Virus record (IMG/VR): IMGVR_UViG_3300045988_174903
Location: 1-21,200 of that record
Length of the DNA: 21,200 nucleotides
Source of the DNA: a virus
Strand: one strand, 5' to 3'
In this document: in pieces, positions 1 to 21,200 of the stretch
Position numbering within the stretch: the first letter of the stretch is position 1
Layout of the letters: each line of letters opens with the position of its first letter
Notes under the pieces: generated by a model
The model's input: the letters and a program-made list of their open reading frames with translations, nothing else
Databases searched by the model: none
Told to the model about the DNA's origin: nothing
Position numbers and translations under genes: made by a program

Positions 1-275
1 AAAGGTTTTCCGGACCGCTTGCACCATGTCCGCGCCGCCGTGGGGGAACTGATGGCCCTTGTTTTCCCATGGTCCGGCCGCTGAATGTTCCTGCGGGGTT
101 ATATTTGCAGGTGAAAAACGGCTTCCGGTTGATTTTATGTTGGGAGGACGTTTGTCCGTCTCTTGAATCCGGACGGGAAATTCCAGTGGGAGGTGGCGCT
201 GAAACCCGGTGAAGAAAAGGAACTGACCTGCCAATATGCCTGCCTGGAGTAATTCCTGCCTGTACTATTTATGTA

Positions 276-304
276 TTGACTTCATTTTGGGAAGTGTGTA
301 GTTT
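276..304 (+). promoter_or_regulatory. Candidate sigma70-type promoter for tRNA-Ser
   Basis: TTGACT (276-281), 17-nt spacer, TAGTTT (299-304). It ends about 24 nt upstream of the mature tRNA 5' end. Confidence 0.3.
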
Positions 305-327
305 CTTTTCCACACATTACCCAAGAC

Positions 328-420
328 GGAGCGGTGGCTGAGAGGCTGAAAGCACTCCTTTGCTAAAGGAACGTACTGGCAAAACCGGTACCGAGGGTTC
401 GAATCCCTCCCGCTCCGCCA
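328..420 (+). tRNA. tRNA-Ser (anticodon GCU), type II tRNA with long variable arm and encoded CCA
   Basis: Acceptor stem GGAGCGG / CCGCTCC. Anticodon loop TTGCTAA, giving anticodon GCT. Long extra arm GTACTGGCAAAACCGGTAC. T-arm GAGGGTTCGAATCCCTC. Discriminator G followed by CCA at 418-420. Confidence 0.9.
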
Positions 421-487
421 CTTTTTTATTACGCTAGAGCACGGAAAGCCTGATTTTACAAGGTTTCCGTGCTTTTTTATTACGCTA
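421..487 (+). repeat. 16-bp exact direct repeat CTTTTTTATTACGCTA (421-436 and 472-487) bracketing a hairpin
   Basis: Read directly from the sequence. The first copy abuts the tRNA CCA end. The second copy begins inside the terminator 3' arm and U-tract. Confidence 0.85.
438..480 (+). terminator. Rho-independent terminator downstream of tRNA-Ser
   Basis: 10-bp stem AGCACGGAAA (438-447) / TTTCCGTGCT (464-473), followed by TTTTTTATT. Confidence 0.6.
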
Positions 488-512
488 CATTACCACAGAA
501 AACGGAAAGGTT

Positions 513-552
513 GCTGTACAAGTGGCTGTACAAGTTTTAAAAATTGTACAGT
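513..552 (+). promoter_or_regulatory. Cluster of three TGTACA-core sites upstream of int (candidate operator or arm-type sites)
   Basis: GCTGTACAAGT at 513-523 and 525-535 (tandem, 12-bp period). One inverted copy, TTGTACAG, at 544-551, which is 5 nt before the int ATG. Confidence 0.4.
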
Positions 553-556
553 TCAT

Positions 557-1744
557 ATGGCAGGAATTATCAAAAGAAGCAATAAATGGGTGGCCGTCTT
601 CAAGACGCTGGACGGCAAAGAGGTCAGGAAAACCACTCGTATCGACGTGGTTCCAAAGGTTATTCCTCCCGGGGCAAACAAAAGAGCGGTCATAGCGCAA
701 AACGAGGCCAGGGCTCGCCTTATTGCCGAAGAGCTTGAGCATGGACACAAGACCGGCTTTGTTGACTCGCAGCGGCTCAAAGCTATCGCTGGCGGAGATG
801 TTCAGGCGGCCAGCCTTGGCAGAAAGGCCGTGAGCGTTGGAGCGTATCTCCATGAATGGCTGCAATCACGATCCGGCAAGATTCAGGCACACGAAAGAGA
901 CGGGAAGGCCATCAAGCAGTTTATTTTGTTCCTGGGGAATGATGGAGGGCAAGCCATAGCCTCCATCAACAAAGACACCGTGAGACGGTTTGCGGAGACA
1001 GAAATGGAGCGCGTGTCATCCGGTACAGTATCAAGGTATCTCGAATCTCTTTCCTGCGCGTTCAATCAGGCTGTCGAAAAAGAATTGATCATCTCCAATC
1101 CTTTCAGGGGAGCCAGGCTGGACAAGAAAAAAAAGCAGGACGACAAACAGGAGCGCAACGCGTTCACCGTGGAAGAAGTCAAGAGGCTGGTAGAAATTTT
1201 ACCGGGTGAATGGCCGGACATGATACGGGTATGCCTTTATACGGGCGGCCAGCGTTTGGGCGATATTGCCACCCTCAGATGGGAGCAGGTCAACCTTGAC
1301 GGTGGACTGATTGCCATGACCTCACAAAAAACCAAGCGGCGCATGAACAAGCCCATCATCCGACCGCTGAAAGAGATTTTGGAAGAGAGGGAGAGATATT
1401 CCATCAATGAATTTGTGTTCCCTTTGGCCGCCATGAAACACGCACAAGGCGGCGGGAAGTCCAGCAAGCTCTCTCTTGAGTTTACCGGACTTCTGAAAAA
1501 ACACGGCATCATTTCTGCCGGGGAAAGGAAAGGGAAGGGAGACAAGCGCGTGCTGTCTGAAAAAAGCTTTCACAGCCTGAGGGCGACCGCGGTGACGATT
1601 TTGCGGTTGGCAGGGGTGCCGGCGGACTTGTGCCGTTTTATTGTAGGGCATGACTCTGAAGAGATTGAACGGGTATATTTCCGGCCCGACTCGCAGGATG
1701 TCGTGCATGCAATAGAGGAAATATCCAGCAAGATTGTTTTGTAA
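557..1744 (+). CDS. int: Tyrosine recombinase / phage integrase
   Basis: 395 aa. C-terminal catalytic region has R (TGGQRLGD...LRWEQV), HSLRAT, VGHDS and a terminal Y (ERVYFRP). Sits adjacent to a tRNA gene. Confidence 0.9.
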   Translation: MAGIIKRSNKWVAVFKTLDGKEVRKTTRIDVVPKVIPPGANKRAVIAQNEARARLIAEELEHGHKTGFVDSQRLKAIAGGDVQAASLGRKAVSVGAYLHEWLQSRSGKIQAHERDGKAIKQFILFLGNDGGQAIASINKDTVRRFAETEMERVSSGTVSRYLESLSCAFNQAVEKELIISNPFRGARLDKKKKQDDKQERNAFTVEEVKRLVEILPGEWPDMIRVCLYTGGQRLGDIATLRWEQVNLDGGLIAMTSQKTKRRMNKPIIRPLKEILEERERYSINEFVFPLAAMKHAQGGGKSSKLSLEFTGLLKKHGIISAGERKGKGDKRVLSEKSFHSLRATAVTILRLAGVPADLCRFIVGHDSEEIERVYFRPDSQDVVHAIEEISSKIVL

Positions 1745-1847
1745 TCCTCTCGGGAGGAATTTGTCATCACGTGAACGGATAATCGATGACACAACGTCTT
1801 ACCGGAGTCACAAGACATCAAATCTCATGAAAAAACAGGAGTTTCTA

Positions 1848-1865
1848 CCCCCCCCCCCCCCCCCC
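1848..1865. repeat. C18 homopolymer tract (intergenic)
   Basis: 18 consecutive C residues counted directly, between the int stop (1744) and the accessory island. Confidence 0.95.
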
Positions 1866-1930
1866 GCATTATAACGCTTTAAATGCTAGCGTGTTAGGAG
1901 AAAAAATATCAGCAAGAAAGGGTTACGTCC

Positions 1931-2077
1931 ATGTCAGGTAACGTGATGCTTGTGTTTTTCTTGCTGGCTGTGCTTTTCGGGGCTACTTGTTTCGGTCTCG
2001 GCATTGTGGAAGGTTGCCGGAGGACAATTAAAAAAATACTGAGGAATATTTCAAAGGGGGCTGGGACAGAAGAATAG
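1931..2077 (+). CDS. Small (48 aa) single-pass membrane peptide; below the ORF-track size cutoff
   Basis: Runs from ATG 1931 to TAG 2075-2077. Translation: MSGNVMLVFFLLAVLFGATCFGLGIVEGCRRTIKKILRNISKGAGTEE. It has one hydrophobic helix followed by a basic tail. There is no homology evidence. Confidence 0.35.
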   Translation: MSGNVMLVFFLLAVLFGATCFGLGIVEGCRRTIKKILRNISKGAGTEE

Positions 2078-2164
2078 GATATTCGTTTCTTATTTATAAT
2101 TAAACAATTATACTTCATAAAGAATTGTTTTGTCATAAAAAAGATGAAAAAAGATGCATCTTTA

Positions 2165-2193
2165 TTGACATGGGTTACTATAACCCGTATATT
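2165..2193 (+). promoter_or_regulatory. Near-consensus sigma70-type promoter for the RHH gene pair
   Basis: TTGACA (2165-2170), exactly 17 nt, TATATT (2188-2193). The ATG at 2201 lies 7 nt after the -10 element. Confidence 0.5.
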
Positions 2194-2200
2194 CGGGGTC

Positions 2201-2440
2201 ATGCCGAACCAACATGACCCGGCTAAACGGACTTTAGCAGTATACCTTTCACGCGAGAAGTATTATAAGATTAAGAGGTTAGCAGCGAAACATCATATCA
2301 GCATGTCAGGGCTACTTGAAATTCTGATAGATCGAGCTGTATGCGACATAGAATTAGAACCAGAAGATTATGAAAAAATTGCCAAAGAAATTCGAGATGC
2401 AAAAAATAGAAAAAAAACCGATTACCGTAAGACTAAATGA
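2201..2440 (+). CDS. Ribbon-helix-helix (Arc/Mnt/CopG-like) DNA-binding protein
   Basis: Strand-helix-helix pattern: KRTLAVYLSREKYYKIKRLAAKHHISMSGLLEILIDRAV. The track ORF starts at 2144. The ATG at 2201 is preferred because the promoter lies inside the longer ORF. Confidence 0.6.
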   Translation: MPNQHDPAKRTLAVYLSREKYYKIKRLAAKHHISMSGLLEILIDRAVCDIELEPEDYEKIAKEIRDAKNRKKTDYRKTK

Positions 2441-2609
2441 ATGGACGATAAAAAAATTGTCTAAAGTCTCACAAGAAAACCATCGTTCTTTGTCGGCTCA
2501 AATCAGTTTTTTTGTCGATCAAGGTTTAAGTAACCTCGATAATAGATTAAGTGTTGAAGATGAAATTTTCAGGAAATCCTCTGCTAATTTTTTTAAAGAA
2601 AAGGTTTAA
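2370..2609 (+). CDS. Second ribbon-helix-helix DNA-binding protein, overlapping the first in another frame
   Basis: KPITVRLNEWTIKKLSKVSQENHRSLSAQISFFVDQGL has the RHH pattern. An alternative start is the ATG at 2397. Confidence 0.55.
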   Translation: MKKLPKKFEMQKIEKKPITVRLNEWTIKKLSKVSQENHRSLSAQISFFVDQGLSNLDNRLSVEDEIFRKSSANFFKEKV

Positions 2610-2617
2610 GTAACCTT
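2521..2617. repeat. Two exact copies of AAGGTTTAAGTAACCT (2521-2536, 2601-2616), each an inverted repeat AGGTT-N5-AACCT; candidate operator pair
   Basis: Read directly. The second copy has 6-bp arms, AAGGTT/AACCTT (2601-2617), and overlaps the stop codon of the second RHH gene. Confidence 0.5.
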
Positions 2618-2653
2618 GAGTTGAAACCAGTAATCAACACCATCATGAATGAC

Positions 2654-3139
2654 CTATCTCAGCAAGTCGGGATTCTTTTTGAGATACTCCCAGGCAACAT
2701 CTGTGATGTTGACGTCAAACCCGGACACAATGCTTCCGTACAAGGAATGTCGAATAAGAACGCCGGCTTCTATCAGACCATTTACGACGCCGTCCCTATC
2801 ATCAAATCTCTGTGTTCGAGTATCGAAGAAGATATATCCAAGCAGAATGTCTTTCTCTTTTTGAGTGAGAGCATGGAGACGCTTGATCACCTTTTTACGG
2901 GATTTTGCCTTGGAGCGAGAGGTTTTGATAGTGTTCCAAACCTTTTCCAGCAGGGCGCAGCCGGAAATAAGGAACACGAACCCCGCAATATCGCGGTAAT
3001 CATGGGTCGAATAGCTGATATGCAGGGCCTCAAGGAGGCTTTGAGGAGCGAAAAGATAAACTCCTGCTGCGGAAAAGATTATGCCTGCATAATTGCAAGC
3101 GAATTTAAGCAATTCTGCCAAGTATTGGGGAAAAATCAT
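2654..3139 (-). CDS. sieB: SieB-family superinfection exclusion protein
   Basis: 161 aa. Two N-terminal hydrophobic helices, a basic linker, then LTQKEKDILLGYIF...DGVVNGLIEAGVLIRHS...VAWEYLKKNPDLL. This matches my recollection of the SieB (PF14163) signature. Confidence 0.7.
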   Translation of the reverse strand: MIFPQYLAELLKFACNYAGIIFSAAGVYLFAPQSLLEALHISYSTHDYRDIAGFVFLISGCALLEKVWNTIKTSRSKAKSRKKVIKRLHALTQKEKDILLGYIFFDTRTQRFDDRDGVVNGLIEAGVLIRHSLYGSIVSGFDVNITDVAWEYLKKNPDLLR

Positions 3140-3211
3140 GGATACAGAGAATAGGCTTAAACGGAAGTAGAGGCAATAGCGTTTACATCAAAGACAAACA
3201 AGAAAAAACAT

Positions 3212-3427
3212 ATGAATACACCATACATCACCAGCGAGGAACTACGCAAGACCCTGAACATTAGCAAGGGTTCTCTAGTTCGACTTAATAAGGAAGGTTG
3301 TCCCCGTGTTTATTTTTCCGGCGGGCTGGGAGGAAAAGGAACACACCCGCGTTACAAACTTGACGAAGTAACGGCGTGGCTTGAGAAAAGATCTCAAGAA
3401 TTTTTGAAGAAAGGAGGGCGAAAATGA
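3212..3427 (+). CDS. Excisionase/AlpA-like HTH (HTH_17-type) DNA-binding protein
   Basis: 71 aa. ITSEELRKTLNISKGSLVRLNKEGCP...YKLDEVTAWLEKR has the typical Xis-family layout. First gene of the plus-strand early operon. Confidence 0.55.
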   Translation: MNTPYITSEELRKTLNISKGSLVRLNKEGCPRVYFSGGLGGKGTHPRYKLDEVTAWLEKRSQEFLKKGGRK

Positions 3428-3612
3428 GCATCGAATACGACGAAGAAGACCGCTGCATCCGTGTGGATGATGTAGCTGTGAGTCACGCAGATGCCGAACG
3501 GCTGATGAACGAACACGAAACCGCAGCCGCGGCCCTCGAAAACGCCCTGGTGCGGTACGAACGGGACCATGCCACGACGGACAACCCTGACGGACACAAC
3601 GACGACTTTTGA
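3424..3612 (+). CDS. Hypothetical acidic protein
   Basis: 62 aa. ATGA start/stop overlap with the upstream gene, and a GGAGGG Shine-Dalgarno (SD) sequence upstream. Confidence 0.5.
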   Translation: MSIEYDEEDRCIRVDDVAVSHADAERLMNEHETAAAALENALVRYERDHATTDNPDGHNDDF

Positions 3613-3620
3613 CCAAAGCC

Positions 3621-3962
3621 ATGAACGGGAACGAAAAAACGATAGCCAGCCTTGCGGATGCCTTGGAAGTGCTGTCCGGAGTGCTGAGGGAATTGGCGGA
3701 CACTCCGGTTCCTTCCTCGGCTGAAGCGTCAAGCGTCGGAATGAATAATTTTGTTCCGGTAGATGAATTCGGAAGCGCAAAAGACTGCGCCGAACGGTTC
3801 CACTACTCCGTCAGTGGTATTACTCCTTATTTGTCGGAAGGGGTGAGGCTTGGGAAAATTACCAAGATGACGCCTATGAACAATCAACGGGGCAGGAAGG
3901 GCGAAGCACGCTTCAACATGCGCGAAGTCAGAGATTTTCTCTCCAACCAATCAAAACAATGA
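3621..3962 (+). CDS. Hypothetical protein with C-terminal Xis/HTH_17-like segment
   Basis: ATG 3621 is preferred over the TTG at 3609. C-terminus: ERFHYSVSGITPYLSEGVRLGKI...ARFNMREVRDFL. Confidence 0.5.
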   Translation: MNGNEKTIASLADALEVLSGVLRELADTPVPSSAEASSVGMNNFVPVDEFGSAKDCAERFHYSVSGITPYLSEGVRLGKITKMTPMNNQRGRKGEARFNMREVRDFLSNQSKQ

Positions 3963-4342
3963 CCACACATCAACACATCATCGACCGGGGGCCCTACAAG
4001 GGCATGGTGGAAACACTCACCAACAACCCGCACCCCGCCAAAACGGCGCGCTGCTACATGTGCGCCGAACCGCTGAACGCCTCGTCTTCGTGGGTGTCCC
4101 TGGTAGGGGACCATCAGGACGGAGTCTTCTGCGCCCGCTATCTGTGTCGCCTGTGCGCCCGGGAGCGTCTCAACGGCATCCCTGACGAAGCGGAGCGCTG
4201 TTGGAACTACACCCAGGCCGCACAATCAAAAGACCTCCTCTCCAAAATCCTCGCTTACCTGATTTTGTGGTGTGGAGTAATTGCCGCTGGAGGAGGATTT
4301 TTATTCTTAATTTTCCTCCTGCTCAAAACACTTTTTAACTGA
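3959..4342 (+). CDS. Cys-rich protein with C-terminal transmembrane anchor
   Basis: 127 aa. Contains CYMC...CARYLCRLC and a C-terminal hydrophobic helix, ILAYLILWCGVIAAGGGFLFLIFLLL. ATGA overlap with the previous gene. Confidence 0.5.
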   Translation: MTTHQHIIDRGPYKGMVETLTNNPHPAKTARCYMCAEPLNASSSWVSLVGDHQDGVFCARYLCRLCARERLNGIPDEAERCWNYTQAAQSKDLLSKILAYLILWCGVIAAGGGFLFLIFLLLKTLFN

Positions 4343-4363
4343 ACCCAATAGAACAAAAACACC

Positions 4364-4972
4364 ATGCAAAGAAACGAATGCAAGCCCGGAACCGAAGTCA
4401 TTATCCGGGGAAAGATCAAAGAAGATGACGGAACTGATTTACACCCTATCATTGTTGATATCCACGGTAGCAAAAGAGAGGAAATTAGGTGCCTTGATCC
4501 TTCCCAACTTGAGCCTGCCCGGACGAAATACGACCCGGCGCGGAAATACCGCAAGGGGGATTTGGTGCGAATCACCGGATTTCACGGGAGACTTTTCGGG
4601 TGTGGAGGTAATCGGGAGTTGTCCAAAGGTAGCAAAATTGGAACCCAAATTGTACTTCATGAAGACGAGATTCCGGGAGGGGATGTTAGCCTCCCTGATG
4701 GCTTGTTACTAAACAAGAACAATTACCTTTCCGTTGCTTGCATTGAGCTTGTCAAGCCCATTGAAGAAATTGAAGCGGAACAGCCTTATTACGTTGAGGA
4801 AGAGGACGATTCATTTGGTGTTTGGTTTAAAAAAGACTCTGAAATTGTCTTGAGAATGCACTGCGTGTCTTTCGGAGACGGGCGCGAAGTGACACGAGAA
4901 GAGGCCCTAGAGAAAGCCTTGGAGCTTTGCGACGAACTGAACCGCAAGCATCAGGAATCCCTGAATGCCTAA
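4364..4972 (+). CDS. Hypothetical protein
   Basis: 202-aa ORF in operon context. No motif recognised. Confidence 0.5.
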   Translation: MQRNECKPGTEVIIRGKIKEDDGTDLHPIIVDIHGSKREEIRCLDPSQLEPARTKYDPARKYRKGDLVRITGFHGRLFGCGGNRELSKGSKIGTQIVLHEDEIPGGDVSLPDGLLLNKNNYLSVACIELVKPIEEIEAEQPYYVEEEDDSFGVWFKKDSEIVLRMHCVSFGDGREVTREEALEKALELCDELNRKHQESLNA

Positions 4973-5038
4973 AAAGCAGTTGGCCGGGGTCCGTTGGCCC
5001 GGACTCCCGGCCTTGTTACACAGAACCATGCAAAGATT

Positions 5039-5971
5039 ATGAGTAACGCACCTACACATAAACTAGATTTGCCCCAGGCGCCAGTCCCGAAAAAGACACT
5101 CCATGAAATTGTGATGTCGGAGGACATGAAGAGACACATTGCCCAGCTTGTAGAGGGCATGATGACGCCGGAACGCTGTATCAGTATCTTCTGGCACTGC
5201 TGCCAGAAAACCCCACTCCTTCAGCAATGCGCCCCTGTAACGCTGATTGCATCCCTGAAAAACCTGCTGATGATGCGTTGTGAGCCTGACGGCATCCACG
5301 GCTATCTTGTTCCTTTTTGGAGCAATGATAAGGCAAGCGGCCGGTCTGTATTGACCTGCGTTGCTGTCCCCTCCGCCCGCGGCCTGATGCGTATGGCCCG
5401 CTCCAATGGCGTCACCAACCTCAATATTGGAATTGTGAGAGAGGGGGAGCCATTTTCCTGGGGCCTGGAAGAAGGAAAATTCGCAATGGGCCACATCCCG
5501 GAATGGGATGACAGCACGGCGCCCATCAGGGGTTTTTATTGCACCTGGACAGACAAGGACCTCTACCTACACGGGGAACGCATGAGCCTGCGCGCCGTGG
5601 AGGAAATCAAGGCCCGCACCAAGTCCCGGAACAAGGAAGGGGAAGTAGTAGGTCCGTGGGTGACTGACTTCGGGCAAATGGGGCTCAAAACGGTCATCAA
5701 GCGTGCCTCCAAGCAATGGGATTTGCCCCTCTACATCCAAGAAGCCATGAGCAGCGCCGACGATCAGGAATTTGGAAGCGAAATGCGGAATGTAACCCCG
5801 TCCAAGGATGAAAACGAGGAAATAGACCCCTTTAACCCGCCCAAACCGGAGGAAAAACGGCCTACGGCATCGGAGGCATTACCGCCTCCAAATGATGATA
5901 CCGATGATTTTTTTGGAAGTCTGAAGGAGCAGGAGCGTGAGTATGTGCCAGCCAATAGAGAGGACTACTAA
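5039..5971 (+). CDS. recT: RecT-family single-strand annealing recombinase
   Basis: GYLVPF...ARGLMRMARSNG...IVREGEPF...GFYCTW...MSLRAVEEIKARTKS...GPW...MGLKTVIKRASKQWDLP matches the RecT (PF03837) pattern. The track ORF opens at TTG 4994; ATG 5039 is preferred. Confidence 0.8.
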   Translation: MSNAPTHKLDLPQAPVPKKTLHEIVMSEDMKRHIAQLVEGMMTPERCISIFWHCCQKTPLLQQCAPVTLIASLKNLLMMRCEPDGIHGYLVPFWSNDKASGRSVLTCVAVPSARGLMRMARSNGVTNLNIGIVREGEPFSWGLEEGKFAMGHIPEWDDSTAPIRGFYCTWTDKDLYLHGERMSLRAVEEIKARTKSRNKEGEVVGPWVTDFGQMGLKTVIKRASKQWDLPLYIQEAMSSADDQEFGSEMRNVTPSKDENEEIDPFNPPKPEEKRPTASEALPPPNDDTDDFFGSLKEQEREYVPANREDY

Positions 5972-5975
5972 AGTT

Positions 5976-6656
5976 ATGTTAGACCTTGAAAATATAGTTA
6001 TTTACGAGGATGTCCCACAACGGAGCGACCTATGGTTTAAATTGCGTTCCGGTCATCTGACCGCCAGCAACTTTGACCGACTGATCACTCCCAAAACCGG
6101 GAAGCCGTCAGCCCAGCAGGATGATTTAATCATCGAACTGTGCTGCTCCTGTCTGCGTCCGGATGAAATAACCTTTGAAGGCAATTTTCACACGGATCGC
6201 GGGGAAGCCCTGGAACCGGAAGCCCGTGAGCTTTTCGCGACCTTGACCGGCAAAGCGGTAAAAGAAGTTGGATTTATCCGCCGCAAAACGGCCCCTATCG
6301 GGTGCAGCCCTGACGGACTTGTTTTTGAAAATCTGGAAGACGGGCTTGATCTTGTGATAGCTGGACTTGAGATCAAGTGCCCTCTCTCCAAGCATCATGC
6401 CCGGTATCTGCTGGACGGCGTGCTGCCGGACAAATACAAGCCGCAGGTGCACGGCTCCATGGCTGTGACTGGCTTGCGGGCGTGGTATTTCCTTTCCTAC
6501 TGCCCCGGACTGCGCCCGTTTTTGGTCAAAGTGAAATGGGACGAGTACACCGACCGCATTAAGGCGGCTCTGGACGAATTCGGCCCAAAATACCTTGACG
6601 CTTACACTCGGATCATGCCGGCAATCCGCCCGGCCGTAGAAGGGAGGGCGGCATGA
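5976..6656 (+). CDS. YqaJ/lambda-exonuclease-family recombination exonuclease
   Basis: WFKLRSGHLTASNFDRL...GCSPDGLV...LEIKCP motifs. Partner of RecT. ATG 5976 follows the RecT stop. Confidence 0.8.
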   Translation: MLDLENIVIYEDVPQRSDLWFKLRSGHLTASNFDRLITPKTGKPSAQQDDLIIELCCSCLRPDEITFEGNFHTDRGEALEPEARELFATLTGKAVKEVGFIRRKTAPIGCSPDGLVFENLEDGLDLVIAGLEIKCPLSKHHARYLLDGVLPDKYKPQVHGSMAVTGLRAWYFLSYCPGLRPFLVKVKWDEYTDRIKAALDEFGPKYLDAYTRIMPAIRPAVEGRAA

Positions 6657-6994
6657 GAGCCAGGGCAAGAGCTATCCATCGGCCCGGCGTGATGAACAAG
6701 ACGGAAGCCGCCTATGGCTTTTACCTGTCTGACCTCCAAAACAAGGGGGAAATACGGGAATTTAAGTTTGAAGCCGTCAAACTGATCTTGGGGAACCGCT
6801 GCTCATACACGCCGGATTTCATGGTTGTCCGCCCAGACGGCACTCTTGAATTCCACGAAGTGAAAGGCTTTTGGCGCGACGACGCCAGGGTAAAAATCAA
6901 GACCGCCGCCGACAAGTTCCCCTTTGTTTTTATCGCTGCCAAGCAGACAAAAACGGGTTGGGAAATCGAAACAATCCAGGAAGGAGAAAATTGA
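6653..6994 (+). CDS. DUF1064-like PD-(D/E)xK nuclease (putative resolvase-type)
   Basis: NKTEAAYGFYL...YTPDFMV...EVKG...ARVKIKTAA. ATGA overlap with the exonuclease gene. Confidence 0.55.
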   Translation: MRARARAIHRPGVMNKTEAAYGFYLSDLQNKGEIREFKFEAVKLILGNRCSYTPDFMVVRPDGTLEFHEVKGFWRDDARVKIKTAADKFPFVFIAAKQTKTGWEIETIQEGEN

Positions 6995-6995
6995 A

Positions 6996-7322
6996 ATGAA
7001 TAGATTTAAGAAAACATATAGAGAATGCCTTTGCTTAGTATCATCAGGAGGTTTTGTCGCAGGATGTATTTATCCGATCGTTGGTTGGAATAATGGTCTA
7101 CATGTTATTACAGAAGATAAAAACGGTGAACCATTGGATTATTTGCTTCATAACGGGGGCGGTGATCCTGTTGAAAACGAATATGGGATAACAGGCGATC
7201 TTGCGGCGGTAGATGATAGATTCTACGAAGAACAAGGGAACTTAATATTCCGAACTTTGGTTGACGGTAAAATTGACACATATCCGTGGGAGCTTGAACA
7301 GAAGGGAGGGGCGGAACAATGA
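6996..7322 (+). CDS. Hypothetical protein (AT-rich insert)
   Basis: A GGAG SD sequence lies 8 nt upstream of ATG 6996. The longer track ORF (from 6924) overlaps the preceding gene. Confidence 0.45.
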   Translation: MNRFKKTYRECLCLVSSGGFVAGCIYPIVGWNNGLHVITEDKNGEPLDYLLHNGGGDPVENEYGITGDLAAVDDRFYEEQGNLIFRTLVDGKIDTYPWELEQKGGAEQ

Positions 7323-7528
7323 AAAGGACATACGATGTCATTGTTTGGATTGCCACTATAAATAGAGAAACGCACCTAATTGAACCGAAAGATGTTTTAA
7401 TTGCTCACGGTTTGAGAACAAAGCGTTCCGCCCGGAAATACATTGAATTTTACAAGGAAGAATACGACCAGAAAGAAAATATGTATGAAATCCTCGTGTC
7501 AGATGGAAAGGAGGCCAGCAATGATTAA
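7319..7528 (+). CDS. Hypothetical protein
   Basis: 69 aa, with ATGA overlap with the upstream gene. Confidence 0.45.
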   Translation: MKRTYDVIVWIATINRETHLIEPKDVLIAHGLRTKRSARKYIEFYKEEYDQKENMYEILVSDGKEASND

Positions 7529-7940
7529 CATCCTCGCATCCGTCAGGCGGCCTTTCTCCGGGCAAATTTTGTCCGGGGAAAAAACGTGGGAACTGCGGAA
7601 ATCTTTTCCGTATAAATATTATTACGAAAAACTAATTGTTTGGCTTTATGAGTCAAGGAAAGGAGGGGAGAGAGCAATAATCGGCAAATGCGTGCTCCGC
7701 ACTATCTGGGACATACGGGAAGACATAAGCTATTGCTTTACCCGTGAAATACTCGAAAAAGCGTGTGTCACATATGATTTATTAAAATCTTACGCTCCTA
7801 ATTATGTATGGGAATTTTCCAGTCCTGTTTCTTTGCCTTCTCCTGTGCCGCTCTCGGCCATCGGCATGACCCGTCCGCCGCAAAGCTGGCAGTACCTCAC
7901 TGACGAGCAAGCGGCGATACTGGAAAGGAGGCTCGCATGA
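7521..7940 (+). CDS. ASCH-domain-like protein
   Basis: N-terminus MINILASVRRPFSGQILSGEKTWELRK resembles the ASCH beta-barrel start. ATG 7521 overlaps the previous stop. Confidence 0.5.
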   Translation: MINILASVRRPFSGQILSGEKTWELRKSFPYKYYYEKLIVWLYESRKGGERAIIGKCVLRTIWDIREDISYCFTREILEKACVTYDLLKSYAPNYVWEFSSPVSLPSPVPLSAIGMTRPPQSWQYLTDEQAAILERRLA

Positions 7941-8092
7941 AGACCTGTATTAACTGTATCTATAGGGACCAAAAGGATGGATGTTGCTGGGGAGCGACAT
8001 CCATCCTGTATTCGGAAGAGGTGGATGAAACTACAAAAGCTTGTGAAGATTTTGAACCAGAAGAGGAGGCCGAAGATGAAGAAAACGCCTGA
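7937..8092 (+). CDS. Small (51 aa) Cys-rich acidic protein; below the ORF-track cutoff
   Basis: ATG 7937 overlaps TGA 7938-7940. Translation: MKTCINCIYRDQKDGCCWGATSILYSEEVDETTKACEDFEPEEEAEDEENA. Confidence 0.35.
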   Translation: MKTCINCIYRDQKDGCCWGATSILYSEEVDETTKACEDFEPEEEAEDEENA

Positions 8093-8420
8093 ACAGAAAG
8101 CGTTTCGCGAGTACGGAAAAGCATTAGGGAGGCTGGAAGAATTCAGGAGGAATCACCAGGACCAATTCTGTGTTCAAAGTCAAATAATGCGCCATTTTTG
8201 GAGGGAAGCCCATGTGTGTTGCGGTCAAAAAGAAATCACAAACAAGCACGTCAAACTGATCCGTGACGCGTGGCAGAAGCGGGCCGCGTGCAAGGCGTGG
8301 AATCCACCGGACGGACGGGATTGCCCTAACTGTTTTTACAGTAGCAACCGTCGCTGCAAGCTGCCTTGTTCGCAGTGCTGGGGACACTGTCTATGGGAGC
8401 CGAGAAAGGAGGGGAAATGA
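8076..8420 (+). CDS. Cys-rich hypothetical protein
   Basis: ATG 8076 follows a GGAGG SD sequence. C-terminus: CPNCFYSSNRRCKLPCSQCWGHC. Confidence 0.45.
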   Translation: MKKTPEQKAFREYGKALGRLEEFRRNHQDQFCVQSQIMRHFWREAHVCCGQKEITNKHVKLIRDAWQKRAACKAWNPPDGRDCPNCFYSSNRRCKLPCSQCWGHCLWEPRKEGK

Positions 8421-9229
8421 ACACTAGAGCACCACGGAAAAGGGCTCTGGCCCGGTATATCGGAGGGAAAAACAGAATTGCCCCCTGGATTATCAGCTTT
8501 TTCCCTCCCCATAAAATCTACGTTGAACCGTTCGGAGGTTCCGGGGCTGTGTTGCTTAATAAACAGCCCGCCTGGATGGAGATCTACAACGACCTTTATG
8601 ACCGAGTGGTTAATTTCTTTGAGGTCTTGCGGGACCCGGAAAAATCCGCCCGGCTGGCCAGTCTGCTGGAATTGACACCCTACGCTCAAACGGCCTATGC
8701 CCGGTCTTTTGAAATCGCGGAAGATCAAGTCGAAGATGCTCTCCGTTTTGCCATCAACTCCATGATGTCCTACGGCGGAGGTATTCACAAGCCGGGGTTC
8801 AAGCGCAACGGCTTACTTCGCACAACCCCTTATCCTCAAACGTGGCGGGAATATCCGGCCGTAGTGCGAGAATGCGCGGCCGAACTCCGGAACCGAAATA
8901 TCGAAATCAACAAAATGGACGCCCTGCAGGTCATGGCCCGGTACGATACGCCGGACACGCTGCATTACGTGGATCCTCCCTATGTGCAATCTACCCGAGG
9001 CAACCGTGTGAGGTACGCGCATGAGTACGACCAAGAGGACCATGAGCGGCTTCTTGTCTTTTTGAAGACGCTGAAAGGCAAGGTTGTCCTGTCCGGCTAC
9101 GATTCCGAGCTTTATGCCCGGCATCTGGCCGGGTGGCGGAAGGAATGCAAGGTCTCCCACGACACGCAAGGCGGGGAGAAAATCGAATGCCTGTGGCTTA
9201 ACTACAACCCCCAACTGACGCTTTTTTGA
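8417..9229 (+). CDS. dam: Dam-type (D12 class) N6-adenine DNA methyltransferase
   Basis: YIGGKNRIAPWI...EPFGGSGAV (SAM-binding motif) and YVDPPY (catalytic DPPY). ATGA overlap at 8417. Target specificity cannot be read from the sequence. Confidence 0.85.
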   Translation: MNTRAPRKRALARYIGGKNRIAPWIISFFPPHKIYVEPFGGSGAVLLNKQPAWMEIYNDLYDRVVNFFEVLRDPEKSARLASLLELTPYAQTAYARSFEIAEDQVEDALRFAINSMMSYGGGIHKPGFKRNGLLRTTPYPQTWREYPAVVRECAAELRNRNIEINKMDALQVMARYDTPDTLHYVDPPYVQSTRGNRVRYAHEYDQEDHERLLVFLKTLKGKVVLSGYDSELYARHLAGWRKECKVSHDTQGGEKIECLWLNYNPQLTLF

Positions 9230-9231
9230 TT

Positions 9232-9756
9232 ATGGCGCGTAAACCAACATCTTTAATCCCGCGGACGCACCGGGAATTATGCGAAATTGCTGAACGCTGG
9301 CTCATGGGCTCTGCCCGTTGCCGGGTGGCGATCGCGGAACCGAACTGCATCGTTACGGACGAGCAGCCCGACGCTATAGGTTTCAAGGGATCGTATAGCA
9401 TCCTCGTTGAGGCTAAAACCAGCCGGGCGGATTTTTTGGCAGACCTCAAAAAGCCGTTCCGCCTCCGTCCTCAAAAGGGTATGGGGTATTGCCGATACTA
9501 CATCTGTGAGCCGGGGATCATCACAGAAGATGACCTGCCGGAACGGTGGGGATTACTGTATGTCCTCCCTGGCGGACGGGTTCGGATAGTTCGGTACAGC
9601 AGACATTTCCGTGAGGCAAACTACGCCGCTGAAAGGAGCCTTTTGACCGCATGCCTGTACATCCAGAAGCCGCTAAAAATCAATACTGTTCAAGGCAGGA
9701 AAATACAGCTCTCACCTGCATTTGGCGCAGAAGCAAAAGAGAAGGAGGGGATATAG
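9232..9756 (+). CDS. MmcB-like PD-(D/E)xK nuclease family protein
   Basis: PDAIGF...ILVEAKTSRADFLADLKK...YYICEPGIITEDDLPERWGLLYV: a PD...ExK motif plus an MmcB/DUF1052-like tail. Confidence 0.5.
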   Translation: MARKPTSLIPRTHRELCEIAERWLMGSARCRVAIAEPNCIVTDEQPDAIGFKGSYSILVEAKTSRADFLADLKKPFRLRPQKGMGYCRYYICEPGIITEDDLPERWGLLYVLPGGRVRIVRYSRHFREANYAAERSLLTACLYIQKPLKINTVQGRKIQLSPAFGAEAKEKEGI

Positions 9757-9761
9757 TATAT

Positions 9762-10517
9762 ATGGCCGGAGACTGGATAAAGGTTGAACACACAACACCC
9801 GACAAGCCGGAAGTGGTGAAGTTGGCCGACATGCTCGGCATTGATCAGGATGCCGTGGTTGGAAAGCTGCTGCGCCTTTGGATTTGGGCTGATCAACAAT
9901 CCGTCTCTGGTAACGCTATCACCGTTACAAATTCGTTTCTCGACCGTCTCGTATTCTGCCCCGGTTTCGCCGCTGGGCTTGTCAAAGTCGGCTGGTTGAA
10001 TGGACGCAATGGACTCCTTTCAATCCCCAATTTTGACCGCCATAATGGCCAAACCGCTAAGAATAGGGCCAATACGAACCGCCGAGTTGCGAATCACCGA
10101 AAAGGACGTAACGATGAAACCGTTACAGATGTAACGCCCGAACCGTTACAAAAACCGTTACCAGAGAAGAGAAGAGAAGATAATACTACTACACCAACTA
10201 CAACCGGGCGCGAAGTCTGCCAATTTCCGCAGGACGTGTCCGAAATTGACCGCTTCATGGCCGCTCAAGTGCTGCACCCGCTCGGAGACGAGCTTACCCG
10301 GTGCGCCGAACGGTTTTTTAACGAGCAAGCCGCCGTTGGCTGGAAAAACAAGCACGGCATCCCCCTGGCGGACTGGCGGCCCCTGGCCCGCCAATACCCC
10401 GCCACCTGGGCCCGCAACAACGCGGCCGAAGCTGGCTTAAAGCCCGCCAATGCCGCGGGAACCGCATCAAAATCAACACCTAAACCATCACGAAGAGATG
10501 AACTCTGGACAGACTGA
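9762..10517 (+). CDS. Phage replisome organizer / replication initiator (lambda O-like role)
   Basis: ATG 9762 follows a GGAGGGG SD sequence. N-terminus DWIKVEHTTPDKPEVVKLADMLGIDQDAVVGKLLRLWIWADQ is typical of phage replication-organizer N domains. There is a low-complexity linker containing iterons, and the gene sits upstream of the DnaC-like loader. Confidence 0.6.
   Translation: MAGDWIKVEHTTPDKPEVVKLADMLGIDQDAVVGKLLRLWIWADQQSVSGNAITVTNSFLDRLVFCPGFAAGLVKVGWLNGRNGLLSIPNFDRHNGQTAKNRANTNRRVANHRKGRNDETVTDVTPEPLQKPLPEKRREDNTTTPTTTGREVCQFPQDVSEIDRFMAAQVLHPLGDELTRCAERFFNEQAAVGWKNKHGIPLADWRPLARQYPATWARNNAAEAGLKPANAAGTASKSTPKPSRRDELWTD
10104..10210. other. Candidate phage origin of replication (iterons plus AT-rich/short-repeat segment) inside the organizer gene
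   Basis: CGTTAC/GTAACG hexamers at 10108, 10121, 10131, 10144 and 10156. AACCGTTAC occurs three times. Then (AGAAG)x3 and ATAATACTACTAC. One further GTAACG-N8-CGTTAC pair lies at 9910-9929. Confidence 0.45.
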
Positions 10518-11238
10518 CGACCCCATTGACGCCCGGCACGCCCTCAAAGGTGCCGACATTGAAAGCCTCTTGGCATCCATGACAGCGCTTGCCACGGATG
10601 ACGGAAGAAGCATTGAAGAACTGGAAGCGGAAGCGCTCGCCGCCGAGAAACAGCGGGAGGAAGAACGCAAGGCAACCTATGAACGCCTGGGCCTGGTTGA
10701 CCGAGGCTTTCCTCGCCGGGCGATTGATTGCCTCGACGAAGTGACCGGAGAACCATGGAAGAAGGCCCTCCGTGATGCCTATCGCCTTGTTTTGACTCCT
10801 GGGAGTATCATTGTACTAAACGGACGCTACGGCACCGGGAAAACGGTTTTAAGCACGTTTCTTGCCCGCGTCATGTACCGGCGCAAGAAGCGCGTCCTCT
10901 ATACCAAGGCCTATGATTACACGATGGCCCTGCGGGAGACGTTCAACGGCGGCGGCTCTGAATCCTCTGTCATGGCCCGCTACAAGTCGCCTTATCTGCT
11001 GGTCCTGGACGAGTATCACGAGGTAAAGGACACGGACTTTACAGGCCCGGCGCTGGAACGGCTCATTGACTACCGGCACCAGAACGGCAAGCCGACCATC
11101 ATCATTGCCAACTACAGCCCCGCCGCCCTGGAGGATCGCCTCGGCCCGGCCATTGTTTCACGCATCCATCTATGCGGCACCATCATCACGTGTGATTGGC
11201 AATCGTACCGTGAGATCAACTACAACCTCCGGGAATAG
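10498..11238 (+). CDS. DnaC/IstB-like AAA+ helicase loader
   Basis: Walker A: NGRYGTGKTVL. Walker B: LLVLDEYH. The start is uncertain (10450 or 10498). Confidence 0.75.
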   Translation: MNSGQTDDPIDARHALKGADIESLLASMTALATDDGRSIEELEAEALAAEKQREEERKATYERLGLVDRGFPRRAIDCLDEVTGEPWKKALRDAYRLVLTPGSIIVLNGRYGTGKTVLSTFLARVMYRRKKRVLYTKAYDYTMALRETFNGGGSESSVMARYKSPYLLVLDEYHEVKDTDFTGPALERLIDYRHQNGKPTIIIANYSPAALEDRLGPAIVSRIHLCGTIITCDWQSYREINYNLRE

Positions 11239-11290
11239 CCCTGGAATCTCGTATACCCCCTGGAATCTCGTATAGGGGGCGCGTTTTTAT
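11239..11290. repeat. Tandem 17-bp repeat CCCTGGAATCTCGTATA (11239-11255, 11258-11274) with CCCCC/GGGGG hairpin and T-run
   Basis: Read directly. Lies between the convergent early operon and the minus-strand island. CCCCC 11256-11260 pairs with GGGGG 11275-11279, followed by CGCGTTTTTA. Confidence 0.6.
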
Positions 11291-11300
11291 CTTGGAAAGA

Positions 11301-12605
11301 TCAAGATTGTTTCTTTGTAGACCGCCCCCTTGTATCAAACGCCGGGATATTTAATTTTCTCCTTGCTTTTCCGATAACTTGTATTGATTTGCCTGTTTTA
11401 TTAGCGACTTCTTTATCAGTCATTGTGCCCAGCAGGGATTTAATGTATTCGTCCCCTTCTATTGTTTCTTGCAAGCTTTTTTCCTCACGTAATGCCGGAA
11501 CATTCAATTTCTGTCTAATTCTTCTTACTGCCTCGTCATCAATATTAAATTTTTCGGCTATTACTCTATCATAAACTTTCCCAAGCATAGATAAGAGTTT
11601 TTTACGTTGGTCCGGTGAAAATCTTTCTAAAATGCTTTTACTGAAAGGCTTAATTTTGTTCTGTTCTCTAAATTTTTTAATTACATATACGCTGTACCCT
11701 GTTTTTTTTGCAATTTTTAAATCTGATACTCTTCCCAATAAATTAAGAATTATATCCTTGTCCGCATCCTTAATGGGAGAGTATGGAGCTGGAGCAATTT
11801 TTAATTTTCTACGGTTCCGCGCTACAACATTAAGCGATATTCCAAGCCTTTCAGCAATTTCGCTATCAGGAACTTTCCCAAGCATGGATAGCATTTCTTC
11901 GCGTTTCTCTTCGGGGAATTTAGTATCAGATAATGATGGAATGCCCATCTTTTTTCTAATAAGCGCAATTCCTGCCTTGGAATAACCGAATTTTTTAGCA
12001 ATTTCATCATCCGGGGTCTTTCCAAGCATGTTAATTAACTCTTCGGGATACTCTTTTTTCTTGTGTGGTTTATTTGGGTCTCGTGGCTGACGGGGTTTAC
12101 GCGGCCCCCTATATGACTTAATCCCTAATTTCTTTCTAAGGTAGGCTACTCTGGAATTTGAGTATCCAAACTTCTTGGCACACTCCGAGTCAGGAATTTT
12201 TCCGAGCACTGCAATAAGCTCTTCATCGTGTTGGATGCGGATTGCTTCAGGGCTGCAATACTTTTTGATACCTAATTTATAGCGTTCAGTCTGGACCGTG
12301 ACGCGCGCTATTCCGAGTAGCTCGGCGATTTCCAGATCAGGTTTTTTGCCCAACATGGACCGCATTTCTTCACGCTGTTCGTGAGAAAGAATGCGGTGAA
12401 ACCTCTTTTCTCGGTATTTTTCATGCAATAACTCCATGAGCAATTGCATGTATTCAGGCGTGGGATGTGGTTTTTTAGTATTTAGCCACTTCCAAACAGC
12501 ATCTTCCGTCACCCGCATCATCTGCGCGGCCCTTTTTACAGCTTGGGTAGGATTTGGAAGATTGTTGGCAGTTTGAAGCCAGTCGATAAATTCTTGTGCG
12601 GTCAT
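11301..12605 (-). CDS. Multi-HTH repeat protein: N-terminal Cro/YdaS-like HTH plus seven tandem sigma-r4/Mor/GcrA-like HTH modules
   Basis: 434 aa. The consensus (E)E(L/M)xxMLGKxPDxEIAKKFGYSxxxVxxxRKKLGI recurs with the LG(K/R/T) dipeptide at residues 85, 134, 194, 242, 290, 341 and 392. The repeats are also visible in the DNA (e.g. TTTCCCAAGCAT variants). Confidence 0.8.
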   Translation of the reverse strand: MTAQEFIDWLQTANNLPNPTQAVKRAAQMMRVTEDAVWKWLNTKKPHPTPEYMQLLMELLHEKYREKRFHRILSHEQREEMRSMLGKKPDLEIAELLGIARVTVQTERYKLGIKKYCSPEAIRIQHDEELIAVLGKIPDSECAKKFGYSNSRVAYLRKKLGIKSYRGPRKPRQPRDPNKPHKKKEYPEELINMLGKTPDDEIAKKFGYSKAGIALIRKKMGIPSLSDTKFPEEKREEMLSMLGKVPDSEIAERLGISLNVVARNRRKLKIAPAPYSPIKDADKDIILNLLGRVSDLKIAKKTGYSVYVIKKFREQNKIKPFSKSILERFSPDQRKKLLSMLGKVYDRVIAEKFNIDDEAVRRIRQKLNVPALREEKSLQETIEGDEYIKSLLGTMTDKEVANKTGKSIQVIGKARRKLNIPAFDTRGRSTKKQS

Positions 12606-12616
12606 AGTGAGAAAGG

Positions 12617-12637
12617 AGGGGCGGCTTTGCCGCCCCT
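12617..12637 (-). other. Intercistronic GC hairpin between the acidic-protein gene and the multi-HTH gene
   Basis: GGGGCGGC (12618-12625), TTT, GCCGCCCC (12629-12636), plus the flanking A:T pair 12617/12637. On the minus-strand RNA it is followed by UCCUUUCUC, so it could be a partial attenuator. Confidence 0.35.
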
Positions 12638-12646
12638 GGGGGTTAT

Positions 12647-12970
12647 TTAGTGAGCTTCAACGCGGGAAGCGTCCTGCGTCCAGTTGAGGTTTTCTCCTTC
12701 AATTTCTTCGCCCGTCATTTGTTCAAAGACCATGAAGATTTCAACCTTGTTCCCTTCTGCATCATAGCCGGGAGCAGACCATTCTTCCATATAGCTGCCG
12801 TCTTCGTATTTGTCCGCATAGGAGCCAGGGAAAACCCTGTTGGTGTATTCCATCTGGCGCGCTGCATAGTAGGTCTTGCCTTCAAACTTGTAGCTGCCAA
12901 ATTCACGTTCAAGAGCGGTCAGGTTGATTTCTTCTCCGTCTTCCGTGGTGATGATTTTGTTATCGTTCAT
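12647..12970 (-). CDS. Highly acidic 107-aa protein (function unknown)
   Basis: By my count, 24 D/E against 9 K/R. It is the first gene of the minus-strand operon. No recognised motif. Confidence 0.6.
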   Translation of the reverse strand: MNDNKIITTEDGEEINLTALEREFGSYKFEGKTYYAARQMEYTNRVFPGSYADKYEDGSYMEEWSAPGYDAEGNKVEIFMVFEQMTGEEIEGENLNWTQDASRVEAH

Positions 12971-13042
12971 TGTCTTGTTCTTTCTAGTTTTGTTATTTGG
13001 ATTATGTCTTCGTTCGGTCCCTTACCTCCCGTCAACAAAATT

Positions 13043-13071
13043 AAGTTACTATAAAATTTATAGTAACGCAA
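13043..13071 (-). promoter_or_regulatory. Candidate promoter with embedded perfect palindrome (operator) for the minus-strand operon
   Basis: On the minus strand: TTGCGT (13071-13066), 17 nt, TAACTT (13048-13043). The spacer and flanks form GTTACTATAAA-A-TTTATAGTAAC (13045-13067), with 11-bp perfect arms. Confidence 0.4.
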
Positions 13072-13147
13072 GAGAAAAAATGAAAAAAGGTGAAAAAAGT
13101 TGTCATTCCGTTTTTGCTTGCGGCCTGGCGCAGAATATGAGAGAAGT

Positions 13148-13271
13148 AATTTGTTCTTTCTAGGAACACGTCAGCCCTCCGGGGCTGTGGATTAAAACGA
13201 TCACAAGATCAGCACGAGCGGAAACGCTCATTCCCTTAAAAAGGGCGGTTCTTCGGGGCTGCCCTTTTTTA
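13148..13271 (+). ncRNA. Candidate plus-strand structured small RNA ending in an intrinsic terminator
   Basis: Three hairpins have canonical stable tetraloops only when read on the plus strand. First: CAGCCC-UCCG-GGGCUG (13172-13187). Second: GAGCG-GAAA-CGCUC (13216-13229). Third: a 10-bp stem with a UUCG loop (13242-13265) plus U6. The 5' end is a guess, based on a weak TTGCTT-16-TATGAG at 13114-13141. Confidence 0.35.
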
Positions 13272-13787
13272 TTCCTTCGGGACGGCAGGGGCGGCAAGTA
13301 CCCGCCATCCGGCGCCGCTGCCATGTCCGCATTTGCGGAAGCGTTGTGCAGCACAAACCAGGAGCTTATAGACCTTTTTCCCCTTTTCTTCGCCGTACCG
13401 GTCTATCATGTAGAGTTTGAGATTCCGAGCCGTGACTTTCTCTCCATCCGGGGATTCCAGCAGCCATATCTTTGCATGGCAATTTGTCTCAAATTTCCCT
13501 GTTCTGGGGTGCTTCCTGGGGCCGGGAACTCCCCGATGCTTGCAAGCCTCCTGAAAGGCTTCTGACGTGATTTTCCGCCCCTTCTGGGCTGCATTCGCGC
13601 AAGGATAAGAGCAATGTTTCCGCCGAAAGAGTTTTTTAGCGCGGAATTCCTTTCCGCACACGGGGCAGGTGATAGTTTCCCAGGCGGCGTCATAGTGTGC
13701 CTTGAGGCAAGCGCGGGAGCAGTATACGCTTTCCCGCGCTCCGTAGCGCGGCGGAACATCCTTGCCGCATATAGGACACTTTTTCAC
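13269..13787 (-). CDS. Double zinc-ribbon protein with homing-endonuclease-like C-terminal DNA-binding segment
   Basis: Two CPxCGK...(Y/H)CSxxC units: CPICGKDV...YCSRAC and CPVCGKEF...HCSYPC. The C-terminal WLLESPDGEKVTARNLKLYMIDRYGEE...GAGWRV resembles the tail of phage GIY-YIG/HNH-associated proteins. No catalytic motif is seen. Confidence 0.6.
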   Translation of the reverse strand: MKKCPICGKDVPPRYGARESVYCSRACLKAHYDAAWETITCPVCGKEFRAKKLFRRKHCSYPCANAAQKGRKITSEAFQEACKHRGVPGPRKHPRTGKFETNCHAKIWLLESPDGEKVTARNLKLYMIDRYGEEKGKKVYKLLVCAAQRFRKCGHGSGAGWRVLAAPAVPKE

Positions 13788-13892
13788 AAAATCTGTATAT
13801 GTGAGAGGGTCAGATTTGTCAATGGGCCCAGAAAGGAATGAACAAACAGAGTGCTTGATTTGCTAGCTACTTGTCCTCTAGAGTAGACCTGC

Positions 13893-14408
13893 AGGAAAAA
13901 GAAGCAATCACCTACCGCCAACAAGAAAATAGGACGGCCCAGCCTCTATACGGAGGCATTAGCCGACGAGATAGCCTCCCGTTTAGCCAACGGGGAAACG
14001 ATGAAGTCCATTTGCTCGGACGATCACATGCCGGAGGTTTTAACTGTCTGGAGATGGAGGCACGAACGGGAAGAGTTTTGTAAACTCATTCAACGCGCGC
14101 GGGAAGCGCAGTCAGAAGCCATGCTCGACGAGTGTCAGTCTTTGTCAGATGCCGCTGCCCAGGTTGCCCTCGACCCCGAATGCGGATCCGCCTCCGTCGC
14201 TGCCAAGAAGCTCGCCATTGAAACGCGGCTGAAAGTTGCCGCCCGTTTTGCCCCCGAGAAATTCGGCGACCGAGTCCGGCAGGATGTAGCGGGCGTTCCC
14301 GGCGCTCCATTGGAACGCAAAATCACCCTGGACCCCGAGCAGCTTGCCCAGCTCCGGGAAGACGAGAAAACCGCGCTGGAAACCATTGCCGGCAAACTCC
14401 ACCCTTAA
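13893..14408 (+). CDS. terS: Terminase small subunit (start codon unresolved; first ATG is 14001)
   Basis: The in-frame translation from 13893 reads (AGG)KKKQSPTANKKIGRPSLYTEALADEIASRLANGETMKSICSDDHMPEVLTVWRWRHEREEFCKLIQRAREAQSEAMLDE. This is a typical TerS HTH N-terminus, and ATG 14001 would cut it in half. Confidence 0.75.
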   Translation, partial: RKKKQSPTANKKIGRPSLYTEALADEIASRLANGETMKSICSDDHMPEVLTVWRWRHEREEFCKLIQRAREAQSEAMLDECQSLSDAAAQVALDPECGSASVAAKKLAIETRLKVAARFAPEKFGDRVRQDVAGVPGAPLERKITLDPEQLAQLREDEKTALETIAGKLHP

Positions 14409-14414
14409 TCGAGC

Positions 14415-15788
14415 AGGAACCATCTCCCCGTCAGCTTCTTCCTCCGTCACATTCTCGGACTCGATCCTTATCCCTGGCAAATCGAGGCCATCAAGGCATT
14501 GCTTCTTGGAAAGGTGAGGCTGGGAGGTCGAAGCGTGGCCATGGTTGCTCCGAACGGATCGGGAAAGACGAGCCTATCCATTGCGCCCGCAATCCTGTGT
14601 TTCCTTACCTATTTTCCTCGGGGTCAGGTGCCAGTCACGTCATCATCATGGATGCAGGTAGAAAAACAGCTCTTTCCCGCGCTTCGCCGCTATATGGATA
14701 ACCCTTTCTTTGACGGCTGGACATTCAACAAAACCGAAATCCGCACGCCGGAAGGAGGATTTGCCGTGGGATTCTCAACCGACAACGCGGGACGCGCAGA
14801 AGGGTGGCATCCGAAAATCTCGCCCGACGTGGATCCCGTCTTTTACGTCCTGGACGAAGCCAAGACCATTCCCGACTCCATCTTCACCGCTGTTTCCCGC
14901 TGCACGCTCTTCAACGCGTTCATCACCTCGTCGCCGGGTGCCGATTCCGGAACCTTTTACGACTGCTTCCACAAAAATTCATCCCTCTACTACAAAATCC
15001 GCGTTAAATACGAGGATTGCCCGCACATCGAAATCAACGATCCAGGCAAGGCCGAACGCCTGAAAAAAGAATACGGCGAACAGTCCTCCTTCTACCGCTC
15101 GGCCATCCTCGGCGAATTCACGGACCTTGACGGGCAATCCGTCATTTCCCGCCGCGCCATCATGGAGCTGCTCAACAACCCGCCTCCCTTTTTGGACACC
15201 GGGGAGACCTGCGGCGGCTTTGACTTCGCCGCCGGGGGTGATGAGAATGTCTTCGCGGCCGGACAGGGCAACCGTTTTTTCATCGCCGACCACTGGGCCG
15301 ACCCAGACACTGTAGGAGCGCGCGGACGTTTCCGCCGAAAGGCCGCCGAACTCGGCATCTCTGCCGACCGCATCTTTGCCGACGGCGACGGACTGGGGCT
15401 TCCCATCATTGACGACTTCCGGGCTGAGGGTTTCCCCGTGCACTCCTACCGGGGAGGCTTCCCGGCAGATGACACACAAGCCTTTGTCAACCTCCGCGCC
15501 CAAGCATGGAGGGCACTAGCCCGAGCCATCGAAGAAAAAGAGCTCATTCTCGACATCGACGAGGATACCGTTGAGCAACTGGTCGCCCCCCGCCTCCAGA
15601 CGGACGCGATTGGGCGCGTCAAAATCGAGAGCAAGGAGGACATGGCAAAGCGGGGCGTCCGCTCTCCAGACCGTGCTGACGCGCTCGTCATGGCCTGGCA
15701 CGCGCGCCGGCACAGCGGACTTGTCCGGGAGCTTGGGACTTGGTATGCCAGACATCCGGCACAAAAACGCGCCATTGGCAGATATTAG
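14415..15788 (+). CDS. terL: Terminase large subunit (start codon unresolved; first canonical start is TTG 14499)
   Basis: Walker A: VAPNGSGKTS. Walker B: FYVLDEAK. C-terminal nuclease end: SPDRADALVMAW. The conserved-looking LGLDPYPWQIEAIKAL lies upstream of TTG 14499, in the same open frame. Confidence 0.85.
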   Translation, partial: RNHLPVSFFLRHILGLDPYPWQIEAIKALLLGKVRLGGRSVAMVAPNGSGKTSLSIAPAILCFLTYFPRGQVPVTSSSWMQVEKQLFPALRRYMDNPFFDGWTFNKTEIRTPEGGFAVGFSTDNAGRAEGWHPKISPDVDPVFYVLDEAKTIPDSIFTAVSRCTLFNAFITSSPGADSGTFYDCFHKNSSLYYKIRVKYEDCPHIEINDPGKAERLKKEYGEQSSFYRSAILGEFTDLDGQSVISRRAIMELLNNPPPFLDTGETCGGFDFAAGGDENVFAAGQGNRFFIADHWADPDTVGARGRFRRKAAELGISADRIFADGDGLGLPIIDDFRAEGFPVHSYRGGFPADDTQAFVNLRAQAWRALARAIEEKELILDIDEDTVEQLVAPRLQTDAIGRVKIESKEDMAKRGVRSPDRADALVMAWHARRHSGLVRELGTWYARHPAQKRAIGRY

Positions 15789-15790
15789 GG

Positions 15791-15834
15791 TTGACAATAT
15801 ATCAACATATCTATATGTGTTGATTTATATTCAA
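15791..15834. repeat. AT-rich imperfect palindrome in the TerL-portal spacer
   Basis: ATCAACATAT (15801-15810), CTAT, ATGTGTTGAT (15815-15824). The flanks TTGACAATAT / TTATATTCAA partly extend it. It contains TTGACA at 15791-15796. Confidence 0.6.
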
Positions 15835-16031
15835 TCGCAGGGTAGTGAAACGGTATCATATGAGGTTCCTGTCCTCATGTCGGAGGTCCAACTCCTCCCC
15901 CTGCAACCAACCTTTTCTTTTCCTCCCGCCGCAGGTTTAACGCCGTCCGAAATATCCTCAACGCCCCGAAGCTGGTCGCCCAACAGGAGACCAGAATCAA
16001 GGAGCTGGAAACAGACCTCGCCCGGCAAGCC

Positions 16032-17297
16032 TTGACGGACCGGAGCCGCACTCCTGGCCGCCCTCAATGGTTTGAATACTGGGACCCTCTTCAGGGCGCC
16101 GGCTTGCAAACACTTATCGATGCACGCAACGAAGCCAGACGCGGCGCCTTTGCGCGGCAAATGCTCATCTGGGACGAGGTTATCTACTCGGACGGACTTC
16201 TGGGCATGCTCTACTCCCGGTTGATTGAAAGCGTTTCCATGCAGGGCTGGAAGATTGACGCCGCGGACGACAGCCCGGAAGCCCAGCAGCAGAAAAACGC
16301 CCTGGAAGAATTCTACAACTCCGTCAACGGACTTCAGCAGTCCTTCGGGCATCTGGCCTCCGCTCTGTTCTACGGCTACGCCCACCTCCAATATATTGAG
16401 GACGCCTGGGGCCGGAGGTTTGAATTCATTCCCCAGCGTTACTGGGTGCGGCCCGGGGAACTTAATGAGTGGCAATTTAACCCCCACTGTTATATCGGCG
16501 TCGATACCGGGGAAAGTGTGGAAGACGAAACTCTCGTCGTGATGGAGCACCGTTACCCCATCCTGTTCCCTGCTTCCCGCGCATCCTTTGAGCGCAACCA
16601 CGCCAAGATGATCTGGGACAACCACATGGACCGTTACGGCTCCGCCCCGGCTATTATCACAGCCCCCAAGGAGGCAAGCGCCGCTGTTATGGACGCACTT
16701 GAGCGCGCCTGCGAAGAGCTCAAGTCTGGCGCATCCGTCGTCCTGCCTCCCGGCTGTACAGCAGAACCTCTCAAGGCATCCTCCATCAACGAAAACTACT
16801 TCCTATCCCGCATCAACATGGCCGACAAGGATCAGGTGCGGTTTGTGATGGCAGGAACCTTGACTGTTCTGAATGAATCGGGCTCCGGCACGCTGGCCGG
16901 GTCTGCCCATACGGACAGCTGGAACTCGGTGGTCTCCGCCGTGTGCTCCAAGGTAGCGGAAGCTTTTAACGCCTCCATCAGCCCGCTGGTGCTGAGAGAC
17001 GGCGAACCGCTGGCCCGCCTCCAAATCACCTTTGACACCGTTCAGACGCCGCTGCAGAAGGCCGAGGAAATTGCCGCTCTTGCGGATGGAGGCGTCCGTC
17101 CCGAGAAAACCGAAATCGAAGAAAAGATCGGCATGTCCATCGAAGACGCGAAGGCAGCCGATCCCGCAGCGGCTGCCGTCAACCGGGAACCGGAAGGCAC
17201 ATACATCCCCGCCGACGCTTACGAGCAGCTGCAGCAGCTCATTTATACCGGGCTCATGAAAGGATTTAGCGATGATCAGTACCAAACAAATCAATGA
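16032..17297 (+). CDS. Portal protein, Mu gp29-like (DUF935 family); may start upstream (open frame back to 15864)
   Basis: N-terminal LQTLIDARNEARRGAFARQMLIWDEVIYSDGLLGMLYSRLIESV...WKI matches my recollection of the DUF935 pattern. Size and position (after TerL, before the protease) also fit. Confidence 0.75.
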   Translation: MTDRSRTPGRPQWFEYWDPLQGAGLQTLIDARNEARRGAFARQMLIWDEVIYSDGLLGMLYSRLIESVSMQGWKIDAADDSPEAQQQKNALEEFYNSVNGLQQSFGHLASALFYGYAHLQYIEDAWGRRFEFIPQRYWVRPGELNEWQFNPHCYIGVDTGESVEDETLVVMEHRYPILFPASRASFERNHAKMIWDNHMDRYGSAPAIITAPKEASAAVMDALERACEELKSGASVVLPPGCTAEPLKASSINENYFLSRINMADKDQVRFVMAGTLTVLNESGSGTLAGSAHTDSWNSVVSAVCSKVAEAFNASISPLVLRDGEPLARLQITFDTVQTPLQKAEEIAALADGGVRPEKTEIEEKIGMSIEDAKAADPAAAAVNREPEGTYIPADAYEQLQQLIYTGLMKGFSDDQYQTNQ

Positions 17298-18393
17298 CCT
17301 GTCCAATCCCGCCAACGGCTGGTTCCACGTCGAGAAAAGCGGAGATCATGAGGTCGACTACGGCGAGGGGCCTGCGGTGCTCCGCATAGACGAGCAGGCG
17401 ATCAAGTCCATGGTGGATGAATTCAACTCCCGCACCTTTGACGGGCCCGGCATGCTCATTGACGGCGACCACTTGAGCCATGACCTTTCACGCGACACTC
17501 GCGCTCTCGGATGGCTCAAGCGGCTGGACACCTACCGCGATCCTTCCGGCGCGTTGGAGTTGTACGGCTTCATCGAATGGACGCCACGCGGGCAGCAAAT
17601 GCTGGCCGACAAAGAATATACGCAATCCTCCACTGAATACGGAGAGGGCATGACGTTCGAGGGCGGCATTTACCGTCCCGCCAAGCTGACAGGCTTCGCC
17701 CTGACCAACCGTCCCCGAATTAAGGGGAAGCGCCCTCTGGTCAACCGACAGACTTCCCCCGCCTCCACGGAGACCGGGGGCGAACAACAAAGCCCCGAAC
17801 AGGGGGAAAACAACCCAGAAACCAATATGGAAAACGACGATAGAGAATATCCGTCCAAGGAAATGGACAAGGCCCAGCGGGCCCTGTTTGATTCCCTGCT
17901 TGACAAGCTGGATGTCGAATTTGACGGCACCGACGACATGAGCAGGGACATCCTCGGACGCCTCGATGAACTGCTCTCGCTGGAAAAGCGGGAGAAAGAC
18001 CACGTGAACGCCGAAGTGGACGACGCCGTCAGCACGTATGAAAACGAGCTGGACGAGGAAGAGCGCAAGGAATTCACGGAAGAACGCCGGGAAGAGCTGA
18101 AAAACTCTCTCCGGGAAAGTCCGGCCGCACTGGGCGCCTTTGTCAAGGCTCTCAATCGGTCCGCGAAGTCAAAGCCGCCGCATGACGTTGTTGACGAAAG
18201 CCGCCGAAATCCAGCTGGAAGAACGTCCTTGAACCGCCGCGCTACCCAGGCGCCGCCCAATCCGTTCCGCAAGAAGGAATCCATCGACGGATTCCAGAAC
18301 CGCGTCGACGAATTAATGAAGGGCGGCATGAAGCGGTACGACGCCTTCCAGAAAGCCACCGAAGAAGGCTACATTGTAACCTCCGAACGATAA
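17272..18393 (+). CDS. Mu gpI-like head maturation protease fused to a scaffold-like charged C-terminal half
   Basis: GWFHV...GDH...IDGDHLSH...ALGWLKRL...LYGFIEWTPRGQQMLADKEY...LTNRPRI resembles Mu-like prophage protein I (PF10123). The C-terminal half is E/K/D-rich and looks coiled-coil. Confidence 0.7.
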   Translation: MISTKQINDLSNPANGWFHVEKSGDHEVDYGEGPAVLRIDEQAIKSMVDEFNSRTFDGPGMLIDGDHLSHDLSRDTRALGWLKRLDTYRDPSGALELYGFIEWTPRGQQMLADKEYTQSSTEYGEGMTFEGGIYRPAKLTGFALTNRPRIKGKRPLVNRQTSPASTETGGEQQSPEQGENNPETNMENDDREYPSKEMDKAQRALFDSLLDKLDVEFDGTDDMSRDILGRLDELLSLEKREKDHVNAEVDDAVSTYENELDEEERKEFTEERREELKNSLRESPAALGAFVKALNRSAKSKPPHDVVDESRRNPAGRTSLNRRATQAPPNPFRKKESIDGFQNRVDELMKGGMKRYDAFQKATEEGYIVTSER

Positions 18394-18413
18394 CCCCAAC
18401 CTGATACAAACCA

Positions 18414-18845
18414 ATGCCATCACTCAATGTAACCCAGAAAAGCGCCATCGTCTATTTCAACACCCCGGAGGGTGTTGACCTGTGCGGACAGGAAGGAACC
18501 GTCGTGGCGCTGACCGCCAACCCGGACATCCCCGAGTTTATCGGGACGCCGTTGTCCGCCATCCCTACGCAGACACAGCTGCTCGGCGTAGTCCTGCAAG
18601 GGCAGCCCAACCAGGGAACCTGCGTCGCCGCCCTCGTCGGCATGTACGCCGGCCTGATCAAGGCGGCTCTTTCCGACACGCCGGGCACGATCAACGCCGG
18701 AACGCCCCTCACCATCACGGCCAACGGAGCATGGAAGGCCGCCGCCAGCGGTGAAACCGTCTATGCCCGCGTGATTCACGCCCAGTGGGAACAGGGCATG
18801 GTGGAAATCGGCTTCGTCCCCTCCTACCAGGTCGCGGCTGCGTAA
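18414..18845 (+). CDS. Head decoration / DUF2190-like structural protein
   Basis: 143 aa, Gly/Ala/Thr-rich, located between the protease/scaffold and the major capsid gene. Assignment rests mainly on position and composition. Confidence 0.45.
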   Translation: MPSLNVTQKSAIVYFNTPEGVDLCGQEGTVVALTANPDIPEFIGTPLSAIPTQTQLLGVVLQGQPNQGTCVAALVGMYAGLIKAALSDTPGTINAGTPLTITANGAWKAAASGETVYARVIHAQWEQGMVEIGFVPSYQVAAA

Positions 18846-18879
18846 CATCAACCCCAACCAATAGAAAGACCAAAAAACA

Positions 18880-19803
18880 AGGGCTACTCCATTTTGCTCA
18901 GCCGTCCAGTTCACCGATGTCCTGACCGCCTACTCAGCCGGCTCCGGGAACACCGAAGAGAACTCCATTATCAGCCGCATCGCGCCGATCGTCCCGGTTT
19001 ACGACCTCAATTTCCAGTACAAGGTCTGGGACACGGAATCTGCCTTTACGGTCCAGCCGATCCAGGTGGGACCGGGCGAACCTCCCCGCCAGACCGTCCT
19101 GCGCGGCAGGAACGAAACCGACACCCTTCAGGGGTACGGCTTAACCTTGCCGATTCCGGACGCCTTGCTGGGCGTCAACCGCGAAAAGGCGCAGGCTATC
19201 ACCCTGGCGGAATACAAGCTCATCGAATCACAGTTTGTGACCTCGTATGAATATGAACGCGCCAAGCTCATCACCAGCCAGTTGCCTGCCGCAGCCGGTT
19301 ACGGGGACTGGGCCAACGAACAGAAGAATCCGCTGACGGATCTGGATAATGCCATCCTGTCCATCAATGCGGCGACTGGACACATGCCTAACACCATCGT
19401 CTTTGGCATCAACGCCTGGCAGCTCCTGCGAGCCAACCCCATTGCCAGACAGGTGGTGTCATTCAACAGTGTCGGCCTCTTCAACGAAGACCTGCTCCGC
19501 AATGCGCTGATTCGGCCTATCAGGGATATTTACATCGCAGCCATGCCCTACCGCGACGCTTCCGGCGACGCCAAGACCATCATGGAGAACGAAGTCTATG
19601 TCCTGTACAAGGAAGACTCCCCGACGCAGTTCGACGCCTCTGCCATCAAGACGTTTGGTTTGTCCGGCAAGCTCCGCCGCGAAGTCATCACGGAATACAA
19701 GCCGACGCCCGCTTTGACGCTGGTAACCAACCGCGTCTACTCGCTGACCAAGCTGACCAACCCGTCCGCCATCGTCCGCATCGACGCGACGGCCACGGCT
19801 TAA
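18880..19803 (+). CDS. Major capsid protein (HK97 fold, lambda gpE-like family); start codon unresolved (first canonical start is GTG 19066)
   Basis: NPLTDLDNAILSINAATGHMPNTIVFGINAWQLLRANPIARQVV is the characteristic gpE-family motif. The frame is open and protein-like from 18865 (…SAVQFTDVLTAYSAGSGNTEENSIISRIAPIVPVYDLNFQYKVWD). Confidence 0.8.
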   Translation, partial: RATPFCSAVQFTDVLTAYSAGSGNTEENSIISRIAPIVPVYDLNFQYKVWDTESAFTVQPIQVGPGEPPRQTVLRGRNETDTLQGYGLTLPIPDALLGVNREKAQAITLAEYKLIESQFVTSYEYERAKLITSQLPAAAGYGDWANEQKNPLTDLDNAILSINAATGHMPNTIVFGINAWQLLRANPIARQVVSFNSVGLFNEDLLRNALIRPIRDIYIAAMPYRDASGDAKTIMENEVYVLYKEDSPTQFDASAIKTFGLSGKLRREVITEYKPTPALTLVTNRVYSLTKLTNPSAIVRIDATATA

Positions 19804-19824
19804 CCCACCCAACCCGCCTCCATC

Positions 19825-20301
19825 ATGTCCGCCTTTCCCGCCTGGTCCACCATCACTACGGATGAAGCCGACCGACTCCTCGGCCTCAACACTGCGGAGC
19901 GCGACGCCCTGGTGAAAGCCGGGGAGCTGCGCAGCCTGGACTACCGGGACGTCATGATGGAGGCGGTCAACGATGTCTGCATGGCCATCCGCGGGGCGCT
20001 GGCCAACAACCTCGCCCTGCGGCAATCGCTCCAGAATAGCGGCATGTACGACATCCCGCAGAGCATGCGCTCCCTGGCGTGGCCGCTGATCATCCGGCAG
20101 CTTTACCTGCGCTACCAGATCAACCTGACCGAAACGCGCCAGAAAGCCGCTGAATCGGCCGATGAGATGCTGGCCCGCTATGCACGAGGCGAAATGCTGC
20201 CGGAAAGCGTAGACGGCGCCGCCCCGGCGGACCCCGCCTACATGATGCCGCGCTTCACTCAGCGCCCCTGGTTCAACCCCATGAGAAGCACCTACCGATG
20301 A
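19825..20301 (+). CDS. Head completion / connector-like protein (Mu gp36, DUF1320-like)
   Basis: 158 aa, directly after the capsid gene. The N-terminal segment TDEADRLLGLNTAERDALV resembles DUF1320. This is a weak call. Confidence 0.4.
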   Translation: MSAFPAWSTITTDEADRLLGLNTAERDALVKAGELRSLDYRDVMMEAVNDVCMAIRGALANNLALRQSLQNSGMYDIPQSMRSLAWPLIIRQLYLRYQINLTETRQKAAESADEMLARYARGEMLPESVDGAAPADPAYMMPRFTQRPWFNPMRSTYR

Positions 20302-21200
20302 TGACCGCCGCCCAGATGGAGATGATCGCCAACGACTACGCCGAACGCGCCTTTTTCGTGTCCGGCGTGGAGCCCGGCGTTATCCTGTCCGACTTTGAGG
20401 AAAAGGCGGGGAAGGTCGCCTCCGGCGCCCTGAGCTATGAAGAGGCGCAGCAGTCCATCCGCGAAACCCTGCGCCAGCAGGGCTACCGACCGCCGGCAAC
20501 GGGGCAGGGCGGCATTCAGGATTTGTCATCCTGGCTCCGCATCCAGGTCGTCATGGAAACCAATGCGGCCATGGCGCACGGCTACCGGAACTGGTACAAC
20601 TGGACACAGGACGACAGTACGGCCGCCTTCAAATTTTACCGCTCCCAGGGCCGGGAAGATCCCCGCTACTGGGCCGAACGCTGGAACCGGGCCAGAGCCG
20701 GATTGGAAGAAGAAGCCACGGAGGCAGTTTCTTCTGGTTTCATCCGCGGCGAAACCGTCGGCTACGCCCTGGCGGCCTCCGACATCTGGATTCGCCTCTC
20801 GCGCTTCGGAACGCCTTATCCTCCCTTCGATTACCTTTCCGGCATGAACATTGCCCCCGTGGGAGCCGAAGAAGCCCGCGCGGCCGGACTGGAGGTTTCC
20901 CGCGTCCGTCTCGCTCCCGCCAGCTTCAACGCCACTCTGGAAAGCAATACTATAAGTATCACGAACGCCAATAAAAAGAAGATCCGCCGCATCCTGAAAG
21001 ACGCCGTGCGTGTTAAAACCGAGAACGACCGCAATACCACCTTTACCTACACCGACCCGAACGGGACGCGCCCTTACACGGACGCGGAACTGGCGGAAGT
21101 CCTGTCCGGGGATTTCCCAGAAGAGATCCCCTTGCGCCAGGCCCAGGCGTTCCGTCTGGCGGCAGCCGGGGGAGCCGGGGCCGCAAGGCAGGCTGCCGTT
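20298..21200 (+). CDS. Structural/morphogenesis protein, 5' partial view (ORF runs off the window; absent from the ORF track)
   Basis: I translated from ATGATG at 20298 and the frame stays open to 21200 (MMTAAQMEMIANDYAERAFFVSG...NWYNWTQDD...DPRYWAERWN...). ATGA overlap with the previous gene. Third codon positions are strongly G/C-biased. Confidence 0.65.
   Translation, partial: MMTAAQMEMIANDYAERAFFVSGVEPGVILSDFEEKAGKVASGALSYEEAQQSIRETLRQQGYRPPATGQGGIQDLSSWLRIQVVMETNAAMAHGYRNWYNWTQDDSTAAFKFYRSQGREDPRYWAERWNRARAGLEEEATEAVSSGFIRGETVGYALAASDIWIRLSRFGTPYPPFDYLSGMNIAPVGAEEARAAGLEVSRVRLAPASFNATLESNTISITNANKKKIRRILKDAVRVKTENDRNTTFTYTDPNGTRPYTDAELAEVLSGDFPEEIPLRQAQAFRLAAAGGAGAARQAAV

Follow-up and report, generated by a model that had tools for sequence, protein, structure and literature searches.

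One gene of a gut Akkermansia prophage was found to encode eight helix-turn-helix (HTH) modules in a row, and it is the last gene of a small accessory operon. The prophage was analysed over the window, i.e. the whole stretch of 21,200 nucleotides. The protein, hereafter called the array protein, is read with a probability of about 0.5 as an Aca/Cro-like autoregulator of its operon fused to a multivalent DNA-reading array. In the minimal form of such an operon, the last gene encodes a Cro/Aca-like domain of 69–79 aa only. A dimer of this N-terminal domain (N-domain) would bind a palindrome and repress its own operon. In the window, the N-domain is followed by seven three-helix HTH units of the type found in the tails of GIY-YIG endonucleases, with flexible and partly very basic linkers. 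As the units share a scaffold and each has its own helix 3, the array could lay as many as seven distinct recognition helices into consecutive major grooves. With the N-domain as its anchor at or close to the operator, it would cover roughly 70–90 bp (an estimate from the number of units and the helical repeat).

Architecture of the array protein

The array protein is WP_435351128.1 of Akkermansia massiliensis, which the database annotates as ‘hypothetical protein’. Its gene is present on 426 contigs of Akkermansia, a human-gut genus, and the ORF is intact. As noted in the initial annotation of the stretch, the gene is AT-rich (40.5% GC vs 55–58% in the flanks) and is transcribed against both flanking operons. 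That annotation had also described a beads-on-a-string protein made of eight HTH modules, with a unit of about 48–60 aa repeated seven times. This description was borne out. The four repeat peptides quoted there were all found in the 434-aa protein, and seven units with a 42-aa core were delimited behind the N-domain (Table 1). They start at residues 75, 124, 184, 232, 280/281, 331 and 382, and the spacing between their anchors is 49, 60, 48, 48, 51 and 51 aa.

Homology of the units was assessed by a non-circular test in which each unit was scored with an HMM built from the other six. Scores ranged from 23.7 to 57.0 bits, vs at most 10.2 bits for the best of 500 shuffles of the unit being scored. 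Mean pairwise identity between units is 37% for amino acids and 48% for nucleotides. As Tandem Repeats Finder detected no DNA-level tandem repeats in the gene and the nucleotide identity is at this level, the repeats are old at the DNA level.

Modelling of the repeats as HTH domains had been proposed as a check, and AlphaFold2 folded every unit into three helices (pLDDT about 80–89 inside units). In the whole-chain model, linkers were disordered (pLDDT <50) and the pTM was 0.27, so inter-domain packing is not predicted as fixed. Unit D modelled alone from 63 aligned units reached a pLDDT of 92.7. The linker between units B and C differs in length between orthologues.

A common scaffold is kept in each unit (L11, G12, D16, A20, V/I30, R34 and I39). 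Entropy between units is highest at helix-3 positions 27–29, 31–33 and 35. Positions 31, 33 and 35 are unit-specific, yet conserved across orthologues. Units A and E-F-G hold their positions across relatives, and unit G is the best conserved among orthologues. From these alignments, the units look individually specialised. Synonymous and nonsynonymous changes were counted by region in near-identical alleles; changes were few (7–21 nonsynonymous) and no helix-3 enrichment was seen.

Table 1. Positions of the array gene, its domains and the neighbouring elements in the window
Feature	Position	Strand	Remarks
Early promoter-like site TTGACA-17 nt-TATATT	2165..2193	+	Read from sequence
HTH-array protein	11301..12605	−	ATG start; 434 aa; pI 9.9; K+R 92 vs D+E 57
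Unit G, aa 382–423	11337..11462	−	Helix 3 IQVIGKARRK
Unit F, aa 331–372	11490..11615	−	Helix 3 DEAVRRIRQK
Unit E, aa 280–321	11643..11768	−	
Unit D, aa 232–273	11787..11912	−	Helix 3 LNVVARNRRK
Unit C, aa 184–225	11931..12056	−	Helix 3 KAGIALIRKK
Linker RGPRKPRQPRDPNKPHKK, aa 166–183	12057..12110	−	Long, basic, proline-rich; net charge +7
Unit B, aa 124–165	12111..12236	−	Helix 3 NSRVAYLRKK
Unit A, aa 75–116	12258..12383	−	Helix 3 RVTVQTERYK
N-terminal Cro/YdaS-like four-helix HTH domain, aa 1–74	12384..12605	−	
GC hairpin GGGGCGGC-AAA-GCCGCCCC with T-rich tail	12609..12636	−	Between acidic ORF and array ORF
107-aa acidic protein	12647..12970	−	pI 4.2; first gene of the operon
Putative operon promoter	13043..13071	−	−35 TTGCGT (13071→13066), 17-nt spacer, −10 TAACTT (13048→13043); inferred
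Strong stem-loop of 14 pairs (G-T counted) between A- and T-runs	13238..13269	.	Bidirectional terminator-like; ends the 172-aa gene
172-aa basic protein, two CPxCGK...(Y/H)CSxxC zinc ribbons	13269..13787	−	pI 9.8

Operon structure and N-terminal domain

The operon is ordered as follows: a palindromic operator over a promoter-like frame, the gene of a 107-aa acidic protein, a terminator hairpin and the array gene. The acidic ORF lies 41 nt upstream of the array gene. The hairpin between them is an intrinsic terminator or attenuator. It is conserved in loci L001, L010, L012, L021 and L022, where the loops differ and the stems are compensated. For the acidic protein, only 42 homologues were found; the two with an organism name are both from Akkermansia. 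It had no match in Pfam, PHROGs, PADLOC, NCBIfam or the PDB and no similarity to anti-defence proteins.

The putative operon promoter has 8 of 12 consensus matches, which is below the scan threshold, so it was not listed by the scan; the call presumes sigma-70-like signals in Akkermansia. It is overlapped by a perfect 11+1+11 palindrome, GTTACTATAAA-T-TTTATAGTAAC, at 13045–13067. The frame TTGCnn-17-TAnnTT is retained in loci with a different palindrome. In L015-17, another perfect palindrome occupies the same position. In L014, the scan returned no palindrome with arms of at least 8 bp, and a short imperfect one was seen by eye. Only three operator types were seen in all.

The N-domain was weakly matched by Cro/YdaS-type profiles. 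It scored about 17.5 bits against YdaS_toxin (PF15943) vs a Pfam cut-off of 30, and 13.9 bits against P22_Cro (PF14549) vs a cut-off of 30.2. Both stand-alone versions of the domain scored 14.6 bits against YdaS_toxin (cut-off 30). These signals agree with one another but are sub-threshold, and nothing named was found above cut-off in PHROG, Pfam or NCBIfam. PDB sequence searches with the whole array protein, the N-domain and the acidic protein gave nothing meaningful.

In the sister loci L015-17 and L014, the N-domain alone forms a protein of 69–79 aa, placed after the acidic ORF and the hairpin. In sister phages that share the backbone, it is a 69-aa protein whose ORF is absent from the gene-caller output. 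Relative P0004 has four tandem copies of the N-domain. Helix 3 of the domain varies in step with the operator (D..VWKWL, M..VWQWL or I..VWEWM). The N-domain is the only predicted DNA-binding element common to every version of the operon.

The 172-aa zinc-ribbon gene lies upstream of the operon and has its own terminator. It accompanies those operons that carry the array (the window, L001-4, L010-12 and L021-23). Since loci with the type-I palindrome also have the zinc-ribbon protein and the array, along with one N-domain variant, the binder of the palindrome is confounded in type-I loci.

An Rfam search of 12500–14100, in which the conserved non-coding stretch was considered as a possible RNA, returned nothing. 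PADLOC run on the three cassette proteins detected no defence system. The acidic and zinc-ribbon proteins had no match at all, and the remaining matches were weak and at the HTH level only (mad1, 1e-4; HEase, 2.5e-4).

Accessory status and variation in copy number

The array gene is part of an accessory set of genes that is complete in itself. No repeat unit occurs in sister phages whose terminase, portal, protease and loader genes are the same (terS 82% identical). In L012, the three-gene set occupies a different slot, after a CI-like repressor and facing the endolysin. The statement that the gene sits exactly where phages place late-gene regulators is thus not supported. Compared with L010, the array gene is 73% identical in nucleotide sequence over about 750 of its 1,305 nt, and the flanking terS and dnaC-like genes are 82–87% identical. 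The non-coding region upstream shares 88% identity with L010, about as much as the dnaC-like gene does (87%).

A count of the repeats in homologues had been suggested, and it varies from 4 to 9 units among relatives: P0016, P0020 and P0023 have 9, 7 and 6 units, respectively. P0231, shorter by 99 aa, is the product of an exact in-register D/F recombination. Unit number changes through recombination of this in-register kind, in the central part of the array. Alternative start-codon calls account for the cluster members with lengths of 405, 406 and 351 aa, which are not variants.

The partner genes vary too. Upstream of relative P0021 lies a 111-aa acidic ORF unrelated to the 107-aa one, and in L014 two acidic ORFs precede the stand-alone HTH gene. 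In relative P0033, the array gene is 8 bp downstream of an AcrVA2-like gene. A profile search retrieved 5,142 related cluster representatives. Distant array proteins have no N-domain and lie in unrelated contexts, so the array may act independently of operon regulation. Annotated phages and E. coli genomes gave no match in a nucleotide search, and a scan of a genome collection with the full alignment gave no confirmed relative.

Comparison with known proteins

The assignment of the units to sigma region 4, Mor/C or GcrA-type HTH domains could not be retained: the matches are to generic HTH families only. In Pfam, HTH_23 matches the array protein at 2.6e-10, and no dedicated family reached significance for the units in the scans run. 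The stretches matching Sigma70_r4_2 add up to 26.4 bits, and none of them passed on its own; sigma region 2/3 and the sigma-54 core-binding domain are absent. The best match of the unit profile among solved sequences was the RpoN box of sigma-54 (E 1.3e-3 over about 30 residues, borderline). There, ARRTVAKYREMLGIPSSRER is paired with the helix 3-LGIP segment, and the invariant Arg is part of the alignment, but no other sigma-54 region is present in the array protein. Foldseek searches of the PDB with the whole chain and with a single unit gave no match at E ≤1e-3, and only generic HTH and winged-helix folds were seen.

Among phage proteins, the best PHROG match was phrog_323, ‘transcriptional regulator, D5-like’ (3e-26, 93.7 bits). 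The match consists of three partial stretches, the best of which aligns residues 175–306 with profile positions 86–234 of 319. T5 D5 is a full-length member of phrog_323 (1.2e-71, profile positions 3–270 in one stretch). Like the array protein, it contains tandem HTH units, about four of them, with W-T-P-E...IA...G...V..K..L patterns. It differs in being a 255-aa protein with no Cro-like N-domain, encoded by a virulent phage within its cluster of replication genes, whereas the array gene is an accessory prophage gene. Similarity between the unit profile and D5 is low (hhalign probability 17%; unit-HMM E 1.8e-4). Full-length collinear similarity between the two proteins is absent, the match running through the repeated units only. 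D5 is a looser tandem-HTH analogue. A search of a viral structure library gave 29 multi-HTH matches at E ≤1e-3, including a T5-like D5 at 2.4e-5.

The same unit was found in the GIY-YIG endonuclease NVP1170O_214 of Vibrio phage 1.170.O, in at least three copies. These matched the unit model with independent E values of 1.2e-18, 6.1e-9 and 6.8e-18 (tblastn 3e-9). PHROGs of homing and HNH endonucleases (7168, 59 and 1891) also match the array protein via its units. The shared feature is the unit LLGTxxDxxxAxxxGxsxxxVxxxRxxLGIPxf in tandem. On this sequence evidence, the array unit is identified as the module from which a phage GIY-YIG endonuclease builds its predicted DNA-binding tail. The array protein differs from these enzymes in having seven units vs at least three, a regulator-type N-domain and no nuclease: a Pfam scan at E ≤1 detected no GIY-YIG, HNH or LAGLIDADG domain in it. 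The endonuclease tail targets cleavage, whereas the array protein has nothing to deliver.

In the light of the D5-like family, the GIY-YIG tail and the 29 viral multi-HTH structures, the initial statement that no characterised phage protein with such an architecture was known is not supported. Multi-HTH phage proteins are already catalogued (T5 D5, PHROG 323) and no new mechanism is demanded; the array protein is an unusual variant among known phage DNA binders. A literature search on tandem or multiple-HTH phage proteins found nothing relevant.

Eukaryotic Myb/SANT and homeodomain arrays (c-Myb R1R2R3, Reb1, SNAPc and DUX4) are also tandem three-helix HTH domains with helix 3 in the major groove, and distant array units begin with W-T-x-E as Myb repeats do. 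Reb1-Ter, SNAPc and DUX4 were among the weak structural analogues (Foldseek E at least 0.18, no significant match). They differ in having two to five repeats that are packed or joined by short linkers, and in lineage and context they are unrelated.

The layout of the operon resembles that of acr–aca loci. To our knowledge, an intrinsic terminator directly upstream of the HTH ORF is not a described feature of these loci, and this terminator between the two genes is a difference here. According to the available text of four papers, acr–aca operons consist of a small protein gene followed by the gene of an HTH autorepressor, whose binding sites are inverted repeats within the promoter (PMC6765145; PMC9410906; PMC13551039; PMC10799925). 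Shared traits are a small, poorly conserved gene followed by an HTH gene on the same strand, in one operon of a mobile element. There is also an inverted repeat over the putative promoter, and the predicted operator and the HTH change together. The likeness is one of layout. The available text of the 2026 Aca survey has no mention of tandem or multi-HTH terms.

Proposed function and alternatives

A role as a global DNA coater or silencer comparable to T5 D5 was judged rather unlikely. The protein would bind dsDNA with low specificity and high avidity, its dose being set by the N-domain, and would shut off or redirect transcription and replication on phage, competitor or host DNA, e.g. as a prophage exclusion factor. 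D5-like proteins are its best PHROG match, and the T5 record and a later citing paper describe T5 D5 as a DNA-binding protein with effects on replication, late expression and early shutoff. The strongly basic character of the protein and its linkers fits such a role, as do the strand it shares with SieB, opposite to the lytic operons, and its co-orientation with the CI-like repressor in L012. However, the seven helices 3 are individually conserved in orthologues, and this unit-by-unit conservation argues that the contacts are differentiated and not generic. Similarity to D5 itself is low, and the terminator in front of the ORF points to weak expression, a poor fit for a stoichiometric coat. 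A toxin–antitoxin-like or DNA-mimic pair was considered improbable. Here the basic array would bind the nucleoid and inhibit growth, and the acidic protein would neutralise it as a DNA mimic, with type II-style autoregulation. In agreement with this, a single operon under a palindromic operator encodes a small acidic protein (pI 4.2) and, directly after it, a large basic one (pI 9.9), and the hairpin would yield an excess of the acidic partner. Yet in L014-17 the acidic ORF accompanies only the 69–79-aa HTH protein, P0021 carries an unrelated acidic ORF, and no toxin–antitoxin or defence model was matched.

The identity of the units raises the question of a nuclease-less derivative of a homing endonuclease, either a decayed gene or a protector occupying the target sites of an endonuclease. 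This was held to be decidedly improbable. Besides the GIY-YIG/HNH tail module, there is a partial match of the adjacent 172-aa protein to an HNH-endonuclease PHROG (1.2e-8). Against this, no nuclease domain is present, the ORF is intact and was seen on 426 contigs, the N-terminus is a conserved regulator domain that also exists alone, and unit order is conserved, unlike in a decaying gene. The array protein is probably not the dedicated late-gene activator of the phage. A multivalent activator that switches on the adjacent downstream terminase/head operon is very improbable, even though the gene lies about 1.4 kb from terS and the divergent region 13788–14000 could hold a late promoter. The N-domain weakly matches phrog_836, ‘late transcriptional activator’ (E 0.0025 over 35 residues), and the whole model weakly matches Mor (1rr7; Foldseek E 1.8), but these similarities are not significant. 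In sister phages, every unit is missing although terS (82% identical) and the portal, protease and loader genes are shared, and in L012 the gene set adjoins the repressor and endolysin. The array gene is also antisense to the lytic operons, behind its own putative operator and terminator, and AT-rich like an acquired accessory (moron-type) gene. A decoy that titrates a host factor recognising such HTH domains (a sigma-factor partner or a defence sensor) is hardly credible. Multivalency would suit titration, and there is a weak likeness to sigma-70 region 4 and to the RpoN box. All sigma similarities are marginal, however, gene context suggests no partner, and the conserved basic surface residues R34 and K36, with the basic linkers, point to nucleic acid.

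If the array protein is an autoregulator fused to a DNA-reading array, it shows how the minimal repressor of a phage operon can come to carry a long array, prone to recombination, of DNA-binding modules from homing endonucleases. A very large, uncurated tandem-HTH family would then be defined by the cluster representatives retrieved. A more far-reaching proposal, that the units form a modular DNA-reading scaffold in which each 42-aa unit reads a few bp via helix-3 positions 27–35, was regarded as quite unlikely. Were it true, arrays of 4 to about 20 units, reshuffled in register, would spell long addresses, and one module would serve both homing endonucleases and nuclease-free proteins. A recognition code like that of TALEs or zinc fingers, open to deciphering and reprogramming, would then lie in this family of more than 5,000 clusters. 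Since the operon layout resembles that of anti-defence (acr–aca) loci, the acidic protein is a candidate for an anti-defence or exclusion function, and a concrete one in Akkermansia, a medically relevant gut commensal.

Minor observations in the window

A window-wide repeat search for a DNA target of the array gave no periodic array of sites. Repeats of the form GTAAC..GTTAC were located in the replication-initiator gene and probably belong to the replication-initiator protein. The spacer of the early promoter-like site (Table 1) holds GTTACTATAAC, a 10/11 match to the half-site of the cassette operator, which may be taken as a weak lead for cross-regulation.

Genome context

The window is a temperate phage. 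Besides the integrase, its plus strand carries genes for RecT, YqaJ, a DNA methyltransferase, a replication initiator and a DnaC/IstB-like helicase loader. The loader gene is followed by three minus-strand genes; plus-strand genes then continue with those for an Sf6-type small terminase, the large terminase, a Mu-like portal and a protease. The array gene, last of the three in the direction of transcription, is transcribed against both flanking operons, as initially annotated. The region between the integrase and the early genes gave no recognisable CI-type repressor. The 22-nt elements in the initiator gene (inverted core GTAAC...GTTAC) look like iterons or an embedded origin; in lambdoid phages the origin likewise lies inside the initiator gene. 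The two arms of the 20-nt inverted repeat are 2.9 kb apart, and its length is well beyond chance for 21 kb.

Features located in the window
Feature	Position	Strand	Remarks
Integrase gene	557–1744	+	
Sigma-70-type promoter, textbook (TTGACA, 17 nt, TATATT)	within 2165–2203		near-palindrome GGGTTAC-TATAACCC in spacer
79-aa ORF	2201–2440		just downstream of early promoter
SieB superinfection-exclusion homologue	2654–3139	−	6.2e-18; sole other recognised minus-strand gene
Perfect 18-nt inverted repeat AAAAATCCGCCCGGCTGG	8640–8657; 9419–9436		methyltransferase gene; next gene
22-nt element, three copies (GTAACGCTATCACCGTTACAAA and variants)	9910–10152		replication-initiator gene
Array gene (434 aa)	11301–12605	−	
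GC hairpin with T-rich tail	12609–12636	−	directly before array ORF
Almost invariant stretch	12971–13042	−	putative −10 to acidic ORF start
Perfect palindrome GTTACTATAAA-T-TTTATAGTAAC	13045–13067		overlaps TTGCGT-17 nt-TAACTT frame
Terminator-like hairpin, strong	13238–13269		3′ end of 172-aa gene
172-aa basic protein gene	13269–13787	−	two CPxCGK...(Y/H)CSxxC zinc ribbons
Perfect 20-nt inverted repeat TGCGGCGGCTTTGACTTCGC	15210–15229; 18163–18182		large-terminase gene; protease gene

Array protein

The array protein (pI 9.9) contains the repeat peptides quoted in the initial annotation. Residues 1–74 form a separate four-helix HTH domain (N-domain) with a sub-threshold Cro/YdaS signal. The 42-aa cores of the seven units (A–G) start at residues 75, 124, 184, 232, 280/281, 331 and 382; unit-to-unit spacing is 48–60 aa and pairwise identity averages 37%. 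Each unit was scored against a model of the other six and gave 23.7–57.0 bits (best of 500 shuffled controls, ≤10.2 bits). Structure prediction, proposed with the initial annotation, was performed with AlphaFold2 and returned three helices in every unit (pLDDT about 80–89). The description as an HTH array was upheld. Linkers between units had pLDDT <50 and whole-protein pTM was 0.27, so the predicted form is a beads-on-a-string chain that lacks fixed packing. A single unit modelled from 63 aligned units reached a pLDDT of 92.7. The gene is AT-rich, as had been noted (40.5% GC, flanks 55–58%), and its repeats, judged from the DNA, are old. An identical protein from Akkermansia massiliensis, annotated as hypothetical (WP_435351128.1), was found on 426 contigs, one of them a 3.1-Mb chromosome. 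The array protein is real, widespread and structurally distinctive.

Operon and three-gene set

The three genes recur together in loci L001–L004, L010–L012 and L021–L023. The zinc-ribbon (172-aa) gene travels with the array-bearing operon and is uncalled but present in L001–L004 (94.6% nucleotide identity). Its product has a YacG/FCS-like pattern, which was not significant, and a partial match to an HNH-endonuclease PHROG. Downstream of the palindrome, the minus strand encodes a 107-aa acidic protein (pI 4.2) with no recognisable family in Pfam, PHROG, PADLOC, NCBIfam or the PDB. Five other loci keep the hairpin preceding the array ORF, with loops that differ and stems whose changes are compensated. 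Before the acidic ORF, a stretch of some 65 nt is almost invariant across all aligned loci, including those where the palindrome or downstream genes differ; this stretch had no match in Rfam. The most diverged same-slot locus, L010, was used for nucleotide comparison: identity was 73% for the array gene (about 750 of 1,305 nt) and 73.6% for the zinc-ribbon gene, versus 82% and 87% for the flanking terS and dnaC-like genes. In L012, the three genes occupy another slot, after a Peptidase_S24 CI-like repressor gene, in the same orientation, and face the endolysin gene.

N-domain in sister phages

Array units were absent in all reading frames from the sister phages sharing the window's backbone genes (L015–L017, L026–L028) and from L014. 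These loci encode the N-domain alone, as a 69–79-aa protein right after the acidic ORF and hairpin. In L015 the 69-aa homologue lies at 5322–5531 (+), with equivalents in L016, L017 and L026–L028; the public gene call in L015 (70 aa, 5330–5542, on the opposite, minus strand) is probably wrong. At the same position in the putative promoter, the perfect palindrome of L015–L017 is a different one, TATACTAAACA-T-TGTTTAGTATA. Scanning L014 detected no palindrome whose arms reach 8 bp, and only a short imperfect one was seen by eye. The −35/17/−10 frame is kept in the window, L015–L017 and L014. Helix 3 of the N-domain shifts together with the operator (D..VWKWL, M..VWQWL, I..VWEWM), and the N-domain is the sole DNA-binding element common to every operon version. 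From these two observations we infer that the N-domain is an autoregulator binding the operator. The window protein would then be this autoregulator joined to a seven-unit array.

The layout resembles that of acr-aca operons, in which a small protein is followed by an HTH autorepressor binding a promoter inverted repeat (PMC6765145, PMC9410906, PMC13551039, PMC10799925). The window operon shares with them a small, poorly conserved protein preceding an HTH protein on a mobile element, and an inverted repeat in the putative promoter. The searchable text of a 2026 Aca survey returned no tandem or multi-HTH terms. In L008 (6971–9602), an AcrVA2-like gene (PF26125) precedes, by 8 bp, the gene for a distant multi-HTH relative, P0033. 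Genes for ParB, SSB, VRR-NUC and a DNA methyltransferase lie on this element too.

Relatives and possible roles

Pfam returned only generic HTH families (HTH_23 at 2.6e-10). No solved structure was significantly similar to the array protein or unit in sequence and Foldseek searches of the PDB, and the best sequence-profile match was the sigma-54 RpoN box (E 1.3e-3); the proposed sigma region 4, Mor/C or GcrA type was not borne out. Among 1.84 billion cluster representatives, a profile search picked out 5,142 relatives; the longest arrays reach 934 aa, and fusions occur occasionally, for example, in our reading, to a helicase-like domain. A viral structure library gave 29 multi-HTH relatives at E ≤ 1e-3, among them a T5-like D5 protein. 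Together with the PHROG matches, these relatives indicate that the architecture is widespread, partly catalogued and essentially uncharacterised. The distant relative P0032, from a Thermoanaerobaculia MAG (Acidobacteriota), adjoins a VapBC pair and a set of DISARM-like genes (helicase, MZB, PLD, MmeI-type methyltransferase) in L009 (1–9104).

The gene's placement had been taken to point to a possible late-gene activator; this argument fails because the array is dispensable in the sister phages and the gene set moves between slots. Coating or silencing in the manner of T5 D5 is possible, at lower probability than regulation. The top PHROG is 323 ('transcriptional regulator, D5-like', 3e-26), and T5 D5, a full-length member, can be read as about four HTH units in tandem. 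Its architecture is similar, but it matches the unit profile only weakly when compared directly, and collinearity is absent. Tandem-HTH phage proteins were already known, although the initial annotation named no characterised one with this architecture, and no new mechanism is demonstrated here; the regulatory model is testable. Derivation from an endonuclease that lost its nuclease is also less probable. Homing-endonuclease and HNH PHROG families were matched through their HTH modules. The closest annotated protein examined, by unit-model score, was a Vibrio-phage GIY-YIG endonuclease, in which three or more copies of this very unit follow the nuclease domain (independent E-values 1e-18, 6e-9 and 7e-18). 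Homing-endonuclease tails are alike at the unit level, but the array protein has no nuclease domain.

Toxin–antitoxin-like pairing of the basic array protein with its acidic neighbour, and a decoy titrating host factors, are likewise of lower probability. As for targets of a regulatory array, a repeat search across the window found no candidate repeats. In the early promoter, 10 of 11 spacer bases (2174–2184) match the cassette operator half-site, which is only a lead. The 79-aa ORF weakly matches the ribbon-helix-helix family RHH_5 (E 0.0056).

Unit variation

Units share an invariant scaffold (L11, G12, D16, A20, V/I30, R34, I39) and vary mainly in helix 3 (positions 27–29, 31–33, 35); positions 31, 33 and 35 differ by unit, yet are kept among orthologues. 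Across relatives, N-terminal unit A and C-terminal units E-F-G hold their position and the middle grows or shrinks. Otherwise near-identical proteins have nine (P0016), seven (P0020) or six units (P0023). P0011 has lost units A–C at 98% identity. In P0231, an exact in-register recombination between D and F has left the protein 99 aa short of the window allele. Seven differentiated recognition helices, carried by a scaffold prone to recombination, are consistent with this pattern; a family-wide modular recognition code appears improbable. In P0004 (728 aa, L012 7001–9187), eight units are preceded by four tandem Cro-like N-domains, which shows that domains of this type can form arrays too.

Follow-up and report, generated by a model that had tools for sequence, protein, structure and literature searches.

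The plus strand at about 13150-13270 of an Akkermansia prophage appears, on a balance of evidence that in our judgement tips modestly in its favour, to encode a small RNA of about 120 nt that mimics a type I-C CRISPR repeat and acts as an RNA anti-CRISPR of the Racr-like kind. The window analysed here is the whole stretch of 21,200 nt (IMG/VR record IMGVR_UViG_3300045988_174903, positions 1 to 21,200). Between two of its genes lies a solitary unit that has the anatomy of a CRISPR repeat on the plus strand only, that is conserved among relatives and followed by a terminator, and that resides in a prophage of the genus Akkermansia. The first-pass annotation had described the region as a candidate novel structured RNA. 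The novelty did not hold, as the first hairpin together with the next 11 bases is a look-alike of a type I-C CRISPR repeat on the plus strand, which places the RNA among the solitary repeat units (SRUs) and RNA anti-CRISPRs, a class that has already been described (PMC10651486). The best reading of the unit, designated psiR, is therefore a new candidate SRU or Racr-like example of that class, its likeness having been scored against type I-C repeats from outside the window.

The window was recognised as an Akkermansia prophage by its gene content and by the names of its proteins in public records, which are Akkermansia names. The prophage carries a tRNA-Ser gene, after which comes an ORF in the position of the integrase that is called in homologous loci, and genes for RecT, a DnaC-like ATPase, TerS, TerL and a Mu-type portal are found around the region. 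When the prophage DNA was compared with the phage GenBank collection, no match was obtained. The small-RNA region is intergenic and extends between the start (12970) of the gene for a 107-aa acidic protein and the stop codon (13269-13271, minus strand) of a zinc-ribbon/HNH-endonuclease-like gene. The 172-aa product of the latter matches phrog_1271 (HNH endonuclease, 1.2e-8) and PDB entry 9kja (HNH endonuclease, 1.4e-4). The 107-aa gene is the first of a minus-strand operon that also encodes a 434-aa protein with many HTH repeats; its protein family was found in Akkermansia or its phages only, and 1572 indexed blocks of the public assembly collection contain the gene. The acidic protein had no match in Pfam, PHROG, PDB or BFVD despite a confident structural model (pLDDT 90.7), and none of the neighbouring genes is recognisable as encoding an anti-CRISPR protein. 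There are no cas genes near the unit, and the gene content of the window is of the phage type.

All three hairpins that had been proposed from the sequence at 13172-13187, 13216-13229 and 13242-13265 are present at those positions, and two further conserved hairpins were found beside them, a leader hairpin and a mini hairpin located directly after the handle, where a spacer would begin (Table 1). The third of the proposed hairpins was correctly positioned and its three G:U pairs are real, but its 3' arm had been written with 11 bases (GGGGCUGCCCU), whereas the actual arm has 10. The plus-strand sequence of 13136-13272 folds at -53.7 kcal/mol, in comparison to -34.1 ± 3.6 kcal/mol for shuffled sequences (z = -5.49; none of 200 shuffles was as good), and the minus strand at -41.6 kcal/mol (z = -2.37). 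This strand asymmetry derives mostly from the terminator, the stem of which is weaker on the minus strand in the window. The terminator scan called 13238-13269 on the plus strand only, with 14 pairs, a 4-nt loop and a T-run.

Table 1. Positions of the small-RNA features and of the flanking genes in the window
Feature	Position	Strand	Sequence or remark
Acidic protein gene, 107 aa	12647-12970	-	divergently placed; first gene of the minus-strand operon
Promoter-like site (by eye)	13118-13146	+	TTGCGG (13118-13123), 17 bases, GAGAAG (13141-13146); preceded by TG
Leader hairpin P0	13152-13168	+	UGUUCUU-UCU-AGGAACA; core GTTC...GAAC conserved; predicted in every variant
Solitary type I-C CRISPR repeat-like unit (psiR)	13170-13198	+	GTC-A-GCCC-TCCG-GGGC-T-GTGGATTAAAAC
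Hairpin 1 (in psiR)	13172-13187	+	CAGCCC-TCCG-GGGCTG
Pseudo-spacer sequence in the Cracr-type reading	right after the handle	+	GATCRYAAGATC
Mini hairpin P2	13199-13210	+	GAUC-ACAA-GAUC
Hairpin P3 (hairpin 2)	13216-13229	+	GAGCG-GAAA-CGCUC
Intrinsic terminator	13238-13270	both	A-run and T-run flanks; would end the small RNA (+) and probably the HNH gene (-)
Hairpin 3 (in the terminator)	13242-13265	+	AGGGCGGTTC-TTCG-GGGCTGCCCT, then T6 (13265-13270)
Zinc-ribbon/HNH-endonuclease-like gene, 172 aa	13269-13787	-	convergent with the RNA

The stretch 13170-13198 reads GTCAGCCC-TCCG-GGGCTGTGGATTAAAAC, i.e., GTC, a GC stem with a tetraloop and then the GTGGATTRAAAC handle. The stem is formed by 13172-13177 and 13182-13187, and the handle UGGAUUAAAAC (13188-13198) is unpaired in single-sequence folds. 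To score the likeness we used R1, a covariance model made from 12 type I-C repeats (eight from array loci, one from a publication and three further known ones; none from the window). R1 matched 13170-13198 on the plus strand along its full length (model positions 1-32) with 18.4 bits, which is a modest score, and with E = 0.0016 (filters off), on an E-value calibration that is rough. This match stands alone in the window: the next best has E = 0.7, and no second repeat was found there by R1 at E < 0.7. In addition, there is a single exact copy of the 12-mer GTGGATTRAAAC in the window, right after the stem-loop, the expectation being about 0.005 copies in 21.2 kb on both strands by arithmetic, and the two handle matches with two mismatches are at chance level. 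At 29 nt with a 6-bp stem, psiR is short in comparison to type I-C repeats of 32-33 nt with 6-7 bp. Its longest exact match to the type I-C repeats compared is the 12-nt handle, which falls below the threshold of SRUFinder (a blastn bit score of at least 41.1 against a catalogued repeat), and psiR is absent among the SRUFinder table rows listed. The unit is probably too divergent and too short for the published BLAST-based SRU screen.

The search of Rfam gave no family at the gathering score and only chance-level matches in 12900-13400. However, Rfam also misses the near-canonical type I-C repeats of two other viral loci described below (L101 and L106), and its silence is therefore uninformative with respect to CRISPR repeats.

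Upstream of the unit, a promoter had previously been suggested at 13114-13141 as TTGCTT-16-TATGAG. These elements do exist in the sequence (TTGCTT at 13114-13119, TATGAG at 13136-13141), but the promoter scanner made no call on them. By alignment (A4), the promoter-like site of Table 1 corresponds to TTGACT-18-TAGAAA/TAAAAA upstream of the repeat-like units of two distant relatives (L018 and L109) and to TTGTCG/TTGCCG-18-TAGGAG/TAGGAA of the L007-related group. The consensus promoter scanner called neither the site in the window nor the aligned sites in L018, L109 and the L007 group. We regard 13118-13146 as the putative promoter of the small RNA.

The conservation of the region was assessed among close relatives from IMG/VR and public assemblies, which provided 10 distinct versions in about three lineages, 77-100% identical. 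The same five hairpins (the leader, hairpin 1, the mini hairpin GAUC-NNAA-GAUC, hairpin 2 and the terminator) were predicted in each of the 10. Across the variants the loops are TCCG, TTCG and CTCG; GAAA and GCAA; and ACAA, GCAA and GTAA. The earlier remark that the loops are of stable classes on the plus strand agrees with this, UNCG or GNRA being kept on that strand across variants, and the P3 loop, GAAA or GCAA, is always a GNRA loop there. The second pair of P3 is A-U in four variants and G-C in six, which constitutes a compensatory change, and its first pair is G.U in one variant. The stem of P2 is invariant with the loop ACAA, GCAA or GUAA, and at the outer pair of P0 the U-A of the window is replaced by C-G in the L007 group. 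The variants also differ by indels of 1-3 nt, those between hairpins measuring 2 and 3 nt and that in the terminator 1 nt, a pattern that argues against the region being coding. The identity of the window to the L007 group is 82-85% over the RNA, in comparison to 60-80% for the flanking genes and 58-65% for the upstream stretch 13080-13160; psiR and P2 are almost invariant, and conservation within the intergenic region is highest at 13170-13198. The earlier proposal of a structured plus-strand RNA with its own terminator thus gains support from the plus-strand loop classes, the compensatory change and the five hairpins common to all variants.

The R1 score of the unit differs among these relatives. 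The L005 variant, which has the handle GTGGATTGAAAC, scored 20.3 bits, and the L007-group form, the commonest diverged one (GTTCAG... for GTCAG...), scored 11.6 bits (E = 0.35). RNAalifold proposed a pairing of the leader with the handle; single-sequence folds prefer the local leader hairpin, and the pairing is kept as a possibility only.

The plus strand folds better than the minus strand in 9 of the 10 variants, by 6.5-10.5 kcal/mol. The exception is L028, which has a terminator with an inverted top and in which the minus strand is better by 4.7 kcal/mol. This weakened the argument that the three G:U pairs reveal selection for the plus-strand fold: the pairs are real, but with the upper stem flipped in L028 they do not fix the strand. 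The last hairpin is best seen as a bidirectional terminator that probably also ends the minus-strand HNH gene, because it adjoins the stop codon of this gene and because its upper stem is inverted in L028. The caution expressed in the first-pass annotation, that this hairpin might simply be a bidirectional terminator, was therefore justified, as it abuts the minus-strand stop codon and has an A-run on its other side. The second part of that caution, according to which hairpins 1 and 2 lie in the 3' UTR of the HNH gene, is not the best explanation, since only the plus-strand sequence of the repeat-like unit resembles a repeat.

Units of the same kind recur in other phage lineages. Homologues of the HNH gene with 51-58% protein identity (L018, L112, L113 and L109) adjoin type I-C-like units, which are located on the own strand of the HNH gene. 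The unit of L109 is GTCGCCC-TTTC-GGGCGTGGATTAAAAC (R1, 28.3 bits) and that of L018, L112 and L113 is GTCGCC-TTCC-GGCGTGGATTAAAAC (25 bits). In these three loci the gene is followed by a further, more degenerate unit, which scored 18.6 bits in L018 and L112 and 9.6 bits in L113. The stems differ (A-GCCC/GGGC-T in the window, GCCC/GGGC in L109, GCC/GGC in the other three) and so do the tails, which are unrelated, whereas the handle is conserved; a repeat-like unit that forms the functional core would be expected to show this pattern. Reading the sequences directly, we found TTGACT-18-TAGAAA/TAAAAA in front of the L018 and L109 units. Just upstream of the L018 unit that follows the HNH gene there is a GTTC..GAAC hairpin, and upstream of the other L018 unit GTTCC..GGGAC; both align with the leader of the window, and both a promoter-like site and a hairpin are located closely upstream of most such units. 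Moreover, a second Akkermansia-type phage family (L101, L104, L105, L107 and L108) shares the acidic-protein gene. In three of its members (L101, L107 and L108) there is a type I-C unit that is solitary and near-canonical, TTCGCACTCTCATGAGTGCGTGGATTGAAAC, with 34 bits and E of about 1e-8; in L101, 14 nt separate it from the next gene. The repeat of these three loci also forms a two-repeat mini-array with a 34-nt spacer in an unrelated viral contig, L106, and no match was found when the L106 mini-array spacers were compared with all the loci collected.

Type I-C CRISPR-Cas has been described in all Akkermansia candidate species, with TTC as the PAM and with genes in an unusual divergent order (PMC8278651), and was reported from Akkermansia in a second study (PMC9241678). 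At the level of the genus, the host carries the cognate type I-C subtype. A published repeat attributed to Akkermansia (GTCGCTCTCCGCAAGGAGAGCGTGGATAGAAATG) shares 8 of 11 handle bases with psiR. Among species-representative genomes this repeat was found in no Akkermansia record and nearly all of its named matches were Firmicutes; with its handle GTGGATAGAAAT, it looks like a transfer from Clostridia. The exact psiR unit is absent from the species-representative genomes. Real type I-C arrays with repeats ending in GTGGATTAAAAC occur in gut metagenomes, in low-GC bacteria, and a scan of viral contigs for arrays with this ending yielded tandem artefacts only. The most widespread match to Cas5c is located in three loci of 56-59% GC with the GTGGATAGAAAT handle, of which one has a Tn916-type integrase and for which no tie to Akkermansia was found.

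If the RNA acts as a decoy, transcription would start from the promoter-like site at 13118-13146, and the Cas5c of the host would bind the stem-loop and may cleave the RNA 3' of G13187. Cas5c, Cas7 and Cas8c could then be sequestered by the mimic in non-functional complexes, and by analogy with RacrIC1 and RacrIF1 type I-C interference against the phage would be lowered. The structured tail (P2, P3 and the terminator) may serve to stabilise the RNA.

SRUs were reportedly first listed by Faure et al. in 2019. Their adjacency to acr genes is a tendency and not a requirement. It has been demonstrated that SRUs of phages act as RNA anti-CRISPRs and that RacrIC1, which is co-transcribed 11 nt after acrIC5, inhibits type I-C; SRUs are often situated just downstream of a promoter, 83% of them match the CRISPR subtype of the host, and in SRU/host pairs of type I-C the handle may be conserved even where the stem is not, e.g., GTCACTCTTCGAATGAAGAGTGTGGATTGAAAT versus GTCGCTCTCCTTA-GGGGAGCGTGGATTGAAAT (PMC10651486, Camara-Wilpert et al., Nature 2023). 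The unit studied here is likewise a single intergenic repeat look-alike on a (pro)phage, with no cas genes nearby, a promoter-like site just upstream and the I-C subtype present in the host genus. It differs from RacrIC1 and other SRUs in the phylum of its host, Verrucomicrobiota, in being shorter (29 nt, a 6-bp stem and a UNCG loop) and in having no recognisable acr gene beside it. Unlike RacrIC1, it would belong to a transcription unit of its own, in which the leader hairpin and the structured tail are both conserved. With type I-C repeats (e.g., GTCGCATCCCTCGCGGATGCGTGGATTAAAAC) it has in common the 5' GTC, the GC-rich stem, the 4-nt loop and the GTGGATTAAAAC handle, which is identical to that of the gut-metagenome arrays, but it stands outside an array, is three bases shorter and has A-U for the usual G-C/C-G at the base of the stem.

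No paper linking Akkermansia to RNA anti-CRISPRs was found in the literature, and few phages of this genus are known (PMC8278651). As Akkermansia is a health-associated gut bacterium in development as a probiotic, the decoy reading would be relevant to phage-host dynamics in the gut and to CRISPR-based engineering of Akkermansia; if true, it would provide the first candidate anti-CRISPR factor for this genus and extend RNA anti-CRISPRs to a new phylum. The interest of the element rests on its host, its prevalence and its divergent, self-contained architecture. Since psiR is unlikely to pass the BLAST-based SRU screen, our findings suggest that structure-aware searches may reveal more such elements.

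The main rival to the decoy is a crRNA-like regulatory RNA of the Cracr type, which we consider unlikely. According to this explanation, cutting by Cas5c after the stem would leave a 5' handle, the next 14-17 nt (GAUCRYAAGAUC...) would serve as a pseudo-spacer and P3 would replace the 3' repeat hairpin, so that the mini-guide directs the type I-C Cascade of the host to bind without cutting at a partly matching site with a TTC PAM. The site silenced in this way could be a cas promoter or a CRISPR-guarding toxin gene. In a Cracr, a single repeat-like element is combined with a short spacer-like one and a terminator; the class is defined by a match of at least 9 PAM-proximal bases between the spacer-like part and a cas or toxin promoter of the host, and has been reported from Pseudomonadota, Bacillota and Actinomycetota (Liu et al., bioRxiv 10.1101/2024.10.29.618823). 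The single psiR (13170-13198), the conserved spacer-like stretch from 13199 and the rho-independent terminator (13238-13270) reproduce the layout of CracrVA1 (bioRxiv 10.1101/2024.10.29.618823), and the class includes type I-C examples and short spacers. Moreover, the stretch right after the handle is conserved and not variable, and in the distant relatives the handle is followed by AATTTGG in both L018 units and by AGCTTGG, a close variant, in L109. On the other hand, the 12 conserved bases in the position of the spacer form a hairpin of their own, which would compete with a guide function, and the length from the handle to P3 varies by 1-3 nt among the variants. A target was sought within the window, and the sole near-match to the pseudo-spacer (6348-6359) is without a TTC PAM and at chance level. 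P3 was considered as a second, degenerate repeat and rejected, as R1 found no repeat there.

A related proposal is that the RNA would go beyond a plain decoy and mimic a whole crRNA in miniature: the 11-nt handle left by Cas5c, the pseudo-spacer and P3 would assemble a shortened type I-C Cascade that silences a host cas or guard-toxin gene or a prophage promoter. The GTTC..GAAC leader hairpin, recognisable before most units, could in this case control access to the handle. We judge this to be unlikely; if true, it would be the first such system in Verrucomicrobiota, in a very common prophage of the human gut.

It is also rather improbable that the region represents an ordinary intergenic structure, i.e., a bidirectional terminator with spacer hairpins, which resembles a repeat by chance. 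Such an origin would fit the terminator that abuts the minus-strand stop codon with an A-run on the other side and flips its upper stem in L028, the E-value of only about 2e-3 from a roughly calibrated covariance model, and the promoter scan without a call. Nevertheless, the unit recurs beside HNH homologues of 51-58% protein identity, where it is located on the other side of the gene, scores better and combines a changed stem with the unchanged handle; this recurrence in other lineages makes a chance resemblance unlikely. In addition, only the plus strand keeps the UNCG/GNRA loop classes, and conservation is higher in the unit than in the adjoining coding sequence.

We see little likelihood of a phage regulatory small RNA unrelated to CRISPR that would, e.g., base-pair with the convergent HNH mRNA or with a host mRNA. 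The size, the hairpins and the terminator are typical of bacterial small RNAs and the RNA overlaps the 3' end of the HNH transcript unit, but such a function would leave unexplained both the full-length match to a type I-C repeat and the recurrence of the unit with unrelated tails, and there is no Rfam match.

Virus-borne mini-CRISPR arrays, of which L106 is a real example, are likewise repeat-like sequences on viruses without cas genes, but the window contains one repeat and no spacer bounded by two, whereas L106 has two repeats 34 nt apart. It is very improbable that psiR is the last repeat of such an array that has decayed, with no or only a structural function: although the related two-repeat array of L106 with its 34-nt spacer would be a precedent, compensatory changes accompany the conservation of the unit and its tail in 10 of 10 variants, a second repeat could not be detected in the window, and decay would not keep the handle across lineages with different stems.

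As a separate observation on the minus-strand operon that begins with the acidic-protein gene, a pentapeptide-repeat gene, recognised by inspection of the sequence, is inserted into this operon in L009, and L010 has an insertion at the same place.

The small RNA and the divergent operon encoding the 107-aa acidic protein are separated by a perfect palindrome, which is listed in the table below together with the other features of the prophage window and of related loci. In the group of L007 and L102, a diverged lineage of small-RNA variants, the counterpart of this element reads TATACTAAACA-A-TGTTTAGTATA; both half-sites are altered in comparison to those of the window, and the symmetry is retained. 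A dimeric regulator of one or both promoters probably uses the palindrome as its operator.

Features of the window and of related loci
Feature	Location	Strand	Description
23-bp perfect palindrome	window 13045-13067		GTTACTATAAA-A-TTTATAGTAAC; between the divergent acidic-protein operon and small RNA
434-aa protein gene	window 11301-12605	-	~45-aa HTH module (...MLGKxPDxEIAxKxG...) repeated about 8 times in tandem
172-aa HNH/zinc-ribbon ORF	window 13269-13787	-	GTG start
tRNA-Ser(GCT)	window 328-420		shortly before the 395-aa ORF at 557-1744
tRNA-Arg(CCT) gene	window 15836-15909		within the prophage, directly after the terminase large-subunit ORF
Gene for ~130-aa protein	L009 2606-3000		pentapeptide-type repeats, assigned by sequence inspection
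Solitary near-canonical type I-C repeat	L101 4447-4477; also L107, L108		second phage family with the acidic-protein gene
Two-repeat mini-array	L106 7710-7807	-	34-nt spacer and terminator; repeat same as the L101/L107/L108 unit

The HTH-repeat protein, whose closest family is phrog_323 (D5-like transcriptional regulator), is co-transcribed with the acidic protein. At the related locus L009, an insertion carrying the gene with the pentapeptide-type repeats separates the acidic-protein gene from the conserved promoter/5' UTR. Proteins of the pentapeptide-repeat type can mimic DNA. In another related locus, L010, the RNA region is shifted by about 290 bp at the place corresponding to the L009 insertion. 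This insertion slot resembles a site for variable cargo, perhaps for anti-defence genes.

On the far side of the small RNA lies the conserved, convergent HNH/zinc-ribbon ORF. Of the homologous loci L020-L027 (positions 8971-10000), all but L027 have public gene calls that omit this ORF, and in these seven a gap of approximately 1 kb is displayed as non-coding. Relatives with 51-100% identity back up this ORF as a gene. The homologue in locus L018 carries an in-frame TGA (3454-3456) at a position occupied by Phe in the window, and the protein similarity persists past this codon (GKAAGWKLLSLPVLPEE vs GSGAGWRVLAAPAVPKE). Possible explanations for the TGA are a nonsense mutation that arose recently, an error in the sequencing, and stop-codon read-through. 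At the small-RNA terminator, L028 (approximately 2995-3020, corresponding to window 13242-13265) has the upper part of the stem, with its loop, inverted compared to all other variants (GGGGCGGCTTCGAAAAAACCGCCCC vs GGGGCGGTTTTTTCGAAGCCGCCCC), which is a small hairpin inversion.

At the position of the 395-aa ORF, a 395-aa integrase is called in the homologous loci, and the adjacent tRNA-Ser(GCT) is likely the integration site of the prophage.

Type I-C-like repeats were also observed elsewhere. The solitary repeat of L101 is preceded by an 11-bp AT-rich palindrome, and the next gene begins 14 nt downstream; the mini-array lies on an unrelated viral contig. In low-GC gut-metagenome contigs, isolated units ending in ...GGCTGTGGATTAAAAC and lacking the array stem occur in L073 (5104), L078 (576) and L068 (2196-2250), some of them paired 54-56 nt apart. 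The fetched stretches of L073 and L078 also contain type I-C arrays with the repeat GTCGCATCCCTCGCGGATGCGTGGATTAAAAY. These isolated units may be CreA/CreR-type regulatory elements of the host, which are crRNA-like.

Follow-up and report, generated by a model that had tools for sequence, protein, structure and literature searches.

Which codon starts the packaging and capsid genes of this Akkermansia prophage? The window, i.e., the whole stretch of DNA analyzed, comprised 21,200 nt of IMGVR_UViG_3300045988_174903. In-frame AGG codons were found at 13893, 14415, 15933, and 18880, where the N-termini of four late genes were expected. Read from these codons, the genes were as follows.

13893..14408, + strand: terS (small terminase), 171 aa, AGG start; Pfam Sf6_terminase
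14415..15788, + strand: terL (large terminase), 457 aa, AGG start two codons past the terS stop
15933..17297, + strand: portal, 454 aa, AGG start 23 nt past the 3′ end of a tRNA; Pfam Portal_Mu
18880..19803, + strand: major capsid, 307 aa, AGG start; PHROG 1005

In-frame stop codons lay 2, 2, 23, and 5 codons upstream of the AGGs of terS (TAG 13884), terL (TAA 14406), portal (TGA 15861), and capsid (TAG 18862), respectively, and the nearest in-frame ATG, GTG, or TTG lay 36, 28, 33, and 62 codons downstream. None of the four open reading frames contained an in-frame stop between its AGG and its own stop codon. The local context was GCAGG at terS, terL, and portal and ACAAGG at the capsid gene, and the neighboring late genes at 17272, 18414, 19825, and 20298 began with ATG. 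These positions, product sizes, shared GCAGG contexts, and interleaved ATG starts had all been described in an earlier sequence-only reading of this DNA, and each held. That reading had also argued that AGG(A) is not a Shine-Dalgarno element, which was borne out by the lack of a start codon at usable spacing downstream.

Family profiles and homologues agreed with the AGG positions. Residues 19–130 of TerS matched positions 1–105 of the Pfam Sf6_terminase profile, with the first ATG falling at residue 37, and residue 7 aligned with position 3 of its PHROG profile. Residue 32 of the portal protein corresponded to position 31 of PHROG 113, and residue 13 of the capsid protein to position 14 of PHROG 1005. 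By these profile matches, which were informative for three of the genes, the AGGs of terS, portal, and capsid lie within about 1–4 residues of the family N-terminus. Placement of the terL AGG was based on distant homologues, none of which begins downstream of the AGG-equivalent position. Within coding sequence, in-frame AGG occurred 3.4 times per 1000 codons in late genes vs. 12.2 in early genes. RNA structure was weak at the four AGG starts (z +1.3 to +2.0) and likewise at the four ATG starts (z +1.7 to +2.25); no such signal was seen at eight internal AGG codons.

The four sites were compared across about 90 related Akkermansia phage loci, independently assembled in different projects and on different platforms. 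The loci included isolate-derived entries, many metagenomes, and CP084202.1, deposited as a complete phage genome. AGG was conserved in 81/82 loci at terS, 85/86 at terL, 86/86 at portal, and 87/88 at capsid, and two more late genes that lie beyond the window, seen in relatives, also started with AGG. Between 22 and 29 of the 30 bases upstream of AGG varied. Variation was non-periodic 5′ of AGG, zero at AGG, and biased to third positions from the next codon onward; variable sites at codon positions 1/2/3 numbered 9/3/24 in terL and 17/19/49 in the capsid gene. Purifying, codon-periodic selection is apparent from the codon after AGG. The placement of AGG at family N-termini is evidently non-random, as had been argued from its recurrence, since the codon is scarce in frame in late genes yet sits near the family N-terminus, and is invariant while the sequence upstream varies. 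As far as sequence comparison goes, the AGGs were shown to be the true N-termini of terS, terL, portal, and major capsid.

The sequence-only reading had listed an unusual initiation mechanism among its explanations. This option was supported, but the reading had missed an initiator-like tRNA(CCU) inside its own interval. The tRNA gene sits between terL and portal and is preceded by a conserved palindrome.

15836..15909, + strand: initiator-type tRNA, anticodon CCT (reads AGG), CCA encoded; ARAGORN and Rfam
15791..15834, + strand: AT-rich inverted repeat (arms of 20 nt) that includes TTGACA, located 3′ of the terL stop and 5′ of the tRNA

The Rfam tRNA match scored 51 bits with the 1:72 pair marked as non-standard, and the only other tRNA in the window was Ser(GCT). 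In total, tRNA(CCU) was found in 85 loci as 21 distinct variants. C1·A72 (unpaired), C3:G70, A73, CCA, the CCT anticodon, and G30:C40 were unchanged in all 21 variants. The 2:71 pair was G:C in 20 variants and G:U in one. In the anticodon stem, 29:41 was G:C in 19/21 variants and A:U in two, including the window copy (A29:U41), and 31:39 was G:C in 19/21 and U:G in two; the window copy therefore has two of the three initiator-type G:C pairs. In a set of 15 variants all 20 stem pairs stayed paired, eight of them with compensatory changes. The inverted repeat was kept in 21 distinct sequences, with some pairs covarying, and is a candidate promoter, operator, or processing hairpin for the tRNA.

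Formyltransferase determinants comprise the 2:71 and 3:70 pairs together with the 1:72 mismatch, and initiators carry three consecutive G:C pairs (29:41, 30:40, and 31:39) of which the middle one is essential, with natural variants that do not have the full set (PMC5389676). An invariant G30:C40 flanked by pairs that are G:C in 19/21 variants follows the same hierarchy as in bacterial initiators (PMC5389676). The phage tRNA thus has the 1:72 mismatch, the 2:71 and 3:70 pairs, and the anticodon-stem G:C pairs of an initiator. Overall identity was 69% to Escherichia coli tRNAfMet and 55% to E. coli tRNA-Arg(CCU). Bacterial initiators typically have A11:U24 in the D stem; all 21 variants had the elongator-like U11:A24. 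The D loop reads AACGGTA, and position 20 is U by standard numbering, as in E. coli tRNAfMet, although the numbering of a 7-nt D loop is somewhat ambiguous. A20 in the D loop is an identity element for ArgRS and would be expected in an elongator tRNA-Arg. The T loop was atypical, with C55 in most variants.

By these features tRNA(CCU) was shown to combine initiator hallmarks with an anticodon predicted to read AGG. It shares C1·A72, G2:C71, C3:G70, A73, and a G:C-rich anticodon stem containing G30:C40 with bacterial tRNAfMet; it differs in its anticodon (CCU, not CAU), U11:A24, atypical T loop, and location in a phage late operon. Since all 21 variants carry CCT rather than CAT, it is apparently an initiator-type body with another anticodon and not a tRNAfMet in the strict sense, and by known identity rules the CCU anticodon would make it no substrate for MetRS.

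Position 37 was G in 19/21 variants, which is unusual in a tRNA that reads a codon starting with A. C occupied the −1 position at all terL, portal, and extra-gene AGGs and at 73/81 terS sites, while the capsid site always had A. A fourth pair between G37 and this C was considered and dropped; C at −1 was still present in the L013 group, whose tRNA variant has A37, so that the absence of covariation leaves the pairing idea unsupported.

The distribution of the tRNA followed that of the AGG starts. In one divergent relative, L027, the very codon that aligns with the capsid AGG was ATG, and terL had an ATG one codon 3′ of the AGG position. L027 retained tRNA(CCU) and AGG at terS and portal and, in locus L098 on the same contig, at the two extra late genes, so that two of its six sites had ATG and four had AGG. 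A sister lineage, L216–L218, whose capsid protein is 84% identical, lacked tRNA(CCU); the codons aligned exactly with the AGGs of capsid, portal, and the two extra genes were ATG or TTG (TTG in portal). In L216, terL started with ATG and its N-terminus was two residues longer. Counted from ATG, the capsid proteins of L027 and L216 were also 307 aa. Alignment with homologous prophages, which the sequence-only reading had proposed as a check, therefore found AGG to be near-invariant, with ATG or TTG in the tRNA-less lineage and ATG at two sites of L027. Presence of tRNA(CCU) and AGG starts were shown by these alignments to co-occur across lineages.

Several other ways of translating these frames were tried and rejected. 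Stop-codon readthrough (TAG/TGA) was dropped as the upstream stops differ (TAG, TAA, and TGA) and nothing is conserved upstream. Frameshifting from an upstream ORF into portal was dropped as the open frame upstream is the tRNA itself. No near-cognate start (ATA, ATT, ATC, or CTG) was conserved among the relatives.

A promoter-like element precedes terS.

13855..13884, + strand: promoter-like element, TTGATT, 18 nt, TAGAGT, then 8 nt to the terS AGG

The pattern TTGnnn, 16–19 nt, TAnnnT, ending 6–9 nt 5′ of the terS AGG, was present in 26 of 29 sequence-distinct upstream regions from relatives and at 0.4% of random window positions. From the transcription start inferred here, the terS mRNA is predicted to be leaderless or nearly so.

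The explanation we strongly favor is that translation of terS, terL, portal, major capsid, and the two late genes found past the window in relatives starts at AGG by means of a dedicated phage initiator tRNA(CCU). The prophage would thereby encode a second initiator tRNA with the anticodon CCU in place of CAU which, once made, would enter the ribosomal P site as initiator and pair with AGG. The host initiator tRNA would read AGG inefficiently, so that translation of the virion genes would require the phage tRNA. The anticodon would decide which amino acid is attached; arginine is the most probable, as C35 and U36 are recognized by ArgRS and a CAU anticodon is required by MetRS. The amino acid is nevertheless uncertain, and charging with arginine may be inefficient because position 20 is U and not the A20 used by ArgRS. 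The tRNA is expected to be formylated since its acceptor-stem formyltransferase determinants are intact. Binding of the formylated tRNA to IF2 and the P site, and its exclusion from EF-Tu, are putative, with indirect support from six genes that have a cognate start codon. Searches of the window against Pfam and PHROGs found no encoded synthetase, formyltransferase, or deformylase.

Under the same mechanism the mRNA of terS would have no leader or almost none, and terL would be started by re-initiation two codons past the terS stop. In E. coli, leaderless mRNAs reportedly need AUG itself and not mere complementarity between codon and anticodon, which is an argument against leaderless translation of terS. 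As a whole, the arrangement may keep virion production locked at the level of translation, and the conserved palindrome and a promoter ahead of the tRNA may control this lock. A simple lock is weakened as a model by the position of the tRNA gene inside the operon that it would control.

Of the competing explanations, the one that fared best takes the AGGs as real starts used without the phage tRNA, by leaderless 70S initiation, by termination-reinitiation, or by a near-cognate host tRNAfMet, with tRNA(CCU) serving some other role. The apparently leaderless terS speaks for it, and so does the start of terL two codons after the terS stop, a geometry that favors re-initiation. Against it, the difference between AGG and AUG falls on the middle position, where a mismatch is poorly tolerated by a CAU anticodon, and AGG alone, to the exclusion of any other non-canonical triplet, is used in six genes and four contexts. 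The sole tRNA of the module reads AGG and has an invariant 1:72 mismatch, and it is missing where the starts are ATG or TTG. Initiation without the phage tRNA is accordingly rated as unlikely.

Less probable still in our estimation would be an ordinary elongator tRNA-Arg(CCU) supplying a rare codon, with the genes starting at downstream canonical codons. Phages often carry tRNAs for rare codons, ARAGORN labeled this one tRNA-Arg, its CCU anticodon fits such an elongator, and public gene calls take the downstream starts, giving capsid proteins of 245–278 aa. Use of a tRNA by EF-Tu needs a Watson-Crick 1:72 pair, and the invariant C·A is at odds with this, as is U at position 20. AGG is avoided in the late genes, and the phage does not use the codon heavily as codon supply would predict. 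Downstream starts would cut off conserved family N-termini, up to 62 residues in the capsid protein, and would leave the coding constraint from the codon after AGG unexplained, along with the ATG that replaces AGG in L027 and L216 at the same capsid length. This reading is therefore very improbable.

Inactivated start codons in a decaying, domesticated, or engineered prophage, an option raised by the sequence-only reading, would account for the lack of canonical starts in four essential genes. It is scarcely credible given the same state in about 90 diverged loci, an invariant AGG in genes under codon-periodic purifying selection, a matching tRNA also under purifying selection with compensatory changes, and a relative (CP084202.1) deposited as a complete phage genome. 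The artefact also proposed there, in which sequencing error or base modification turns ATG into AGG, has the recurrence of a single triplet in its favor and nothing else, and was refuted, leaving it with next to no probability, by the same AGGs in about 90 loci assembled independently across projects and platforms, by other ATG starts read correctly in the same operon, and by a matching tRNA anticodon that cannot be an artefact.

Among known systems, natural GUG, UUG, CUG, AUU, and AUA starts also depart from AUG. As near-cognate codons they are decoded by the ordinary tRNAfMet(CAU), whereas AGG here has its own cognate initiator-type tRNA. Engineered initiator tRNAs (the amber initiator and i-tRNA-AAC) start only at the matching codon, insert the amino acid specified by the anticodon, and are partly formylated; in a phiX174 biocontainment design, capsid genes with changed start codons depend on an engineered initiator tRNA. 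Such orthogonal initiators share with tRNA(CCU) an initiator body with an altered anticodon and a matching non-AUG start. They differ in having been built in the laboratory, with a host strain that provides the tRNA; the pair described here is natural and phage-borne and uses the sense codon AGG. Phage stop-codon recoding with suppressor tRNAs acts mainly on late and structural genes, which suggests control of translational timing (bioRxiv 10.1101/2021.08.26.457843). There too a phage-encoded tRNA alters codon reading in late and structural genes, but a stop is reassigned in elongation; in the present case the start codon is affected and in-frame stops are absent. Phage tRNAs for codon supply or anticodon-nuclease evasion (PMC10264068) are likewise encoded in the phage genome, but here the cognate AGG is depleted in late genes and the tRNA has initiator hallmarks.

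The A. muciniphila YL44 prophages are described as inducible and virion-producing (PMC8008629), and the tRNA and capsid motifs had no match in the part of the supplementary sequences for these prophages that was covered (PMC8008629). A strict pattern (CGCNGGN acceptor, three G:C pairs, U33, and A72-A73) was used to scan IMG/VR. Beyond this family, these pattern scans gave no genuine initiator-type tRNA with a non-CAT anticodon; the remaining matches were due to chance or were ordinary CAT tRNAs. Full-text literature searches turned up neither a natural initiator tRNA with a non-CAU anticodon nor AGG used as a start codon. Only engineered analogues, and no natural precedent, were found.

To our knowledge, all natural initiator tRNAs described so far have a CAU anticodon and read AUG. 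We think it likely that this temperate phage of a human gut bacterium represents a natural start-codon reassignment, in which an orthogonal initiator tRNA(CCU) starts at least six virion and packaging genes at AGG, presumably with (formyl-)arginine, as a tRNA-dependent translational switch. If true, this would be the first natural reassignment of a start codon and the first dedicated non-methionine initiation, and would provide synthetic biology with a naturally evolved orthogonal initiation pair. Gene callers mis-annotate AGG-started genes (the Akkermansia capsid protein is 278 aa in RefSeq and 245–246 aa in other sources, not 307), and similar systems elsewhere would escape standard pipelines. 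An experimental test is feasible, since the host, Akkermansia muciniphila, has been the subject of much research as a commensal of the gut and a candidate probiotic. For the phage, the arrangement would be a new gate on late genes, doing with start codons what recoding does with stop codons.

The four AGG codons reported by the sequence-only reading were found at 13893, 14415, 15933 and 18880, in the genes it had named: Sf6-type small terminase (terS), large terminase (terL), Mu-type portal and major head protein (capsid), respectively. Counted from AGG, the products were 171, 457, 454 and 307 aa long, also as claimed; the next in-frame ATG, GTG or TTG lay 36, 28, 33 and 62 codons downstream, leaving no nearby canonical start, and in-frame stops lay 2, 2, 23 and 5 codons upstream. 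Of the interleaved late genes, one encodes a Mu-like protease/scaffold and the others are small; they start with ATG. In terS, residue 7 from AGG matched PHROG profile position 3 and the Pfam domain began at residue 19, the first ATG coming only at residue 37. Profile position 31 was residue 32 of the portal and profile position 14 was residue 13 of the capsid, both counted from AGG, and none of thirty-odd distant terL homologues started downstream of the position equivalent to AGG. Judged from these alignments, the AGGs coincide with the family N-termini of all four proteins. RNA folding predicted weak structure at the four AGG starts (z +1.3 to +2.0), as at four ATG starts of neighbouring genes, and not at eight internal AGG codons. 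Two stop-free frames, 20441-20974 (177 codons) and 19392-19865 (157 codons), contained no ATG, GTG, TTG or AGG; real genes overlap them in different reading frames, and both are most likely non-coding, in a region rich in G+C.

The host is Akkermansia muciniphila. Approximately 90 related loci were compared, from IMG/VR, GTDB genomes, GenBank phages (CP084202.1) and metagenomes. Homologue alignment, proposed by the earlier reading, gave AGG nearly throughout, in 19-32 distinct sequence contexts per site, and two further late genes, with coordinates in the relative L084, also started with AGG:

13893, terS: AGG start in 81/82 loci
14415, terL: AGG start in 85/86 loci
15933, portal: AGG start in 86/86 loci
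18880, capsid: AGG start in 87/88 loci
L084 20096-20743, beyond the window's right end, 216 aa: AGG start in 38/38 loci
L084 20795-22804, beyond the window's right end, ~670 aa: AGG start in 35/35 loci

The AGG of the last gene directly adjoins a G+C hairpin with a trailing T-run. Position by position, 22-29 of the 30 positions 5' of AGG were variable without periodicity, the AGG triplet had zero variation, and from the next codon third positions varied most (positions 1/2/3: terL 9/3/24, portal 13/6/28, capsid 17/19/49); thus, coding constraint starts at AGG.

A tRNA gene overlooked by the sequence-only reading carries the exact complement of AGG as its anticodon:

15836-15909, between terL and portal: tRNA gene, anticodon CCT (ARAGORN; Rfam tRNA, 51 bits)

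The ends of this tRNA(CCT) are CGCAGGG (5') and CCCTGCAACCA (3'), those of E. coli tRNAfMet CGCGGGG and CCCCGCAACCA (sequence checked against 5426 E. coli genomes), and Rfam marked the 1:72 pair of tRNA(CCT) as non-standard. A C1·A72 mismatch with G2:C71 and C3:G70 is the hallmark and formylation determinant of bacterial initiator tRNAs, and P-site use is licensed by three anticodon-stem G:C pairs, of which G30:C40 is essential (PMC5389676). The tRNA, found in 85 loci, occurred in 21 distinct sequences, among which C1·A72, C3:G70, A73, CCA, the CCT anticodon and G30:C40 were invariant, and 29:41 and 31:39 were G:C in 19 of the 21. All 20 regular stem pairs were kept among 15 variants tested, eight with compensatory changes. 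The T loop (15887-15893) reads TCCAACT, its position 55 being C in place of the near-universal U; TTCAA occurred in just 3/21 variants. In the D loop (15849-15855) the second G of GG varied (G, T, C or A), and from this loop variation the elbow appears unusually relaxed. In L207 (~5040-5063), a single metagenome contig, only the final 12 nt of the tRNA (CCCCTGCAACCA) precede the portal AGG, following unrelated DNA of over 5 kb (ERCC4-domain gene, 696-aa ORF, GYF_2-domain gene); either an element has inserted within the tRNA gene of the phage or the contig is an assembly chimera.

Natural controls linked the tRNA to the starts. In L027, the most divergent relative still containing the tRNA, the capsid had ATG exactly at the AGG codon (MANLFYSAVQFTDV versus (R)ATPFCSAVQFTDV; 307 aa in both) and terL had ATG one codon 3' of the AGG site, with AGG retained at terS and portal and also at both further genes, which lie on the same contig. 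A sister lineage, traced through P0001, a public capsid protein of full length with 84% identity, lacked a tRNA in the terL-portal interval. Its capsid and both further genes had ATG, and its portal TTG, at exactly the codon aligned with AGG; its terL started with ATG, the N-terminus being two residues longer. AGG starts and tRNA therefore come and go together.

Unusual initiation, one option of the sequence-only reading, is thus strongly supported by comparative genomics: the finding of AGG starts with a matching initiator-type tRNA is real. AGG initiation through leaderless or re-initiation routes alone, without the tRNA, is an unlikely alternative, leaving unexplained why the sole non-canonical triplet used is the one read by the adjacent initiator-type tRNA. 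Supply of the AGG codon by tRNA(CCT) fails as an explanation because late genes avoid AGG (3.4 per 1000 codons versus 12.2 in early genes) and downstream starts would delete conserved N-termini. Sequencing or base-modification artefact, an option of the sequence-only reading, and decay are both excluded by the comparative data.

Lacking a CAU anticodon and carrying U11:A24, tRNA(CCT) is not a tRNAfMet; with a 1:72 mismatch, G37 and no A20, it is not a normal tRNA-Arg. To our knowledge, AGG starts with an initiator-type tRNA have no natural precedent. No natural non-CAU initiator tRNA or AGG start codon was found in the full-text literature searched, whose coverage excludes most subscription journals, and IMG/VR pattern scans for any non-CAT initiator-type tRNA found none outside this Akkermansia phage family. 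The nearest working analogues are engineered, namely initiator tRNAs with amber or AAC anticodons and phiX174 biocontainment, where altered capsid start codons depend on a changed-anticodon initiator tRNA. The nearest natural analogue in logic is stop-codon recoding of phage late genes by suppressor tRNAs (bioRxiv 10.1101/2021.08.26.457843).

Public capsid calls P0002, P0003, P0013, P0022 and P0032 were cut at the N-terminus (245, 246 or 278 aa versus 307) because AGG is not among the starts that gene callers allow; they include RefSeq entries titled 'major capsid protein [Akkermansia muciniphila]'. Other features of the window were as follows:

328-420: tRNA-Ser(GCT), then a tyrosine-type integrase (557-1744)
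11304-12605, minus strand: 434-aa protein with separate helix-turn-helix segments (HTH_23, HTH_28, Sigma70_r4-like)
13238-13269: strong symmetric hairpin, 14 pairs, with A-run and T-run on its flanks

The tRNA-Ser and integrase resemble the left end of a prophage that integrated at a tRNA-Ser gene of its host. The 434-aa protein, whose gene diverges from the late operon and lies just ahead of it, is a candidate regulator. The hairpin looks like a bidirectional terminator and divides the early/regulatory region from the late operon.

Beyond the start positions, tRNA features and tRNA/AGG-start co-occurrence established here, tRNA(CCT) would initiate in the P site at AGG. It would probably be charged by anticodon with arginine, since C35 and U36 serve as determinants for ArgRS; A20 is missing, as it is from tRNAfMet. 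Formylation would be expected because its determinants are intact. In engineered initiator tRNAs the amino acid follows the new anticodon and formylation is partial. No phage synthetase, formyltransferase or deformylase gene was found within the window. The terS mRNA may be leaderless or nearly so, since a promoter-like element (TTGnnn, 16-19 nt, TAnnnT) ends 6-9 nt before its AGG in 26 of 29 distinct upstream regions (0.4% of random positions), and terL would start by re-initiation two codons past the terS stop. Directly 5' of the tRNA, an AT-rich inverted repeat (15791-15834; 20-nt arms, 80% complementary) is conserved among 21 distinct relatives with some covarying pairs and could be an operator, promoter or RNA processing hairpin. 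The conserved TTGACA inside it suggests separate control of the tRNA, which, speculatively, may thus act as a translational switch for the virion genes.
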